The notes below the pieces were generated by a model. The model saw nothing but the letters and a program-made list of their open reading frames with translations, had not been told where the DNA came from and did no database searches. From NCBI GenBank assembly GCA_947373115.1, contig CANBWJ010000128.1, positions 1 to 61,008 on the forward strand: DNA of 61,008 nucleotides, in the 5' to 3' direction. Origin of the DNA: Opitutia bacterium. Its GTDB lineage: Bacteria; Verrucomicrobiota; Verrucomicrobiia; Opitutales; UBA953. The position numbers and the translations under genes were made by a program. This document shows, in pieces, positions 1 through 61,008 of this stretch (within the stretch, counting starts at the first letter, position 1; each line of letters begins with the position of its first letter).

Positions 1-485
1 CCGGTCGCCGTGTTCTCGAACTTGGTCTTCTGGTTCTGGTCGCCGGTGAGCTGGACCCGGTCACCCCACCGCTCCTGATACCACTCGGACGTGATCAGGC
101 GGCGCATGCGCAGGCCGTCGCGGATGGCGAGGTCGAGGCTGTGCGAGGCGCAGACGTAGCGCATGTGGGGCATGTTGCGCGGGCCCCACTCCCACGCCTG
201 CCAGAACATCATGAGCAGGCTCTTCATTGTGCCCGGCGGGACATTGATTAACAGGCGCCCGTATGTACTGCCGTCCTCAAGCACGACGCCATCGGTTATC
301 GCCTCAAGATGCGCCGCGAGGTAATCCACATGCCAGCCGTGCAAATACGGCTGCGCTGGCTCAACGATGGCCCACGCTTGCTTGATGAACTCAACCAAGC
401 TCTCCTCGGCCTCGGCCACCGAGATCTCGTAAAGCTGGCGCTCGACGTCGATCCTCTGGCCATCCAACTCGATGAAGCGTGTCAT
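1..485 (-). CDS. terL: Terminase large subunit, N-terminal ATPase fragment (gene continues past left edge of window)
   Basis: Own translation from ATG at 485: MTRFIELDGQRIDVERQLYEI...HGWHVDYLAAHLEAITDG...RLLINVPPGTMKSLL (Walker A-like)...RRLITSEWYQERWGDRVQLTGDQNQKTKFENTATG. Open to position 1. ATGA overlap with upstream stop. Missing from the ORF track only because no stop lies in the window. Confidence 0.75.
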   Translation of the reverse strand, partial: MTRFIELDGQRIDVERQLYEISVAEAEESLVEFIKQAWAIVEPAQPYLHGWHVDYLAAHLEAITDGVVLEDGSTYGRLLINVPPGTMKSLLMMFWQAWEWGPRNMPHMRYVCASHSLDLAIRDGLRMRRLITSEWYQERWGDRVQLTGDQNQKTKFENTAT

Positions 486-700
486 CAGCAACTCAGCCCC
501 ACGCGATCAACGAGGTAGGCGTTGCCATCAGGGTCAATCACTTCGAAAAGCATCATGACCTCCTCGTGATCCTCCTGCCGAGAGTAGACCAGCTCGCCAT
601 CCGGCGCCTCATAGCAGTAACCATCGACGGCGCTGTCCAGCTCGGTGCGGCGCAGCCAGCCGTAGGTCCAGTGGGGTCCAGTGGATTGGTACGACCTCAT
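485..700 (-). CDS. Hypothetical protein (71 aa) in terS-terL operon
   Basis: Inner ATG (700) of track ORF 485..766. ATGA start/stop overlaps at both ends (697-700, 485-487) couple it to its neighbours. MRSYQSTGPHWTYGWLRR... Confidence 0.55.
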   Translation of the reverse strand: MRSYQSTGPHWTYGWLRRTELDSAVDGYCYEAPDGELVYSRQEDHEEVMMLFEVIDPDGNAYLVDRVGLSC

Positions 701-888
701 TTTGTGATCCTCCCAAAAGTGACGTTTTCCTGCGCCCGAACTTCCTGATTGCGCCACGACCAGCACGAGCCATCCTGTTGGAACACAACCCAGATGAGGT
801 CATGCTCGACGCCGTAGTCGATCAGAACGTGAGCAACGCCCAGCCCCTTGGGCGTTGTGACGGGCAGCGGCGGGTTGAGCTGAAGCAT
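697..888 (-). CDS. Hypothetical protein (63 aa)
   Basis: Track ORF 697..888. ATGA overlap with the terS stop (886-890) and with the downstream start. Confidence 0.55.
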   Translation of the reverse strand: MLQLNPPLPVTTPKGLGVAHVLIDYGVEHDLIWVVFQQDGSCWSWRNQEVRAQENVTFGRITK

Positions 889-1409
889 CAGCGTTGCCCC
901 TCGTTCGGGTCATGCTCGATGGTTCTGGCGGCCAGCAAGGCTTGCTTGAAGGCGTCACGGGCCTCGGGCGTCAGCAACCGAACGTCCACAGTCGTGTGCT
1001 GGACGTTGATCAAGGCACCGCCGGTGATCTCGGTGTTGACGCGCGGCCCGAGGGTGCGCGGTGCCATCTTCTCGGCCCGCCATTGCGCGGTCGAGATCTT
1101 GAGCCGCTGCGAATGCACGTTCGCCTCAGTCGTCTCGTCGGCCATCGCCTCGATCTTGTCGAGCAGGAAGTCGGCGAGAGCTTCACGCGCGCGGGCGCAC
1201 CGTGCATCGAAATCGGGGCGGGCCGCCCTCCACCGATACAACGCCGCCCTCGACGGCATCTCCGCATCCCCGCAGATCTGGCTGAAGTTCTCCCCGTTGA
1301 TCATGCGCTCGCAGATGATGTCGGCGATCTCGTCGGTGTACGACGACGGGCGCCCGACCGGGCGCGAGGTCGGGGCTGGCAACTTGCTGGTGACAGGCTT
1401 CTTGACCAT
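888..1409 (-). CDS. terS: Terminase small subunit (putative)
   Basis: Inner ATG of track ORF 888..1502, preceded by AATGGATTTTCGATG (resembles the phage RBS motif). GRPSSYTDEIADIICERMINGENFSQICGDAEMPSRAALYRWRAARPDFDARCARAREALADF resembles the HTH N-terminus of small terminases. Lies directly upstream of terL. Confidence 0.55.
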   Translation of the reverse strand: MVKKPVTSKLPAPTSRPVGRPSSYTDEIADIICERMINGENFSQICGDAEMPSRAALYRWRAARPDFDARCARAREALADFLLDKIEAMADETTEANVHSQRLKISTAQWRAEKMAPRTLGPRVNTEITGGALINVQHTTVDVRLLTPEARDAFKQALLAARTIEHDPNEGQR

Positions 1410-1513
1410 CGAAAATCCATTGGCGATTGGGCTTTCAGGAGTGTCTCGCAATTCGCAGGCCCGGTCAACGACTGGATTTGCGGGCGCTGAAGCCTCCACC
1501 AAAATTATTTTTG

Positions 1514-1531
1514 AAAAAAGTTATCCACAGG
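1514..1531 (+). promoter_or_regulatory. 18-nt element AAAAAAGTTATCCACAGG containing a perfect DnaA box TTATCCACA (copy 1)
   Basis: Exact 18-nt identity with 2647..2664. TTATCCACA at 1521..1529. Lies 13 nt upstream of the -35 of the putative early promoter. Confidence 0.6.
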
Positions 1532-1543
1532 GGCTTGGAGAGC

Positions 1544-1572
1544 TTTACATGCGAAGTTTCTTCGCTTACAAG
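1544..1572 (+). promoter_or_regulatory. Putative early promoter P1 (TTTACA-N17-TACAAG) with palindrome GCGAAGTTTCTTCGC in the spacer
   Basis: -35 at 1544..1549 and -10 at 1567..1572. Perfect 6-3-6 palindrome at 1551..1565. Same architecture as 2698..2726. Intergenic, divergent from terS. Confidence 0.45.
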
Positions 1573-1608
1573 AAGGACATGGTTGCTTCTAACCAGATGG
1601 AGATTGAC

Positions 1609-2043
1609 ATGACCGACCTGACCTTCGCCCACGACCTCGGCATCACCAGCGCCAACCTCGCCTTTGATTGCTTCCGCGATTACGCCGACCTTGAAACCTC
1701 CATCGACAGCCACCGCCTCAACATTCAGGACACCCTGATCGACGAGGGCATGCTGACAGAAGACAACTGCCGCGATGCCTTCCGGGCCTTCGACGACCGC
1801 GTGAAGGAGCTGAAGGCTGCGCAGGCGGCCAAGCTCCCCGCCGTGAACGACCCCGTCTCCTACGCCTTCAACGGCGACTATTATCCCTGCGGCGTCGTCA
1901 CCAAGATCAGCAAGAACTTCAAGATGATCACCACCTCCGAGGGCCAGACCTTCCACCGTCAGGGCGCCGCCAACCAGTGGAAGATGCACAAGACGTGGTC
2001 CTTGGTGAAGGGCCACATCGAGCGCCAGAACCCCCACTTCTGA
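1609..2043 (+). CDS. Hypothetical early protein (144 aa)
   Basis: 3' part of track ORF 778..2043. Start chosen at the ATG after the conserved ATGGAGATTGACATG initiation motif. The upstream part of the track ORF is the antisense shadow of terS. Confidence 0.6.
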   Translation: MTDLTFAHDLGITSANLAFDCFRDYADLETSIDSHRLNIQDTLIDEGMLTEDNCRDAFRAFDDRVKELKAAQAAKLPAVNDPVSYAFNGDYYPCGVVTKISKNFKMITTSEGQTFHRQGAANQWKMHKTWSLVKGHIERQNPHF

Positions 2044-2052
2044 TCAACGCGG

Positions 2053-2077
2053 GTCGGCAATTGAATTGCCGACTTTT
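2053..2077 (+). terminator. Rho-independent terminator-like hairpin (GTCGGCAA-ttgaa-TTGCCGAC-TTTT)
   Basis: 8-bp stem, 5-nt loop and a T4 run directly after the stop at 2043. An alternative pairing is GGGTCGGCA (2051-2059) with TGCCGACCC (2077-2085). Confidence 0.5.
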
Positions 2078-2103
2078 GCCGACCCAACTCAATGGAGATT
2101 GAT

Positions 2104-2367
2104 ATGCTCAAGCAAATGAAGACCAAAGACACCGGCCTGCTCGGCATCATGCGCACCGCCGCCTTCTCGAACGGCTTCAAGGAGGCGCAGGCGGGCAAGC
2201 CGATCCGTTACGACGCCTTCGAACATGACGCCAATGGCCAGTGGAACTATGAGCGCGGGCGCCTGCTCGGCCTGATCTTCAGCGGCCCCCTGAAGGTGGG
2301 CAGGTCAATTAACCGTGGCGCAGCCGTTCAGCTCGCGGTGGCGTTCCACCAAAAAGTAATCCTCTGA
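2104..2367 (+). CDS. Hypothetical early protein (87 aa)
   Basis: Track ORF 2092..2367. Start at the second ATG of ATGGAGATTGATATG. Confidence 0.6.
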   Translation: MLKQMKTKDTGLLGIMRTAAFSNGFKEAQAGKPIRYDAFEHDANGQWNYERGRLLGLIFSGPLKVGRSINRGAAVQLAVAFHQKVIL

Positions 2368-2378
2368 AGGAGGCCCCA

Positions 2379-2648
2379 ATGATCAACGCCAGAATTATCG
2401 ACGAAACAGGGAACCGCCACGGCAGGCTAAGGGTGCTGCGGCTATCAAGCGAACGCAAGCGCGGGAAGCCAACGTGGCTGTGCCTATGCGACTGCGGGGA
2501 GTCCACCGGCGCCACGGGGGCTGACCTGCGCTCGGGCGAAGTGAAGTCGTGCGGGTGCCTCAAGAAGGACATGCCGGGGCGCGTGTTTAGGCGCCGCTTC
2601 TTCGGCAGGCAGAACCCTCTCGACATGGTCGATGACGACATCATCTAA
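2379..2648 (+). CDS. Cys-rich (zinc-ribbon-like) small protein
   Basis: Track ORF 2379..2648 with GGAGG RBS (gaaggaggccccaATG). GRLRVL...WLCLCDCGESTGATGADLRSGEVKSCGC Cys cluster. Confidence 0.6.
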   Translation: MINARIIDETGNRHGRLRVLRLSSERKRGKPTWLCLCDCGESTGATGADLRSGEVKSCGCLKKDMPGRVFRRRFFGRQNPLDMVDDDII

Positions 2649-2664
2649 AAAAGTTATCCACAGG
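2647..2664 (+). promoter_or_regulatory. 18-nt element AAAAAAGTTATCCACAGG with perfect DnaA box (copy 2)
   Basis: Identical to 1514..1531. TTATCCACA at 2654..2662. Confidence 0.6.
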
Positions 2665-2726
2665 ACGAATTATTTTCGTTTTGTGGGTCGAAGTGACTAG
2701 ACAGACGAAATATCTTCGTTTACAAC
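2665..2726 (+). promoter_or_regulatory. Putative early promoter P2 (TAGACA-N17-TACAAC) with two ACGAA-N5-TTCGT palindromes
   Basis: -35 at 2698..2703 and -10 at 2721..2726. Palindromes ACGAAttattTTCGT (2665..2679) and ACGAAatatcTTCGT (2705..2719, inside the spacer). Confidence 0.45.
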
Positions 2727-2776
2727 TTAAATCACGGTCTGGATGTAGACCGGCACTTAACCAGATGGAGATTGAT

Positions 2777-3091
2777 ATGACCGCTCTCAACAACACCGTC
2801 GCCGCCGCCGAAGTCTACTTCGCCGCCAAGGAGCAGCTTGATCAGGCCGAGGCCGTCGTGAAGGCCGCCAAGCAGGACGTCGTAGACATCTTGGGCGGCT
2901 ACGGCTTCCTCGAAGGCGACACCGCCGACCTCGAAGTCGCCTTGCAGTCCCGCAAGACCATCAACGAAAAGATGTTGCTGGCCTTGGGCCTGACGCAGGC
3001 CCAGATCGACTCCTGCAAGGTCGAGGGCGAGGCCTACAAGGTTTTCCGCATCAAGGCCAAGAAGCCCAGCAAGGTCCAGAAGGCGGCCTAA
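2777..3091 (+). CDS. Hypothetical early protein (104 aa, coiled-coil-like)
   Basis: Track ORF 2681..3091. Start at the ATG after ATGGAGATTGATATG. Confidence 0.6.
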   Translation: MTALNNTVAAAEVYFAAKEQLDQAEAVVKAAKQDVVDILGGYGFLEGDTADLEVALQSRKTINEKMLLALGLTQAQIDSCKVEGEAYKVFRIKAKKPSKVQKAA

Positions 3092-3141
3092 TCACCAACC
3101 GGGGGCTTCGGCCCCCACCCACCCCTGAATGGAGATCCCCC

Positions 3142-3366
3142 ATGTATTACCTGATCAACAACAGCTCCGACCTTTCCCTCGCCCAGCAGATCGCCCTCTG
3201 CGACACCACCCTCTACCTCAAGACTGCAAAAAACTGGGCCGACAGCCGCAAGGCCAAAACCGGCGACAACTGGTCGGTGATCAAAATTGATGATGTCTAC
3301 ACCACCCAGACCCTCGACGAGGCCCACATGGCCGCCCTCGACGTCCCCCACATGGGGCGCGACTGA
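3142..3366 (+). CDS. Hypothetical early protein (74 aa)
   Basis: Track ORF 3142..3366 preceded by ATGGAGAtcccccATG. Confidence 0.6.
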   Translation: MYYLINNSSDLSLAQQIALCDTTLYLKTAKNWADSRKAKTGDNWSVIKIDDVYTTQTLDEAHMAALDVPHMGRD

Positions 3367-3452
3367 TGCTCTACGTCCACCCAGTCCACCGGCCAATTTG
3401 GGGGAGGCAAACTCCCCCAAACACTCACCAACCACTGAAATGGAGAATTACC

Positions 3453-3650
3453 GTGCAGAAGCTCATCGACGCCTACAAGGCCAGCCCCTCCGACATGAAC
3501 GCCCTCAAGCTGGCCCACCACGCCAAGAAGCACCCCATGAGTGTGTGCATGCTCACCGTGGCCGACGCCGCCCTGCTGGGCAAGGCCCGCGAGCAGCTCG
3601 CGCCCCACGTCGAGAAGTTGAACGCCATCGTGATCGGGGAGGTGATCTGA
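3453..3650 (+). CDS. Hypothetical early protein (65 aa, GTG start)
   Basis: In frame with track ORF 3366..3650. GTG at 3453 follows ATGGAGAattacc. VQKLIDAYKASPSDMNALKLAHH... Confidence 0.5.
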   Translation: MQKLIDAYKASPSDMNALKLAHHAKKHPMSVCMLTVADAALLGKAREQLAPHVEKLNAIVIGEVI

Positions 3651-3838
3651 TGGACAAGATTGAATACATCAACCTCAAATTCATCGCCGACAGCGTCAGC
3701 GAACGGTGTCTGCTCGCCTACTGCGCCTATGACGAAATTCAACGCCAGATCTATGACGACAATCTTGTCCAATCTTTAAAAATAATGGTTGAGCAGGTCG
3801 ATAGGATGGCCAAGGCTAAAGAGGAGGCGGGGGAATGA
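3650..3838 (+). CDS. Hypothetical early protein (62 aa)
   Basis: ATGA overlap with the preceding stop. Frame of track ORF 3287..3838. MDKIEYINLKFIADSVSERCLLAYCAYDE... Confidence 0.55.
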   Translation: MDKIEYINLKFIADSVSERCLLAYCAYDEIQRQIYDDNLVQSLKIMVEQVDRMAKAKEEAGE

Positions 3839-4035
3839 CCATCCACACCTCCCGCCTCAAGCCGGACGGCTGCTACGAGGTCTTCTACTTCGACCAATTG
3901 GTCGGGTGGGTCCGCCAAGGCTCCATGAGGGCCAAGGGCAGGCCCATCTGGCGGGCTCTGTCAGTACACGGCGACCTGCGCCACGCCCGCTCCTTGGCCT
4001 CCGCAAGGGCCGCGCTGTTGGAGATGAGCCATTGA
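3835..4035 (+). CDS. Hypothetical early protein (66 aa)
   Basis: Track ORF 3835..4035 with ATGA overlap with the upstream stop. Confidence 0.55.
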   Translation: MTIHTSRLKPDGCYEVFYFDQLVGWVRQGSMRAKGRPIWRALSVHGDLRHARSLASARAALLEMSH

Positions 4036-4253
4036 CCCCGGACAAGCTGAAAGAGATCATGCACAAGCTGGACTTCAGCACGGCTGACGTGGCCCTGATC
4101 ATGGGCGTCACCCGCCGCAGCGTCCAGCTCTGGCTGGCAGGCGCCAGCCCCCCGCCCGCCTCAGTCGTCATGTTGCTGGAGGGCATCTTTGAGGGCCTGC
4201 TCCCGATGGAATGGGTCGAGGACAAGATCATCGCATCAATGCAGATCGCCTGA
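4032..4253 (+). CDS. HTH DNA-binding protein (XRE/Cro-like)
   Basis: Frame of track ORF 3789..4253. TTG at 4032 overlaps the upstream stop (TTGA); alternative ATG at 4059. FSTADVALIMGVTRRSVQLWLAG is a typical helix-turn-helix. Confidence 0.5.
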   Translation: MTPDKLKEIMHKLDFSTADVALIMGVTRRSVQLWLAGASPPPASVVMLLEGIFEGLLPMEWVEDKIIASMQIA

Positions 4254-4281
4254 CGCCCGAGGGGGTGCTGTCAGGCATAGG

Positions 4282-4320
4282 GGGCCGGGGGGCTGGTTTT
4301 GCGTCCCCCCGGCCCTTTCT
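4282..4320. terminator. Bidirectional rho-independent terminator between convergent genes
   Basis: GGGCCGGGGGG (4282-4292) pairs with CCCCCCGGCCC (4305-4315), followed by CTTTCTCGTTT. Sits between the + gene ending at 4253 and the - gene ending at 4325. Confidence 0.7.
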
Positions 4321-4324
4321 CGTT

Positions 4325-4969
4325 TCAATACGGGATGGGGTCGTCAATCGGCGCCTTGCTGTCGGGGATGGCGTCCAGAGGGTCGCGTGGAGGGCCAGAC
4401 ACCCTCTCCACCTGACATCCGGGGAAAGACGCCTTGACGTTGGCCAGCGCGGGGTAGGCCGCCAGCATGCGCGCCACCTCGGCCATCGTGTAGACTTCGA
4501 CGTGCCTGCCCTCGGCCACGACCTTGCGCATGTCCAGATCGTTCCTGACGACCGCCACGACGGTCCCGTCGGGCGTCACGGCCTCCCAGACCTCCGCCGC
4601 CAACAAGTGAGCCCCAGCGGCCTCCGCAGCCCGATCCAGCGCCCTCCACGCCGTCATCATCCGCTCGGCCTCGATCTTCACGTCCTGAAGGTTGCCGTGC
4701 CAGATCGCGTTGTTGACCTTGTACCGCTGCCTGTCAAACTTTTCACGCAGCTCACGATCTACAAGGAGCCTGAGCCGGTCGCGGCCCCACTTCTCCTCCA
4801 TCTTCACCGCGATCATGTCGAGGTCGTCCAGATGCTCCCGACCGGCGATGTAGGTGCCGGGGGTGGCATGCCAGTCCGGGAAGTCCCTGTCGGTCGTGGG
4901 GACGCCGAAGTGGGTCCGGGTGCCCTTGGGCCACGGCTTGAAGTCATGCTTCTTTGGGGGCTTAGGCAT
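4325..4969 (-). CDS. Hypothetical protein (214 aa)
   Basis: Inner ATG (MPKPPKKHDF...) of track ORF 4325..5029. 8-nt overlap with the upstream gene end (4962). Confidence 0.6.
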   Translation of the reverse strand: MPKPPKKHDFKPWPKGTRTHFGVPTTDRDFPDWHATPGTYIAGREHLDDLDMIAVKMEEKWGRDRLRLLVDRELREKFDRQRYKVNNAIWHGNLQDVKIEAERMMTAWRALDRAAEAAGAHLLAAEVWEAVTPDGTVVAVVRNDLDMRKVVAEGRHVEVYTMAEVARMLAAYPALANVKASFPGCQVERVSGPPRDPLDAIPDSKAPIDDPIPY

Positions 4970-5582
4970 TTGAAACCTTCCCAATGACCTTGAGACCCTT
5001 GATCTTGGTAGACCTGTCACGGATCTCATGTGACAAAACGCCAGAGTAAATCAGATGGCCAATCGTTGCCTCAGCGTCCAGCTCATTGACGCCGAACCTG
5101 CAAGCAATCAACGCCGGAGCATAACGCCCCTGCTTGCGCGTCTGCGGGAAGATTGACGTTGGGGCCTGCGTGTACCACTGGTCATTGATGAACTTAAGCA
5201 TGTCTACAACTATCTGGCCGGTCAAAATCTTGCCCGCCGCCTTCCGCTCCTTCTCCTTGCCAATGTCATTCCACGGCTTGAACTCGGGGGGCTTGCCAGT
5301 TGACCCATTGATCGCGGACAGAACCCACTCAGCCATGCCGGGGTAATGCTCCTGCATCACGACCATGTCGTGGAGGTAGCACAAGCTTTTCTTTTCCAAG
5401 TCATAGCCAAGGTAGAACACTTTCTTGGGCGCCGACGTGACGTCACGGTAAAGTTTGTAATTCTGAAACTTCCCGCAAGGGGAAATAGCCGAGCTGTGCA
5501 ATATCCAATCACCGCTCTTTGCCACCTGTTGCTGCCCCTCTGTCCACCGCATCTTCTTCCCGCCGATTTCTATGTGGTCCAT
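4962..5582 (-). CDS. Hypothetical protein whose C-terminal ~80 aa are paralogous to the C-terminus of the primase/helicase (putative DNA-binding domain)
   Basis: Inner ATG (MDHIEIGG...) preceded by AGGAGAacgcgATG. C-terminus ...QTRKQGRYAPALIACRFGV...LSHEIRDRSTKIKGLKVIG matches ...QTRKQGRYASAVLSQQFDL...LSYEVADKSTKMQGLKVIG in 10097..12226. Adjacent to the iteron region. Confidence 0.55.
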   Translation of the reverse strand: MDHIEIGGKKMRWTEGQQQVAKSGDWILHSSAISPCGKFQNYKLYRDVTSAPKKVFYLGYDLEKKSLCYLHDMVVMQEHYPGMAEWVLSAINGSTGKPPEFKPWNDIGKEKERKAAGKILTGQIVVDMLKFINDQWYTQAPTSIFPQTRKQGRYAPALIACRFGVNELDAEATIGHLIYSGVLSHEIRDRSTKIKGLKVIGKVSNA

Positions 5583-5784
5583 CGCGTTCTCCTGTAATTT
5601 AAGAAGGCGTAACTCATAACATACCGGTGACCATCCGGTCAATTACGCATGTTGCATGTCCACCGAAACGCGGGGGAGGCCTGTAGCGGTAGCGAAAGGC
5701 CGATCCCGCGCAATGTCACCACCCAACCTCCAGTCCTTGGCGCGGCTCTGTGACGCCGCGCTAGACCGTGGTTGAACGGTATAA

Positions 5785-5799
5785 ATAACGTAACGTTAT
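5785..5799. promoter_or_regulatory. 15-bp palindrome ATAACGTAACGTTAT within a possible promoter (TTGAAC 5772-5777 ... TATACT 5797-5802)
   Basis: Perfect 7-1-7 inverted repeat in an AT-rich intergenic stretch. The promoter hexamers are spaced 19 nt apart, which is suboptimal. Confidence 0.25.
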
Positions 5800-5859
5800 A
5801 CTAACCTACAATAGTAGTTTATGGGGGTGGAGTTCCGGAAAAAATTTCGCCTGAAGATT

Positions 5860-6063
5860 TGCGGAGGTGGTGCGGAGGTGGTGCGGAGGATGTCTAATTT
5901 CTTCCGGTTTTCTGGGGTTTTTAACCTCCGCACGTCCTCCGCAGTAAGTTCCTCAATGTGTTGTTTTTAGTTTATTTTAGTTTTTTCTAAAAACATCAAA
6001 CTCCGCTTGGTTTTCTGGGGGTTTTTGCTTGTGCTTGGTAATGACCTCCGCACGTCCTCCGGT
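5860..6063. repeat. Iteron cluster plus AT-rich tract: putative origin of replication
   Basis: Octamer TGCGGAGG three times direct at 5860, 5871 and 5882 (11-bp phasing). Inverted CCTCCGCA pairs at 5925/5936 and 6045/6056, also 11-bp phased. GGTTTTCTGGGG(G)TTTTT repeated at ~5906 and ~6009. AT-rich tract at 5958-6000. Lies in a 517-bp non-coding gap. Confidence 0.55.
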
Positions 6064-6099
6064 CGTTCTCAAGCACAACCAGCACCCTTTTGGCGCCCG

Positions 6100-6534
6100 T
6101 CACAGGAACCCTTCCGGGTAGATCATGCGGTTGTCGGCGCCCTTCCCGATGATCTGAGCGAAGTCAGCGGTCTGGCTATGAGAGAGCCGGAAGCATTGCG
6201 GTTCGGGATGGCTAAACATCCGCATGGCCTTCTCGTCTGCCCGGCTTTCGATGGCCGCCGTCTGAAGCCCCGACATGGACATGGAGTTCACCTCCTTGCC
6301 GAAGCGCCTGTAGAAGTCCTCGCTCAGGAAGGCGAAGGGGTCTCCAGCCTTCTCCATGATCTTGGTCTCCACCCATGCCCCGGTGAAGAGTGACTGGCCC
6401 CTGACGAGCATGTAGGGCTCGAACGGGATGACCTTCACGGGCATCAGGTTCTGGGCGCTGACGATGGCGGGCGCCGCAAACAGGGACGCCATGCCGGTGA
6501 GGAAGCCCCGGCGGCTGGTAGGCTTGATGATCAT
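6100..6534 (-). CDS. Small protein with twin-arginine (Tat)-like signal peptide
   Basis: Inner ATG of track ORF 6100..6672. MIIKPTSRRGFLTGMASLFAAPAIVSAQNLMPVKVI... (SRRxFL motif, hydrophobic core, VSA-Q). N-terminus paralogous to 17628..17927. Confidence 0.6.
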   Translation of the reverse strand: MIIKPTSRRGFLTGMASLFAAPAIVSAQNLMPVKVIPFEPYMLVRGQSLFTGAWVETKIMEKAGDPFAFLSEDFYRRFGKEVNSMSMSGLQTAAIESRADEKAMRMFSHPEPQCFRLSHSQTADFAQIIGKGADNRMIYPEGFL

Positions 6535-6683
6535 TGGTCCTTCTCCTTCTTCGATCCGCGCAGGATGCAGAGGCTGCGCGCCTTCCTGACAATGTTGGAA
6601 TGGACGATGCACCAGCCCTCTTCGTACTTGGTGCCCGCCCTGCCCTTGTTGTGGTAAACACAACCCTTGCAATGCTTGCTCAT
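6531..6683 (-). CDS. Cys-rich micro-protein (50 aa)
   Basis: Own translation MSKHCKGCVYHNKGRAGTKYEEGWCIVHSNIVRKARSLCILRGSKKEKDQ. ATGA overlaps at both ends (6680-6683, 6531-6534). Below the track length cutoff. Confidence 0.4.
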   Translation of the reverse strand: MSKHCKGCVYHNKGRAGTKYEEGWCIVHSNIVRKARSLCILRGSKKEKDQ

Positions 6684-6901
6684 CCCACCTTCTCCCATCT
6701 CAGATCAACGGAATGTTCGGGCCAGACGTGATTGACGGCGCCGCAATGCTCGCACGAGGCATACTCGTTGGTGTACTCATGCTCGACGTGGATGCGCCAC
6801 GCGCCGCGCCTGCGGATCTCGGCCTTGTATTGGAAGTAAAGCTCCCCCGCCGAGGTCCTCGTGCAGGCGCTGCACTTGAAGCTGATGGGCTCAAGGGGCA
6901 T
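6680..6901 (-). CDS. Zinc-ribbon-like small protein (73 aa)
   Basis: Track ORF 6680..6901 with CSAC...CEHC Cys pairs. Confidence 0.55.
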   Translation of the reverse strand: MPLEPISFKCSACTRTSAGELYFQYKAEIRRRGAWRIHVEHEYTNEYASCEHCGAVNHVWPEHSVDLRWEKVG

Positions 6902-7118
6902 CGTCGAGGGCCTTGACGATCACCGCGTCGATCTCCGAGCTGAAGCGGTCGCGGCGGTTGTTGATCTTGGCGATCTCGTGCAGCGCGTCTTCCAACTGTT
7001 TGTTCCTGACCTTGTAGCCGACAAGCTCAAGGTTCAGTCGCATGACTTCGCTCTTGAGCTGGTCAATCCATGCGTTCTGCTCGTTGAGCATCTTCTGGAC
7101 CCGCGAGGCTTCAGTCAT
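6891..7118 (-). CDS. Small coiled-coil protein (75 aa), last member of tandem array
   Basis: Inner ATG (MTEASRVQKML...) inside the conserved junction CTGGAGGGGGAAGATGACTGA, which overlaps the upstream stop. Confidence 0.55.
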   Translation of the reverse strand: MTEASRVQKMLNEQNAWIDQLKSEVMRLNLELVGYKVRNKQLEDALHEIAKINNRRDRFSSEIDAVIVKALDDAP

Positions 7119-7371
7119 CTTCCCCCTCCAGTGAGTTGCGGGCAAACTTCCTGATTTCTTCAATTGTCTGGTGTGGATCAGCGATGCTAATCGGATACCA
7201 TGCGTAGATATGCGTCAGCGCCGCCTCCAGCTTCTCAATGTGGATGTTCAAGATGCCGTTTCCAACCAATAGGTTGGCACAGCGATTTTCCAGATGCTCG
7301 ATGCGGTCGGCGGCCTCATCTAATTCAGCAATTCCTTCGGCGCGCAGCCGCTCTACAAGATCATCAGTCAT
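7111..7371 (-). CDS. Paralogous small protein (MTDDLVERLR...LEGEDD), 86 aa
   Basis: Inner ATG of track ORF 7111..7401. Shares LVERLR, AADRIE.LE and a terminal LEG(K/E)DD with its neighbours. Confidence 0.6.
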   Translation of the reverse strand: MTDDLVERLRAEGIAELDEAADRIEHLENRCANLLVGNGILNIHIEKLEAALTHIYAWYPISIADPHQTIEEIRKFARNSLEGEDD

Positions 7372-7588
7372 CTTTCCCCTCCAATAACAGATCCATTTCA
7401 TGCGCGATCATGTGCGGTTGATAGCCAAGCGGCGTTTCATTGCGATACCTCCGCAGCGCCGCCTCCAGCTTCTCGATGCGGGCTGCGGCATCAAATGCGT
7501 TGCGGCATTGTTCTTCGGCCCCACAGGGGGTGCTTGAGAAATTACAACTGCAATTATTACGCAGCCGCTCCACAAGATTATAGGTCAT
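7364..7588 (-). CDS. Paralogous small protein (MTYNLVERLR...LEGKDD), 74 aa
   Basis: Inner ATG of track ORF 7364..7729, in the conserved junction. Confidence 0.6.
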   Translation of the reverse strand: MTYNLVERLRNNCSCNFSSTPCGAEEQCRNAFDAAARIEKLEAALRRYRNETPLGYQPHMIAHEMDLLLEGKDD

Positions 7589-7883
7589 CTTTCCCCTCCA
7601 GTGCTTTGCGGGCGACGGCGCGCATAGAGCGCGATACCGCGCAACATTCCCATCCGTCACATAGATCCAACAGCGCCGCCTCCAGCTTCTTGATGCGGTC
7701 AACATAACCATCGCTGTCAAGATCAGCACGGCTATTCAACCGAACATTGGCCGCGAAGAGAACGCCGTTTTCTTCCACCAGCTTCTCGATGCGGTCGGCG
7801 GCTTCCCCGTAAACCCACGGATGATAAACGGCGCTATCAATATCAGCATAGCAGCGCAGCCGCTTCACAAGATCATCAGACAT
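7578..7883 (-). CDS. Paralogous small protein (MSDDLVKRLR...LEGKDDL), 101 aa
   Basis: Inner ATG of track ORF 7578..7916. Contains two RI(E/K)KLE segments. Confidence 0.6.
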   Translation of the reverse strand: MSDDLVKRLRCYADIDSAVYHPWVYGEAADRIEKLVEENGVLFAANVRLNSRADLDSDGYVDRIKKLEAALLDLCDGWECCAVSRSMRAVARKALEGKDDL

Positions 7884-8064
7884 CGAAGTTCTCCCCCTCC
7901 GTATATTCGACTTCAATCTTCAAACGCGCGACAGGCTTTGTTGGGCGGATGTTCGCCCAATAGTCTGCGGCCTTCTTGAGCATGAACGCTTCAACATAAA
8001 CGTCATCTTTGCCTATGTTGATGTAGAGCGTCTTTTTGATGCGCTTAGGTGCGGGATCAGTCAT
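7876..8064 (-). CDS. Hypothetical small protein (62 aa)
   Basis: Inner ATG (MTDPAPKRIKK...) of track ORF 7876..8178. The start is embedded in the conserved junction. Confidence 0.55.
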   Translation of the reverse strand: MTDPAPKRIKKTLYINIGKDDVYVEAFMLKKAADYWANIRPTKPVARLKIEVEYTEGENFDV

Positions 8065-8242
8065 CTTTCCCCTCCAGTGCGGCGAGCGTCTCGGGCTTGA
8101 GGTAGCACCAATCTGCGCGAGATATGTATTGGGACATATCCACGAGCGCCAGCTCCAGCTTTTCGATGCGTTCTTCATCGACGAACATCTGCCTCGTCAA
8201 TTCATTGACAGCCGTGACTATCGCGTAAATTTCAGGCTTCAT
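8057..8242 (-). CDS. Small protein (61 aa) ending ...RIEKLELAL...LAALEGKDD; first member of array
   Basis: Track ORF 8057..8242. Overlaps the methyltransferase stop by 11 nt. Confidence 0.55.
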   Translation of the reverse strand: MKPEIYAIVTAVNELTRQMFVDEERIEKLELALVDMSQYISRADWCYLKPETLAALEGKDD

Positions 8243-9284
8243 CCAAGGTCTCCATCAGGGCTTTGACGACTTCCGCCGCGAGGGGCGCAACGATGGCGTT
8301 GCCGTAGGCGCGCAGCTTTCCCACTCGTCCGGGAACCCCATGAGCCAGCAAGGGAAGGCCGGGTTTAAGGCGCCGGGCCTTTCGGTCTGATCCTTCGACC
8401 CAGATGGCGTCGGACCAGAAAGATGAGCCGCGTCGATCAGGCTTGTGCCCGTGTGCGCGCCCCGAGCCTTCTTGGCCTCTGGTGTCTCCGGCGAACCCCG
8501 AGTGCTGTCTGTCGAGGTCGGCGTCGGCCATGTGGCCGCGTAAAGATGAATGGCCACGTCCGCCGTGCTTATCTGCGGATCGCTCCGCTTCCTGCCCTCC
8601 ATCACTGGCGGGCGCGACTTGGCCTCCACGACTGTGCTGTTGGGCGTCGGCCACGTCGTGATGATCTTCACGACGCCCGGCAGGCTGACGGTGACCTTCG
8701 TCCCGTTCGGGCGCCTGCCCGTCGCGCTTGCCTGCCCCATCCCATGCCCACCGTCCCCGTCCGCCTTCGTCGGTGTCGGCCACGTTGACGGCGCCCCAAT
8801 AGAGCCGCTGACGAATATGCGGGGCTCCAACCGCGAGAGCTGCGAGATCGAATGCCCCGCTGGCGTAACCTTCCGCCGCCAAGTCAGCTCGTACTCCATC
8901 GAGCCATCCGTACCCAGCCTTTCGCGCAACTTGTTCTCCCAGCACGACAGGGGGTCGGCAGGCGCGGATGAGGCGCCGGGCCTCTGGCCAGAGGTGGCGG
9001 GGGTCTGCTTCCCCGAGCCCTTTGCCCGCCTCGCTGAACGGTTGGCACGGGCAAGAGGCTGTCCAGACAGGGCGATGAGCTGGCCACCCCGCGAGACGTA
9101 GTGCTTGGCTCCATCCGCCGATCCCGGCGAAGAGATGGACCTGTTGAAATCCTGCAAGGTCGGAAGGTCGAATATCGACAATTGAGTGGGTGCAGACTTC
9201 ACCATCAGGGATTAATCCTTCCTTGATCAGGTTGCGCAGCCATTGAGCCGCATATGGGTCGATTTCATTGTAGAAGGAGGGCAT
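8232..9284 (-). CDS. DNA (cytosine-5)-methyltransferase
   Basis: Track ORF with FAGIGG (motif I), PCQPFS (IV), LGEQV (VI-like), HIRQRLYW (VIII) and LRAYGNAIVAP (X). The central ~120 aa are low complexity. See finding on the second frame. Confidence 0.8.
   Translation of the reverse strand: MPSFYNEIDPYAAQWLRNLIKEGLIPDGEVCTHSIVDIRPSDLAGFQQVHLFAGIGGWSQALRLAGWPAHRPVWTASCPCQPFSEAGKGLGEADPRHLWPEARRLIRACRPPVVLGEQVARKAGYGWLDGVRADLAAEGYASGAFDLAALAVGAPHIRQRLYWGAVNVADTDEGGRGRWAWDGAGKRDGQAPERDEGHRQPAGRREDHHDVADAQQHSRGGQVAPASDGGQEAERSADKHGGRGHSSLRGHMADADLDRQHSGFAGDTRGQEGSGRAHGHKPDRRGSSFWSDAIWVEGSDRKARRLKPGLPLLAHGVPGRVGKLRAYGNAIVAPLAAEVVKALMETLDEA
8255..9205 (-). other. +1-frame ORF (316 codons) fully inside the methyltransferase gene, carrying WPTP repeats and LNPAFPCWLMGFPDEW
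   Basis: Track ORF 8255..9205. WPTPT/WPTPN/WPTPT at aa 142, 185 and 225; LNPAFPCWLMGFPDEW at aa 280-295. I recall these motifs from phage cytosine methyltransferases. Status (dual coding, recoding or relic) is unresolved. Confidence 0.4.
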
Positions 9285-9838
9285 CAGATCGGCTCCTTAT
9301 GCAAACTCTCAAGGTAGGAGATGAGCTGCCATCCGCTAATAGCTTCCTTTGACCTATAAGGGTTCCCGTGGCGACTGATGCCCTCCTTGTTGGGGGGCAA
9401 CGTCACGGTCCCTAATTTCCTTTCGTTGATCAAACGTCTCAGTGACGTGGAGCCTATATTAAGAGCCTTTGCTACCTCCTGCGGCGTGTACAGGATGTCG
9501 AACCTAACGACGTTGCCGGTCAGCTCCTTGCGGCTTTTTTCAGCTAAGGATTTCCGTTTTTCATCCTCCAGTGCTTTGCGCTGCCTCTCCTCCTCCAGCA
9601 TCAATTGATTATGCCGGGGGCGCATGATGTTGTGCTTGGGCTTCTCTGCGAAAATCGCCTTGGCCTCCGCCTCAACTGTCTCCTCGCGCGTCTTGAAGTT
9701 TTCAATTTCGACGCGCGAGATGCTTTCGAACCAATGCGAATGGTCCTTGTGCTGCCCAAGACGATTGATCGCGCTCAGGGAAATCCCGATGTAGAGCAAG
9801 GCACCCTCTCGGTCGAAGTGCCTATACAGATGCGGCAT
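9284..9838 (-). CDS. GIY-YIG-like nuclease domain protein with C-terminal HTH
   Basis: LYRHFDREGALLYIGISLSAINRLGQHKD (GIY-YIG-like) followed by YTPQEVAKALNIGSTSLRRLINERKL (excisionase/MerR-type HTH). Confidence 0.5.
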   Translation of the reverse strand: MPHLYRHFDREGALLYIGISLSAINRLGQHKDHSHWFESISRVEIENFKTREETVEAEAKAIFAEKPKHNIMRPRHNQLMLEEERQRKALEDEKRKSLAEKSRKELTGNVVRFDILYTPQEVAKALNIGSTSLRRLINERKLGTVTLPPNKEGISRHGNPYRSKEAISGWQLISYLESLHKEPI

Positions 9839-9847
9839 TGTGGCCCC

Positions 9848-10084
9848 CTATTGCTTGTCCGCAGCCTCGGCGGAGAACTCCTTCAGATGCTCCTCGACGG
9901 CCTTGAAGACGTGCTTCAGGTTCTGCTCCCAATTGGGCTGGGTGCTGGTGTTGAACATGGCCTCAGCCAAAATGAAGGCGAGGCTGTTCATGATGACCGG
10001 GCCGCCCTTGTCCTTCAGGATGAGGCGGACACGGGCCACAACCTTCTCGCATTCCTCGGCGAGGCGTTCGTTATCAAAGTCCAT
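9848..10084 (-). CDS. Hypothetical protein (78 aa)
   Basis: Track ORF 9848..10084, tightly packed between its neighbours. Confidence 0.55.
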   Translation of the reverse strand: MDFDNERLAEECEKVVARVRLILKDKGGPVIMNSLAFILAEAMFNTSTQPNWEQNLKHVFKAVEEHLKEFSAEAADKQ

Positions 10085-10096
10085 TAACTTTCCCCT

Positions 10097-12226
10097 CTAG
10101 TCGATTGATCCAATTACTTTAAGGCCTTGCATCTTGGTGCTTTTGTCCGCGACCTCGTAGGACAAAATCTGGTTGGACAACCATGTGTCCACCATCATCT
10201 CGACCACCTTTTCGGGGAGGTCGAATTGCTGGCTCAGAACCGCCGAGGCATACCGCCCCTGCTTGCGGGTCTGGGAATAGCTGGAGAGCGGGCGCCCTGA
10301 GAACCATGCGATCCTGATCACGTTCAGCATGTCGCGGCAGGCCTGCTTCTCGGGCCAGACGCTCTTGGCTTCCGCCTTGGCGTTCGCCTGCGCAGCATAG
10401 AGGCTACCCTCGCCCGTGATGTCGTTCACGGTCACCTTCTTGAGTTCGAAGGCCTGCCGCCAACCGTCCTCCGCCGACTTGATCTTGCGGGCGTGGATCT
10501 CGCCGATCATCTCGCCCTCCTCGCGCTCAATGCCGAGCAGGAAGTCACCGGCGCCGTCGAAGACCGTTGACCCCCGCAGGTTGCCCGCCCGGCTCGTGTG
10601 GTGGACGCCCACGACCGTGGCCCCGAAGGTATTGCGCACGGCGTCACAGGCGCCGATGAAGAGGGTCATGTCCTTCTGCAAGTTCTCGTCGGCGCCGGGC
10701 AGGACGCGGCTGACTGTGTCCACGAAGACGGTGACGGGGAACTCCCCGGCGACCTTGCCGATCTCGGCCACGGTGCGCAGGAGCTTCTCCACGTCGCTCT
10801 GGGCCATGAAGTTGATCGTTTGCTGGATCAGGTAGAAGGGAAGCCCGCGAACCCTCACGCCAGCCTCCTTCTCCCACGCGAGGATGCGGGTTCCGATGTC
10901 GCCCACGCCCTCAGACGAGATGTAGACGACGGGGCCGGTCTTGTTGATGGCGCGGCCAAACCAGTCGGCGCGCTGGGCGCAGATCGACAATCCCATGCCG
11001 ATGGTGATGAAGGACTTGCCGCAACCCGGAGGGCCGTAGACGAACCCCAGCCCCGTTTCGATCATCAACTTGTCGATCAGGTACTTGGGCTTGGGAAGTG
11101 ACAAGATCCCTTCAATGTCGAGGAACTCAAATAGATCAACGGTCGTTGGCTTAACGACATCAATGAACAGCTCGCCGGTTTCCTCGTCCACCTTGTAGAA
11201 CTTGACGGGCTGCGGTTCATCGGCCTGATCGAAAGGGCGGCTGGGGCGCTCCACTGCCGCATGCTCGGCCACCTTCCCATCCCACTGGTCGATGGCGTTG
11301 GACCACTTGTGGCGGAACATTGAGATGCCCCTGCCCTCGCGCTCCAGAAGGTCGACGTTCGACACGCCGTACCCGCCCTGAATGCGGCTCTTCACCTTGC
11401 GCTCGTAGGTGGCGAAGCTTTCGAGCATGTGCTTTTCGGACAAAGTCCCCAGATCTCCGGGGCATTCGCGCTTCAAGTCCACGACCGCAGCCCAGACCAA
11501 CTTGGTCATGTAGTCCTCGCGGCCATCGACGATATTGCCAAAGTTATCCACAGCTTTATTTGGTGACGCAGTTTTTTCGCCTGTTACACGGTTCACGCCA
11601 CTTGACCCGCCATGCTCAATGGCGAGCTGGGTGATCTGGTCACAGAACCATTGCGGCGCCGGTGCTATGTCCATCTCCCACGGCTCGTGGCCGTCCTTCC
11701 AGCGGTATGACTTGCCGCTCTCGTGGGTGCTGGGTGGCATCATGGCGAAGCCTCCCTGCCCCCGGATGTCCACACCGATGCTTGTCTTGCATGTCGGGGG
11801 AACCCATCCCAGAGGGGCGCGGAAGAAGAGCTGGATGCCTCCGCCGCCGGTGGCCTGCTCAACTGTTTCCAGCTCACCGGCGCCCTGTTTCATGTGAAAC
11901 ATATCGTCCCACCACGCCTGCGCCCGCACGTCCTTGTGCAGATCCAGATCGACGACGAAGATCCCGTTCGAGCAGGCGCCCGCAATCAGGCCCATGTTGT
12001 TGCGACGGGCATGCTCGCCCTCTTCGCCGTACCAACGCTCGAACGTAAAGTCCGGGATCAGCTCGCTCTCCAACTCTCTCCACTTCGGGAGGGCGGGGCG
12101 CTTCCATTGCTGGCGGTTTTCCTTGTGGCTCATGGCCGGGACGACTTGCATCCCGACCGAGCGATACATGCGCGCCCACTCTGTGGGGTCGGCGAAATCA
12201 GGGTCAAACGACATTGCCAAGCTCAT
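10097..12226 (-). CDS. Bifunctional primase-polymerase (Prim-Pol) / helicase-type ATPase with C-terminal DNA-binding-like domain
   Basis: GIFVVDLDLH...GGGIQLFFRAP...GVDIRGQGGFAMMPPSTHESGKSYRW (Prim-Pol). GFVYGPPGCGKSF (Walker A), VFVDTVSRV (Walker B). Start set at MSLAMSF after GAGAtggatATG; track ORF start at 12289 is the alternative. Confidence 0.85.
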   Translation of the reverse strand: MSLAMSFDPDFADPTEWARMYRSVGMQVVPAMSHKENRQQWKRPALPKWRELESELIPDFTFERWYGEEGEHARRNNMGLIAGACSNGIFVVDLDLHKDVRAQAWWDDMFHMKQGAGELETVEQATGGGGIQLFFRAPLGWVPPTCKTSIGVDIRGQGGFAMMPPSTHESGKSYRWKDGHEPWEMDIAPAPQWFCDQITQLAIEHGGSSGVNRVTGEKTASPNKAVDNFGNIVDGREDYMTKLVWAAVVDLKRECPGDLGTLSEKHMLESFATYERKVKSRIQGGYGVSNVDLLEREGRGISMFRHKWSNAIDQWDGKVAEHAAVERPSRPFDQADEPQPVKFYKVDEETGELFIDVVKPTTVDLFEFLDIEGILSLPKPKYLIDKLMIETGLGFVYGPPGCGKSFITIGMGLSICAQRADWFGRAINKTGPVVYISSEGVGDIGTRILAWEKEAGVRVRGLPFYLIQQTINFMAQSDVEKLLRTVAEIGKVAGEFPVTVFVDTVSRVLPGADENLQKDMTLFIGACDAVRNTFGATVVGVHHTSRAGNLRGSTVFDGAGDFLLGIEREEGEMIGEIHARKIKSAEDGWRQAFELKKVTVNDITGEGSLYAAQANAKAEAKSVWPEKQACRDMLNVIRIAWFSGRPLSSYSQTRKQGRYASAVLSQQFDLPEKVVEMMVDTWLSNQILSYEVADKSTKMQGLKVIGSID
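11540..11553 (+). promoter_or_regulatory. Third copy of AAAGTTATCCACAG (perfect DnaA box) inside the primase gene
   Basis: Exact 14-nt match to the cores of 1514..1531 and 2647..2664. Located in coding sequence (antisense strand of the gene). Confidence 0.4.
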
Positions 12227-12239
12227 ATCCATCTCGATT

Positions 12240-12710
12240 TCAACGTGTTGCTGCGAACCATGCCATGCAGGCCGCATCTGCGCGGCCATCGTGCTTCTTC
12301 AGGGCGAACAGGCCCGCGTAGTTGGGGAACAGCTCCATCGCCCGCTGGCGAGATCCGTCCTTGCCGCCACGGACGCCCGCAGCCTTCTGCCACACCTGTG
12401 GGGTGACGATAGAGATGGGGAACTTGTGGGCGGCGAGAACGCCCTCAATAAGGCCAACGCTGCGCCCGAAGGAGAAGACAGAGCTGACCCCCTGACCCGG
12501 CATTGCCCCAACCCGCTCCAAGACAACGTCGCGCACTTCCTCGGCGAGGTAGAAAATGCTGGCCACGCCGTAGGGGCTGACTTCTTTCTTCACCTTGTTG
12601 TTTCGCTTAACTTCAAGAACGGGCATGTCCACAATGGACAGGTGGCCCTTCTCGGTGTCGAGGAAGGCGATGGCGCCATTCAGGCCGGGGTCGATGCCGA
12701 TGTAAATCAC
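12240..12710 (-). CDS. ruvC: RuvC-like Holliday junction resolvase
   Basis: (V)IYIGIDPGLNGAIAFLD...VLERVGAMPGQGVSSVFSFGRSVG...KKHDGRADAACMAWF. GTG start at 12710 forms a GTGA overlap with the upstream stop. The track ORF extends to 12755. Confidence 0.8.
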   Translation of the reverse strand: MIYIGIDPGLNGAIAFLDTEKGHLSIVDMPVLEVKRNNKVKKEVSPYGVASIFYLAEEVRDVVLERVGAMPGQGVSSVFSFGRSVGLIEGVLAAHKFPISIVTPQVWQKAAGVRGGKDGSRQRAMELFPNYAGLFALKKHDGRADAACMAWFAATR

Positions 12711-12907
12711 GCTGCGGTCCTTGCTGCCTCGTCGAGGGCGGTGAAGTGATCCCAATTGACCACGCCGCGCGTGGCCTCAATGATCTGCGGGCGCCAGCGA
12801 TGGGGCACCATTTCCCTGTTCTTCCACTTCGTGCGGGCGTGGCGGCTGACGCCCAGCTTCTCCGCAGCGCGCAGGATCAAGTCCCACTCGTAGTCAGTCC
12901 TCTTCAT
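12707..12907 (-). CDS. Cro/YdaS-like HTH regulator (putative)
   Basis: AAEKLGVSRHARTKWKNREMVPHRW...IIEATRGVV resembles the Cro/YdaS family. Near the start of the leftward operon, next to the divergent control region. Confidence 0.45.
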   Translation of the reverse strand: MKRTDYEWDLILRAAEKLGVSRHARTKWKNREMVPHRWRPQIIEATRGVVNWDHFTALDEAARTAA

Positions 12908-13028
12908 CGTGTACCCTCACAAAAAAGTCGGCAAGCACCTCAAAGAAACCGATAACTCCGACGACTATCATGGTGGCTCCGACCATGAGCGCGATCCAGA
13001 TCAACATACCTGCAACAATCTCGCTCAC
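12894..13028 (-). CDS. Hydrophobic micro-protein (44 aa, one TM)
   Basis: Own translation from the GTG at 13028 after GGAGGcggtc: VSEIVAGMLIWIALMVGATMIVVGVIGFFEVLADFFVRVHDEED. Overlaps the next start by 14 nt. Below the track cutoff. Confidence 0.4.
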   Translation of the reverse strand: MSEIVAGMLIWIALMVGATMIVVGVIGFFEVLADFFVRVHDEED

Positions 13029-13052
13029 GACCGCCTCCAAGTGATTTGCGAA

Positions 13053-13080
13053 GGTTGAGACATTTTGTCCGCAAAGTCAA
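13053..13080 (-). promoter_or_regulatory. Putative leftward promoter (TTGACT-N16-TCAACC) with GACAAAATGTC site in the spacer
   Basis: -35 at 13080..13075 and -10 at 13058..13053 on the minus strand. Site at 13059..13069. Confidence 0.35.
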
Positions 13081-13091
13081 TCTGTGAAAAA

Positions 13092-13133
13092 GACAAAATG
13101 TCCGTTGACAGGTCCCTGCAAATCAGAATAGCC
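13092..13133 (+). promoter_or_regulatory. Putative rightward promoter (TTGACA-N18-TAGCCT) preceded by inverted GACAAAATGTC site
   Basis: Site at 13092..13102 is the reverse complement of 13059..13069. -35 at 13105..13110. RBS GAGGT lies before the ATG at 13160. Confidence 0.4.
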
Positions 13134-13159
13134 TGCTAACAGTTGAAATTGAGGTACAC

Positions 13160-13912
13160 ATGAAAAACCCTTTCGAGGTCCACGACCTCAAGCATCTCTC
13201 CCCGTCCGCCTGCAATCTTTTCACGAACAGCCCGGCGATGTTCGTGCTTGAGAAGTGCATGAAGAAGCGCAGCCCTGTCGGCGCCGCAGCCTATCGTGGC
13301 ACTGCCGTCGAGGCTGGTATCGTCGAGGGCCTGCTCAACGGGTCCGACGATGAAGCTTGCGTCAAGATCGCTCAGGTCGAGTTCGACAAGCTCACCGCGC
13401 TCTCAGGTGACAGCCGCCGCGAGAAGGAGGCGGGCGCCATTGGCGACATGGTCAAAATGGGCCTCGCAGAGCTTCGCCCGTATGGCCAGCCCACCTCGAC
13501 GCAGGGCAAGATCGAATACCACATCGAGGGCCTGATGGTCCCCATGATCGGTTTCTATGACTTCGAATGGGCAAATCATGGCATCCTCACGGACCTCAAA
13601 ACTACACATGCGCTTCCCTCGAAAATCTCCACCAGCCATGCACGGCAAGTTGCTCTCTATGTCGCTGCACGGGGTAACAATCTCGATGCGCGCCTCACCT
13701 ACGTCACAAGCAAAAAGTCTGCGACGTACCATCTGGAGAACGTGGCGCAGCATGTGCTGGCTTTGGAAAAGATTGCGCTGACCATTCAGCGTTTCCTGTC
13801 GATCTCCGATGACCCTGCCGAACTGGCGGCCATCGTTGTCCCGGAGGTGGACAGCTTCTATTTCGCAGATCCGATGGCGCGTAAAGCGGCCTTTGACGTG
13901 TGGGGTCTGTAA
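13160..13912 (+). CDS. PD-(D/E)XK family nuclease (Cas4/RecB-like recombination exonuclease)
   Basis: GFYDFEW...GILTDLKTT (D...D-x-K core)...SHARQVALY. First gene of the rightward operon. Confidence 0.6.
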   Translation: MKNPFEVHDLKHLSPSACNLFTNSPAMFVLEKCMKKRSPVGAAAYRGTAVEAGIVEGLLNGSDDEACVKIAQVEFDKLTALSGDSRREKEAGAIGDMVKMGLAELRPYGQPTSTQGKIEYHIEGLMVPMIGFYDFEWANHGILTDLKTTHALPSKISTSHARQVALYVAARGNNLDARLTYVTSKKSATYHLENVAQHVLALEKIALTIQRFLSISDDPAELAAIVVPEVDSFYFADPMARKAAFDVWGL

Positions 13913-14041
13913 CCAACGCCCCGCTGGTTGAGCCGCGCCAGCATGTCAGGGGGTGCCGGGAGGTCTCGGTAGCGGCCAATAGTTTCGCCCATGTGGGCAA
14001 AGGCGAGCGTCTGGCCAAACAGGCGCATCAGGAGAAGTAAA

Positions 14042-14722
14042 ATGGCACTTGGTTTTTCATACGGTGGCTCCGGCGGCGGGGCTGACTTCCTTCCCATCGT
14101 GAAGTTCGACGCCCGCGCGGGTCGCTTCTTCCGTGTGGACCGTGAGGACGGCGTATCTACGCCTCACGACATCACCCGCAACTTCAAGGCGGTCTTTGAC
14201 TTCGAAAACCTTGAGGTTGGCTGGATCTCCTTCAATGCCGGTTCGGCGCCCGACTTCCAGATGGTTCCCTTCGGGACTGATCGCGGCCCCAAGCCCTCCG
14301 AAAACCACAAGGGCGGCATCCGCATGTCGGTGAAGCTGTCTGGCGAGTGCGGCGGTGACTGCCGCGAGCTTGCTGGCACCTCTGGCGCCATGATGAAGGG
14401 TATCGACCTCCTGCACGACGAATACCTTGCAGGCGCCGCAGCCAACCCCGGCAAGCTGCCTGTCGTCGTTCTTGAGGACACCATCCCCATCGAAAGCGGT
14501 TCGGGGGCGAAGAAGTCCACGAACTATCAGCCCGTGTTTCAGATCATTGGCTGGGTTAAGCGCCCCAGCGGCCTGAACGAAACGGCGGCTGCTCCGCAGG
14601 CTGACAAGTTCATCCAGCCTTCGATGAACGCACCCAAGTCTCCGCCCTCGACCGGCTCGACGCGCGCTGCGCCTCCTGCCCCGAAGGCGGCGGCTCCCGC
14701 CGACGACGAGGACTTCGGTTAA
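14042..14722 (+). CDS. Putative ssDNA-binding/annealing protein with acidic C-terminal tail
   Basis: Inner ATG after AGGAGAagtaaa. Ends ...AAAPADDEDFG, which resembles the acidic aromatic tail of T7 gp2.5/SSB. Lies next to the nuclease. Confidence 0.4.
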   Translation: MALGFSYGGSGGGADFLPIVKFDARAGRFFRVDREDGVSTPHDITRNFKAVFDFENLEVGWISFNAGSAPDFQMVPFGTDRGPKPSENHKGGIRMSVKLSGECGGDCRELAGTSGAMMKGIDLLHDEYLAGAAANPGKLPVVVLEDTIPIESGSGAKKSTNYQPVFQIIGWVKRPSGLNETAAAPQADKFIQPSMNAPKSPPSTGSTRAAPPAPKAAAPADDEDFG

Positions 14723-14772
14723 TAACACCGGGGCGGGCTCACGCTCGCCCCACCACCAACTGGAGAGTGACA

Positions 14773-15087
14773 TTGAAGTTTTTGCTCACGATGAACATGC
14801 CCGCGCATCGCGGTGGTCCCATTCACCAGATCACTTGTGAGCATCCCTCCAAGAGCCTCGCTGAGTTCTGCGAAGCTTTGGAAAAAAACGAGTTTGTCCT
14901 TGTTGAAGAGTTCTACCGCGACAGTGACGTGCAGGAGGGCGCAGACCCCTACTACTCGCGTGGCTTCACCGCCCTCAACTATCGCGTCATAGGCAAGGTG
15001 AAGGAACTGGACACGACATCCGCTGCCCAGAAGAACATTAAGTTTGGAGATAGATATGAACAGAGCCTTCGAAAGAGTAACCTTTGA
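14773..15087 (+). CDS. Hypothetical protein (~104 aa; start uncertain)
   Basis: Track ORF 14767..15087. TTG at 14773 follows TGGAGAgtgaca. Alternatives are GTG at 14767 and ATG at 14791. Confidence 0.5.
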   Translation: MKFLLTMNMPAHRGGPIHQITCEHPSKSLAEFCEALEKNEFVLVEEFYRDSDVQEGADPYYSRGFTALNYRVIGKVKELDTTSAAQKNIKFGDRYEQSLRKSNL

Positions 15088-16072
15088 CGGGGAAACCCGA
15101 CCGTCTGGGTACAAGGTAACGTGCTGCCGATGCCAAGGCGTTGACAACATCGGATGCGGGTCGCACTCCGGCAATCTTCCGCCCGAGATGATTGGCAAGA
15201 AGTTCAAGCAGCGCGGATGGCGGGTAGGCAAGCGCCTGAATTTGGATGTTTGCCCCGAGTGCATCACGAAAGAGAAGATCAACCGCAAGTCGATCAATCT
15301 TGGCGACTTGTCCGTGACCGACGTGAAGGCGCTCGGCCTTGGTCAGGCGCCGGTCACACCGCCCCCTCCCGACAACGAAAAGAGCCTCACAATCATTGAG
15401 GCAATCCGTTTCGGGTGGGCGAGCAAACCCACGATCTACAGGTACATCGCAGACGGCAGGCTTCCCTGCATAAAGGAGGACGGAAAAATGCTCCGTGTGA
15501 AAGAAATCGACTTAGAGCGCACCTTCAAAGACATGCGCAAACCAACCATGAAGGCCGAGCCAAGGCCGGTTCTTCATCTGAAAATAAATCGCCCGATAAG
15601 GGAACCCTCCCCCTCAGTTAACAATCCCCAGCCCATATTGAATGAAGGAGACGCCACAGTGAGCGTACAGCCCCAGCCCATCACCGCCATGACGAAGGAA
15701 GATCGCCGCATCATCTTCAGTGAGATTGACAGCCACTACCTCGACGAGATGCGCGGCTACGCAAAGGACTGGGATGACGAGAAGGTGGCCACCGGCCTGA
15801 AGGTCCCCACCGAGTGGGTCCGCTCCATCCGCGAAGACAACTTCGGCACCGAGAAGGGCGACCAGATTGGCGTCGAGATCGAGAAGCTCAAATCGGCCAG
15901 CGCCGAGGCCGAGGCCCTGATCAAGACCATGCGGGAGCTTTGGGACGCTATGGACAGGACCCTCATGGAGTACGAGACCAAGCAGGCCGCGCTCTCCGGG
16001 GAAGCCACCAAAATTCACGCCGCCCTCGCCGATGCGAAGGGCAAGATCGACATCTACACCAGCGGCAAGTAA
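15056..16072 (+). CDS. DNA-binding protein: N-terminal Cys4 zinc ribbon plus excisionase/MerR-type HTH
   Basis: Start after TTGGAGATAGATATG. CCRCQG...CPEC, then FGWASKPTIYRYIADGRLPCIKEDGKMLRV. Confidence 0.55.
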   Translation: MNRAFERVTFDGETRPSGYKVTCCRCQGVDNIGCGSHSGNLPPEMIGKKFKQRGWRVGKRLNLDVCPECITKEKINRKSINLGDLSVTDVKALGLGQAPVTPPPPDNEKSLTIIEAIRFGWASKPTIYRYIADGRLPCIKEDGKMLRVKEIDLERTFKDMRKPTMKAEPRPVLHLKINRPIREPSPSVNNPQPILNEGDATVSVQPQPITAMTKEDRRIIFSEIDSHYLDEMRGYAKDWDDEKVATGLKVPTEWVRSIREDNFGTEKGDQIGVEIEKLKSASAEAEALIKTMRELWDAMDRTLMEYETKQAALSGEATKIHAALADAKGKIDIYTSGK

Positions 16073-16083
16073 GGGAAACTCAA

Positions 16084-16431
16084 ATGAACCACACTGATAT
16101 TTTGACCCAATCCGTCCTCACCCTTCGCGACCGTGACTCCCAATATGGAAGCATGGAAGAGACGATGATCCGCACCTGCGAGATCTTTGAAATGATCACA
16201 GGCAGGGAAATGTCGCCCTATCACGCCAACATCTTCATGCACTCGCTGAAGCTGGCCCGCATCAGGACGTCGCCCGCGAAGCCGGACAACTACGTTGATG
16301 GCATCAACTACCTTGCTTTCGCCGGGGAGTTCGCAACTCGGGTTGATGCGGCTGACGCGGCCATCAACGACGAAATCCTCAATGCAGGCATGCGCGACCT
16401 TGTCGAGCAGCTCAGAGCGCAGGAGGGTTGA
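16084..16431 (+). CDS. Conserved phage protein (115 aa), function unknown
   Basis: Inner ATG of track ORF 15814..16431. RDRDSQYGS...FMHSLKLARI...DNYVDGINY resembles a widespread phage family that I recall as DUF6378-like (not verified). Confidence 0.5.
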   Translation: MNHTDILTQSVLTLRDRDSQYGSMEETMIRTCEIFEMITGREMSPYHANIFMHSLKLARIRTSPAKPDNYVDGINYLAFAGEFATRVDAADAAINDEILNAGMRDLVEQLRAQEG

Positions 16432-16710
16432 ATGGAAATGGAGTTGAACGACGCCCACTTGGGTATGCTCCTCGTCGCCATCAACGAGAAGCTCTCCAGC
16501 GCAGAAGACCCGCAGTTTGGCCGTTGCCTCGCCTCTGTCGCCAGCTTCGCCACGAAGTTGATTACGACGGTCGTCATTAGCGCGGCCAGCAACCGCGAGG
16601 ACGCCCTTGGCGGCGTTCGCAGCGCCGTCGCCGACTGCGAGCAGATGGTAAACAAGGCTTACGATGTGCTTGATGCTTTGAGGGCCGCGCACGAAGGAAA
16701 GGTTCATTGA
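16432..16710 (+). CDS. Hypothetical protein (92 aa)
   Basis: Track ORF. The ATG lies immediately after the upstream TGA (16429-16431). Confidence 0.55.
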   Translation: MEMELNDAHLGMLLVAINEKLSSAEDPQFGRCLASVASFATKLITTVVISAASNREDALGGVRSAVADCEQMVNKAYDVLDALRAAHEGKVH

Positions 16711-16910
16711 TGACGAACAAAAGCGACCTGACCCACGACGAGAAGCTCAGGGCGGCCTACGCCTACCTGATCAATGGCGTGGCCCAACATCACATCGCCG
16801 CCCTCTACGGCGTCAATCAGGGCCGCATCAGTGAGGCGGTGGCGCTCGTCGCCAAGGCCGTTGGCTACCCCGCCAAGAGCGAAAAGGACGAAGAGCCGAA
16901 GGTTCTGTAG
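16707..16910 (+). CDS. HTH DNA-binding protein (67 aa)
   Basis: ATGA overlap. HIAALYGVNQGRISEAV is a typical HTH. Confidence 0.5.
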   Translation: MMTNKSDLTHDEKLRAAYAYLINGVAQHHIAALYGVNQGRISEAVALVAKAVGYPAKSEKDEEPKVL

Positions 16911-17007
16911 TCCCAAAAAGGAACGACACATGACGCTCCGCATTAATGAATTGGCAATTCTTTTGCTCCAAGGTGAGGGGGTAGCCAACACTGATATGGA
17001 GATTGAC

Positions 17008-17241
17008 ATGAACACGATCCAAAACAAGCTTCGCCGCTTTGAGACCCTCGTTGACCCGATGTACCGCACCAAGCGAGAGTTCCTGATCAACCCGGACGGC
17101 CTTGAAGCGGCGAACTACATCGACAACTTCCACAAGCACATGGGGTACATCATCGCGATTGCGTTTGAGCATATCGAGGATGAGGCCATCCACGCGCGCA
17201 TCACGCGCCACGGTTACGCAGCACTTAAAGGAGTTAAATGA
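17008..17241 (+). CDS. Hypothetical protein (77 aa)
   Basis: Start after ATGGAGATTGACATG. Frame of track ORF 16774..17241. Confidence 0.55.
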   Translation: MNTIQNKLRRFETLVDPMYRTKREFLINPDGLEAANYIDNFHKHMGYIIAIAFEHIEDEAIHARITRHGYAALKGVK

Positions 17242-17318
17242 TGGATATGGAATTTAAGATGGTCGGCGCCCTGATGCTGCTTGTCATGGCCAACGTCATC
17301 ATCGGGTGGGGAGGGTGA
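17238..17318 (+). CDS. Hydrophobic micro-peptide (26 aa)
   Basis: Own translation MMDMEFKMVGALMLLVMANVIIGWGG. ATGA overlap with the upstream stop. Confidence 0.3.
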   Translation: MMDMEFKMVGALMLLVMANVIIGWGG

Positions 17319-17319
17319 G

Positions 17320-17439
17320 ATGATCATTGTCCTTGAGATCATGCTTTTGGGTTTGGCCTGCATGGTCTTGTCAGGCGTCATCCTCTTCGTCGCCCGTATG
17401 ATCGGGGTTATGTGGGAGCGGAAAAATGACAGACATTGA
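17320..17439 (+). CDS. Hydrophobic micro-peptide (39 aa, one TM)
   Basis: Own translation MIIVLEIMLLGLACMVLSGVILFVARMIGVMWERKNDRH. GAGGG RBS. Overlaps the next start at 17426. Confidence 0.3.
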   Translation: MIIVLEIMLLGLACMVLSGVILFVARMIGVMWERKNDRH

Positions 17440-17635
17440 GCTGGCGATTGGCGAGATCCGGCGCCTGCGCAAGTACCTCGGCGAGATCATCCTGATCGCC
17501 GACTTCACGACAGGCAAAATGCGCGACAAGATCGACCGGATGGCCGACTGCGCGCAGGAGGGCCTGTATGACTCCGAGCGGTGGAAGGGCGCCGAGCCCG
17601 AGTACCGTGCAGCAAGGGCGAAGCTCAATGGCTAA
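17426..17635 (+). CDS. Hypothetical protein (69 aa)
   Basis: Track ORF 17426..17635. Confidence 0.55.
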   Translation: MTDIELAIGEIRRLRKYLGEIILIADFTTGKMRDKIDRMADCAQEGLYDSERWKGAEPEYRAARAKLNG

Positions 17636-17927
17636 TCTCATCATGCCGCGCCGCAAGTTTCTCACCGGCTTGCTGGGGCTTGTTGCGGCTCCTGCGGTCG
17701 TGAAGGCAAGCAGCTTGATGCCGGTGAGGGTGATAGAGCCGAAGTGGTTCTTGGACGATGGCCTCCCGCTTCAAAGCATGGCCCACCCCGTTCGCAAGGG
17801 CAGCAGCATCCGTCTCAGCGAAATGCGCGAGCTTCTTAGGCCCGGACTAGAGAAGATGATTGACGAGATGTACGCAGAGCATCCCGGCCAGTGGAAGTCG
17901 ATATTTGCGGGAGAGGTAGATGGCTGA
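17628..17927 (+). CDS. Small protein with Tat-like signal peptide (paralogous N-terminus to 6100..6534)
   Basis: Inner ATG. MANLIMPRRKFLTGLLGLVAAPAVVKASSLMPVRVI... Confidence 0.55.
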   Translation: MANLIMPRRKFLTGLLGLVAAPAVVKASSLMPVRVIEPKWFLDDGLPLQSMAHPVRKGSSIRLSEMRELLRPGLEKMIDEMYAEHPGQWKSIFAGEVDG

Positions 17928-18168
17928 CCTTCAAGAGAAGTCCATTGAGCTGTGGCGGGAGGCGTATTTCAAGTTGCACAAAGAAATGCGGAAGCTTGAG
18001 GAAAGAAATCTCACCCGCATCGTTCTGCTTGAGCAGGCCCTCGATGATGCGCTTGGGGAGTGGGAATATAACGCCACAACCTACAAGAGCGAGCCGCTCG
18101 TCAAGAAACACGCCGACCTTGATCAGATCGCCCACTATCGCAAGTTGCTCGACGACAGGCTAAAGTAG
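17920..18168 (+). CDS. Hypothetical coiled-coil protein (82 aa)
   Basis: Track ORF 17920..18168, overlapping the upstream end. Confidence 0.55.
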   Translation: MADLQEKSIELWREAYFKLHKEMRKLEERNLTRIVLLEQALDDALGEWEYNATTYKSEPLVKKHADLDQIAHYRKLLDDRLK

Positions 18169-18227
18169 GCGTCCCGAAACCGCATGGCCGATGGAGAGAA
18201 TGGTCCTGCCCGCAACAGGAGTTGAGT

Positions 18228-18797
18228 ATGAAGAAGATCGCGCTGGCCCTTGTGGCTCTAAGTATGGCGTCACCCGCCGTTGCAGATGAAATGTCCGCAG
18301 CCGAGTTTTTTGCCAGAGATAAGGCCAATAAATGGACTGGCGAGTTGATCGCCCCATCAAATCCCTATGGGAAGCTCGTGAAGCTCTCCAAGGTAACCCC
18401 TGACAAGCAGAAGGTGATCGACGCGATCAAGCTTTACGTCGCCGACCAGATAGGTTCTAAATGGGTTGATACGGCCCTGCGGATCGCCAAATTAGAAAGC
18501 GGCTTCTCTTGCCGCGCCAAGGGGCCGAAGACGCGCCACGGCCACGCCAAGGGCGTCTTCCAGCTCATCGACAGTTCGGCCCGAACTTTGGGGTTCGACC
18601 CGACAAATATGTATGATTGCGAACAGAACATCCTTGCGGGGATAGCTCACATGAAGGCCTGCATAAATCAGGGCGGTGTGCGCGAACCTCGCGAGATGGC
18701 GGCCTGCCATGTTGCTGGCTGGTCAAACTGGAATGTGAAACTTGCTCGGCGCCCCGAGCGGTACAAACAGCGTTACGTCTCACTGGCAATTAACTGA
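18228..18797 (+). CDS. Secreted lytic transglycosylase (SLT domain) with Sec-type signal peptide
   Basis: AGGAGttgagtATG. MKKIALALVALSMASPAVA signal. LESGFSCRAKG...AKGVFQLIDSSARTLGF (E-S ... G-x-x-Q SLT signature). Confidence 0.7.
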   Translation: MKKIALALVALSMASPAVADEMSAAEFFARDKANKWTGELIAPSNPYGKLVKLSKVTPDKQKVIDAIKLYVADQIGSKWVDTALRIAKLESGFSCRAKGPKTRHGHAKGVFQLIDSSARTLGFDPTNMYDCEQNILAGIAHMKACINQGGVREPREMAACHVAGWSNWNVKLARRPERYKQRYVSLAIN

Positions 18798-18817
18798 CAA
18801 CTCAAATGGAGAATGAA

Positions 18818-19348
18818 ATGAGAACGCTTGAAGAACTACACGCGCACTATAAGGCTGTCCGGGCCCGGCTAGACAGCCCAGCCAAGAAGGAGCCCGCAGT
18901 CCGCCTCGTCTACCCCGAGCCGACAGCGGTCTACCCCGATCCTCTGGATTTCCCCGCTCCCCCGTTTGTCCCCGATGTCGTCGGGGAGGTCGGGGAGCCG
19001 ATTGTCGCCCCTACGGTGACCACCGAGACGCCTGCGCGCAAGATCCTCATGGAAGTGGCCGAGAAGCACAACATGCCCTTGGCGGCCTTTCGCAGCAAGA
19101 GCAGGACGATGCCCTTCGTCAACCTGCGCCATGAGGCCTGTTACCGCCTCAGCACGGAGCTTCACTTTTCGCTCAAGCAGATTGGGCGCCTGATGGGGAA
19201 CCGCGACCACACGACAGTGATGAACGCGATCAAACGGCATAAAAAAATCCTCGTCGAGGGTTACAAGCCCAAGACGAGGACCAAGTCGTGCGTTTCGAAC
19301 GCCTGCGTCACTAAGGTGGAAACACAGGCGCAGAATGATCATGGGTGA
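18818..19348 (+). CDS. DnaA domain IV-like (DnaA-box-binding HTH) protein lacking the AAA+ domain
   Basis: Start after ATGGAGAATGAAATG. ...ILMEVAEKHNMPLAAFRSKSRTMPFVNLRHEACYRLSTELHFSLKQIGRLMGNRDHTTVMNAIKRHKKIL matches the DnaA C-terminal domain (RDHTTV signature). Confidence 0.75.
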   Translation: MRTLEELHAHYKAVRARLDSPAKKEPAVRLVYPEPTAVYPDPLDFPAPPFVPDVVGEVGEPIVAPTVTTETPARKILMEVAEKHNMPLAAFRSKSRTMPFVNLRHEACYRLSTELHFSLKQIGRLMGNRDHTTVMNAIKRHKKILVEGYKPKTRTKSCVSNACVTKVETQAQNDHG

Positions 19349-19559
19349 TGTCGGCCTGTCACGCAAGGGCGCCCCTCCCCCTGACGGGGAGGGGCCACAA
19401 CAAATCGGCGTGACAATATTGGAGCTGCGGCTGTTCTCCTGCCGCTACATCGTCAAACAGGACGAGGAGGCGCTCTTCTGCGGCTCCGAAGTCCACCGGG
19501 TTTCGTATTGCGAGGCGCATTACCGCCTCTGCTACATCAAGACAAAACCGATCACTTGA
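19335..19559 (+). CDS. GcrA C-terminal-domain-like protein (74 aa)
   Basis: TILELRLFSCRYIVKQDEEALFCGSEVHRVSYCEAHYRLCY matches the conserved LLEL..C.WP.G...FCG...YC..H region of alphaproteobacterial GcrA. No GcrA N-terminal DNA-binding half. Confidence 0.6.
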   Translation: MIMGDVGLSRKGAPPPDGEGPQQIGVTILELRLFSCRYIVKQDEEALFCGSEVHRVSYCEAHYRLCYIKTKPIT

Positions 19560-20151
19560 TATTCATGAAGCTGCTCAAGCAGTAACGTCCGAAACCTTTC
19601 CACGGCTCGACGCCATCCCTCATCTTGACCTGCGTGACGCCGTGGCGAAGGCAAGACGGGAAGATGATGAGCATGTTATTTTCGACCGGGATCGTTGCGT
19701 CAAGGTCTGAAAAAACCAGATCCCCGCCCTCGAATTGTCGGGGCTGCCTGTAGTGCCAAGAGAGCGCGGTGACCGTCGCCGTGTCCGAGTGCGGCTTGTA
19801 GTGGTCCGTGGCCTCGTAATAGCTCAACAGGGTTGTGTCCGCGTTCACCGCGTTGATGCACTTGGTGAGCGGGTGCAGATCCGCAAAGGCCTTGAACACG
19901 GGCGCCGAAAAGATCTTCCGATTGACCTTCAGGATGTTCGACATCGAGCGGTCGGCGTAGATGTTGTCGAGGAAGACGCCCTTGTTCTTTTTCATCATCG
20001 GGTTGAGCTGGCCGGTAGCCTGCGGCGGCTGGAGCTTGTGCCTGTGCGTCAGGAACTCAAGCTCTTGCCAGATCAGGGCCTGCTCTTCGGGCGTGTAGAA
20101 GTCGCGCACAAGCAAGTAGTAGGGGTGCGCCGTTTCGAGGATCTGCATCAC
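19552..20151 (-). CDS. 2OG-Fe(II) oxygenase (prolyl-4-hydroxylase-like)
   Basis: YKPHSD (HxD) ... IFPSCLRHGV (distal His). Size and motif order fit the superfamily. Confidence 0.6.
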   Translation of the reverse strand: MMQILETAHPYYLLVRDFYTPEEQALIWQELEFLTHRHKLQPPQATGQLNPMMKKNKGVFLDNIYADRSMSNILKVNRKIFSAPVFKAFADLHPLTKCINAVNADTTLLSYYEATDHYKPHSDTATVTALSWHYRQPRQFEGGDLVFSDLDATIPVENNMLIIFPSCLRHGVTQVKMRDGVEPWKGFGRYCLSSFMNIK

Positions 20152-20660
20152 ACGATCTCCTTCAACTTGAAGGCGACGGTGACGCGCAGATCGGTGCAGA
20201 AGCGGGATGGATCGGCGCCGAAGTGATAGAGGGTGCTATTGAAGATGCAGGCGCAATTGCGTTTCGGATAGGCCGTGTGCGTCTGCCCGTCTTCAAAGAT
20301 AACGGTCTGGCCGCCCCAGCGGACATCCCACACGGGGTTCACATAGAAGACGAAGGTCTTGTAAAGCTCCGGCGTGTATGTGTCTTCTTCGACGTCCATG
20401 TGCGCATCGCCGGGCAGGCCGTGCGTCTGGCCATTGGCGTAGACGCGCTCGACCTCAAATTTCTTCCCGGTTATTTCTTCGATTTTGGGCAGGAACTTTT
20501 CATGGAAAAAGGGATCGTTGAAAAGATCCATGTACCAGAATTGAACTGGATTGGGGCTCAATTTACTGAAGCCGCTGAACTTCCATTCATTCCCATGAAG
20601 CGTTTTTTCGACAACATAGGCGTAGTCGTCCTCAGTGAGGACATCCTCAAACCACTGCAT
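20148..20660 (-). CDS. 2OG-Fe(II) oxygenase-like protein
   Basis: Inner ATG after GAGGGGG. GDAHMD (HxD) ... LYHFGADPS ... RVTVAFK. ATGA-coupled to the downstream oxygenase. Confidence 0.5.
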   Translation of the reverse strand: MQWFEDVLTEDDYAYVVEKTLHGNEWKFSGFSKLSPNPVQFWYMDLFNDPFFHEKFLPKIEEITGKKFEVERVYANGQTHGLPGDAHMDVEEDTYTPELYKTFVFYVNPVWDVRWGGQTVIFEDGQTHTAYPKRNCACIFNSTLYHFGADPSRFCTDLRVTVAFKLKEIV

Positions 20661-20674
20661 AATGACCCCCTCGG

Positions 20675-21562
20675 TCAGGTAGTTGAAGTCGTGCCTAGGA
20701 TTGTACCAGAGACGCCGCCGACAAACCAATTGGTTCCCGCAATGGAGCCGCCGCCCTGTCCGGGAGTTCCGCCGGAAGCGTACCCGTTGGAGCCGGTGTA
20801 TACGCCAATTTGGCCAAGACCGCCCCCGGGCCCTCCTGCCTGCGCGGCCTGTCCGCCGCCGCCGCCGCCATACCCGCCTTGCGTAAGCGTTCCTTGGCCG
20901 CCGGTCCCGTAACCGCCGGCGCCTGCCCCGGCGACATAGCCCGCCCCACCACCACCTCCTCCGCCCTGCAAAGGAACGCGCTGGTTCTGGGTGTCTTGGG
21001 CATACGCTCCGCCGCCGCCGCCACCGCCACCGCCACCGATTGTCCCGGTGTTTTGCATTTGGATAAAGGCTGAGGCTCCACCCTTGGCATAAAAAGCGGG
21101 GCCACCATTTTGGCCGGGGTAACCATTTGAATATGATGGTCCACCATAGCCGCCATCCCCACCATGCCCAACAATGTACCCCGTATTTTGAACGGCAAGA
21201 ATGTCGCCAGCGGAGAAATTAGCGGTCAACCCATAGGTTGAGATGCTTGACGATCCTATTGTCCCGGCATTCGTGGCAACGCCATACGTTTTTCCCGCCG
21301 CGTAATTTCCGGTGGCGGTGAAGGCCGTGACCAAATTGATATTGGAAACAGATTGCCCGGAGCCGTTCTGATAGACCCCGTAGGCGTGGCCCTGAAGCTG
21401 GCTGAGGGAAATAACCGTCCCCGAGGTTGTTTGGACACCAGTACCGCCCGCAGACGCAATGCGGCGCAACAGATCAGCGTCCATCGTCAAGGGCGCCGTC
21501 GCCTGAAGGCGCATCTCGGTGTTGAGATCTGAAAAGCTGATTGCGCCAGTGGGGAGTGTCAT
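20675..21562 (-). CDS. Glycine-rich fibre-like virion protein
   Basis: Track ORF. Runs such as [11 protein letters not shown] and [25 protein letters not shown]...GGYGGGGGGQ resemble the C-terminal part of the 1639-aa fibre. Confidence 0.5.
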   Translation of the reverse strand: MTLPTGAISFSDLNTEMRLQATAPLTMDADLLRRIASAGGTGVQTTSGTVISLSQLQGHAYGVYQNGSGQSVSNINLVTAFTATGNYAAGKTYGVATNAGTIGSSSISTYGLTANFSAGDILAVQNTGYIVGHGGDGGYGGPSYSNGYPGQNGGPAFYAKGGASAFIQMQNTGTIGGGGGGGGGGAYAQDTQNQRVPLQGGGGGGGAGYVAGAGAGGYGTGGQGTLTQGGYGGGGGGQAAQAGGPGGGLGQIGVYTGSNGYASGGTPGQGGGSIAGTNWFVGGVSGTILGTTSTT

Positions 21563-22449
21563 TACTTGCTCTCCAGAGCCTCAACGCGAGCCGTCAGCTC
21601 CTTCACGGCCTCAATCAGGACGCCCACTAGATTACCATAGGCGACTGACAGAATGCCATTGTTGTCCTGCACGACCTGCGGGATGACTTCCTGCACTTCC
21701 TGCGCAACGACGCCGATGCCTTGCTGGCCGGTGTTGATCATCTCGAACGTCACGCCGCGCATCTTCCCGACGAGATCAAGCGCATGCTCAATGGTCTGGA
21801 TGTCGCGCTTCAGGCTGCGGTCGGAGAAGGCCGTGATGTTGCCCGTGGCGGTGATCGTTGTGCCCGCAGTGATTGCAGTGGTGGCGGCAATGGTGGTCCC
21901 CGCCGTGATGGAGCCGCTTGAAGCCAGACCGGCTGCGGTCAGGGTCGTGCCGTTGAAGACCAGATTGGATGAGCCGGTCAGGATGTTGGCCGAATTGTAG
22001 ATGACCTGACCGCTGGTGCCAGCCGCCGAAGTCACGGCTGCGATGTTGGTGCCGTCAGAGTAGATCAGGGACCGAGTGCCCTGCGCGATGGCCACCGAAG
22101 TGCCGCCGCCCGAGACTGGGGTGAAGGTGACCGTAAAGGCCCCGCTGGTGTTGTTGTAGACGATCCAGTTGCCGCCCACGATGCCTGTAGACGCAGCGTT
22201 CAGGGGCAGCGTGTAGACGGCGTTGCCGGTCATCGCGCCCGTGATATTGATGATCAGGTTCTGGGTCTGCGTGATCGACAAGTTGACGGTGCCGACTGCG
22301 CCCACCGCACTGAGAGGCAGGACGCCGCCCAAGGCCGAGTCGATGATGTCCCAATCCGTGTTGATCGGGCCAGACCAGCCCGTGGGGTTCGTGGCGTACT
22401 CATTGTAGACAGGCTTTTCGATTTTTTTGTTGGGCGTGTAGTTGGTCAT
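21562..22449 (-). CDS. Tail fibre/spike protein with C-terminal intramolecular chaperone (peptidase S74-like) domain
   Basis: C-terminus FSDRSLKRDIQTIEHALDLVGKMRGVTFEM...GIGVVAQEVQEVIPQVV...YGNLVGVLIEAVKELTARVEALE is the typical auto-cleaving chaperone domain. Confidence 0.7.
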   Translation of the reverse strand: MTNYTPNKKIEKPVYNEYATNPTGWSGPINTDWDIIDSALGGVLPLSAVGAVGTVNLSITQTQNLIINITGAMTGNAVYTLPLNAASTGIVGGNWIVYNNTSGAFTVTFTPVSGGGTSVAIAQGTRSLIYSDGTNIAAVTSAAGTSGQVIYNSANILTGSSNLVFNGTTLTAAGLASSGSITAGTTIAATTAITAGTTITATGNITAFSDRSLKRDIQTIEHALDLVGKMRGVTFEMINTGQQGIGVVAQEVQEVIPQVVQDNNGILSVAYGNLVGVLIEAVKELTARVEALESK

Positions 22450-22459
22450 CGAGGGCTCC

Positions 22460-24694
22460 TCAGATGTGCTTGTTGGCGACTTCCAGAGCGCGGGCGACGG
22501 TGTCGTCGCTCTCGTTCAGGAGGGCCTCGGTGCTTTGGGTGACCTGCTTCTTTGCGGCCTTGGACAATGCCATGAGGTTGACGGCGCCGCCACTGGCGCG
22601 GGCGGGGCGCTCCCCGGCCTTCTTCTCGGCCTCCTCGCTGATCACCATCAGCGGCCCCAGAACCTTGTTGTAGACGCCCGGATAGTCGTCCATCATGTTC
22701 GCGATCTTGGTGAAAGACGCGACGTCGTTCTTCTTGGCGAGGGCCACCATCTGGTTAGCGATGCGCTGCTCGACCTTGTTCATGGCGTAGGCGCCACTGC
22801 CGACAGCGGCGGCTCCAGCGGCCCCCAAAATCTGGGCCGCCTGCGGAACTCCGTGGGTCGCCAAAAAGTTGGCGACCATCGGCAAGTTTTCTTGAAGGGC
22901 GGACAGCCCAAGGATGCCCGTGCCTGCGACAGCGCCCTTTTTAAGGGCTGAACCACTTACGGCTGCGGACTGCTCTGCCTTGGTTATGTCCGCGCGGATC
23001 TTGTTAGCCTGTTGAAGGAGGTTCTCGGACAGGGCCTTGCCGCGAATGGCTTGCGCAGTTTCCCGCCCAAACACCAAAGAAAGCTTCTCCATCAGGTCCG
23101 GGTTCTTGATGAACCTCTGGGAGATGAGTTGCGGATTTTTGACGATGTCCGCTTCCAACTGGCCCAACAGGCCTACTTCGAAAGCTTGCTGTTGGCCCGG
23201 AGTGTAGGACCTGAAGGCGTCGGTGAACTGCTTCTTGTCGTACATGTCGTAGGTCGTCAGGAAACGTGCGCCAGCCTCGGGGGCATCCGCAGCCTTGAAG
23301 GTGTCGCTGGCGATGCCGCGCGCTGCCTTGTACTCAGGGATGAGCGGGTCAAGGATGTCCAGCATCTCTTTCTTGGCATCCATAGCGGCGGACAGGCGCG
23401 GCGTGTCGCCGGTGCGCTTGGCCTGCTCAATGATGGAGTCGAGCTGCTTTTTCGTCTCGTCATAGTGCTGAAGATTGCCCGGATTTACCTTATCGGGAAC
23501 AGCCGGGACTTCTGGAATTTCGCGCAAACCACGGTCGGTCTGTTCCCAGCGGGACTCCTTGTAGGGGGTGCCCTTGACGGTTTCAGGCGCCCGCAGATCC
23601 CAGTCGGGCAGATTGGCAGCGTTTTTCTTCGCCGCTGCTTCAGCCTCCTGAAAAATGGGCCGGTCACGGAGGGCGGCGAAAGGCGCGTCGTCAATGGCTT
23701 GGGCAGCCGGGGTGGCCCGAGCGGCGTCGTAGACCCTCTGGCGCTCGGCCTTCCCCAACTCCTCCAGTCGAGCTTGAAAGGCGGGCGCCTTGGCGTCAAC
23801 GCCGGTGACGTTTTGAACGAAGCCGCGCATGCGGGCAGGGAACCCGGCGGCAACGTCCTTTATGCCCTCGGTTTGAGCCATGCGCCTCGCGCTGGCGGAG
23901 GACTCGGCGAGAGGATCGCTCAGGACGCCCGCAAGCTTCTCACGCGCGCCCAGAGGCGTGACAGACTTGGCCACGGTTTCAGCGGCATTGAGGACCGGCT
24001 GCGCCGCCTTGCTGCCAGCGACAACGCCCGCAAGGCGCGCAGGGACTTCCCACGCAGTGTCCTTGGTCGCTTCACCGGCGGCCTCTGACGCTGCGCCACC
24101 GGCAACACCCGTCGCCATGCGCTTGGTAAGCCCCTTGACGGCGCCGGGGATATTGCCCCCCGCCATAGTGAGGCCACCCTGCACAATGGCTTCTTGCGGG
24201 GTGCGCGGCTCCATTTGAGGGCCAACGCCAAACGCCTTCTCGGCGTAGGGATTGACGGCCTTTTCAAGTTCCGCCGAAGTCGGTGGCTGCGCGTAAAGCT
24301 TCTCGCCGCCGGGTATCCCCCCGAACGGCCCTTTCGTCCTGCGCTCCTCAAGCCGCCCGGAAATACGCTGGGCGCCAGCCTCTTGAGAAGCAGCATCTTC
24401 GGGCGACAGGGGGAAGCCGAGCTTTTCGCGACCAAAGGCATAGGCCTTCTGCGCAAGCACAGGGGCTTGCGTTATCAATTGCTCGACATCGCCCTGCATG
24501 CCCGGAACGGCCATGCCCATCTTCATCAAGCCGGACTTGGCGGCCTCGCCCCAGCGGGTCTGTTTTTCGGGCGGGACTTCTTCAACCCCAATCGGGACGG
24601 AAGAAAAATCGATACCCTCGCCAAATGTGGATGGCACATTTGGCTGGGCTGCGTTCGGGACGACGGGCGTGGAGGTAAGGTCGAAGTCCGCCAT
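22460..24694 (-). CDS. Large internal virion/ejection protein (putative), 744 aa
   Basis: Inner ATG (MADFDLTSTPV...) after GGAGAGtaat. Position next to the SLT-containing giant protein, as in podovirus core-protein modules. Confidence 0.4.
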   Translation of the reverse strand: MADFDLTSTPVVPNAAQPNVPSTFGEGIDFSSVPIGVEEVPPEKQTRWGEAAKSGLMKMGMAVPGMQGDVEQLITQAPVLAQKAYAFGREKLGFPLSPEDAASQEAGAQRISGRLEERRTKGPFGGIPGGEKLYAQPPTSAELEKAVNPYAEKAFGVGPQMEPRTPQEAIVQGGLTMAGGNIPGAVKGLTKRMATGVAGGAASEAAGEATKDTAWEVPARLAGVVAGSKAAQPVLNAAETVAKSVTPLGAREKLAGVLSDPLAESSASARRMAQTEGIKDVAAGFPARMRGFVQNVTGVDAKAPAFQARLEELGKAERQRVYDAARATPAAQAIDDAPFAALRDRPIFQEAEAAAKKNAANLPDWDLRAPETVKGTPYKESRWEQTDRGLREIPEVPAVPDKVNPGNLQHYDETKKQLDSIIEQAKRTGDTPRLSAAMDAKKEMLDILDPLIPEYKAARGIASDTFKAADAPEAGARFLTTYDMYDKKQFTDAFRSYTPGQQQAFEVGLLGQLEADIVKNPQLISQRFIKNPDLMEKLSLVFGRETAQAIRGKALSENLLQQANKIRADITKAEQSAAVSGSALKKGAVAGTGILGLSALQENLPMVANFLATHGVPQAAQILGAAGAAAVGSGAYAMNKVEQRIANQMVALAKKNDVASFTKIANMMDDYPGVYNKVLGPLMVISEEAEKKAGERPARASGGAVNLMALSKAAKKQVTQSTEALLNESDDTVARALEVANKHI

Positions 24695-24695
24695 A

Positions 24696-27600
24696 TTACT
24701 CTCCGAGGCCGAAGTAGCGCATGATGCCGGGGGCGCCAAGCGACTTGGCAATCTTGTTCTTGTCCTTCTGGCTCAACCCGGCGCCGTGTTCGTGGATGAA
24801 CTCGTACCACGACATCGGGCGCCCGGCGCTGTTTTTCATGCCGTTCGGACCCTCATCAAACATCTTGATGAGCGCCTTCTTTTCGTCGTTGTAGAAGGCA
24901 GGGGAATATTTTTTGTTGAACGCGGCGTCTGGATCAAGGGCCGACACGGCGTGAGGCGCCTGAGCAATAAACCGCTCGTCTGGGCCGCCTGCCGCGTCCC
25001 TCAACAGCTTGTGGTGGTTACCGCGATCAATAATCCTCTGGTTGATCGCAAAAATATCAGCAAGCATTTTGGCCTGCGCAGCGGAGCTGTTCAGGTTTGT
25101 TGGGATAGCGTTTTCCATGTCCACGAACGCGGCATGTGCAATCGCATTCCCGGTCGCCTCCTTTGCGAGAAGCTTCAGGTTCTTTTTGATGACTTCGGTT
25201 TTACCCAAATCAGCTTCAAGAACGGGGGTGCGGATGCCAAACATGGTTGCCAAGTTATTGGCGACGGCCATGACGGGCTGTGCCACTTCCTGCACCTTGC
25301 CGGGCGTGAGCGGGTTCTCCCCACGGGGCTGCCCAGCAAGCGAGTTGGCGAGCGAGCCGAGGGGCGCGCGCTGGTTCTGCGCCGAAGAAGCGCCCTCAAT
25401 CGCAGGCCTGACAACGTCGGGGTACGCGGCTGTGGCGTCAGTCCCAGCGCGGTACATCGCCTCTGACTTGGCAAGGGCAGCCTTCTTCAGGTCGTCGGGG
25501 AGGCTGACAGTTGGGGGAGGAGCCGCACCCTCATCGGGCGCTGGGGGCACAGGTGGCGTTCCTCCGGGCGCAGGCGGCGTTGTAGACCCGCCGGGAGGAG
25601 GATTGGCTGCGGCTGTGCCTCCGGGGGCAGGCGGTGTGCTTGCGCCACCGGCGGGTGGTGTAGCGGACCCCGCAGGACGCTCAGGCTGCTTCCCGGCCTC
25701 AGAAGCGCCGCCAGCGCCGCCGGAGAGGCTGGTCTGCATCTCGTCAAGTTTGCGCTGCGACCCCGGATCAAGGCGCGGGCGCTGGTCCTTGGGGAGCTTC
25801 CAATAGTCAACAACCTCCATGAGATCGTAAGTATTGTCAGGCTTGAGATACCTGATGACTTGGCGCCCCTTACTGTCGGTGGTGAGGCTGCCCGTGACAA
25901 GGTTGGCGCGGATCTGCTCCGTTTCCCAATTCCTCTTGTCCATTTCGGATTGCTGTTTCTGCAAGCCGGTGTAGGCGCTGGTGGCGCCGACAAGGCCTTC
26001 GCCAATGGCGCCCGGAAGCCTTGTGCTTTTCGACGACAGCATCGAGCCGATGCCAGCCAGAGCAGGAACCCAGAGGTTCTCTGAGGTCAGGGCGGCCTTA
26101 GTCGAGGGGCTCATGCTGCCCGGCGCGGCGTCGGAAAGAAGGGCCTGAAATGGCGAACGGGCAGCATTGAAGGGCCCCCCGCCAGCAACGCCGGATGACT
26201 GGGGCGGAGGCTTGCCGCCAGCAACACCGCCGCCTCCCGTAACGGACACGACCTTCATGGCCTCTGCGGCAGTGCGAGGATTGCCCTTGGCGTCAAAGAA
26301 CCAAGTTGGATTGGCCCTGACCGCATCCTCGCCCGCCAATGTGTATGCGGGGACGTCGGGGTTCTTGGCGAGAGTTCTGGCAAAGGCAGGGCCTCCGCTT
26401 GCGCCAAGCTTCCACCCGAGCGTCAAAGCGTCTGGCGTCACAGGGATCTCGTTTGCCTGCATCTTTTCGGCAATCGTGCGCGCATGGTAAGGAATTGCGC
26501 GCCTCTGAGCATCGGCGTTGAAGCGATCTTCAGGGGTCAAATCACGAAGTTCAGGATGCTTGATGATGTCCTTCCAAGTTCCCTCGGTGATCTGTCCGGG
26601 GCCAAAGGCGCTGCTCGCGCCCGCTGCATTGGGCACGTTCCTGCCGCCGCTCTCGGCCTGAATGATCGAGGGTATCCAACCCTTGATGATCTCTTCGATG
26701 TCCTCGGGCTTCTGCCGAACAAAGTCGCCGTCCTTGTAACCATGGCGGCCTTCAATACGCCCGCCCTTGGCGGCGAACAGGGAGGCCAAGCCAAGCACAG
26801 GAAGCGCATATGGCATAGCAGCCCCAAGCATGCCGCCAGCGGCCCCGAGGCCGCTCATGAGCCCAGCGCCCTCGCCAGCAAGAGCCAAGTCGCCTGTGGC
26901 CCCTGCCGCAGCCGCAGCCGCTTCAGCCGCAGCATCAGCGCCCGCCGCACCAGCGCCAGCACCGCCCAGACCCGCAGCTTTGTGGAGCCCTTGCAGGGCA
27001 GACCCGGCGCCAAGAAGCTTGGACGCGGCAGAAGGCCCCGAAGAGCTGGAAGGCCCAGAACTTGGCTGTAGGCTCTTGGCGGGCTCATGCTTAATGGCCG
27101 CAGCCTTCGCTGTCGGGTCTTCTTCATCACTGATGTAGGGCATGACGAAGCTGCCGTCGTCGCCAGCGTAGTGCGCGCGGGCAAGACCGCCATGGGCCAT
27201 TGTCTTCCCAAAGCCAGCCTCTTGCGCCTTCTTCAACCTTTCGGCCAAGGCCTGCTCGGCCTCAAACTTTTGGAGCGCCTCAGCCTGAGCGCGGGCCTGA
27301 TTGTCGGCGTCAGACCTGAAGATGCTTGGGCGGCTGTCATACATCGACTTGGCGCCGGTAGCGAGCTTCTGGCCGGTGTCCGCCGCCGAAGCCATCGACC
27401 CGATTTGCTGGGCCGTAGACTGGCCCGGCTTCGGGAGTTCGCCGACCTTGGGCAGGGCTGCGGGCGCCGAACGGGGCTGGATGTTGATGCCGTAGGGAGA
27501 GGCGCCCTTGGCCAGCATCTGTTGGTAAATGGCAAGGGCCGGGTTGACGTAGCTGCCGCCTTCACCTGCGAACCCATAACGCTCACCGCCAGCCAGCCCG

Positions 27601-28898
27601 CCAGTGCTGTAAGTCTGGGCGTAGGGCGTCCCAGCCAAGTCGGGCTCGTTGACCTTCATGACGGGCGCGACATAGGGGGCGCCGCCAGCCGCAGCGATCT
27701 GCTTGTCCAGTTCGCCAGCGCGCCATTCGCGATAGCTGGGGTCGCCGCCGGGTCCAGAGCCCGGCAAGCTCGCGCGCTCCGCCATCTTGCTTTCAAGGGC
27801 GCCGAGGGTGAGCCCGGTCGCCTTTGGGGCAAGCATGCTGGCTATATCTGCTCCATTGGCGCCCGCCATGATGGGCAGGCCCTTGGACCCAGCAAATTCA
27901 TGAACAGCGCCGAGGCCTTGAAGATTGAGCGGCAGCGCGCTGCGCTTGGCGGTTGGTCCGGCGATGTCCCACTTGTCGCCGCCAGCGGGCATGCCGCTCG
28001 GCGCAGGGATAACGCCACCCTCGTCGCGGTGCAGCCTTTCGCCGGTCTTGAAGCCGCCCCTGTTGCCAAAAATGCCACGGGGTGACGTGCCTGTGGTTGT
28101 TTGGCCAGAAATAGGCCCGGTGCCCTCGGCAATGCCTGCGAGCATCTGGGTCATCTGGATCGGGTAAGCCTTCTCTTCCTTGAACTGGTTGAGGAGGGCC
28201 GTCTTGCCAGCCTGTTCCGTTTGCTGCTCCAGCGAGCCCGCGTCCATCTGCGCCTTCGCGCCAGACAGGCCAGCCGCCTGCGCGCCAGTGCCGAGCTGCC
28301 CATAGAGCTGGGCAAGCGTCTGCATGTTCTGGCGGTTTGCCTGTGCTGCGCCAAGGCCTACGCCCTGTTGCTGGATAGCGTTGGCCATCGCCTTGTCATA
28401 GGCGCCCTGATAGATCGGGCTCATGGCTTGAGCCGTGCCAAGCGCCTGTTGGCGGGCAAGATTTGCCGCCACGATGCCAGAGCGGTCGCCGCCATAGGAG
28501 CGCATTGAGTTCGGGTTCATCATGCCCGAGCGTTCAGTGGCTTGTTGCTGTTGCAGGGCCTGAAGGGTCGGGGCGGCAACGGCCTGCGTGTATGGGTTGT
28601 AGTATTGCCCGACGTTGAGGTTTCCGGGATCGACGTTATAGGCCGACTGACCCGCCAAGCTGGAGGCGGCCCCGTAATAGGGCTGCGCCGATCCTGCCAT
28701 CGCGTTGGTGTTCGAGATGCCAGCCTGTTGAGTTTGGGAGAGCGGGGCGACAAAAGCGTTCGGGTCGTTGCTGTACCTCTGGTAAGGGGTGTCAGCAACC
28801 TTCTCGGCGCGGGCATTGACGGCATTGTAGCGCGCCAAGACCTCGGGCGGGATAGTTGTGCTTTGTGTGGTTTGCTGTGATTTGCCGCCGCCGCTCAT
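24696..28898 (-). CDS. Giant internal virion/ejection protein with lytic transglycosylase (SLT) domain, 1400 aa
   Basis: Inner ATG (MSGGGKSQQ...) after GAGGTataat. IIQAESGGRNVPNAAGASSAFGPGQITEGTWKD at ~nt 26400-26700. Pro/Ala/Gly-rich linkers. Confidence 0.65.
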   Translation of the reverse strand: MSGGGKSQQTTQSTTIPPEVLARYNAVNARAEKVADTPYQRYSNDPNAFVAPLSQTQQAGISNTNAMAGSAQPYYGAASSLAGQSAYNVDPGNLNVGQYYNPYTQAVAAPTLQALQQQQATERSGMMNPNSMRSYGGDRSGIVAANLARQQALGTAQAMSPIYQGAYDKAMANAIQQQGVGLGAAQANRQNMQTLAQLYGQLGTGAQAAGLSGAKAQMDAGSLEQQTEQAGKTALLNQFKEEKAYPIQMTQMLAGIAEGTGPISGQTTTGTSPRGIFGNRGGFKTGERLHRDEGGVIPAPSGMPAGGDKWDIAGPTAKRSALPLNLQGLGAVHEFAGSKGLPIMAGANGADIASMLAPKATGLTLGALESKMAERASLPGSGPGGDPSYREWRAGELDKQIAAAGGAPYVAPVMKVNEPDLAGTPYAQTYSTGGLAGGERYGFAGEGGSYVNPALAIYQQMLAKGASPYGINIQPRSAPAALPKVGELPKPGQSTAQQIGSMASAADTGQKLATGAKSMYDSRPSIFRSDADNQARAQAEALQKFEAEQALAERLKKAQEAGFGKTMAHGGLARAHYAGDDGSFVMPYISDEEDPTAKAAAIKHEPAKSLQPSSGPSSSSGPSAASKLLGAGSALQGLHKAAGLGGAGAGAAGADAAAEAAAAAAGATGDLALAGEGAGLMSGLGAAGGMLGAAMPYALPVLGLASLFAAKGGRIEGRHGYKDGDFVRQKPEDIEEIIKGWIPSIIQAESGGRNVPNAAGASSAFGPGQITEGTWKDIIKHPELRDLTPEDRFNADAQRRAIPYHARTIAEKMQANEIPVTPDALTLGWKLGASGGPAFARTLAKNPDVPAYTLAGEDAVRANPTWFFDAKGNPRTAAEAMKVVSVTGGGGVAGGKPPPQSSGVAGGGPFNAARSPFQALLSDAAPGSMSPSTKAALTSENLWVPALAGIGSMLSSKSTRLPGAIGEGLVGATSAYTGLQKQQSEMDKRNWETEQIRANLVTGSLTTDSKGRQVIRYLKPDNTYDLMEVVDYWKLPKDQRPRLDPGSQRKLDEMQTSLSGGAGGASEAGKQPERPAGSATPPAGGASTPPAPGGTAAANPPPGGSTTPPAPGGTPPVPPAPDEGAAPPPTVSLPDDLKKAALAKSEAMYRAGTDATAAYPDVVRPAIEGASSAQNQRAPLGSLANSLAGQPRGENPLTPGKVQEVAQPVMAVANNLATMFGIRTPVLEADLGKTEVIKKNLKLLAKEATGNAIAHAAFVDMENAIPTNLNSSAAQAKMLADIFAINQRIIDRGNHHKLLRDAAGGPDERFIAQAPHAVSALDPDAAFNKKYSPAFYNDEKKALIKMFDEGPNGMKNSAGRPMSWYEFIHEHGAGLSQKDKNKIAKSLGAPGIMRYFGLGE

Positions 28899-28912
28899 AT
28901 TATACCTCGATC

Positions 28913-29404
28913 TTATTCGGCAGCGTGTTTCCACTCGCCGGTTTGGACGCCATAGAGGAAATACGCGCCAGAAGGCTGGCCAAAGATGCGCTCATAGAGG
29001 CGGATCTTGCCTGCCGTTCGGTGGCTGGAAAGAACGCCAATCGTGAGGGGCATACCAAGCTCATCGGCTACCTTTTTTGCGAACTCACACAACTTTCGAG
29101 CGCGACCCCCCTTCGCGGCACGAAAATCAGGGTGGATGAAGACGGCGCGTTCCTCAAGAATGTCGTCGTCACTATACCAGATGTTGCCAATCCTCAAAAG
29201 GATCGCCCCTTGGGGCTTTTCGCCGGGGACGCCGACGATGCCCATGATGCCCCTGTCACGGTTCAGGGACGGCCAGATCTCGTTCAAAAGGCGCAACGGG
29301 TTCGGTTCCACGAACCCATTTTCGGCACACGCCGCCATCGCCAAGTCCATCATGTCATGGACATCTTCCGGCTTGCCAACCCACACTTTCAGATCATCAG
29401 ACAT
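28913..29404 (-). CDS. GNAT-family N-acetyltransferase (putative)
   Basis: ERAVFIHPDFRAAKGGRARKLCEFAKKVADELGMPL fits the acetyl-CoA-binding motif A region (R/Q-x-x-G-x-G/A). 163 aa. Confidence 0.5.
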   Translation of the reverse strand: MSDDLKVWVGKPEDVHDMMDLAMAACAENGFVEPNPLRLLNEIWPSLNRDRGIMGIVGVPGEKPQGAILLRIGNIWYSDDDILEERAVFIHPDFRAAKGGRARKLCEFAKKVADELGMPLTIGVLSSHRTAGKIRLYERIFGQPSGAYFLYGVQTGEWKHAAE

Positions 29405-29414
29405 TGAGACCCCC

Positions 29415-29978
29415 TCAGTCCTTCTTTGGACCCGGCAATTTCTGGAGCGTCTTGATCAGCTCCTTGCGCGTGTCCGTAATCCACTTGTCGAGCGCCCTGT
29501 GCCCCGCGTCAATATCCCCGCCACCTGACCAGATCACTTCATCAGGTGAAAGAACATATTCTCCACCGGCGGCGACAATAGGAACGGGTTCCCCAACGGG
29601 CGCCCCGGTGATGCCGCCTTCGGCGTAGCTTCCTTTGGGCGCGCCACGGAACATCTGCTTCACTGCCCGGAAGCCAGCCATCGTGTTTCCTTCGCCAAGC
29701 GACGACACAATATCGGCGGGGATGACGTAGGAGCCCGAAGGCACGTTCATGGGCAGGTGGTCGGTGCGACCGGCTACGGGGCTATGGATGGGCCCGAGGT
29801 GGACGCCAGCGTCGGCTGCGGGGGCCGGTGGCCTCTGTGGCAACCCACCCTCCGCCTTGGCGCTGCGCGCGGTGTTGAGGGCGGCGGCGACGGCCTGCGC
29901 CTGCGGGTGACCGGCGTGGACCATCTCGCCGATGTTGCGGCTGATCGTCTTCTGCGAGGAACCTTTGGCGAGTGGCAT
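29415..29978 (-). CDS. Conserved virion-module protein (187 aa)
   Basis: N-terminus [34 protein letters not shown] resembles a common small phage family (recall). Contains [18 protein letters not shown] and [11 protein letters not shown] motifs. Confidence 0.55.
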
Positions 29979-29987
29979 GGTGACTCC

Positions 29988-30773
29988 TTATGGTGCCGTA
30001 TTCGAAAGTAGGACGCCTTCCAAAATCAACCCAACGGAATGCGTTCCGGTGTTGGTAGCGAACTGCCACTGGACATCTGACTTTTCCGTGTAGGGGAATG
30101 GGTTTGTTCTTGTAACTGAGTAAACTCCACCAAAGGTAGTGTCGAGCGCAGTCACAGTGGATGGCGGCATCAACGCATTGTTGATGGTTCTGGCGCGGTA
30201 AATGACCCAGTTGGAGTTGCCAGATGCGTCACCAGAATAAATGTTAATAGCATTCACAAAAAGGGTAAAGCCGACAGGAACGCTGTACAGGCTCATGGCT
30301 GTTCTGCCATAGGTCGCAGTTATCTGGGCATAGGTTATTGTGTTGGCAATGTTCTTCACCGTGATTGTCCCGACATTGGATGTCTGCCCAGTTGTCGGAG
30401 TGAAGGCCACGCTGTTAATGCGCAAGAAGGACTTTGTCGTTGTGACAACAGTCGTCCCATTCATTGCTATGGTTTCAAGTTGAAAGTCCCAGCTTGCATC
30501 TATCCCGCTGATAATGATGTAGGAGCCACCGTTGTCAGAAGCCGATGTGCTGACAACGTGCATTTGCTGCGCCGAAGTGGGGAAAGCATAGCTGGTTGTT
30601 CCAGTTAACTCCCAAAGGGTCTGGGGCGTCCCAGTCTTCACGTTGTCACTAGACGCGAAGATATTGATTGATGTCGCGCCCGTAACTTTTCCGCGAGCAA
30701 CTTGCATGTTCCAAGGCGCGGTGGTCGTGCTATTCGTTGACCCGGCGATAGGGGGGTAGGTGGTGATCGTCAT
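29988..30773 (-). CDS. Virion structural protein (261 aa), function unknown
   Basis: Inner ATG (MTITTYPP...) with ATGA overlap to the upstream stop. Thr/Ser/Val-rich beta-type composition. Confidence 0.55.
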   Translation of the reverse strand: MTITTYPPIAGSTNSTTTAPWNMQVARGKVTGATSINIFASSDNVKTGTPQTLWELTGTTSYAFPTSAQQMHVVSTSASDNGGSYIIISGIDASWDFQLETIAMNGTTVVTTTKSFLRINSVAFTPTTGQTSNVGTITVKNIANTITYAQITATYGRTAMSLYSVPVGFTLFVNAINIYSGDASGNSNWVIYRARTINNALMPPSTVTALDTTFGGVYSVTRTNPFPYTEKSDVQWQFATNTGTHSVGLILEGVLLSNTAP

Positions 30774-31183
30774 CAGGTCGCTCCGCCCGAGATCTTCATT
30801 GACACCGTCGCCGCGCCAGCCGAGACCTGAACAGTGCTGCCAGCCGAAAGGGCCGTGCCGCCGGTCCATTGGACGGTAGTGTTCGGGTTGATGGGTGCGT
30901 TATAGAACAGCGCGTTGGATGTGCCCGCCGTTCCACCAGACGCCACCAAGAAGATGCTGAAGGTGGTTCCCGTGGCCGAGGCGTTGCAGATCTCAATGTC
31001 GGTCAGCGTAAACTGTTGACCCGTGGGGACGGTGTAAATAGTGCCGACAGATGTTCCAGCCGCGCCGCTGGGCTGCGGGCTCCCACGGTAGACAGTAGAA
31101 ATAGCGCCGATGTTTTGGCTCAAGCCGTTGATGGCGACGACGCCGTTCTTCTGCGTAGTGAGGATGTCGTCAAGACTGGCCAT
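30773..31183 (-). CDS. Virion structural protein (136 aa), function unknown
   Basis: Track ORF. ATGA overlaps on both sides. Confidence 0.55.
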   Translation of the reverse strand: MASLDDILTTQKNGVVAINGLSQNIGAISTVYRGSPQPSGAAGTSVGTIYTVPTGQQFTLTDIEICNASATGTTFSIFLVASGGTAGTSNALFYNAPINPNTTVQWTGGTALSAGSTVQVSAGAATVSMKISGGAT

Positions 31184-33714
31184 CAGTATTTCCCATCTTG
31201 CTGGACGCGGTAGCGGATGTTGCCGATGCGCCAGAACGAGCCAAGGTCATTGCTCTCGACCTTGATTGACACAAGGCGCCCCCGCATTCTGGGCGTAACG
31301 AAAGTGGTGGCCTGCGTCAACGAGAAGGGGCCGTAGGTGAGCGGCGTCTGGCCGGGGTAGTCCGTGGCGTAGAAGGTCAGGTCAACCGTGGCGTTCTGGG
31401 CGCCGCCGTAGTAGCCCCACTTCATGTCAGGCCAGACCTGATCGACGAACATCTTCACGTCCGCATCGCTCAGGGCAAAGTAGCCCGTCTCGAAACTGGC
31501 GTTGATGGGCTGGCCATTGGCGTCGGGTGACGTCTCGTGCTGGTAGATATTGGTGTCCGTACCGGCGCCAATGGGCGGCCCGAGGACGCTCTGATTGATC
31601 CACGCCGTGCGGGCCAGAGAGCCGAAGTCCCACTGGTCGAGCGTGATGTTGTACTTCACATAGGCGTTGATCTCGCCGCCATTGCTGTTGGTCGGGTAGT
31701 ACCAAGCGATCTCGTTGAACTGGGAGTTCGCGGCCACGCGGATCTTGTCGAGGTTGTTGAGGTCGAGGTCCTGAAAGATGACGTCCCAGACGGGGCACTT
31801 AACGGACTCGACGCCGTTGGGCGACAACTTGAAGAACTGGCTCTGGCCCATCCAGTAGACGATGCCGCCCACGGAGGTCGCCGCCTTGCGCCCGATGAGG
31901 CCGCAGCCCGTACCGATCTCGTTGAACTGGTAGACGTAGGGCTGGCCGACGTACTGCATAGCCCAGACGCCAAGGTCAGTCCAAATCAGGCCTTGCTGCG
32001 GGCCCTGAATGCACTCGACGATGCGGGAACCTTTGGGGATGCGGAACGACCCGGCCTGATTGGTCGTCTGAGCAATCCAGTCGCCGTAATTATCAACATC
32101 GCACCAACGCAGGAGAAGCTGGTCCTGAATGCCGTTGAAGGTCGAGCCCCACGCGATGATCTGCCGCTGGGGCATGGCCACAAAGATCCCGCTGCTTAGG
32201 ACAGGGGCGTTCGGGATGATCGTGGCGACCGGGTTGTTGGTGGTAGGTGACCACTGGTAAATGCCGCCGCCAGAGGCCGTTGCTGTCACCGACTGGCCCG
32301 GCGGGATCATGGTCGGGCATGACAAAAGGGTTTCGCCCCAGTTGTCGAGGGTCCAGTCAACAGCAACAATAGGTGTGCCAGTCCCCGCCGTTGGGGGGAT
32401 GCCAGAGCCGTAGCCGCCACTGCCGTAGCCGCCGACGCCGTAGCCCGAGTTGGCCGCAAGGGGGCCGATGCCGTTGTAGTAGATGTATTGGGCGAGGCCA
32501 CCGTTTTCGCCCGCCACGCTGACAAAGATCGTGCCCGCCACTGTCTGGGCGCCCGTGGTGGCGTTGGCGTAGGACACGCTATTGACGACGGTCGTAAAAA
32601 TTGTGCCTGCTACGGTCTGTGCGCCAGTAGTCGTATTGGCATATGAAACTCTTCCCGCTGAAGAAGCCGTAACCGTATAAGTTCCGTTGTAGCCCGCTGG
32701 GGTGACCCCGGCCACGACAACCGTGCTGCCCACAGGGATCGTGTAGGAAGCCGCGTAAGTCAGTGTTGCAGTTGTCCCGTTTCCTGTAGCCGACAGAGTT
32801 GACGTTGTCGCGCCAGCAGATGACGCCGTCACTGTAAAGGTGCCATTGTAGCCAGCGGGGGTGACCCCGGCCACGACAATCGTACTGCCCACGGGGATCG
32901 TGTAGGAAGTTGAATAGGCCAGAGTTGCTGTAGACCCCGTCCCTGCCGCCGACAGGGTTGGCGTCGTCGTCGCCGAGGTGGCTGCCGAGATTGTAAAAAT
33001 GTCAGCCGGAGTAGTCGGGTCGAGCGCCGAGATCGTGTAGTTGCCAAAAAGTGTGACCGTCCCCACCGTCGTGGAGACGAGGATGGGGAAAGTATCGCCC
33101 GCCTGATAGCCGTGATTAGCGAGCGTGACGTTGACCGTTGATGCGCCACTAACGAAATTGAAGGACGGCACGGTCGTTGTCGTTGAGGTGGCGGTGGCGT
33201 AGACGGGATACCCAAGGGCATCGACAACTTGAATTTGGAATTGGCTAGTGCTGACGGGCGTGACGGCGTAGAGGCCGAAAAGGATCAGGCCACCGACGCT
33301 GATTTGGACCTGTATGTCTACTGTGTCATAGGCGTCGAGGCTGCTACCTGCCGCCGTTATTGTTACGACGTTGCTCCCCAGCGTCGTCGAGGCCGCCGCC
33401 GCAACGTCCGCATTTGTCGTCTGTGGCGTGATGACACGCAGGCCGCCCTGCGTGATGACGCTGAGGGACGCCTCGGCGCCAGATGCCAGCCACGCATTGC
33501 CGTTGATGTCTTCCCACGCGAGCAGGCAACGAACAACCGAGCCAATGGAGTTGGAGTAGAACTGAGTCCACCCGCCGAGCTTCTGGACGAGGCCAAGGCC
33601 CTGCCGGTCAGGGATGAACCTGATCAGGTTCGTGATTGAGATCGCTGCCTCGTTGAGGGCGAGGGTCCGGTTCTGATCGACGCCGGGGATGAGCTTCAGC
33701 GAGCTGTGGGGCAT
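31183..33714 (-). CDS. Large tail protein (nozzle/tubular-B-like, putative) with inserted repeated beta domains
   Basis: 843 aa. Size and position fit. Tandem duplicated ~50-aa modules (see finding). Confidence 0.4.
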   Translation of the reverse strand: MPHSSLKLIPGVDQNRTLALNEAAISITNLIRFIPDRQGLGLVQKLGGWTQFYSNSIGSVVRCLLAWEDINGNAWLASGAEASLSVITQGGLRVITPQTTNADVAAAASTTLGSNVVTITAAGSSLDAYDTVDIQVQISVGGLILFGLYAVTPVSTSQFQIQVVDALGYPVYATATSTTTTVPSFNFVSGASTVNVTLANHGYQAGDTFPILVSTTVGTVTLFGNYTISALDPTTPADIFTISAATSATTTPTLSAAGTGSTATLAYSTSYTIPVGSTIVVAGVTPAGYNGTFTVTASSAGATTSTLSATGNGTTATLTYAASYTIPVGSTVVVAGVTPAGYNGTYTVTASSAGRVSYANTTTGAQTVAGTIFTTVVNSVSYANATTGAQTVAGTIFVSVAGENGGLAQYIYYNGIGPLAANSGYGVGGYGSGGYGSGIPPTAGTGTPIVAVDWTLDNWGETLLSCPTMIPPGQSVTATASGGGIYQWSPTTNNPVATIIPNAPVLSSGIFVAMPQRQIIAWGSTFNGIQDQLLLRWCDVDNYGDWIAQTTNQAGSFRIPKGSRIVECIQGPQQGLIWTDLGVWAMQYVGQPYVYQFNEIGTGCGLIGRKAATSVGGIVYWMGQSQFFKLSPNGVESVKCPVWDVIFQDLDLNNLDKIRVAANSQFNEIAWYYPTNSNGGEINAYVKYNITLDQWDFGSLARTAWINQSVLGPPIGAGTDTNIYQHETSPDANGQPINASFETGYFALSDADVKMFVDQVWPDMKWGYYGGAQNATVDLTFYATDYPGQTPLTYGPFSLTQATTFVTPRMRGRLVSIKVESNDLGSFWRIGNIRYRVQQDGKY

Positions 33715-33717
33715 GGG

Positions 33718-34695
33718 TTACCCCCTCGACGGCGTGGCGACTGTGGCGGGGCTCTGCGAGGCCCAGCCAGACGACTGGAACTGTTTGCGGGCCTCTTCGA
33801 CGACGGCGCTCTTCAAGAGCGCCTGATATTGGCTTTCGTAGGTCACGGCCATCTGCGGGTCGTCATTGGCGCGGCCAAAGTTGCGCTGATAGGCGCTGAT
33901 GTAGATCATCGAGGCCATGATGAAGACGTCGGGCAGGTAGAGGCTGATGAACGTCGTCGAGGCGTTGCTGGCGACCGTCCCGATCACCGTGGCGGTGGCC
34001 GCAGTCGTGGGGATCGTGATCGTTGTGGTCCCAGTGACGGACGCCACGAAGTTCCCGTTCCACGCGCTCGATGTGAAGCCCGCGAGTGACACGGAGGAGT
34101 TGTTGGCCAGTCCATGCGCCGAGGCGAAGGTGATATTGCCGCCGGTCGTCGCCGAGGTGACGGCGGGCAGGTAGCCCAGCGAGTTGGGGCGGTAGGTGCC
34201 GACGACCTCAACCGGATAGGCCTGATCGGGCACGGGCCCGAGGAAGAAGAGCGTCTCGTTAAAGGGCACGAAATACTGCGGCTTGCCCCGGTTGGCAGTC
34301 AAGGATGACCCATAGACAGCGTCAAGGAACTCCTTCGTTGTCGGAAGGAGCGGGACACGGACGCAGGTGTCTGGGTCGGTCGTGGCCGATGGATTGCCGC
34401 TGGCGTCAGTCAGGAGGTTGATTTGGTCACTGACAACGAACGTGCCCTGCGCCGGGTCCGTGTTCGTGGACAGATTGATGCTGAAGTTCAGGTTCCTGTT
34501 ACCGGGCGTCAGGACGAAGCTGGCTCCGTGCAGGGACGTCGAGGTGAACATGAAGTTGATGTCACGGTACATCCGATTTTCGGCGTAGGTGATCATCTGG
34601 GGCAGGATGGCCTGAAAGGCGACGTCGCTGGACGCCACGACGGCCATCGTGGAGATCTGATCGACGTAGGTGGAGTAGGAAAGGCCAGTGGTCAT
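33718..34695 (-). CDS. Tail/adaptor-type structural protein (325 aa, putative)
   Basis: Track ORF. Position upstream of the large tail protein. General resemblance to adaptor/tubular-A-type proteins (weak recall). Confidence 0.35.
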   Translation of the reverse strand: MTTGLSYSTYVDQISTMAVVASSDVAFQAILPQMITYAENRMYRDINFMFTSTSLHGASFVLTPGNRNLNFSINLSTNTDPAQGTFVVSDQINLLTDASGNPSATTDPDTCVRVPLLPTTKEFLDAVYGSSLTANRGKPQYFVPFNETLFFLGPVPDQAYPVEVVGTYRPNSLGYLPAVTSATTGGNITFASAHGLANNSSVSLAGFTSSAWNGNFVASVTGTTTITIPTTAATATVIGTVASNASTTFISLYLPDVFIMASMIYISAYQRNFGRANDDPQMAVTYESQYQALLKSAVVEEARKQFQSSGWASQSPATVATPSRG

Positions 34696-34725
34696 GGGAG
34701 CCCCGCGTTGCCCGATTTATACCAC

Positions 34726-34923
34726 TTATTTCGCGCCGTGACACCACCCATCGCGGCGGGCATTGTTTTGCTTAACCTCAACAATAGTTTGGTCCGTGTC
34801 CTTTTTGGACCAAGACACGTCGCGCCAGACCGTGCAGACGGCCTCGTCATTTGCGCTCATTGGGATCGTCATCGCGCAGCCGCTCAGGGCGAACATCGAC
34901 AGCACCGCCAGCATTGATCGCAT
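34726..34923 (-). CDS. Outer-membrane spanin (o-spanin lipoprotein)
   Basis: MRSMLAVLSMFALSGC lipobox. The start is embedded out of frame in the i-spanin gene. Confidence 0.6.
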   Translation of the reverse strand: MRSMLAVLSMFALSGCAMTIPMSANDEAVCTVWRDVSWSKKDTDQTIVEVKQNNARRDGWCHGAK

Positions 34924-35080
34924 TTTGGGTTCTCCTCAAGGCGTCGGCCAATGCGGCGGCCTCAAGCTCCGCCACCGCGTCCTGTTTGATCTTGTGAACG
35001 CCAAGGCTGATCAGGGCGAGCGCCAGAACAGCCAAGACGGCGTACCGCCCCAAGGGCGTGAAGAGCAGACTAAACACCAT
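34847..35080 (-). CDS. Inner-membrane spanin (i-spanin)
   Basis: Inner ATG of track ORF 34847..35449. MVFSLLFTPLGRYAVLAVLALALISLGV (TM) followed by a helical, charged periplasmic part. Overlaps the lysozyme end by 11 nt. Confidence 0.55.
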   Translation of the reverse strand: MVFSLLFTPLGRYAVLAVLALALISLGVHKIKQDAVAELEAAALADALRRTQNAINAGGAVDVRPERLRDDDPNERK

Positions 35081-35828
35081 GCTCCTCCATGTTCTTCTTC
35101 CGCCAGAACCAGATCCCGGCGGCAAGGCCAATGATCGCCACCATGATGACGAAATTTGTGTTGCCGAGAAGGCCCATGAACTGATCCGCCACGTCAGACG
35201 CATCCTTTGCCTGCGCAGCGACCTCCTTTGCAATACCCAAGCCCCCGAGGCCTGCCGTGAGTATCGCCGCATTACCTTGCTTGCTGTCCGCCATTGTTCG
35301 AACAGGAACAGGATCGGGATCGGTGCGCTGTTCCTGTTCATGGTCGAAGGTCTGCTCCGGGGTTGCGGGTGTGGCGGAAACCGGGTCCGAAGCCCACCAA
35401 GTAGCCTCGGCCTGACGGCGACGGACAAGGCCAGCAAGGACTTTGCCACCGCCCTTGGTCCATTTCATCAGCTCGGCGGGGACGGCGTCAAACTGCGCGG
35501 CGTTCACCTTCTTGAGCAGGGTCGAGGATTTCAAGCTCCCAAGGCCAGCGTTGTACGCAAAGCCTGTGAGGACATCGAACTGGTGCTGCGTCACGGGCTG
35601 CTTGAGGAGGGCCTCAACTCCCTTTTCATATCTGGCGAGGTCGGCCCGCAAGATGGCCTCGGCCTGATCCTGCGTGATCTTCATGTCCTCGGTGACCTCT
35701 GGCCGCCCTGCCGCAGAAGTGTGCCCATAGCCCACAGTAAGCACGTTTGCCGGGCAACGGTAGCTGGACAATTTGCAGCCTTCAAACTTCTTTAAGAGGG
35801 CGTCGATGGCCCCTTGGCTCATTTTCAT
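35070..35828 (-). CDS. GH24 lysozyme (endolysin) with C-terminal transmembrane segment
   Basis: FEGCKLSSYRCPANVLTVGYGHT (E-x8-C/D-x5-T catalytic pattern)...FDVLTGFAYNAG. C-terminal NFVIMVAIIGLAAGIWFW-RKKNMEEHGV. Confidence 0.85.
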   Translation of the reverse strand: MKMSQGAIDALLKKFEGCKLSSYRCPANVLTVGYGHTSAAGRPEVTEDMKITQDQAEAILRADLARYEKGVEALLKQPVTQHQFDVLTGFAYNAGLGSLKSSTLLKKVNAAQFDAVPAELMKWTKGGGKVLAGLVRRRQAEATWWASDPVSATPATPEQTFDHEQEQRTDPDPVPVRTMADSKQGNAAILTAGLGGLGIAKEVAAQAKDASDVADQFMGLLGNTNFVIMVAIIGLAAGIWFWRKKNMEEHGV

Positions 35829-35836
35829 GGGGCGCC

Positions 35837-36067
35837 CTACTTGTCTTGCTTGCCGTCAAGCTTGTCATAGATCCGCTTGAACATGTCCTCGATGTGGTCC
35901 ATGCGCTTGTCCATGTCGTCTTTGCGGACGTAGTTTATGGGCAAGCCCACTTCAATCTGATGAACGTCTGACTTCAGCAACTGGACGGTTTCCCACAGGA
36001 TGCGGGCAAACCATCCAGCGACTGCGAGGGCGGCGCCAAGGGCCAAGTTGATGGTTGACTGGTCCAC
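35837..36067 (-). CDS. Holin (putative)
   Basis: 76 aa. Single N-terminal TM INLALGAALAVAGWFARILW, then a highly charged C-terminus. Immediately upstream of the lysozyme. Confidence 0.45.
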   Translation of the reverse strand: MDQSTINLALGAALAVAGWFARILWETVQLLKSDVHQIEVGLPINYVRKDDMDKRMDHIEDMFKRIYDKLDGKQDK

Positions 36068-36082
36068 GGCGCCGCTTCCCCT

Positions 36083-36256
36083 TTATTCAGCCTGAGCGGG
36101 TTCGTCAGCGGCCTTGGGGGCCAATTGCTGGTCCGCCTGCGCCTTGATGTTGACGACGATGTCGGTGACTTCGGCAAACGGGCGCTGGCCGAGCGCATTC
36201 ATCACGACATTCCACTGCGCCACCGTCATGGTGATTGAGACGCTCATCTGTTCCAT
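36083..36256 (-). CDS. Hypothetical protein (57 aa)
   Basis: Own translation MEQMSVSITMTVAQWNVVMNALGQRPFAEVTDIVVNIKAQADQQLAPKAADEPAQAE. Below the track cutoff. Fills the gap between its neighbours. Confidence 0.4.
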   Translation of the reverse strand: MEQMSVSITMTVAQWNVVMNALGQRPFAEVTDIVVNIKAQADQQLAPKAADEPAQAE

Positions 36257-36257
36257 T

Positions 36258-36713
36258 TTATACCCCTCTAAGGTTTGGATCTGTGGGCCATTTCAGGCCC
36301 ATGACGACTTCCACCAGTGCTTCGGTGTCAGCCGCCTGCGTAATTAGATCCTTGTTCAGGGCGCAGTCAATGCGGACCTGCGCGCGATACGCTACCCAGT
36401 TGTCCGGGATGTCCACGCCGATCTCCGCCTTGCGCGTTACCATCCAATCGGATTGCGCCAGCATCGAATAGGCGATCTGATTGACGTTGGTGATCCACGT
36501 CGCTTTCAGCCCGGAAAGATCCTTGGGATTGTCCGGCCCCCAATAGAAACGGTCATCGTAGCGGACGGGATCGGGCTCCTCGGTGATGCCGATGGCCTGC
36601 TTCTCCTCAAGCGTTGCAATCCGCAGCCAATTGGCGGGGTATTGGGTGTCGCCCGCTATGAACGGGATGTCGAGCTGGAGCGGCTGTCCGTTGAGCATGA
36701 ACATGGTCATCAC
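36258..36713 (-). CDS. Tail fibre assembly/chaperone-like protein
   Basis: 151 aa directly downstream of a fibre gene (ATGA-type overlap). ...DWMVTRKAEIGVDIPDNWVAYRAQVR... resembles tail fibre assembly proteins. Confidence 0.45.
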   Translation of the reverse strand: MMTMFMLNGQPLQLDIPFIAGDTQYPANWLRIATLEEKQAIGITEEPDPVRYDDRFYWGPDNPKDLSGLKATWITNVNQIAYSMLAQSDWMVTRKAEIGVDIPDNWVAYRAQVRIDCALNKDLITQAADTEALVEVVMGLKWPTDPNLRGV

Positions 36714-39154
36714 CGTGCTAGAGCGTATTTGAAGGGGTTTTCGGCGAAGGCGGCGTAGATGTATGGGACAGTGCTGGCGTTTAAGTTGGCAAATGTGTTG
36801 CGCATTTTTATGCCGTTCGAAAGAATGTCAAAAGCGCCGTTCACTTGGCTACCAACCGCTAAATTCGGGTATAGAAAGTCAGACGCTACGTTGTACGGGT
36901 CGCGGGAAGTGTCAACAACACACCAATCGCCGCCGGTGGAGTCGGTTCTCTTTATCATGACCCAGCGGGCACGGAAGCCTAAATAGATGAATGTTCCATC
37001 TGTAGAACTGCCGTTGCCGGTGTAGCTGCCAAATGCGGAGTATCCAGCGACAGGAGACCAGCAATAAGCAACGATATTGTTTCCTGTGATATTTAGCCCT
37101 GTTTGATACTGGGTGTAAAAATAGGTAAGTGCTGGCGACGTCAGGCCGCCTGTTATTGCAGATTGACCACTAGTTAAATCAAGAAAAAGAACATTGCTGG
37201 CAGCAAGTGAAACGTGCTGGACGCACCAGTGTCCAGTGTCGCTATTAACCACATTTCTAGATTTTGAAATAATCATAGACGGTACGGCATTAAGCCCATG
37301 ACCGACAGTTGGGAGAGTCCCCGCTGACGCAGATAAATTTCCTGTATATGTGACCACACTGAACCCAGCCGTTGCGTTAACCGACGTAGTGCTAGGGATT
37401 GAGCCATTATTGTCTGGCGAAGAAGACCCTTGCCCCGCCTGCCACTGCCAAGCGACATAATTGTTTGCTGTTTGGTTATAGTTCGCGACATTTGACCCAT
37501 TAAGAAGGGTGAAGCCGTTAGTGTTAAATGAGCTAACGCCGTCGCTGAACGATGTGCCATTGTACTCAGTGCTGGTCAAGTTTGAAAAAAGAACCTGATA
37601 AACGCCCGTGACAGAATTGCTCAGGTAATGAGCAAGCCCGGTTGTGCGATTTTTGATCCAAACAAAGTCAGGCTTAAATGACACCGCAGTTGTGGTGTTT
37701 GTCCCATTGTTCAAGTTGTTGGTTGAGCTATTCCCCGGATAAGCCGTCGCCGCCATAACCGTCGCGCCGTTGGCGATGGTCGGTGTTGGAAGGTTGTAGG
37801 CGTTCAGCGCGACGAAGCCGGAGGGCGGGTTCCCGCTATTGGCGGGCACACCGCTGAAGGCGCGCTGGCCGAAGTTGGCAGATATTGTGCTACCCGCATA
37901 ATAGTTGATGGCAAAGGCGGGCGTGTAGCTACCAGATATTCCCGTCACCAAAGATCCGGTTGCGGTGCCGTTTTTGTAAAATTGAACAGTGCCTGCGCCC
38001 ATATCAAAGGCAACGCCAATGATGTCGCCATATGTCCATGTAGCGCCAGTAGATTGGGTTACAGCCGAAAGCGTGATAGCGCCAGTGTCAGATGTATATC
38101 CAACAGACCCGGCTTGCGTTTGGTAGGCAACAGTAGTGTAGGCAGTCCCCTTATGGACACCAACGGTGTTGCTTACTGTGCCGCTCCCTGTCATAACTGC
38201 TTCAAAATACCATTTCCCAGATGAAACATAAAAAGTTGTTCCAGTAGATGTATAATAAGTTGACCCGTAATTTACGAAATTTAAATTCCCGCTGCTTAAA
38301 ACAGTTGACGCTACACTATTTGAAAGAGGGTTCAACACCCCATAGTTCGCCACCGTCGCGCTGACCAGCATTGGCGAGTCCAGCATGGGGTCGTAAGTCG
38401 TGCCAGCGGTGACGCTGAAGGGGCCGTTGGTCAGCCAGTAATTGGCATTACCAGAGAAGTCCTTTCCAATACCAACATTGGATGCCGAAGTCAGAGCAGT
38501 TGTGTCGCTATAATTCAAATAGAAGCTGTTCGTTCCTGCATATGAGCCGGTGTAAAGCTTCGGCTGCCAAACGCCGGTCGCCGTGCTAAATGCGCCAAAG
38601 TTTGTTGGCCCAAGTGACGAGCCCCCAATAAAGTTTGTTTCAGCAAAATAACCATCAAAATATTGAGAGGATATTGTCGCCAAGCGCCCCATCGTATGAA
38701 GGCGCGCGCCATTTATATACGACGCGCGGCTTGCGCCGATGGCATTGGTGCTGTTGGCCTGTTGGACGCCGTTTATGTACCAAACACCACGAAGGGATTG
38801 AGTGGCATTTGTGGAGTCATAGACATAAACAACATGATACCAAGAGGAGGGGTCACGAAACACAGCACTTGTTTTGGTAAGAGTTCCAGTAGTTCCGTCT
38901 TGATGAAAAAGCGAGTCGTCCGAATGAAATCCAATATATTCTTCAGTTGATCCAACAGTAATAGGTGCCGACAGCAAGTTTTCGTAAGCGCCCAAAATTC
39001 CGCGCTTGATCCACCCGCTCCAAGTCCAGCTTGTCGAGCTTCCGGCAGCCATTGTTCTACTAAAGAACGACCCCGAGCGGAAGCGCAGCGAGTTGTTGAT
39101 GGCGTAGCCAGCAACACCCGAACCGGAAATGAGGGCGTCCTTGGAAGCAAACAT
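36710..39154 (-). CDS. Tail fibre protein with LamG/SPRY-like domains
   Basis: Start at MFASKDAL (TAATG overlap at 39154). SSGKWYFEAVMTGSGT...VGV is a SPRY-type signature. N-terminal LRFRSGS...WTWSGWIKRG is LamG-like. Confidence 0.5.
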   Translation of the reverse strand: MFASKDALISGSGVAGYAINNSLRFRSGSFFSRTMAAGSSTSWTWSGWIKRGILGAYENLLSAPITVGSTEEYIGFHSDDSLFHQDGTTGTLTKTSAVFRDPSSWYHVVYVYDSTNATQSLRGVWYINGVQQANSTNAIGASRASYINGARLHTMGRLATISSQYFDGYFAETNFIGGSSLGPTNFGAFSTATGVWQPKLYTGSYAGTNSFYLNYSDTTALTSASNVGIGKDFSGNANYWLTNGPFSVTAGTTYDPMLDSPMLVSATVANYGVLNPLSNSVASTVLSSGNLNFVNYGSTYYTSTGTTFYVSSGKWYFEAVMTGSGTVSNTVGVHKGTAYTTVAYQTQAGSVGYTSDTGAITLSAVTQSTGATWTYGDIIGVAFDMGAGTVQFYKNGTATGSLVTGISGSYTPAFAINYYAGSTISANFGQRAFSGVPANSGNPPSGFVALNAYNLPTPTIANGATVMAATAYPGNSSTNNLNNGTNTTTAVSFKPDFVWIKNRTTGLAHYLSNSVTGVYQVLFSNLTSTEYNGTSFSDGVSSFNTNGFTLLNGSNVANYNQTANNYVAWQWQAGQGSSSPDNNGSIPSTTSVNATAGFSVVTYTGNLSASAGTLPTVGHGLNAVPSMIISKSRNVVNSDTGHWCVQHVSLAASNVLFLDLTSGQSAITGGLTSPALTYFYTQYQTGLNITGNNIVAYCWSPVAGYSAFGSYTGNGSSTDGTFIYLGFRARWVMIKRTDSTGGDWCVVDTSRDPYNVASDFLYPNLAVGSQVNGAFDILSNGIKMRNTFANLNASTVPYIYAAFAENPFKYALAR

Positions 39155-39636
39155 TACGGTGTATATCCCTGCGCTATGCTGCCGTACCAATTGGTGCCAT
39201 CAGCGAAGAAGGTCAGGATGTCCATCTTGCCAGCGGTGGCTGTGATCGTCGGAGCCCCGGCAGTCCCCCACTTCACGGACGTGAAAACAGCCGTTCCGTT
39301 GCCGGTCGTCGCCGCCTGCTTCAGGAACAGCACGAATGACTTACCCGCGACGTTTGTCGGCATTGTGAACGTGCAGGCGGTCGATGCCGTCAGGGTTGCC
39401 GTCTGCACAGTTCCGTTGGTCAGGGAAATGGTGTTGGTGGTCGTGACCGTGCCGATGGCCACCACCGACTCGACATAGTTGGTGACGGTCGGGTTGTTGA
39501 CCGTGGGCGAGGTCCCCAGCACGACGCTGCCTGAGCCCGTGCTGGTCGTGACGCCGGTGCCGCCGTTGGTGACGGCGAGAACGCCGACCGAGCTGACGCC
39601 TTCGGCGAGGATCGAGAGGTTGCGAGAGATGGTCAT
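39154..39636 (-). CDS. Small tail fibre-like protein (160 aa)
   Basis: ILAEGVSSVGVLAVTNGGTGVTTSTG resembles the GGTG repeats of the giant fibre. Confidence 0.5.
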   Translation of the reverse strand: MTISRNLSILAEGVSSVGVLAVTNGGTGVTTSTGSGSVVLGTSPTVNNPTVTNYVESVVAIGTVTTTNTISLTNGTVQTATLTASTACTFTMPTNVAGKSFVLFLKQAATTGNGTAVFTSVKWGTAGAPTITATAGKMDILTFFADGTNWYGSIAQGYTP

Positions 39637-39647
39637 CCGTGCCTCTT

Positions 39648-42600
39648 TTAGGCTGTATAAGAGCCAGATGCGGTGAATTTGATAATGGTGTTTGAACCGC
39701 TCGTCGAGATTGTTGGCGAGCCAGTCGTTGTCCCCGTGTAGTTTGCAGTGGGAACCGACAGAATAACAACGCCGGAGCCGCCCGCCGATGATGCCGTGCC
39801 ACCACCGCCGCCACCGCCGCCGGTATTAGCAGTTCCGGAAGTTGGGGCTGCGCCGCTTTTAGATCCCGCCCCGCCGCCGCCAAGGCCGCCATTGCCCGCA
39901 GTGCCTGTGGAGCCAGTCCCGCCACCGCCGCCGCCACCGCCGTAATAGATAGAATTTACAGAAATTGTTGTAGGAGACGACACAGTTTGCGAGACGTTAA
40001 TATTGTAAGTTCCTGCACCGCCAGTGCCGGTGCCAAGAGATGTAATGGTTGTCCCTGCGGTAACACCTGTGCCGGAAATGACAGAGCCAACCGTCAGCGT
40101 CCCGGATGTAACGGCGCTGACGGTGAGAACCGTCGTCGCGATTGTGCCGGTGACGACTGCGGATGTACCGTTAATGGTTGACGCAACGCCGACGCCTCCG
40201 TTTCCACCCGCCGCAGACGCGCCAGCCGCGCCAACCGCGCCAGCGCCACCACCGCCGCCGCCTGCGGAAAGTGTGACCAAATCGGTCGCAACGTAGTTGG
40301 AGCTGTTGCCGCCGGAGTTTCCCTGCCCCGGAGTTCCAGCCGCGCCCACGTTCTCGTAGCTGTAAGTATTAGAGCCACCCGCACCACCGGCGCCGGAACC
40401 GCCAGTTTTGGGCGAGGTTTGGCTGTCGCGGCTTGCAGAACCGCCGCCGCCCAAGGCGACGACAGCCATGAACTGGGAATAACCGCCACTTCCAAGCGAT
40501 GAACTGCCAGCGGCACCAACGACGACGGAGTAAGTGGTTCCGGGAACAAGTTGTGACGACCCCTCAAAAACACCGCCGCCACCGCCGCCACCGCCGCCAT
40601 TGCTGCCGCCGCCGCCACCACCAGCAACGACAAGCCAACGGGCTCCGTACCCAGTCGCGGCTGTTCCTCCGGCAGTTGCGATGACATCGACGATGTCGCC
40701 CACAGAAGCGGCGGTCGCCAGAACGATGGCGGTGCCGGAGGTGGCTGTATAGTCGGAGGGACTAAGCAGCACACCGTTGATGTAGACTTGAACGTAGCCA
40801 ACCGTGTACGCGGCAGTGAAGCTTGTTTGGCCCGCAGTCGCAGTGAATGTTGTGCGGGCATAAGATCCGCCGCCGCCGCTTGAAGCGGCCCACGCCGGGA
40901 TGCCGCCCGAAAGGGTCAGGACATATCCGTTGGTGCCAGCCGCAAGCTTCGACAAGGTGTTGGTGGCCGAGGCGTAAATGATGTCGCCGGTGGCGTATGT
41001 GGAGAACCCAGTGCCGCCGTTGCCAGCGACCAGTGTGCCCGCCAGCGTGATAGCGCCGGTTGTGGCGGTACTGGGCGTCAAGCCGGTCGATCCGGCGGAG
41101 AAGCTGGCCACGCCGCCCGTGCTGGCGGACCAAGTTGCGGTCGTTCCGTTAGAGGTCAGAACATACCCGTTGGCGCCGATGGCTAACCTGCCAGCGGTGT
41201 TCACCCCGGTCCCGATGATCAGATCGCCGGTCGAGGTGATCGGGGAAAGGGCATTGAACCCTGCGGCGGCTGTGGTCTGGCCGGTTCCGCCGTAGGCAAT
41301 GCCTAAAGCGTTCGTCAGGTTCAGTGTGCCGATGGTGACAGTGCCGCCGGAGGCAATGCTCATCGCGGTGACGGCGCCGTTATTGCCGACCTTGAAGAGG
41401 ATGCTGTCAGTGGTGCCGACGCCCGTCGTCGATTGCAGGACCAGAGAAGAGGATGCAGCCACGCCGCCGATGATGACGGGGGAGGTGACGGACGTGCCGA
41501 ATGCGGGGTTGGCGACCGTCGAAACAGTCACGGCACCAGTAGCCGCCGAAACCGAGATGTTGGTGCCATTCGTGATGGAGGTCACCGCCACGCCGGAAAG
41601 CGTCGTCCACGACGGGGCGCCAGCGCCGCTGGAAGTCAGGAACTGGCCAGACGTGCCCGCCGAAGAATAGGCGTGGGCAGTGCCAGTGCCGTACCCAATG
41701 CCGCCGTTCGTGGGAGTGGCCGTGCTGTTCGTGCCGCCGTTGAGAATAGGCAAGATGCTCGTTACGTCAGACGTCAGGACGACCTGTCCCCATGCCGGGG
41801 CAGTAGCAACGCCGCCGGAGCGCAGGACGTTGCCGGTAGCTACAGCCGCCAGTTTCGACAGCGTTGTCGAAGCCGAGGCGTAGAGAAGATCTCCAACAGC
41901 GTAGGAGGAGATGTTAGTGCCCCCGTTCGCAACGGGGAGAACGTCGGTGATGCCGGTCGTCAGGCTGACCTGTGACCATGTGGGCTGCGCCGATGCGCCG
42001 CCGGAAACAAAAGAGTAACCACTGGTGCCGTAGGTAGCACCACCGATGCCCCACTGGCCCGAAGGCCCTATGCGAAACTTCTCAACCGGGCTTGTGGCAC
42101 CAAGAGCGGTGGTATGAAACGAGATGTATGTTCCCTGCGCTGTGTTGGTAAAGTTCTCGGCGGCTTCCAAGTCGATGCGAACAACGGAAGAGGCGGAGAA
42201 CGCCGACGCGCCATAACCGCGCCCGGTGACCTCGACAAGGATGTCATCAGTCTGAGAGGCGGTGGGAGATGCCGCAGTGCCGCGAGCTTGTCGGCCCGTA
42301 TAGGCGGCGTAGTTGCCGCTGCCGTAGGCGTCCTGCGTAATGCGAGTGTTCGCCGCATTGGCACCCATGATGTAGAGATCGGTCCCCGCAGGGAGTGACC
42401 CCGCAGAAGGAGCAGCCGCCGTCTGCGTGTTCGACACAATCGTCATATTGGCATTTGGGACTGCCGAATTGATGCCGAGGCGGTTATTGGCGTCGTCCCA
42501 GAACAAATGAGCGTTGTCCTGCGTATAGGTGCCAGAAGCGCCAGCGAAGACCACAGAACCCGCCGTGAAGGCGGTGGCCGTACCAGTGCCGCCATTGGCG

Positions 42601-44567
42601 ACAGGCAGTGTCCCAGTCACGCCAGCGGTCAGGGAGAGCTGCCCGAAGGCCGGGTTAGACGACGCGCCGGTGGAGAGCAGTGGGTAGCCAGTTGTGCCGG
42701 GAGCGGCGAAGGCGACGTTGCCCGTGCCGTTGCCGAGCAGGACATTATACGCAGTAAGGGAGGTCAGGCCGGTGCCCCCCAGCGTCGTGGGGACGGTGCC
42801 GAGGCTGATGACAGAGCCGACCTTGGTCAGGGGCGACGTGACTGTAATGCTGCCCACAGCCGAGATCTGCACCCAAGCCAGATCCGTGGAGCCAACCGTA
42901 ATCGTCCCCGAGGTTGTCATCGACCAGCTTGTCGCTGAGTTGGTGGACCCGCTAGTGACGAAAGTTGCAGCGCCCGTCTCGATGAAATTGGGGCCAGTGC
43001 CGACCGTATTGAAGTCGGTGGCGCGGGTCAGCACCCACGCGGCGGCGCCAGAGCCCTGATTGGTGACGGTGTAGATGCCGTTTTGAAGGCCCGCCGCCTG
43101 ATTTTTGATGAGGACGCGGGTGGAGTTGGTGACGTCCGTGGCAGTGAACGTGTAGCCGTCGATGACTAGCGCAGCCAGTGCGCCGGAGTTGGTCAGGGTA
43201 GCGCCGACGCCGCCCGTTCCGTTGGCGTAATTGGCCGTCAGCGCGGCAGTCGTGGCGTAGCTGGATGCCGCGTGGAAGGTCGTGTTCGAAACCGTGCTGA
43301 CCTGATTGTCCACATATTGCTTGGTGGACGCCTGAAGGGCCGCAGTCGGGTCCTGCGTCAGGGTAACGCTTGTCAGCCCCGCCAGCGACAAGGCGGTCGT
43401 GCCAAGGACAATATTGGTGCTGCCGATGGTGATAGAGCCATTGGACCATGTGGGGGCGGAACCAGTGTTGGCGGTCAAGATCTGTCCGGTTGTACCGGCA
43501 GACGTGAAGCCCATTGCGGTCGTTGTGTCCCCGTAAATGACGCCGTACTGCGTCAGGGGGGAGTCCTGACCAGTGCCGCCGCTAGTGACGGGCAGCCTGC
43601 CCGTTACATGCGTTGAAAGGCCAATCTTGCCCCAGTTTGGCGCTATGCCAACGCCGCCTGAAACCAGCGCATTGCCGGTGGCGACATCGTTTAAGCGCGC
43701 CAGAGTGGTGGACGAGTTGGCATACAGAAGATCGCCAGTCGTGTAGCTGCCGTAGCCCGTGCCGCCCTGCGTCTCGGACAGCGGGGTTGTCAGGCCCGTC
43801 AGGCTGGTGATGTCGGCGTTGGTGCCGGAAGCAGCCGCGCCGAGGTTTGCACGGGCCCCAGCGGCAGTCGTTGCGCCGGTGCCCCCGTAGGCCACAGCAA
43901 TGGGGGTGCCCTGCCAGACGCCGCCGGTGATTGTGCCAAGCGTAACGGAGCCACTCGCGGACAGTGTCGTGAAGGCGCCGGTAGAGGGCGTTGCGGCGCC
44001 AATTGGTGTCTGGTTGATCGTCGAGGTTGAGATCGCAACGCCGCTGATCGTGCCGCCCGTGATGGCGACGGCGTCGGCGTTCTGCGTGGCCATCGAGCCA
44101 AGGCTGAGATTTGACCAGTAGGGCGTTCCGCCAGCACCTGCGGACGTCAGGACATAGCCCACAGAGCCAGCGCCGATCTGCGCCCAATCAGTAGCGCCAC
44201 GGTACAGCATGCCTCCCTGCGCCGTGCCGATGCTATCAAGCGCAGTGGAAACCGTCGAATTGACGGGGCTGGAAGAGCTGCCCGTGAAGTTGCCCAAGAG
44301 TGTGCCGTTAGGCATCGTCGCAAGGTAATTGCTTGTCACGCTGCCGAGCGGCAGGGAAATGGTGACGGCTGTCCCAACAGTGCTGGATTGCAAGGGCGAT
44401 GTGGCAGTGACAGAATAAATGCCGGTGGAAGGGAAATATGAAGAAGCAAGCGTAGCAATTTGAGCAGACGTAACCCGAACAGTAGAGCCGGATTGAACGG
44501 CTTCAAGCTGCTCGCTACCGTTGAGCGAAGTAGCCGGTGTGAGGTTCGGGATCTGTGAGGCGCTCAT
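39648..44567 (-). CDS. Giant tail fibre (1639 aa) with repeated GGTG modules and poly-Gly tracts
   Basis: Many ...(V/I)A(N/Y)GGTG(A/T)... repeats. C-terminal [31 protein letters not shown] and [19 protein letters not shown]. Confidence 0.7.
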
Positions 44568-45076
44568 GTCAGCGGTCCTGTCTGCGGAACGGTCGTGTTA
44601 TTATACGGCAATCCGGGATCATTGCCACCAGCATCCGCAGGAACGGTCGGGCTTGTACCCGGCTGCGTATTGAGGCCATTCGGCGGCTCGCCCGTTTGCT
44701 GCGTGACGCGGGTGTTGTAGGCCTGCGTAATGCGCGTGGCGCCCCTGATCACGGGAATGCCCGTGACCGGGTCTACCGTGTTGGTTCCCGAAGTCGTGCG
44801 CGTGTTCTGCTCCGCCGTGACGAAGTCCTGAATGCGCGGGTTCTGGATCGGGACAGGATCAGCGGGGATCACGATGGCGCGAAGCTGCTCCTGCGGGACG
44901 TCATTGCAGGGAGAGCAGACAAGCAGGCGCTTGTTGATCAGCGAGGCGCCAGCCCAGTCAAATTGCCACTTGAGATCCACATGGTTGTAGCGGAAGCCGC
45001 AGCGGTCACATATCGCATGCGCCTGCGGTGACGTTGCGCTTGTTTTGGCTCTACCGGCCTGAGAGGCATATCCCAT
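44564..45076 (-). CDS. Cys4 zinc-ribbon virion-module protein (170 aa)
   Basis: [13 protein letters not shown]...[18 protein letters not shown]-coupled to the fibre gene. Confidence 0.5.
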
Positions 45077-45085
45077 AGGGCCTCC

Positions 45086-45814
45086 TTATGGCCTGTAATA
45101 GCCCGAAATCTGGGGCGATATGTATTGAGCCGCCGTCTCGACGTTCTGTTCGGCGGCGACGGTGTAGGCCTCGTCGGCCAAGGGCTTCAGCATTTGGACT
45201 TTGTCGGGGGCCCAGATGATTGCCAGTCGGGTTGCGAGGCCGTAGGCGAAAGCCTCCATCCAGAGGTAGGGGATTTCAACCTGAGTGCCGGTTTGAAACG
45301 TACCAGTCGTCGTGACGTTTTGGAAAGCGGCATCCTGTATCTGTCGAACGCGGTAATATTTGAGGTACTGCGCGCTCGTCCCGTCAGGAACCGGCCACAG
45401 CGTGACGGTCGGGTTCGGCGAGATCAGGCGGTCGAACCAGAACGTCGTCGTGAAGCCCTGCGTGTCCTTGTTCGGGTAGCTCGCGTACTCGGTGCGGCTC
45501 ACCGGCAGGATGATGCGGTCGATGGGCTGCCCATTGCCGTTGTCGATGACCATGTAGGCGTCGAGCATGGTGACGGTGTTCAGATCGACGTTGTAGGTCT
45601 TCTGGCCCTGCACCAGCGGGACGCTGACAAGGTCAACCGCCCACAGGTTGACGCCCCTGTTGCTCCAGTTGGAGCAGAGCATGTTGGCGGCCATGCGGGC
45701 TGCCTCCAGATGCTCCTGAAGCAGGGACGTGTTCCTGAGCCCAATGAGATTGTACGCATAGAGCGTGATCTCGCCGAGCGACGGATTGAACGTGTAGGTG
45801 CCGCTCGTCGCCAT
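45086..45814 (-). CDS. Virion structural protein (putative head-tail adaptor), 242 aa
   Basis: Track ORF. Pattern LLQEHLEAARMAANMLCSNWSNRGVNLW...SRTEYASYPNK... resembles adaptor-type proteins of podoviruses (weak recall). Confidence 0.35.
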   Translation of the reverse strand: MATSGTYTFNPSLGEITLYAYNLIGLRNTSLLQEHLEAARMAANMLCSNWSNRGVNLWAVDLVSVPLVQGQKTYNVDLNTVTMLDAYMVIDNGNGQPIDRIILPVSRTEYASYPNKDTQGFTTTFWFDRLISPNPTVTLWPVPDGTSAQYLKYYRVRQIQDAAFQNVTTTGTFQTGTQVEIPYLWMEAFAYGLATRLAIIWAPDKVQMLKPLADEAYTVAAEQNVETAAQYISPQISGYYRP

Positions 45815-45823
45815 TGGGTTTCC

Positions 45824-46156
45824 TTACGCCGGGCCAGCCTGAACGATACTGGCCGTGACCGCGCCGGTGCCGCTGGTGACATTGACGCAGATGGCGCGGC
45901 AGGGGACCGTGATGTTGCCGCCAGTCGATGCTGTCAGGGCGCTGAAACCCGTGGCGACGTACCATGTGGCCCCGGCGACGGTGTACCCGGCGGCATTGGG
46001 GTCATCAAGTGAATACTCAATGTTGAAGGTGGGCGTCCCGGACGTGACTTTGGCGCCAACGCCAATGTTGAAGTTGAACTGAAAGTCATCCACAACGCGA
46101 ATGGGGCTGCGAATTTGCGAACCTGTGGCGGCTACGCTGATGCTACCGAGCTGCAT
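45824..46156 (-). CDS. Virion-module hypothetical protein (110 aa)
   Basis: Inner ATG (MQLGSISVAATG...) after AAGGGGaaataac. Track ORF 45824..46195. Confidence 0.5.
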   Translation of the reverse strand: MQLGSISVAATGSQIRSPIRVVDDFQFNFNIGVGAKVTSGTPTFNIEYSLDDPNAAGYTVAGATWYVATGFSALTASTGGNITVPCRAICVNVTSGTGAVTASIVQAGPA

Positions 46157-46157
46157 G

Positions 46158-46319
46158 TTATTTCCCCTTGCTGCGGGCGGCCGCAGCGTTATCAACCAAA
46201 TTTGGATAGGGACGACCGGCTGCGCGGGCGTGAGCCTTGGCGGATTGAACCTGCTTGCGGCTCAAATGCTTTTCCTTGGCGTCCTTCGGGGCGTCTTTTT
46301 CCCAAAAAGGCTTGTCCAT
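46158..46319 (-). CDS. Basic micro-protein (53 aa)
   Basis: Own translation MDKPFWEKDAPKDAKEKHLSRKQVQSAKAHARAAGRPYPNLVDNAAAARSKGK. Below the track cutoff. Confidence 0.4.
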   Translation of the reverse strand: MDKPFWEKDAPKDAKEKHLSRKQVQSAKAHARAAGRPYPNLVDNAAAARSKGK

Positions 46320-46320
46320 C

Positions 46321-46572
46321 TCAGCAATCCCACTTCCGCAGTGACTTGTTGATGCGGCTGTCAGGATCTGCCGCCTTGGCGGAACCCGTCAGCTTGCGCT
46401 TCATGCCGGTCATTCTAGCGCAAAAACTGTCCTTGCGCGAGCCGCCCTCGGGCTGCGGGCGCTTGATGTCGTGGCCCTCGGCCTTCAGGGATGCGCGTCC
46501 TTTGGCGTTCAGCCCGCCCTCGGGGTTTTTGCCTTCCTTGCGGCTCCAAGCACCAGACATTGCAACCTCCAT
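46321..46572 (-). CDS. Conserved hypothetical protein (83 aa)
   Basis: Track ORF. ...WSRKEGKNPEGGLNAKGRASLKAEGHDIKRP...SFCARMTGMKRKLT...DPDSRINKSLRKWDC. Confidence 0.5.
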   Translation of the reverse strand: MEVAMSGAWSRKEGKNPEGGLNAKGRASLKAEGHDIKRPQPEGGSRKDSFCARMTGMKRKLTGSAKAADPDSRINKSLRKWDC

Positions 46573-46628
46573 GCGAATGCGGGGGCACGAATGCCCCCGC
46601 AGTGAACCACCAAGCCGGGGAGGATGGC

Positions 46629-46874
46629 TTAGTAGTTCGAAGCCTTGCCACGGGGCGTACCGTTGCCCGACGCAGAGGACATGACGCTGCCGCCGCTCTT
46701 GCGGGGCTTGCGACCGGCATGAGCCTCAGACATGACGCCCTCAGCCTTCATGCCGACCTTGCCGCCCTTCTTGAAGGCGTCCTTGGTGTTCATGGCCTCA
46801 GAGGCCGTCTTGCTTGCGCCGCCGGAGTAAGCGGTGTGCTTCATTGCGCCGAGTTTGGGAGCTTTACCCTTCAT
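46629..46874 (-). CDS. Basic protein (81 aa) carrying KKGGKV...HAGRKPRKSGG module
   Basis: The module is shared, including at nucleotide level, with 51464..52723. Confidence 0.55.
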   Translation of the reverse strand: MKGKAPKLGAMKHTAYSGGASKTASEAMNTKDAFKKGGKVGMKAEGVMSEAHAGRKPRKSGGSVMSSASGNGTPRGKASNY

Positions 46875-46890
46875 GATCTTCTCCTATGGC

Positions 46891-47343
46891 TTAGGCGTTC
46901 TCAGCCTGAATGTAGCGGACGACAAGGTCGCCGACACCGGCTCCCGTGTTGGCGGACAGGACATAGAGGATGATGTCCGTGGAACCAGTGTTGGACCAGA
47001 GCGTCGTGCGAGTGGCGTCCGTGTTAGGCTGCAAGCCGTTGATGCCGATGGCGGCAACAGAACCTGCCGAGACAAGTTCAGTAGCGGTCGCAGTGGTTCC
47101 AATGCTGATGGTCGAGGCCGCGCCATTCCAAGCCACGGTCGCCAAAATCTGCATCTGAACAATATGGCTGTAGGCGGGGATGACGATTGTCGTTGCCGTC
47201 GCCGTAGCAGTGCCAGCCTGCGTGAGCGAGTAAGTCTGCGCCATCATGGCGAACCCAACGTTCTTGACCGTACCGGCAGTGGTGCCGGTCGTATTCAGGA
47301 CATTGCCAGCCTTGATGGGGCCGGTGAAAGTAGAAGTAGCCAT
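46891..47343 (-). CDS. Capsid-associated protein (decoration-like, putative), 150 aa
   Basis: Start at MATSTF after GCAGGAGGccttt. Thr/Ala/Gly-rich beta-type protein directly downstream of the capsid gene and its terminator. Confidence 0.4.
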   Translation of the reverse strand: MATSTFTGPIKAGNVLNTTGTTAGTVKNVGFAMMAQTYSLTQAGTATATATTIVIPAYSHIVQMQILATVAWNGAASTISIGTTATATELVSAGSVAAIGINGLQPNTDATRTTLWSNTGSTDIILYVLSANTGAGVGDLVVRYIQAENA

Positions 47344-47414
47344 AAAGGCCTCCTGCACGATGAGATCACGCCGTCTGTGCAGCGTCCGCTAGGCCGGTCT
47401 GCGTGATCGGATGC

Positions 47415-47447
47415 CTAGAAAGAAGGGCGGGACCGAAGCCCCGCCCC
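47415..47447 (-). terminator. Rho-independent terminator downstream of major capsid gene
   Basis: Minus strand: GGGCGGG-gcttcggt-CCCGCCC followed by TTCTTTCT. Confidence 0.6.
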
Positions 47448-47453
47448 AATGGC

Positions 47454-48359
47454 TTAGGTCGGGAAAGAGCCGTAAATCGAGCGCCAGTTGTAGTAACCGA
47501 AGCTGTAACGCTCATAGCCCTTGACGAGAAGATTGTCAGTTGTAAAGTCAACTTGCATATCTGTCTCGAATTTAATGCGCTCCATATAGGAGAGCCCATC
47601 AATGTTCGTGAGCAGGAACCAAGCGCGGGCAGAGGTCAGATAGTCGTTGACCATGTAGCCCTCGGGCAGGCCGCCTGCCGTGGACATGATCGCGTTCACA
47701 TCATTGTCCGCCGTGCCGGGGCGCAGCTCAGTCTTGGTCAGGCGGATCGCCACCGGCTCAAGAGCGGGCGGGATCACCAGACGGCGACCGCGAGCAAACA
47801 CCTTCAGACCGGCCTGATCACGGAAGTTCGTGCGGATGGCGATCATGCCAGCCAGCAAGGTGCTTTCGTTCAGGTCGTTGGTGGTGGAGTTCGAGATCGT
47901 CGTGCCATCAATGGGATGGCTCGCCGAGACGAGGGCCACGCCGTCACCACCAACCGCCGCGTTGTAGGTCGTCGCGGTGTTGAGGATGTTGGCGCCGTAG
48001 ATTTCCTTGGTCTGGGCAAAGGACTGCGTCAGGCCGAGGTTGGAAGGAGCAAACTGGCTCTTGTAGAGGTTGTCGTCGATGGCCTTGCGAGTGATCGCAT
48101 AGCCAAGGCCGATTTCCGTGTGCTCCTGATTGTACACGAAACGCTCGCCGGCGCCGTTGTCGAACGCGGTCTGGCCGCCTTCGGTCTTGAGCTGGGCGTA
48201 GCCCAAGAAGCGCATCTCAGCGGTGCGCTCCAGAGCCATCTTGGAGTCGTGCTTGGTGAAGATCTTGTCGTACTGCGACGGGATCTGCTCGTACTGACCT
48301 TCAACGCCCCGGAGGCCGGGGAGGAGAAGATCTTTGATTGCTGAAAGATTAACAGCCAT
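47454..48359 (-). CDS. Major capsid protein (HK97 fold, Mu gpT-like)
   Basis: 301 aa. GQYEQIPSQYDKIFTKHDSKMALERTAEMRFLGYAQLK parallels Mu gpT ...APSQYNKIAM...S...WLG.... Flanked by terminators, which implies high expression. Confidence 0.65.
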   Translation of the reverse strand: MAVNLSAIKDLLLPGLRGVEGQYEQIPSQYDKIFTKHDSKMALERTAEMRFLGYAQLKTEGGQTAFDNGAGERFVYNQEHTEIGLGYAITRKAIDDNLYKSQFAPSNLGLTQSFAQTKEIYGANILNTATTYNAAVGGDGVALVSASHPIDGTTISNSTTNDLNESTLLAGMIAIRTNFRDQAGLKVFARGRRLVIPPALEPVAIRLTKTELRPGTADNDVNAIMSTAGGLPEGYMVNDYLTSARAWFLLTNIDGLSYMERIKFETDMQVDFTTDNLLVKGYERYSFGYYNWRSIYGSFPT

Positions 48360-48374
48360 TGATCCAACTCCTGA

Positions 48375-49064
48375 TTAGGTTCCAAGAACGCCGGACTTCA
48401 TCGCCGTGTTGTTGAACGAGACGATGATGCGGTTATAGGCGGCGGTGTAGTCGTTGCCGGGGATGGACTGGAGCGGGTTCGATCCGTCCGGGGCGTAGTT
48501 GGCGAGGCCAATCACGCGGAAGGGATAGGTCGCCGCAGTGCCCATCACGCTGGTGCTGTCAGCGTAGGCGGTCGAGAGGCCGGTAGACACGTTGCCGGGC
48601 GTGGTGCCAAGGGTGTTCGTGTTTGAGCCAGTGCCCGTGCCATACGCCACGCCGATGTTCTCGCCGATGTTGGCAACGCCAACCGCAGTGGAACCAGCCT
48701 GAACGATGAACTTCGCATTGGGGTCGGTGATAACATAAGCCTCAACGCCCGCAGCGGAGTTCACGTCGCCGACGCCGGGGAAGTAGTTCGACCAAGCGGT
48801 GCGCTTCTGGCTCACCGAGAGGTACTTGCAGCCGATGAACACGCCGACGAGGACGCCGGAGCCAGCCGCAGGGGTGTTGGTGGTGCTGTTGGTGCCGAGC
48901 TGGCAGATATAGCCCGTGCTCAACTGGGCGACGGGGTCGCCGGAGAAGATCTGGGGGTTGGTGCTGCTCGTGGGCGAAATAGAAAGCGCGACCTGCTCAT
49001 AGGTCGGGGCAGATCCAGTGCCGCTGTACTGCTGAAAACCGTTGGGCGCATTGGTATTCGCCAT
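48375..49064 (-). CDS. Capsid-module structural protein (229 aa; second coat/decoration-type, putative)
   Basis: MANTNAPNGFQQYSGTGS...IFSGDPVAQLSTGY... First gene after the late promoter-like region. Exact role is a guess. Confidence 0.4.
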   Translation of the reverse strand: MANTNAPNGFQQYSGTGSAPTYEQVALSISPTSSTNPQIFSGDPVAQLSTGYICQLGTNSTTNTPAAGSGVLVGVFIGCKYLSVSQKRTAWSNYFPGVGDVNSAAGVEAYVITDPNAKFIVQAGSTAVGVANIGENIGVAYGTGTGSNTNTLGTTPGNVSTGLSTAYADSTSVMGTAATYPFRVIGLANYAPDGSNPLQSIPGNDYTAAYNRIIVSFNNTAMKSGVLGT

Positions 49065-49172
49065 GACGGGTTCTCCTTTTTACGGGAAAAGCTCGTCATC
49101 TCACACCGGGGAGACTCGGAAGCCGGGGGTAGCGAACCTCCCGCGCCGGGGGGAGGTAAGGCACAAGGTGAC

Positions 49173-49202
49173 CTTGAAGAAGCATAATATACACATTTGC
49201 AA
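49173..49202 (-). promoter_or_regulatory. Putative promoter for capsid genes (TTGCAA-N18-TTCAAG)
   Basis: Minus strand: -35 at 49202..49197 and -10 at 49178..49173. The -10 resembles the TACAAG/TACAAC of P1/P2. AT-rich spacer ATGTGTATATTATGCTTC. Confidence 0.35.
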
Positions 49203-49231
49203 CAAAAGAAAAGGGGCGCACTGGGCGCCCC
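49201..49231 (-). terminator. Rho-independent terminator after the scaffold-side operon
   Basis: Minus strand: GGGGCGC-ccagt-GCGCCCC followed by TTTTCTTTTGTT. Confidence 0.7.
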
Positions 49232-49277
49232 AATTCCGGTCGATAACTTTGCCTTTTTAGGGGTGAGTTTTCACCCG

Positions 49278-49835
49278 TTACAGATCCTCGGGGATCGGCA
49301 TGTCGAACGTCTTCTTGATGTTCGGGCGGACGCGGGGGTCGTCGCGGGTGAAGGTGCCGTCCGGCGCCCCGGCGATCTGGGCCTCCTTGATGCGCACCTG
49401 CTCGCGGGCGCGGCGCAGATCAATGCGGCGGACCTCCTCCGAGATCTCGGACGGACGCTCCATGAGGAGCATGCCCTTGCGCTCAATGGTGTTCCTTTCC
49501 CACGTCGAAGGCATCATCTGCGGGTGGCGGCTGGCCGGAACCACTTCCCAGCCTTCACGGGCAAGCTGCACCGCATAGGCCGGATCTTCTTGGTTCCAGA
49601 TCGTGTGGCGCTTCCACTCGTAGGTCCAGCCATCAGGGACGATGCCCCTCGGGATGTAGAACTCGTCCGTCCCCTCGTCCATGCCGCCGTTGTCGCCACG
49701 GATCTGGGCGGCACGGGCTGCGGCGCGGGCGCGGGGATCTTCTTCACGAGGCTCGGGGCGCGGGGCTTGGCGCGCAATTTCGGGGACGGCTGTCGCCGCC
49801 TTTTCGGCGAGGGCCCGCTGGAATTTTTCGCTCAT
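49278..49835 (-). CDS. Conserved head-module protein (185 aa), function unknown
   Basis: ...DEFYIPRGIVPDGWTYEWKRHTIWNQEDPAYAVQLAREGWEVVPASRHPQMM...GMLLMERP... ATGA-coupled to the scaffold gene. Confidence 0.55.
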   Translation of the reverse strand: MSEKFQRALAEKAATAVPEIARQAPRPEPREEDPRARAAARAAQIRGDNGGMDEGTDEFYIPRGIVPDGWTYEWKRHTIWNQEDPAYAVQLAREGWEVVPASRHPQMMPSTWERNTIERKGMLLMERPSEISEEVRRIDLRRAREQVRIKEAQIAGAPDGTFTRDDPRVRPNIKKTFDMPIPEDL

Positions 49836-50713
49836 TGCATTCTTCCTTCCTTCTTGAGGAGCATCTTGTTGTCGTAGTATTGCTTCTCGGTCATGCCGAG
49901 GTCGCGGGCGGTTTCCTTCTCGTCCTTGGACAGCGTGTAGCCGTTGGGGCGAGAGCCTGTGCCGGTGCCGCCGCGCGACACGGGCGCCGCCGGGGGAGCG
50001 TAGCGGCGCTGCGTCACCTTGGCGGCGCTGGCCATTGCGTCTTCATCCTGCTCCACCGGGGCCCGGCTCCTGATGCGGAGTGTGTCCTCGATGGTGGCGA
50101 AATAGTCGTCCGTGTCCGGCTGGAGCCCATCGGCTACGGCCAGATTGTGGGCGGCGACCATCTTCTGGTACATGCGCGCGTCAGTCACGCACTGCGGATT
50201 GCGCCGCACCCAGTCAGCCGAGCGGGGCGAAAGCTGCGAGGCCAGCTCCTCCACCGGGTCAGAGCGGCGCGCAGGCTCCTGCGCAACGATCTTGGGGGCG
50301 CTTTCCATGTGCGCCCGGCCCCGTTCCAGCTCCATGAGCTTTGCCGAGTTCATCGACAGGCCCTCTTGGATCTCCGCCGCCTTGGTGTAGTCGCCAACCG
50401 ACAGGGCCTCGCTGTAGCTATACTTGAGGAGGTCGTTGTTGCGCTTCACCGTGTCGATGGCGTTGCGAACGAGCTGCAAGTTGGTGTCCTGCACCTCGTT
50501 CTTGGCCTCTGCGGCGGTGTAGTAGGCCATCTTGGCCTGCTTTTCCGCCTCAATACGGCCCATCCGCTCCTGTTCGAGCTTCAATTTCAGCTCTTGGATG
50601 CCGTCCTCGGGCTCAAGGGCCTCATTTTCAACCCTTTCGGGCGCGTCTTGGGCCTTTGCGACCTCAACGTCGTCAATTTTGCCATCTTCTGGCTTGTTTT
50701 CGATGTCTGACAT
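49832..50713 (-). CDS. Scaffolding protein (putative)
   Basis: 293 aa, acidic. Long coiled-coil segment (ELKLKLEQERMGRIEAEKQAKMAY...). Position in the head module. Confidence 0.5.
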   Translation of the reverse strand: MSDIENKPEDGKIDDVEVAKAQDAPERVENEALEPEDGIQELKLKLEQERMGRIEAEKQAKMAYYTAAEAKNEVQDTNLQLVRNAIDTVKRNNDLLKYSYSEALSVGDYTKAAEIQEGLSMNSAKLMELERGRAHMESAPKIVAQEPARRSDPVEELASQLSPRSADWVRRNPQCVTDARMYQKMVAAHNLAVADGLQPDTDDYFATIEDTLRIRSRAPVEQDEDAMASAAKVTQRRYAPPAAPVSRGGTGTGSRPNGYTLSKDEKETARDLGMTEKQYYDNKMLLKKEGRMQ

Positions 50714-50724
50714 GGAATTTCTCC

Positions 50725-51135
50725 TCAGTAGACGCTGTCGGGGTGCGGGATGCGCCCCTTGATGATGGCATCATCGAACATCCGACACAGGACACCATTG
50801 ACTGTGATGTTCCAGCCATCGCTCGGGCGGAAAACGACCCAATCACCGACCTTCAAGTTGAGGCCGTTGAACCATTTGCCATCACTTTCCACAAAAGCGG
50901 TCGGGCCGGTCTTGATGATCAGGCCAACCTTGGACTGGTAACGGTCCTCGTCACGGGCCTTGTCCGTCATGATGATGCCGCCCTTGGTTTTTTCGGGGCG
51001 GATGTAGACGGCGACGAGAACATTTGTATTCAACAACTCAATTTCGCTGATGTCCCCGAGTTCGTCGAGCAACGCCTGCTTCGGATCGACCTCGTGGCTC
51101 ATCGCGATCTTGTGGTGTGCGGATACGTTAGACAT
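50725..51135 (-). CDS. GroES (Cpn10)-like co-chaperonin
   Basis: NVLVAVYIRPEKTKGGIIMTDKA...KVGDWVVF...GVLCRMFDDAIIKG follows the GroES pattern (vLV..e.T.gGI.l...kvGD.V.f...e..Il). Confidence 0.55.
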   Translation of the reverse strand: MSNVSAHHKIAMSHEVDPKQALLDELGDISEIELLNTNVLVAVYIRPEKTKGGIIMTDKARDEDRYQSKVGLIIKTGPTAFVESDGKWFNGLNLKVGDWVVFRPSDGWNITVNGVLCRMFDDAIIKGRIPHPDSVY

Positions 51136-51146
51136 AAACCCCCTCC

Positions 51147-51359
51147 TTACTGGCCGCGTTCCTTGCGGTTACAGATCGTTGTTGCCTCGCCACAGAACTC
51201 AAGAGCCATGCGGAGACCGGCGATAATTCCTACTTGGTGACGGTAGGTTGGGAAATCAATCGTGCCTAAGCCGGTGGAAAGGTTTTCCTTCCGGTCATCA
51301 ATGGCGTCGTCGATTAATTTCTTCAGTTCGCGCTCAAAGAGCGTGTTGAACGTGAGCAT
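51147..51359 (-). CDS. Hypothetical protein (70 aa)
   Basis: Track ORF 51147..51359. Confidence 0.5.
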   Translation of the reverse strand: MLTFNTLFERELKKLIDDAIDDRKENLSTGLGTIDFPTYRHQVGIIAGLRMALEFCGEATTICNRKERGQ

Positions 51360-51463
51360 AGACCCCTCTTTGCTCCCCCTCGATGTGATTGGGACGGCTG
51401 GCAGAGGGGGTCAAACCAGCCGTCCCGTTTCCGCAGGTAGTACCGAGCTACCCGCGAAAATCC

Positions 51464-52723
51464 TTACGCCTTGCGCTTCTGGATCTCGGTCTTCTCCAGA
51501 CGGCCCTTGCCGCCGCCGGAGCCCGCGTCCATGTCCTTGTAGGACCTATAGACCTTGCCGCCAGCCTTGCGGCCCATCGGGGGCATGCCGGGAGGGCCAG
51601 CGGGACCGGCGGGGCCGGGCATCGGCATGGGCATCGGCATGGGGGGCGGTGCGCCACCGGCGGGAGGCATGCCCATCGGCACGGGGACGCCGCCGGGACC
51701 GGCGGGGCCACCCGGAGGCATCGGCATGCCGGGCATGGGAGGCTTCTGGCCAGCGTTGATCATGATGTTGATGTGGGTCTTGCCCTTGCCAGCCTTGCCG
51801 CCGGAAGCGAGCCCAGACGGCTTGCCGTCGCCCATGTTCGGCATCATCGGGGCGGGCATGGCGGGAGGAGCCGCGACCGGCATCTGATCGGGGGAGCCCA
51901 TAGCGCCGCCGTAGAACTTGCCGACGCGGGCGCCGGGCTTCACCATCTTTTTGATGAGCGCCTTGTCCTCGGCCTCGTCGTCATGGACTTCGCCGCCCTT
52001 CTTGTAGTTCGCCGCCTTGCCGCGCGTGGGCTTGGACAGATCCTGATCGTGCTTGGCGATCTTTTTCTGCTCGGGGAGGCCAACGCCGGGCTTGCCGTCC
52101 GGCATTTCCATCGGGCCGAAATTGACCTTGCCGCCAGCCTTGCGGGCCTTGCCGCCAGCCTTGCGGTTGATCGGGTTCATGCGCTCGCCCTCGGTGCGGG
52201 CCTCAGCGGCGCGCTCGGCGCCCATGCGGTCCATGACGGCTGCGGCGCGGGCCTTATCGGCGGCGGACATATCAGACACGGGCGCCTGACGGGCCGAGCG
52301 GCTGATCATCTCGCTGCGGGCGGGCATCTTGCCGACGACCGGGTTGCGGGCGAGGAGACCGGCGATACCGCCCTCATCCTTGCCGACGCGGCCACCCTTC
52401 TTCAGGGCCCCGACGTGCTTCTTGCCCTCGCGCTCCTCGTTCGCTTCCTTCTGGTTGCGATTGATGAGGCTGTCGGCGGTGATGGCGCGGCCACCGGACT
52501 TGCGGGGCTTGCGGCCAGCGTGGGCCTCCATCTTCTCGCCCTCGACCTTGCCGCCCTTCTTGTAGGCGCGCTTGGAGATCGGGCGCATGCCCGTCTTCAC
52601 GTCCGCGTCGAGCGGCTCGGAGGGTGACCAGTTGGAGCTGTCAACCTTGCTATCCTTCTCGCCAGACAGGCGCTTCGCCTTGCCTTTCATGGCCTCTCGG
52701 GCCTTTTTCGCCATCTCGTACAT
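51464..52723 (-). CDS. Very basic Lys/Gly-rich protein with Pro/Met/Gly tract (419 aa); possible internal head/DNA-associated protein
   Basis: Start at MYEMAKK after AAGGAGtagaagc. Repeated K(K/A)GG(K/R/E)V motifs. PPMPGMPMPPGGPAGPGGVPVPMGMPPAGGAPPPMPMPMPMPGPAGPAGPPGMPPMG. Confidence 0.55.
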   Translation of the reverse strand: MYEMAKKAREAMKGKAKRLSGEKDSKVDSSNWSPSEPLDADVKTGMRPISKRAYKKGGKVEGEKMEAHAGRKPRKSGGRAITADSLINRNQKEANEEREGKKHVGALKKGGRVGKDEGGIAGLLARNPVVGKMPARSEMISRSARQAPVSDMSAADKARAAAVMDRMGAERAAEARTEGERMNPINRKAGGKARKAGGKVNFGPMEMPDGKPGVGLPEQKKIAKHDQDLSKPTRGKAANYKKGGEVHDDEAEDKALIKKMVKPGARVGKFYGGAMGSPDQMPVAAPPAMPAPMMPNMGDGKPSGLASGGKAGKGKTHINIMINAGQKPPMPGMPMPPGGPAGPGGVPVPMGMPPAGGAPPPMPMPMPMPGPAGPAGPPGMPPMGRKAGGKVYRSYKDMDAGSGGGKGRLEKTEIQKRKA

Positions 52724-52797
52724 GCTTCTACTCCTTGGAGTTTCCGGGCGTCCCCGTGGCCACAATTACGGGAGTGGCGTACCGTTACAAAGAAATA

Positions 52798-53295
52798 TCA
52801 CTCTTTGTCTTTTTTAACCACTTCACGCGCAATCATGACGGCGCGAAGGATCTTGTCGATGTCCCTTCCTGTCAATTGGCTGACAGTTCCGCCGCTTGCA
52901 AACTTGGTTCGAGCGGCGTGGGCAAGGGCGCCAGCGTTTGCGGGGCCACCGAGCGCGCCCGCATTGGAGGCAATCGTGTTTTCCACGGCGGAGCTTTGTG
53001 ACGGCTGGTTCTGGGAAGTGCTCTGGGTGCCAGCCGCCTGCGCCGCAGCCTGCTGCTGGAGAGCCGCGCTGTAAGCGTTCTGCGTCGGGTTCTGCCCGGT
53101 CTGGCCGCTGTAGCGGGACATGACGTCCGGCGGGATTTGCTGGCCGGGGTAGTTGCCCTGCCCAGCAAACTTGCCATTGGAGCCTGAAGCGTAGGACGGG
53201 TCCGCAGCCGCAGGCTGGGGCGAGCTTGTCGCCCCCTTGGTGCCGCCATTGAGCGCCGGGTTGGCGTTGTTGCTTGTCTGTACGCTGCCGCCCAT
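52798..53295 (-). CDS. Gln/Ala/Ser/Gly-rich low-complexity protein (165 aa)
   Basis: Track ORF. C-terminal ...KFASGGTVSQLTGRDIDKILRAVMIAREVVKKDKE. Confidence 0.5.
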   Translation of the reverse strand: MGGSVQTSNNANPALNGGTKGATSSPQPAAADPSYASGSNGKFAGQGNYPGQQIPPDVMSRYSGQTGQNPTQNAYSAALQQQAAAQAAGTQSTSQNQPSQSSAVENTIASNAGALGGPANAGALAHAARTKFASGGTVSQLTGRDIDKILRAVMIAREVVKKDKE

Positions 53296-53340
53296 AATTA
53301 GCCCTTACTGCTCAACAGTGGTTGCCACCACAAGGAGGCA

Positions 53341-53368
53341 AGTATACACTGAAACGATATTCGTTAAA
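53341..53368 (-). promoter_or_regulatory. Putative internal promoter (TTTAAC-N16-TATACT) with palindrome AACGATATTCGTT
   Basis: Minus strand: -35 at 53368..53363 and -10 at 53346..53341. Palindrome at 53353..53365. On the plus strand TATACA (53343..53348) could serve the orphan plus-strand gene. Confidence 0.35.
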
Positions 53369-53388
53369 TGCCCCCTATGGAGATCAAG

Positions 53389-53598
53389 ATGACAGAGCGT
53401 GAACCGTTCACCGAAGCTGTTGCCGATAGCCTTTCCGAAGACATAATGGCGTCAGTTGCTGACATACTTTTCGCCGGTGGGCTTCTTTCCCCCGGAGGAG
53501 ATCATGGATTTCTCCAAACCTCCCCCGCTGTTTCAGCCGCGATTGCCTCAATTGAGCGGACCCTTGCTCAATTGAAAGATTTCACGGTTCAAAACTGA
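53389..53598 (+). CDS. Orphan plus-strand small gene (69 aa) inside the minus-strand virion block
   Basis: Start after ATGGAGATCAAGATG (same initiation motif as the early genes). Converges on, and overlaps by 17 nt, the 3' end of the 1325-aa gene. Confidence 0.5.
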   Translation: MTEREPFTEAVADSLSEDIMASVADILFAGGLLSPGGDHGFLQTSPAVSAAIASIERTLAQLKDFTVQN

Positions 53599-56500
53599 CT
53601 TCGCCACCTTGGCGCCAGCCAAAGATCCGCTTGTGCTCTTCCTGTTGCTTCATCACGCGGTCAATCATTTCCGCGTCGATTTTTTGCGCCGGGAATTGAG
53701 TCAGCATTCCCCACTGAGCTTTTGACCATTGCTTGGGGTCATGCGCAGCCGGATTAAGCTTGTCCCACCAATCGCTCCAAATATCCTTAACATGAACGGA
53801 ACTTGGAAGCCCGCCAAGATATGCGCCTGACTTGGGTGCTGCCATTGATCCTGTGTAGTTGCTGTGAGGATACGACGGATTTTCGACCAGCCCGCCACGC
53901 GGGTCAAGTTCTGATACGGAATAGCCAGCACGAAGGCGCGGATTGCCAAAAAGGCGCGGTTCAGTGATCGCAAACCTTGTTTGGCCAACATCGGGGAACC
54001 CGGCTTTCTGTTGGCCCGCTAAATCAAGGATTTTTGCAAGTTGCTTGCGATCCACCAGATCAAGGGACTGCATAAAATCTTCGGCTTTTTGTGTTTTCAT
54101 AATCCCCGGCCAACCGGGAAAATTCTCTGCCATCCTTGCATCTACGTCAGCAATTGATGCCTTCGTAATTTTTGAGCCGGGGATTTGGCGCAGCATTGCC
54201 TGATAGAACATGTCGGCAGAGTCCGCCGCCTCCGGCGACATGGTGGTATGAATGCCGACAACACGTTCGCCTTCAGGTATCCTCCGCTCCAGCGAGTTCA
54301 TATAGGTTTGGGCTTTGTCCTTCATGGACGCCCAGCCAGCAGGACCCGACCCGCGACCGGCGGGACCACGAGGAAAATCGCCGCCGCCCTCAGTGTAGAG
54401 AGGGCTGCTCAATTTTTTCCCGCCAATTTTATGGATGATGGAGCCGCTGGAACTCATGTCGCTGAGAAGCGGAACGGCCCACGCGCCTTCAAGGTTCTCT
54501 ATGGAAAGCGGCTTATAGGGCTCGTTAAACCCGGGTATTTTTTCATGCCCAACGCTCATTTCTTCAAACGGGATCGCGCTTTTAACCTTCGAAAGTACCG
54601 GGACATTGGCCGCAAGGTAGGGGTCTTTGGCTAATATGTCGGCGCCCGTGCGAGTGACGGCTTTGCCGGTCGGCGCAAAGTGCGGCATGAAAGTTTTCAG
54701 CTTTGAAAGATCTGCCGCCTCGGCGCTGCCGACCGGGTTGAACTGGCTGACGAAGTTCATGGCGCGTTCAACAAGCCCCGGCTCGTCGCTGGGCTCACGG
54801 GCCTCGGGGATCGCCACCGAGCCCATCGGATCGACGTAGCTGCCCTCGTCACCGGCGAAGTGGCGCCGGACGGCGTGGAGGGCATGATCAATGACCTCGC
54901 CCCCACGGGCGTGGGCGGACTGGCCGCGCAGGATGCTCTCGCGCATGGCGGGGGTGATGGTGATGCCCGGCGCCTCAAACGGCGGGTTGTTGTGGCCTGC
55001 CCCGCCTTTTGGCGGCAGCATCACGTCGGTGTAACCGACCCTTGCCGAAGGATCATGCTTTTTGATCAATTCCTGAAGGCGCTTGGGCACGATCTTGTCG
55101 TAATACCCCTTCATGCCTTCGCCGCCCATTTCAAGGTCTTGGCCGGACAGGACACGGAAATCACCATTCCGGCTGCCTTCGTTGGCCATTATTTTTTCGG
55201 CAACGTCCTTGCCCAGCATCGACTGAAGTTCCTCGATGGACAAATTCGCCTTTTCAAGGTGGTCAAGGTTCTGACCACTTTTAACCGGGATGACGGAATA
55301 GGTTCCGTCAGGTTCTTTGAGGTATTTGATTTCATCGACGTGACTGCTCAAGCTGTACCGCTTTGCCTGTTCGGCGCCCGGCGTCCAAACGAGCTTGTCG
55401 TACCCACCCTCAGCCGCCTCCTTGAGGGCGCGCTTCAGGGCAAGGTCAGTCCATTCGTTGGTCTTGGTGACGTAGGGGCCGGGAGCAACACCGTGTTCGG
55501 GAGGACGCTTTGACCAAAGGTCGCGGACGGCGTCATTCGTGTCGATCATGCGTTGTGCGCTGGCTTTGAACTCGGGGTTAGCATTGAGCGCATCGCTGAC
55601 CATAGAATGATGCTCAAGCTCTCGGCGCTCATACGCCATCGGGCTTTCTTTGCCGGGCTGAAAACGCTCAAGCGGCGGGATTTCGCTTTTGATGCGGTCA
55701 ACCAGAGCGTGATGAGCTTGGCGAGCATCCGTCGCTACGCTATTGGCCTTTGCAACAGAGTTTTGCCAATTTTCAAAAGCTTTTGGATCGGCAAACCCGC
55801 TTTCGCGGCCTTTTTGGCCCCAATCGCTTTGGATCTCTTCGACGTGCAGAACCTTTTCGCCGTTTGGCCCGGTGCGGTCGGTAAACCGCAGATGGGCAAT
55901 GACATCGGGCTCATTCCAGTGCTGGGACTTGAAGACCCCGGAGTCGCGCGCAAACGATCTGGCGGCCTGTTCCGCATCGTTTTTGGTGTAGTAGTCCCGA
56001 TACTTCCCGTCAGGCCCTTCAAAGCCGAAGCGCCCGTACTTTTCTTGGACATTCGGTTCCCAAGTGGATGGTAGCTTTAACCGCACTTCGCGATAATTTT
56101 CGCCGCCGGGCAGAACGTATTCGCCAAATTTGGTTGGCGAAATTGACTGCCTTTCTGACCAATCTTTTAGCTCGCCGTCGCTGATAGGGTGGCGGTTCGA
56201 GCTTACGATGAACTTGTCATACAGGTCGTTGTAATTAGCTTTGAACTCCTCGTCAGAAATTGGAGTGCGAACGCCGCCAGACACGCGCTCCTCAATCTGC
56301 GGCATGCTTTTTTGGAAGTGCTGGGCCAGATCTTCCTGCGTCACGCTCGGGCGCGAGGCCCACTCAGGGCTCAGGACCATCGTGCTGTCCATGTCCTTAC
56401 GCATGGAGCCAACGGTGTTCTCATACAGGCGCTTGGCCTTGGACTCGGGCGACTTCGGATCAAGCAGCGCCTGAGCAAACTCGGGAGAGCCGGGGTTAAG

Positions 56501-57559
56501 CGCGTCCATCGCCTGCTTGGCGGCTTCAATCTTTGGCGCGTATTCGCTCTCGATCATCGTGCGCTTGGCGAGGGTCGCCGTCTGGTCAACCATGCCGGAG
56601 TGGTACAGCTCCTCGGGCTTCACCGCCGCCCGGCGGAGATTTGAAAGCATCTGCTCAGGCGTCCCCTTGGCCTGCGACAGGCCGCGCGCCGCCTCAGCCC
56701 CGTGGCTGTAGAACCCCAGCGGCGACAGCTCGCGGGGGATGGCCATACGGGCGACTTCCATCGCCTTGGACAACTTGCTCGCCTCGGCGTCCTCGGGCGC
56801 CAGCATGGCACCGGCAGCGGTGGCGGCGCCTGCGGCTGCGGGCGAGGGCATGCGGACCCTGTCCCACGGCTCGGTGGCCATCCGCTCCAGACTGCCCGCC
56901 TTGGCGAACGGCGTGACCATGCCACGGACGCCGCCGGTGAGGGCGGTGTCGGCGACCATCTCGGCTTCCTGCGCCTTCTTTAGGTCGCCTGTGTATTGGA
57001 GAATGGGATCGCGCACCAGAACGCGCTCCATGCCGGTCAGAGGCGACATGATCATGCCGAGGGCGCCACCGGCCATGCCGAGCGCCCCAGAGCCGTAGTT
57101 GCCCTCCTTGGCGGCCTTCCAGCCCTCGCTCATGGACTGGGCGTTTTCATCAGCCGCTTCGCCCCACCGCTTCAGGAACGTGCCCTGACGGCGATGCGGC
57201 ATGTACCTTTCCCAGTTCGTGGGCTGCGCGGACATGGTTGTCTCGCCCTTGGGCAGATCTTCAACGCCCAAGTTGCTGACTAGGCGCTCGCCCTCAGTCA
57301 TGGCCTCGTGGGGCCATTTGGTTTCGGGCGCGGGCTGGCGGGCGGCCTGCCGTGCAACGCTCTCGGGCGTTGGCATGTAGGAGAAGGCTGGAGGCGCGGG
57401 CGTGGGCTCCCGGCCCGATCCGCCAGCCTCGTCGGCCACGGGGGCGTTGCCACGGTAGATCGTCAGCGGGCGGGGCTCTTCGGGATCGACGTAGCTGCCG
57501 TCCTCGCCGTCGAAGTGGCGGCGGACGGCGTGGAGGGCGTGATCAACCGGATCATCCAT
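53582..57559 (-). CDS. 1325-aa virion-associated multidomain protein downstream of portal (MuF-position / polyvalent-type, putative)
   Basis: Track ORF. Internal repeat of DHALHAVRRHF.G(D/E)(D/E)GSYVDP. ...AHLRFTDRTGPNGEKVLHVEEIQSDWGQKGRESGF resembles domains of large polyvalent phage proteins (recall). Confidence 0.5.
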   Translation of the reverse strand: MDDPVDHALHAVRRHFDGEDGSYVDPEEPRPLTIYRGNAPVADEAGGSGREPTPAPPAFSYMPTPESVARQAARQPAPETKWPHEAMTEGERLVSNLGVEDLPKGETTMSAQPTNWERYMPHRRQGTFLKRWGEAADENAQSMSEGWKAAKEGNYGSGALGMAGGALGMIMSPLTGMERVLVRDPILQYTGDLKKAQEAEMVADTALTGGVRGMVTPFAKAGSLERMATEPWDRVRMPSPAAAGAATAAGAMLAPEDAEASKLSKAMEVARMAIPRELSPLGFYSHGAEAARGLSQAKGTPEQMLSNLRRAAVKPEELYHSGMVDQTATLAKRTMIESEYAPKIEAAKQAMDALNPGSPEFAQALLDPKSPESKAKRLYENTVGSMRKDMDSTMVLSPEWASRPSVTQEDLAQHFQKSMPQIEERVSGGVRTPISDEEFKANYNDLYDKFIVSSNRHPISDGELKDWSERQSISPTKFGEYVLPGGENYREVRLKLPSTWEPNVQEKYGRFGFEGPDGKYRDYYTKNDAEQAARSFARDSGVFKSQHWNEPDVIAHLRFTDRTGPNGEKVLHVEEIQSDWGQKGRESGFADPKAFENWQNSVAKANSVATDARQAHHALVDRIKSEIPPLERFQPGKESPMAYERRELEHHSMVSDALNANPEFKASAQRMIDTNDAVRDLWSKRPPEHGVAPGPYVTKTNEWTDLALKRALKEAAEGGYDKLVWTPGAEQAKRYSLSSHVDEIKYLKEPDGTYSVIPVKSGQNLDHLEKANLSIEELQSMLGKDVAEKIMANEGSRNGDFRVLSGQDLEMGGEGMKGYYDKIVPKRLQELIKKHDPSARVGYTDVMLPPKGGAGHNNPPFEAPGITITPAMRESILRGQSAHARGGEVIDHALHAVRRHFAGDEGSYVDPMGSVAIPEAREPSDEPGLVERAMNFVSQFNPVGSAEAADLSKLKTFMPHFAPTGKAVTRTGADILAKDPYLAANVPVLSKVKSAIPFEEMSVGHEKIPGFNEPYKPLSIENLEGAWAVPLLSDMSSSGSIIHKIGGKKLSSPLYTEGGGDFPRGPAGRGSGPAGWASMKDKAQTYMNSLERRIPEGERVVGIHTTMSPEAADSADMFYQAMLRQIPGSKITKASIADVDARMAENFPGWPGIMKTQKAEDFMQSLDLVDRKQLAKILDLAGQQKAGFPDVGQTRFAITEPRLFGNPRLRAGYSVSELDPRGGLVENPSYPHSNYTGSMAAPKSGAYLGGLPSSVHVKDIWSDWWDKLNPAAHDPKQWSKAQWGMLTQFPAQKIDAEMIDRVMKQQEEHKRIFGWRQGGEVSFEP

Positions 57560-57560
57560 G

Positions 57561-59855
57561 TCACTGCTCCGTCAGCGGCTGCTCGTTGCCCTCAAGGCGC
57601 TGGATCATATCAGGCGCGATCAGGCTCTGCATGATCGGGAGCCCCTGCGGGTTCTTCGCCATGTCCTCGGCCAGCCGCACCGCCGCCAGACGCTCGCGGC
57701 TCTCGCGGTCGCGCTTGCGGTTCATGGCGTCCATCATAGAGTCCTGTTGCTTCTCCTGAAGCTCCTGCTCCTTGATCTTCAGCTCGGCCATCTTGATCTG
57801 GTCCTCGATGCTCGGGGGAGCATTGGGGTCAGCCTGCGGCTTGTCGCCCTGCGCCTTGGCCATAGCCTCGGCGGCCTTGACCTTGACCATCTCGGTCTTG
57901 GCGTCGGCCTCCTGCTTCTTGATGCCGACCATCGCCTTGGCGTACTCGACCTCTGGCGGGGGCTTGGCGGACAGGGACGCCGGGGGCACCATGAACTGTT
58001 GCGGGTTCGACCAGCCCATCGCCTGCAAGGCTGCGGTGTCGATGGCGATGGGGTCGTACAGACTGGGGTTGCCCTGCTGAAGCTGCTTCAGGCCCATGAT
58101 CTTCATCATGCGCTGCGCCTGAGAGGCCGTGTTCGGGTCGGCCTGCGGCGTCAGCTCGCAGTCACTGAGCGCGGCCAAGAAGGTCTGCTCGTCCCACTGG
58201 TAGGCGGGCTTGCGGTTGCGCTGCCAGAAGCTCTCGGGATGCTCTTGGAAGCACCGCACCAGAAGGCGGAACTCCTCGGCCTGCGCCGAGTGCATCCGCT
58301 TGTGGACGGCGTTCAGGACCTTGGTGGCTTGGTCGATCATGGCCAGCGTCGTGCCGACCGGGGCGTCTGCCCGGCCCTCGCCGACCTGCATCTCGCTTGT
58401 GCCGCCGACGCGCATGCCCGTCTCGGCCATGTTGGCGACGAGGCCCATGAGCGCCTGACCGGGCTCCTTGTAGGGGAGCGCCATGATGGCGTCCTTGATC
58501 GGGGCGCCGCCGGTCTTGATCAGGGCCCCGCCGCCGGGCGGGACGCGGAAGATGTTGGTGTTCTGGCGCCCGCCAGCGTCCGAGTAAAGGAAGCCGGGGA
58601 AGTTCGCATACATGCCCGCATCGAGCATCTCGCGCCACGCCGCCGTGATGGCGTTGGTGGTGTTGCCGAGGATGTGGAGCAGGCCGATGTCGTAAAAGCC
58701 GAGGCCCGGCACGAACGTGTACTTCACGAAGTTTGTTCGCGCCTCGGGGAGGTCGGCGTCATCTTCGTCAAAGTTGCGGACGATGGAAAGAATTTCGCGG
58801 GAGGACAGGTCGATGGTGACGCGGTAGGGCACCTCAAGGCCTGACACCTTGCCCTTGTACTTGTGTTCGAAGCCGGGGATGTCCAGCTCGCAGTAGCACT
58901 CGTATATTTCGCGGTCGCGGTCCTCGGGGCGGAAGCTGCCCGCCGAGATCCCCTGCACCGAACGCTCCTCGCGCTGGGCGGAGTCGAGGTCCTGCTCCTT
59001 GGCCATCGGCAGGTCAACGTCGCGGTAGACCCCGAGGATCTGGAGGCGCTTGACGGTCGATGACCGCATCATCGAGCGGTGCGTGATGCGCTTGGCGTTG
59101 CTCAGGTCGGTCGCGGCGTTGTTGACGATCAGGTCGTCGGCATCGACGCTCTCGGACACCGGGCGCCCGCGCAGGGGGCAGAAGTAGACCTTCTTGAAGC
59201 TGGTGCCGCCGAAGCCGAGCATGAGCAGCATGCGGTCGGTGTCGGGGTAATACTCGGCGGCGGTCGTCGTCAGGTAGTGGTTGAGGTCCGTCTCCAGCGC
59301 GTCGGCGAGGCGGTCCTCCTGAAGGCTTCCGTTGTTGTTGTCGTCCCGGACCTTGACCGGGCCATCGGTCGGGAGCAGCTCGGAGCGGGCGTTGGCCTGA
59401 AAGCGCAGGACGGCCTCGAGCAGGAGCGGGTGCCGAACTTTTGACATCCCCTCGACCGGGGCGCCGTCAGCCGAGCCACCGAGGCCGGGGATCTCCAGCT
59501 TCAGGCCGAGCAGCTTGATGCCGGTCGCGCGGCCCTCAATCCACTCCTTGCGGCTCTCGATGTCGTCGGAGATGCCGCGCAGGAGGTCGTCGGCGATCTG
59601 GCCGAGCGCGCCTTGGTCGATGTCCTCGACGAGGTTGTCGAACCAGCCGCCGGGCTTGCGGGAGGTTTCGCCGAACAAGCTCTTGCCGTCGATGCTGATC
59701 TCGACCGAGCCGTCTTCATGCTCGATGCGAAGGACGGGCTCGTCGCTTTCGTCGGCGCCGACCATCTCTTCGGCCTCGGTAATGGCCACGTCAGGCATCC
59801 GCGTCTCCAATCCGGGGAGGCGGATGTTCGGGTTTACGAGGCCGGGCAGCGGCAT
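57561..59855 (-). CDS. Portal protein
   Basis: 764 aa, located between terL and the large head-associated protein. Overall pattern resembles large podovirus portals (position plus recall). Confidence 0.65.
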   Translation of the reverse strand: MPLPGLVNPNIRLPGLETRMPDVAITEAEEMVGADESDEPVLRIEHEDGSVEISIDGKSLFGETSRKPGGWFDNLVEDIDQGALGQIADDLLRGISDDIESRKEWIEGRATGIKLLGLKLEIPGLGGSADGAPVEGMSKVRHPLLLEAVLRFQANARSELLPTDGPVKVRDDNNNGSLQEDRLADALETDLNHYLTTTAAEYYPDTDRMLLMLGFGGTSFKKVYFCPLRGRPVSESVDADDLIVNNAATDLSNAKRITHRSMMRSSTVKRLQILGVYRDVDLPMAKEQDLDSAQREERSVQGISAGSFRPEDRDREIYECYCELDIPGFEHKYKGKVSGLEVPYRVTIDLSSREILSIVRNFDEDDADLPEARTNFVKYTFVPGLGFYDIGLLHILGNTTNAITAAWREMLDAGMYANFPGFLYSDAGGRQNTNIFRVPPGGGALIKTGGAPIKDAIMALPYKEPGQALMGLVANMAETGMRVGGTSEMQVGEGRADAPVGTTLAMIDQATKVLNAVHKRMHSAQAEEFRLLVRCFQEHPESFWQRNRKPAYQWDEQTFLAALSDCELTPQADPNTASQAQRMMKIMGLKQLQQGNPSLYDPIAIDTAALQAMGWSNPQQFMVPPASLSAKPPPEVEYAKAMVGIKKQEADAKTEMVKVKAAEAMAKAQGDKPQADPNAPPSIEDQIKMAELKIKEQELQEKQQDSMMDAMNRKRDRESRERLAAVRLAEDMAKNPQGLPIMQSLIAPDMIQRLEGNEQPLTEQ

Positions 59856-59857
59856 GT

Positions 59858-60064
59858 TCAGCCCTCTTTGGACAGCATCAGCTCGATCTCATCGACAAAG
59901 CGGCGGAGACCTTCTTGCGCGGCAAGTGTATCAGACGTGGCGTCTATCGTATAGACGCGCACATAATCGTGGGGCTCGTCGCCCCAGACCTCCACCCGGA
60001 AGCTGCCCATGCCGATGGCGGTGGGCTCACGAAGGGCATCGACGATGGCGCGGGCGGGGATCAT
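59858..60064 (-). CDS. Hypothetical protein (68 aa) between terL and portal
   Basis: Track ORF 59858..60064. Confidence 0.5.
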   Translation of the reverse strand: MIPARAIVDALREPTAIGMGSFRVEVWGDEPHDYVRVYTIDATSDTLAAQEGLRRFVDEIELMLSKEG

Positions 60065-60072
60065 GGCGGGCC

Positions 60073-61008
60073 TCAGATTGGGTAAAGGGCGGATGGGGCG
60101 GCGCCGACATGGCGGCGCCCGGCGTCGATCTCAGCCATACGCTCAGGCGCTCGGACGAGCAAGCCCGCCTCGCGCAGGTGGCGCAGGGCTTGGCTGACGG
60201 TGTCCACCAGATCGTCGTTCTTCCCCTTCGGGAAGACCTCGCACTGCTGGATGACCTTGTCTGCCCAGCTCCTGTCGGGGGCGTAGATGATCCCCTCGCT
60301 GAACAGGTGCTGGATTGAGTAGACCCGCGCCAGCTTGTCGAGCGACTTGGGGTCGATGATCTGGACGGCCCAGTCCTCGTTCCCGTGCAGGCGCCGGATC
60401 TCCTGCGCGACGGACAGGCCGGAGGCCTTGCCCTCGACGAGGAGCCTGTCCACCTTCCACTTGCGGCAGGACGCGGCCACCTTAGCGACGAGGTCGGACA
60501 GCTCCAGCTTCTCCTGCCACGCGGCGATCAGCATCACGCGCGGGACGCTCTCGGGATTGTACTCCAGCATGTCGCGGATGCGGACGCCCTCGTCGAAGCG
60601 GGCGGCCTCCTCGGCGTTGTTCTTCCTCGACCCGCGCGCGTTGACGAAGGCGTCGGCCCGCATGGTCGAGATGTCGCCCGAGAAGACGCCCCATATCGTG
60701 CAGGCCGAGTAATCGTTCTCCTGCTTGGCCGTATATGCTGTGTCCAAGCTGGCGAGGATGAAGTCGAAGGGCGGGAAGGCCTCCTCCATCCATGTCTCCC
60801 ACCACTGGGCCTTGAGGACGCCTCCGCCTCGGGGCGCCGGTTCCTGCTGGAACTGGCCCGCCGTGGCGTAGGGGCCCATGACGCGGCTGTCGCGCTCGAC
60901 GACCTCCTCGGGGAAGCGGGCGGGGAACAGAAGCTCGCCGTCGCTCTGGCGCGGGTCCTCGATGCCGAGCATCGTGGGCCGGGCCCGGAGAGGGTCGTAC
61001 TTCATCGG
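60073..61008 (-). CDS. terL: Terminase large subunit, C-terminal (nuclease) fragment; gene enters from right edge of window
   Basis: ...GELLFPARFPEEVVERDSRVMGPYATAGQFQQEPAPRGGGVLKAQWW...FILASLDTAYTAKQENDYSACTIWGV...WAVQIIDPKSLDKLARVYS...CEVFPKGKNDDLVDTVSQAL is the typical RNaseH-like terminase nuclease domain. The frame stays open to the window edge. Confidence 0.8.
   Translation of the reverse strand, partial: PMKYDPLRARPTMLGIEDPRQSDGELLFPARFPEEVVERDSRVMGPYATAGQFQQEPAPRGGGVLKAQWWETWMEEAFPPFDFILASLDTAYTAKQENDYSACTIWGVFSGDISTMRADAFVNARGSRKNNAEEAARFDEGVRIRDMLEYNPESVPRVMLIAAWQEKLELSDLVAKVAASCRKWKVDRLLVEGKASGLSVAQEIRRLHGNEDWAVQIIDPKSLDKLARVYSIQHLFSEGIIYAPDRSWADKVIQQCEVFPKGKNDDLVDTVSQALRHLREAGLLVRAPERMAEIDAGRRHVGAAPSALYPI

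Follow-up and report, generated by a model that had tools for sequence, protein, structure and literature searches.

Two open frames at one locus

The stretch of DNA analysed here (the window, 61,008 nucleotides) carries on its minus strand a cytosine methyltransferase gene with a GC content of 64%, in which two reading frames are open. Frame A (9284..8232) encodes 350 amino acids with a C5-methyltransferase core comprising motifs I, IV, VI, VIII, and X, and can be regarded as a putative alpha-like subunit. Frame B (9205..8255), which is shifted by +1 relative to frame A, continues for 316 codons without a stop and lies wholly inside the larger gene (8255..9205 within 8232..9284), the overlap covering 316 of the 350 codons. 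Re-reading of the sequence recovered, on the minus strand, every element that the initial annotation had listed. Frame A contains FAGIGG (residues 52–57), PCQPFS (79–84), LGEQV (115–119), PHIRQRLYW (155–163), and LLAHGVPGRVGKLRAYGNAIVAP (312–334), and the approximately 120 residues between the last two are rich in Gly, Arg, Asp, and His and include VADTD, VADAQ, and MADAD. Frame B contains three WPTP modules, with WPTPT at 8782, WPTPN at 8653, and WPTPT at 8530, and a motif IX-like LNPxFxxWLMGFPxEW within LNPAFPCWLMGFPDEW at 8368..8321, with TSGQ and ELTWRRKVTPAG upstream. The nucleotides that encode LNPAFPCWLMGFPDEW in frame B are read as KPGLPLLAHGVPGRVG in frame A.

It had also been proposed that both frames hold genuine methyltransferase parts, a claim that would have failed if frame B gave no significant match and that is supported here. 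Phage methyltransferase profiles match each frame, namely phrog_363 for frame A (2.6e-73) and phrog_1008 for frame B (1.6e-27). Frame A additionally matches PF00145 (9.5e-12, 45.4 bits against a gathering cut-off of 22), with the match limited to residues 75–163, and M.HhaI aligns with residues 73–163 (motifs IV–VIII, 3.5e-7). Frame B alone does not match PF00145, nor is it matched by any Pfam, NCBIfam, or PADLOC model. More than 8000 homologues were found for frame A. For frame B, 634 homologues have been called as proteins and 17,223 cluster representatives are matched (50% identity clusters, E ≤ 1e-10). Megablast with 25 kb of the window retrieved no close phage relative.

The catalytic domain of A (residues 1–163, 8796..9284) contains motif I (9131..9114), motif IV PCQPFS (9050..9033), motif VI GEQV (8939..8928), and motif VIII PHIRQR (8822..8805); AlphaFold2 (AF2) pLDDT values are 70–84, and codons 0–103 have a frame-A-only substitution pattern. 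It is followed by a low-complexity spacer (residues 164–287, 8424..8795) that is open but lacks protein conservation (pLDDT <35), and by a C-terminal element, W..W..C.DGK.R ... RVG.LR.YGNAIVP (residues 288–350, 8232..8423), that includes motif X GNAIV (8303..8289). Counted from the GN of motif X, A-specific selection in this element falls on W-38, W-33, DGK at -28..-26, and R-8 to the end. FAGIGG, PCQPFS, GEQV, PHIRQR, and GNAIV are nearly all invariant among 100 homologues, the final V of GNAIV being conserved in at least 90%. Frame A does not meet the PF00145-type layout, in which the target-recognition domain and motif IX lie between motifs VIII and X of the same chain; its VIII–X interval is an unconserved spacer predicted to be disordered, while the module array and the motif IX-like segment sit in frame B.

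The leader of B (residues 1–78, 8972..9205) is overprinted on motifs I–IV of A and appears to be constrained only for openness (pLDDT <50). Third codon positions of A are free to vary in this region, with a diversity of approximately 0.6, and in some relatives, such as N15, B starts only at A codon 92. A B-like protein, P0083, seemed to be without the leader, but it is located at a contig end and says nothing on this point. Residues 79–141 (8783..8971), which overlap motifs VI–VIII of A, form a predicted helix and beta-hairpin, LSxWExxLRxRL...GSxEYxLTWKxxxTPxG, that has no counterpart in canonical C5-methyltransferases and is under B-specific selection (pLDDT 68–91 for residues 85–125). The codon for A Val118 is fixed as GTT, which gives Leu in B in 98% of loci, and B Ser127 and B Trp134 are conserved in 97% and 98%, respectively. 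The three WPTP modules (residues 142–262, 8420..8782; approximately 41–43 amino acids each) make up a putative target-recognition array with a frame-B-only substitution pattern; module types recur in varying order and number and are shuffled as B-frame units. The motif IX-like segment GALNPAFPCWLMGFPDEW (residues 278–295, 8321..8374) is under B-specific selection as well, with conservation of L (94%), N (96%), P (100%), W-L-M-G (100%), P (97%), and W (97%). The tail of B (residues 296–316 and the stop, 8255..8320) is overprinted on motif X of A and is unconserved as B protein; substitutions follow frame A from -3 onwards, and the stop mostly falls 11–16 codons past the GN of motif X (range 3–36).

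Stop avoidance and selection in related loci

We compared 85 related loci with GC contents of 47–69%. Over the catalytic domain of A (A codons 40–160), 6 frame B stops were observed against 183 expected, and frame A had no stop across the module region of B, where 230 were expected. The third frame, which served as a control, showed no depletion (351 against 370 expected and 353 against 357 expected). Substitution phase was of the A type in A codons 0–103, of both frames in codons 104–165, of B alone in the modules, and interleaved between A and B at the 3' end. Mismatches in the module region peak at the first codon position of A (0.316/0.150/0.095). The initial annotation had held that frame B stops in homologues, with substitutions fitting frame A only, would refute dual coding; frame B instead stays open, and the substitution pattern is not that of frame A only.

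A Shine-Dalgarno-like AAGGAAGGA (9216..9224) was read from the sequence 10 nt upstream of the B ATG (9205..9203). Across loci, the mean anti-Shine-Dalgarno pairing energy upstream of the first B ATG is -5.65 kcal/mol, compared with -3.37 kcal/mol at control positions (p=2.5e-15); in one example, Arg-Ser of A is written as AGG-AGY. Stops in frame B are frequent up to A codon 37 and nearly absent after codon 42, the first B ATG is found at A codon 26, 28, 30, 36, or 40 in approximately 80% of loci, and the start usually lies about 80 codons upstream of the first constrained residue of B. These comparisons of sequence alone show that both frames are kept open, that each is under frame-specific purifying selection, and that B possesses start signals of its own. 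By the same comparisons, the layout is not the result of chance, sequencing error, or pseudogene formation. As codons 104–165 cannot be read in both frames during one pass of a ribosome, two products are needed.

The AF2 monomers of A and B were poor overall, with mean pLDDT values of 51 and 54, and predicted disorder coincides with the absence of selection (A residues 164–287, B residues 1–79). Remote matches to the 3' part were weak. In Pfam scans of hand-made A-B-A chimeras from the window gene and phage Diva, the PF00145 match was not extended into motifs IX/X. When searched against PDB sequences, the composite A/B/A C-terminus retrieved the C5-methyltransferase 3g7u at a suggestive but non-significant E of 0.72 only, and the pure A C-terminus matched no methyltransferase; the motif IX/X part was not significantly recognised by Pfam or PDB sequence searches with any construct. 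The K-x-R-x-L-x-P-x6-M-G-x-P spacing across the frame boundary is that of motif IX in M.HhaI.

Single-chain relatives and known two-chain enzymes

The single-chain gp71 of Mycobacterium phage IrishSherpFalk aligns to A over residues 71–168 (5e-17) and to B over 199–357 (2e-7). Because it aligns to both, B can be equated with motif IX plus the variable region in this type of enzyme. The similarity to A extends over motifs IV–VIII, and that to B over the (L/W)PTP modules (LLPTP in gp71) and LNPxFxEWMMGxPxGW, with the motif IX-like segment of B aligning with LNPAFPEWMMGWPTGW. In gp71, however, the modules, motif IX, and motif X all lie in the catalytic frame, and the remaining +1 ORF of 132 amino acids retains the hairpin and one module. 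Other relatives distribute these parts in further ways. In Upyo and GordDuk1, A terminates past motif VIII, and the +1 ORF contains the modules together with motifs IX and X. In Magnar, modules are missing from A, and a +1 ORF of 104 amino acids has one.

An experimental precedent is M.EcoHK31I, a heterodimeric C5-methyltransferase of E. coli HK31 in which beta lies wholly inside alpha in another frame and both are needed for activity (PMC2836561; the original study, Lee et al. 1995, is summarised in PMC2836561 and PMC3404938). Alternative internal start codons have been reported for beta (PMC2836561, PMC3404938). The window gene likewise has its second reading frame entirely nested in the other, an arrangement kept in 85 loci. 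The division of motifs also agrees, with I–VIII and X in the large subunit and IX in the nested one, as supported here by frame-specific selection and the gp71 alignment, although similarity to a solved structure is weak (E 0.72). Three differences are apparent: the target-recognition domain of M.EcoHK31I is assigned to alpha, whereas the module array here is under frame-B selection only; the nested protein here also includes the helix-hairpin domain, with an overlap of 316/350 codons; and the N-terminus of beta matters for association with alpha, whereas B shows no sign of constraint over its first ~78 residues.

M.AquI consists of two chains in nature, and M.SssI, M.HhaI, and M.BspRI can each be reconstituted from complementing fragments (PMC3404938). 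As proposed for A and B, these enzymes work as two chains, with the split located in the variable region that follows motif VIII, and fragments with overlaps or foreign tails still assemble. They differ in that their genes are separate or engineered, without a full-length nested overlap, and in that the C-terminal chain has both motifs IX and X, as in Upyo and GordDuk1, whereas the window gene keeps motif X in A.

The module array also resembles the multispecific C5-methyltransferases of Bacillus phages SPR, phi3T, and rho11s, in which tandem target-recognising units of approximately 40–50 amino acids lie between motifs VIII and IX. These units vary in number and order between phages, as do the WPTP modules, but they occur in the chain and frame of the catalytic core, whereas the array in the window is in the other frame and its role in specificity is putative. 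We know of no relation between the WPTP modules and these units. The lambda Rz/Rz1 pair provides another +1-frame gene wholly inside a second one, with products that jointly serve one function. Rz1 is short and its origin is unrelated to Rz, whereas the two frames in the window hold complementary pieces of one ancestral enzyme fold.

We found no curated family or functional study of the nested A/B layout in the literature and family databases, and reviews of frameshifting and viral overlapping genes did not mention the A/B family. For the nested ORF of K1ind2, labelled 'Mte8-like', no functional description was found in the literature.

A putative heteromeric methyltransferase and the alternatives

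We consider it probable that A and B are two polypeptides of one heteromeric methyltransferase, although the translation of B, the assembly, and the part that the modules play in specificity are inferred. The locus would then be a same-strand nested gene pair. Ribosomes initiating at 9284 would produce protein A, consisting of the catalytic core (motifs I, IV, VI, and VIII), a disordered spacer of approximately 120 residues whose sequence may be a mere by-product of frame B, and the C-terminal element with motif X. Separate initiation at the internal Shine-Dalgarno sequence and ATG (9205, +1 frame) would produce protein B, consisting of the unconstrained leader, the helix-hairpin domain, three WPTP modules, and the motif IX-like helix. 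The two would assemble into a single cytosine-5 methyltransferase that may shield phage DNA from host restriction, with B acting as an exchangeable target-recognition subunit that brings the shuffled module array and motif IX. Translation of B, association of A with B, and the need for both chains are inferences from the ATG and Shine-Dalgarno sequence, the open frames, and selection; no expression, proteomic, or activity data exist for this family, and methyl transfer to cytosine C5 is putative. Of the three explanations offered by the initial annotation, genuine dual coding fits the stop avoidance and the selection found in both frames.

It remains possible, although unlikely, that B is translated and functional but works without A, perhaps in DNA binding, regulation, or anti-defence. 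Selection on B has been demonstrated and partnership with A has not, and a helix-hairpin domain without a canonical counterpart, in a protein that has no family model, could belong to such a protein. However, a single-chain methylase matches the modules and LNP..WLMG.P..W of B with its variable region and motif IX, A by itself offers no more than a disordered spacer in place of a target-recognition domain, and the +1 ORF of Upyo and GordDuk1 also has motif X, a motif without function outside the enzyme.

A second explanation offered earlier was recoding, in which a programmed +1 shift after motif VIII and a -1 shift before YGNAIV would yield one conventional methyltransferase of A-B-A order. 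We regard this as improbable, since it is contradicted by a frame B that is open for approximately 130 codons upstream of the shift point, by overlapping selection, and by the lack of conserved slippery sites. Frame B lacks stops from codon ~40 onwards, and frame A lacks them throughout the module region, neither of which frameshifting requires; B has its own ATG and Shine-Dalgarno sequence; and A- and B-specific selection coincide in codons 104–165. The alternation of selection from A to B to A at the 3' end would require four shifts. No conserved slippery sites were found at the frame junctions of 79 loci, as canonical -1 heptamers (X_XXY_YYZ) occur at the B-to-A junction in 2 and homopolymer runs of at least 5 at the A-to-B junction in 5. 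Moreover, no 0-frame stop follows the supposed shift sites, and frame A continues to the end of the gene. What recoding would explain is that the order of segments is colinear with gp71, that the spacing across the frame boundary equals that of M.HhaI, and that the composite C-terminus weakly matches 3g7u while pure A does not; the colinearity and spacing would be expected of a fused product as well as of two chains.

It is very improbable that frame B goes untranslated and stays open merely through high GC and the constraints on frame A. The GC content of the gene is indeed high, and some conserved B strings are shifted A motifs (TSSPAS from HFFAGIGG, TSGTSG from DERHLWP), but low-GC members keep frame B open (Diva at 47%, L014 at 49%), and the third frame has the expected number of stops. 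The module region, furthermore, evolves with a frame-B codon pattern, A codons are fixed at synonymous sites in ways that preserve B residues, and shuffling of the modules takes place in units of frame B. An artefact of sequencing or assembly specific to the window, or a decaying pseudogene that carries a compensating pair of indels, has only the unusual appearance of the gene in its favour and can hardly be sustained against the same layout in 85 of 85 loci, including the isolated phages N15, BcepC6B, K1ind2, Diva, and Vaitephage, and against an independent ENA assembly (L095) that is identical over the first ~940 nt, has both frames intact, and shows none of the indels that, by the terms of the initial annotation, would have merged the frames into a single conventional ORF. 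The third of its explanations, a pair of compensating frameshifts, is thereby not upheld as a defect, since selection acts on the layout in every one of the 85 loci, but it may describe the evolutionary origin of the arrangement because single-chain relatives exist. On the grounds given above for each, we rejected programmed frameshifting, an artefact of GC content, and sequencing error.

A broader version of the heteromeric methyltransferase reading could equally prove right or wrong. It holds that a single enzyme fold is encoded jointly by two interleaved frames, with five successive segments (core I–VIII, module array, strand W..DGK.R, motif IX helix, and motif X helix) alternating between co-translated overlapping proteins, and that segments have switched frame between phage lineages. 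The nested protein would be an array of cassettes, used in combination, by which methylation specificity is set and perhaps multiplied, in a very large, ancient, and systematically mis-called family ranging over phages of Proteobacteria, Firmicutes, Actinobacteria, and Cyanobacteria.

Thousands of related phage genes share the nested layout, which, if the reading is true, would be among the longest and most widely conserved same-strand overlaps in tailed phages, at 316/350 codons. Overprinting would here have created no new function; parts of one enzyme would have been redistributed over two chains. Gene callers keep just one of the two frames and the B family has no Pfam or NCBIfam model, so phage methyltransferases are mis-annotated, and specificity predictions from frame A alone become meaningless. 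The shuffled WPTP modules offer a directly testable route by which phages may diversify methylation specificity against host restriction, and they might also provide a natural split-methyltransferase scaffold with which to target methylation, a use already made of M.EcoHK31I. Lineages that differ in which of the two frames holds a given segment constitute a natural experiment on the evolution of overlapping genes. Papers on the genomics of Paenibacillus phages name two methyltransferase genes and do not comment on them.

Two nested reading frames and their identity

We consider it likely that the methyltransferase gene of the window is a genuine case of dual coding for two subunits of one enzyme, with expression, assembly, and specificity inferred from sequence. 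Frame A (9284..8232, minus strand, 350 aa) encodes the motifs FAGIGG, PCQPFS, GEQV, PHIRQRLYW, and YGNAIVAP in the translation of the window gene, and between these motifs lies a low-complexity stretch of approximately 120 residues in which Gly, Arg, Asp, and His are frequent. Frame B (9205..8255, minus strand, 316 aa) is nested at +1 relative to A and encodes WPTPT, WPTPN, and WPTPT at 8782, 8653, and 8530, followed by LNPAFPCWLMGFPDEW at 8368..8321, where identical nucleotides are read in frame A as KPGLPLLAHGVPGRVG. All of the elements that the initial annotation had described in both frames were found in the window sequence. The profile search of each frame that it had proposed matched A to PF00145 (45.4 bits against a cut-off of 22, confined to residues 75-163) and to phrog_363 (2.6e-73), and B to phrog_1008, labeled 'DNA methyltransferase' (1.6e-27), while no model in Pfam, NCBIfam, or PADLOC matched B.

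Both frames align with a single-chain DNA methylase, gp71 of Mycobacterium phage IrishSherpFalk, the match to A covering residues 71-168 (5e-17) and that to B residues 199-357 (2e-7). The latter stretch holds three LLPTP modules and LNPAFPEWMMGWPTGW, and GNGVVPQ then follows in the same chain. Thus, A appears to correspond to the catalytic core and motif X, and B to the variable (target-recognition) region and motif IX, of one enzyme type. The division differs in Gordonia phages Upyo and GordDuk1, in which frame A ends shortly past motif VIII and the hairpin, modules, motif IX, and motif X are located in the +1 ORF. In Magnar, frame A carries motifs I-X without a module, and a 104-aa +1 ORF supplies the hairpin and one LLPTP module. 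A +1 ORF starting within the catalytic domain was common to all lineages examined.

The actinophage loci L087, L091, L092, and L094 show that Mycobacterium and Gordonia phages likewise have a +1 ORF across motifs VI-VIII, with the segments farther downstream (modules, motif IX, motif X) placed in frame A or B according to lineage; in GenBank, these +1 ORFs are annotated only as fragments (e.g., GordDuk1 gp29 and Upyo gp53). In the subfamily of the window, approximately 50 residues (YYNEIDPYAAQWLRNLI..G.V..SI.DV) precede motif I (A residues 1-50, 9135-9284) and resemble motifs II and III. In phage Diva and podovirus ctgrD200 (L004 and L088), A begins at motif I with the usual order I-II-III-IV, and the nested +1 gene is still present. 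It is possible, judging from these sequences, that the N-terminus of the window's subfamily is a permuted arrangement.

Selection on both frames and a putative internal start

Stop codons were counted in 85 non-identical loci with a gene GC range of 47% to 69%, comprising the window, six phage records, and 78 IMG/VR loci (of 80 fetched, two lacked the anchor motif and were left out). Over A codons 40-160, six stops were seen in frame B, when 183 were expected by synonymous recoding and 100 by codon shuffling; the third frame held 351 against an expected 370. Within the module region of B, frame A held no stops against 230 expected and the third frame 353 against 357, again by synonymous recoding. 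By this measure, A and B are both selectively kept open.

Nucleotide diversity by codon phase was used to map selection along the gene. A codons 0-103 exhibit a pure frame-A pattern, with diversity of ~0.6 at third positions and ~0.2-0.3 at first and second positions, and constraint appears at A's third positions over codons 104-165. At Val118 of A, for example, 98% of loci use GTT and thereby encode Leu in B, and B Ser127 and Trp134 are 97% and 98% conserved, the latter although A's residue at codon 134 varies. The module region follows a pure frame-B pattern, as mismatches of related pairs at A phases 1, 2, and 3 were 0.316, 0.150, and 0.095. Toward the 3' end (positions relative to the motif X GN), A-specific selection (W-38, W-33, D-G-K -28..-26, R-24) gives way to B-specific selection (L-N-P -22..-20, W-L-M-G-x-P -15..-10, W-7), and A-specific selection resumes at R-V-G -8 and continues through Y-G-N-A-I-V to the gene end. 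The spacing of K, R, L, P, M-G, and P across the A/B boundary (0, 2, 4, 6, 13-14, 16) equals that of GKTRKLHPRECARVMGYP in M.HhaI, a sequence that was itself confirmed.

Frame B also carries signals for a start of its own. Stops in B are common up to A codon 37 and nearly absent beyond codon 42, and the first B ATG past the last stop lies at A codon 26, 28, 30, 36, or 40 in ~80% of loci. Shine-Dalgarno-like sequence is more common upstream of this ATG than at control positions (mean duplex energy -5.65 vs -3.37 kcal/mol, Mann-Whitney p=2.5e-15), and the window carries AAGGAAGGA at 9224..9216 on the minus strand. In several lineages, the conserved Arg-Ser of A is spelled AGG-AGY and thereby creates AGGAG upstream of the B ATG, so that the internal ribosome-binding site of B would be written in A's synonymous sites. 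In five loci (L001, L003, L006, L022, and L023), this spelling uses a rare Arg codon at A codons 32-36 and places AGGAG 8-9 nt from the B ATG.

The initial annotation had also raised frameshifting, by which segments of A and B would be joined into one product. This reading is disfavored, as A's motifs VI-VIII and B's helix-hairpin share nucleotides under selection for both and a single ribosome pass therefore cannot yield both. Frameshifting would require neither the 130 open codons of B upstream of the junction nor an A that is open through the modules, the 3' alternation of A, B, and A would bring the total to four shifts, and slippery heptamers occur in just 2 of 79 loci and homopolymer runs in 5. 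B, moreover, has start signals of its own. Dual coding, another of the explanations offered at that stage, best fits the stop avoidance, the frame-specific selection, and these signals.

An artefact is excluded by L095, an independent 40,423-bp ENA contig that matches the window exactly, in both frames, across approximately the first 940 nt of the gene. The 19 mismatches between them are confined to the last ~90 nt of the gene (8232-8330), suggesting a recombination breakpoint within the putatively doubly coded 3' end. A megablast of the window's first 25 kb against the phage collection matched only at 8250-8410 (80% identity to MW202483), in this 3' end.

Distribution and known two-chain enzymes

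Gene callers have called 634 homologues of frame B as proteins, and at E<=0.001, 1e-10, and 1e-30, a profile built from these matched 30,031, 17,223, and 8,017 cluster representatives; frame A has >8000 homologues. With tblastn, frame B matched 198 phage records beneath annotated cytosine methyltransferase genes, always at +1 in the cases checked (BcepC6B gp33, Manatee Spring podovirus, cyanophage Cy-LDV1, Vibrio phage Vaitephage, and N15 gp58). Two annotator groups have recorded the inner ORF, in K1ind2 as ORF28 'Mte8-like protein' nested in ORF29 'C-specific methylase', and in Paenibacillus phage Diva as gp50, noted 'g49 internal gene', alongside gp49. Our literature search found no paper explaining the nested ORFs of K1ind2 or Diva. 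The nested layout is family-wide and already annotated, without an explanation in the literature found. Gene callers give A or B and seldom both, and in L095 only B is called.

Experiments have established M.EcoHK31I as a heterodimeric C5-methyltransferase whose alpha subunit carries motifs I-VIII, motif X, and the target-recognition domain and whose beta subunit, encoded wholly within the alpha gene in a different reading frame, carries motif IX; activity needs both, and beta can start at internal Met codons (PMC2836561; PMC3404938). M.AquI naturally consists of two chains, and M.BspRI, M.HhaI, and M.SssI can be reassembled in vivo from fragments, including fragments that overlap or bear foreign tails (PMC3404938). 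By analogy, the window gene is best explained as working like M.EcoHK31I, with subunit expression and assembly inferred and without homology data. Three features set it apart from M.EcoHK31I: the entire putative recognition array lies in the nested protein together with an additional helix-hairpin domain, the two frames overlap over nearly their full length, and a very large phage family is characterized by this layout. It would represent a new and widespread variant of a kind previously known from a single characterized enzyme.

Modules, predicted structures, and neighboring genes

Among 119 B proteins, we identified 364 W-x-T-P modules in ~99 types (at least 55% identity across the first 24 residues), with one to six modules per protein. 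Types recur in differing orders, such as [0,1,2] in the window and [1,0,13], [6,1,0,7,5], and [19,3,29,0,4] in the B proteins P0012, P0005, and P0039, a pattern by which the modules are identified as a shuffled cassette array. Multispecific methyltransferases exist in Bacillus phages, and we speculate by analogy that each module may recognize a target of its own.

AF2 gave a confident fold for neither protein alone. For A (100 sequences), pLDDT was 70-84 in the N-terminal domain, <35 at residues 164-287, and 36-72 at the C-terminus; for B (96 sequences), it was <50 at residues 1-79, 68-91 in a helix (85-99) and hairpin (107-125), and low elsewhere. The disordered parts of both are those without frame-specific selection. 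Such poor single-chain predictions are compatible with an obligate A-B partnership without proving it.

The 184-aa ORF upstream (9284-9838, minus strand) is GIY-YIG-like at its N-terminus and HTH-like at its C-terminus, and its counterpart in the near-identical L095 contig faintly matches PF12728 HTH_17. The stop codon of this ORF and the start codon of the methyltransferase overlap in TGATG, suggesting that the two may be translationally coupled. Directly 3' of the methyltransferase (6891-8242, minus strand) is a tandem array of approximately five small paralogous ORFs (61-121 aa) that have the motif RIEKLExAL in common. Every ORF terminates in ...LEG(K/E)DD, and the one after it starts with ...WRGKMT(D/E/Y)..LV(E/K)RLR; therefore, one conserved junction seems to combine the C-terminus of one gene with the Shine-Dalgarno sequence and ATG of the next.
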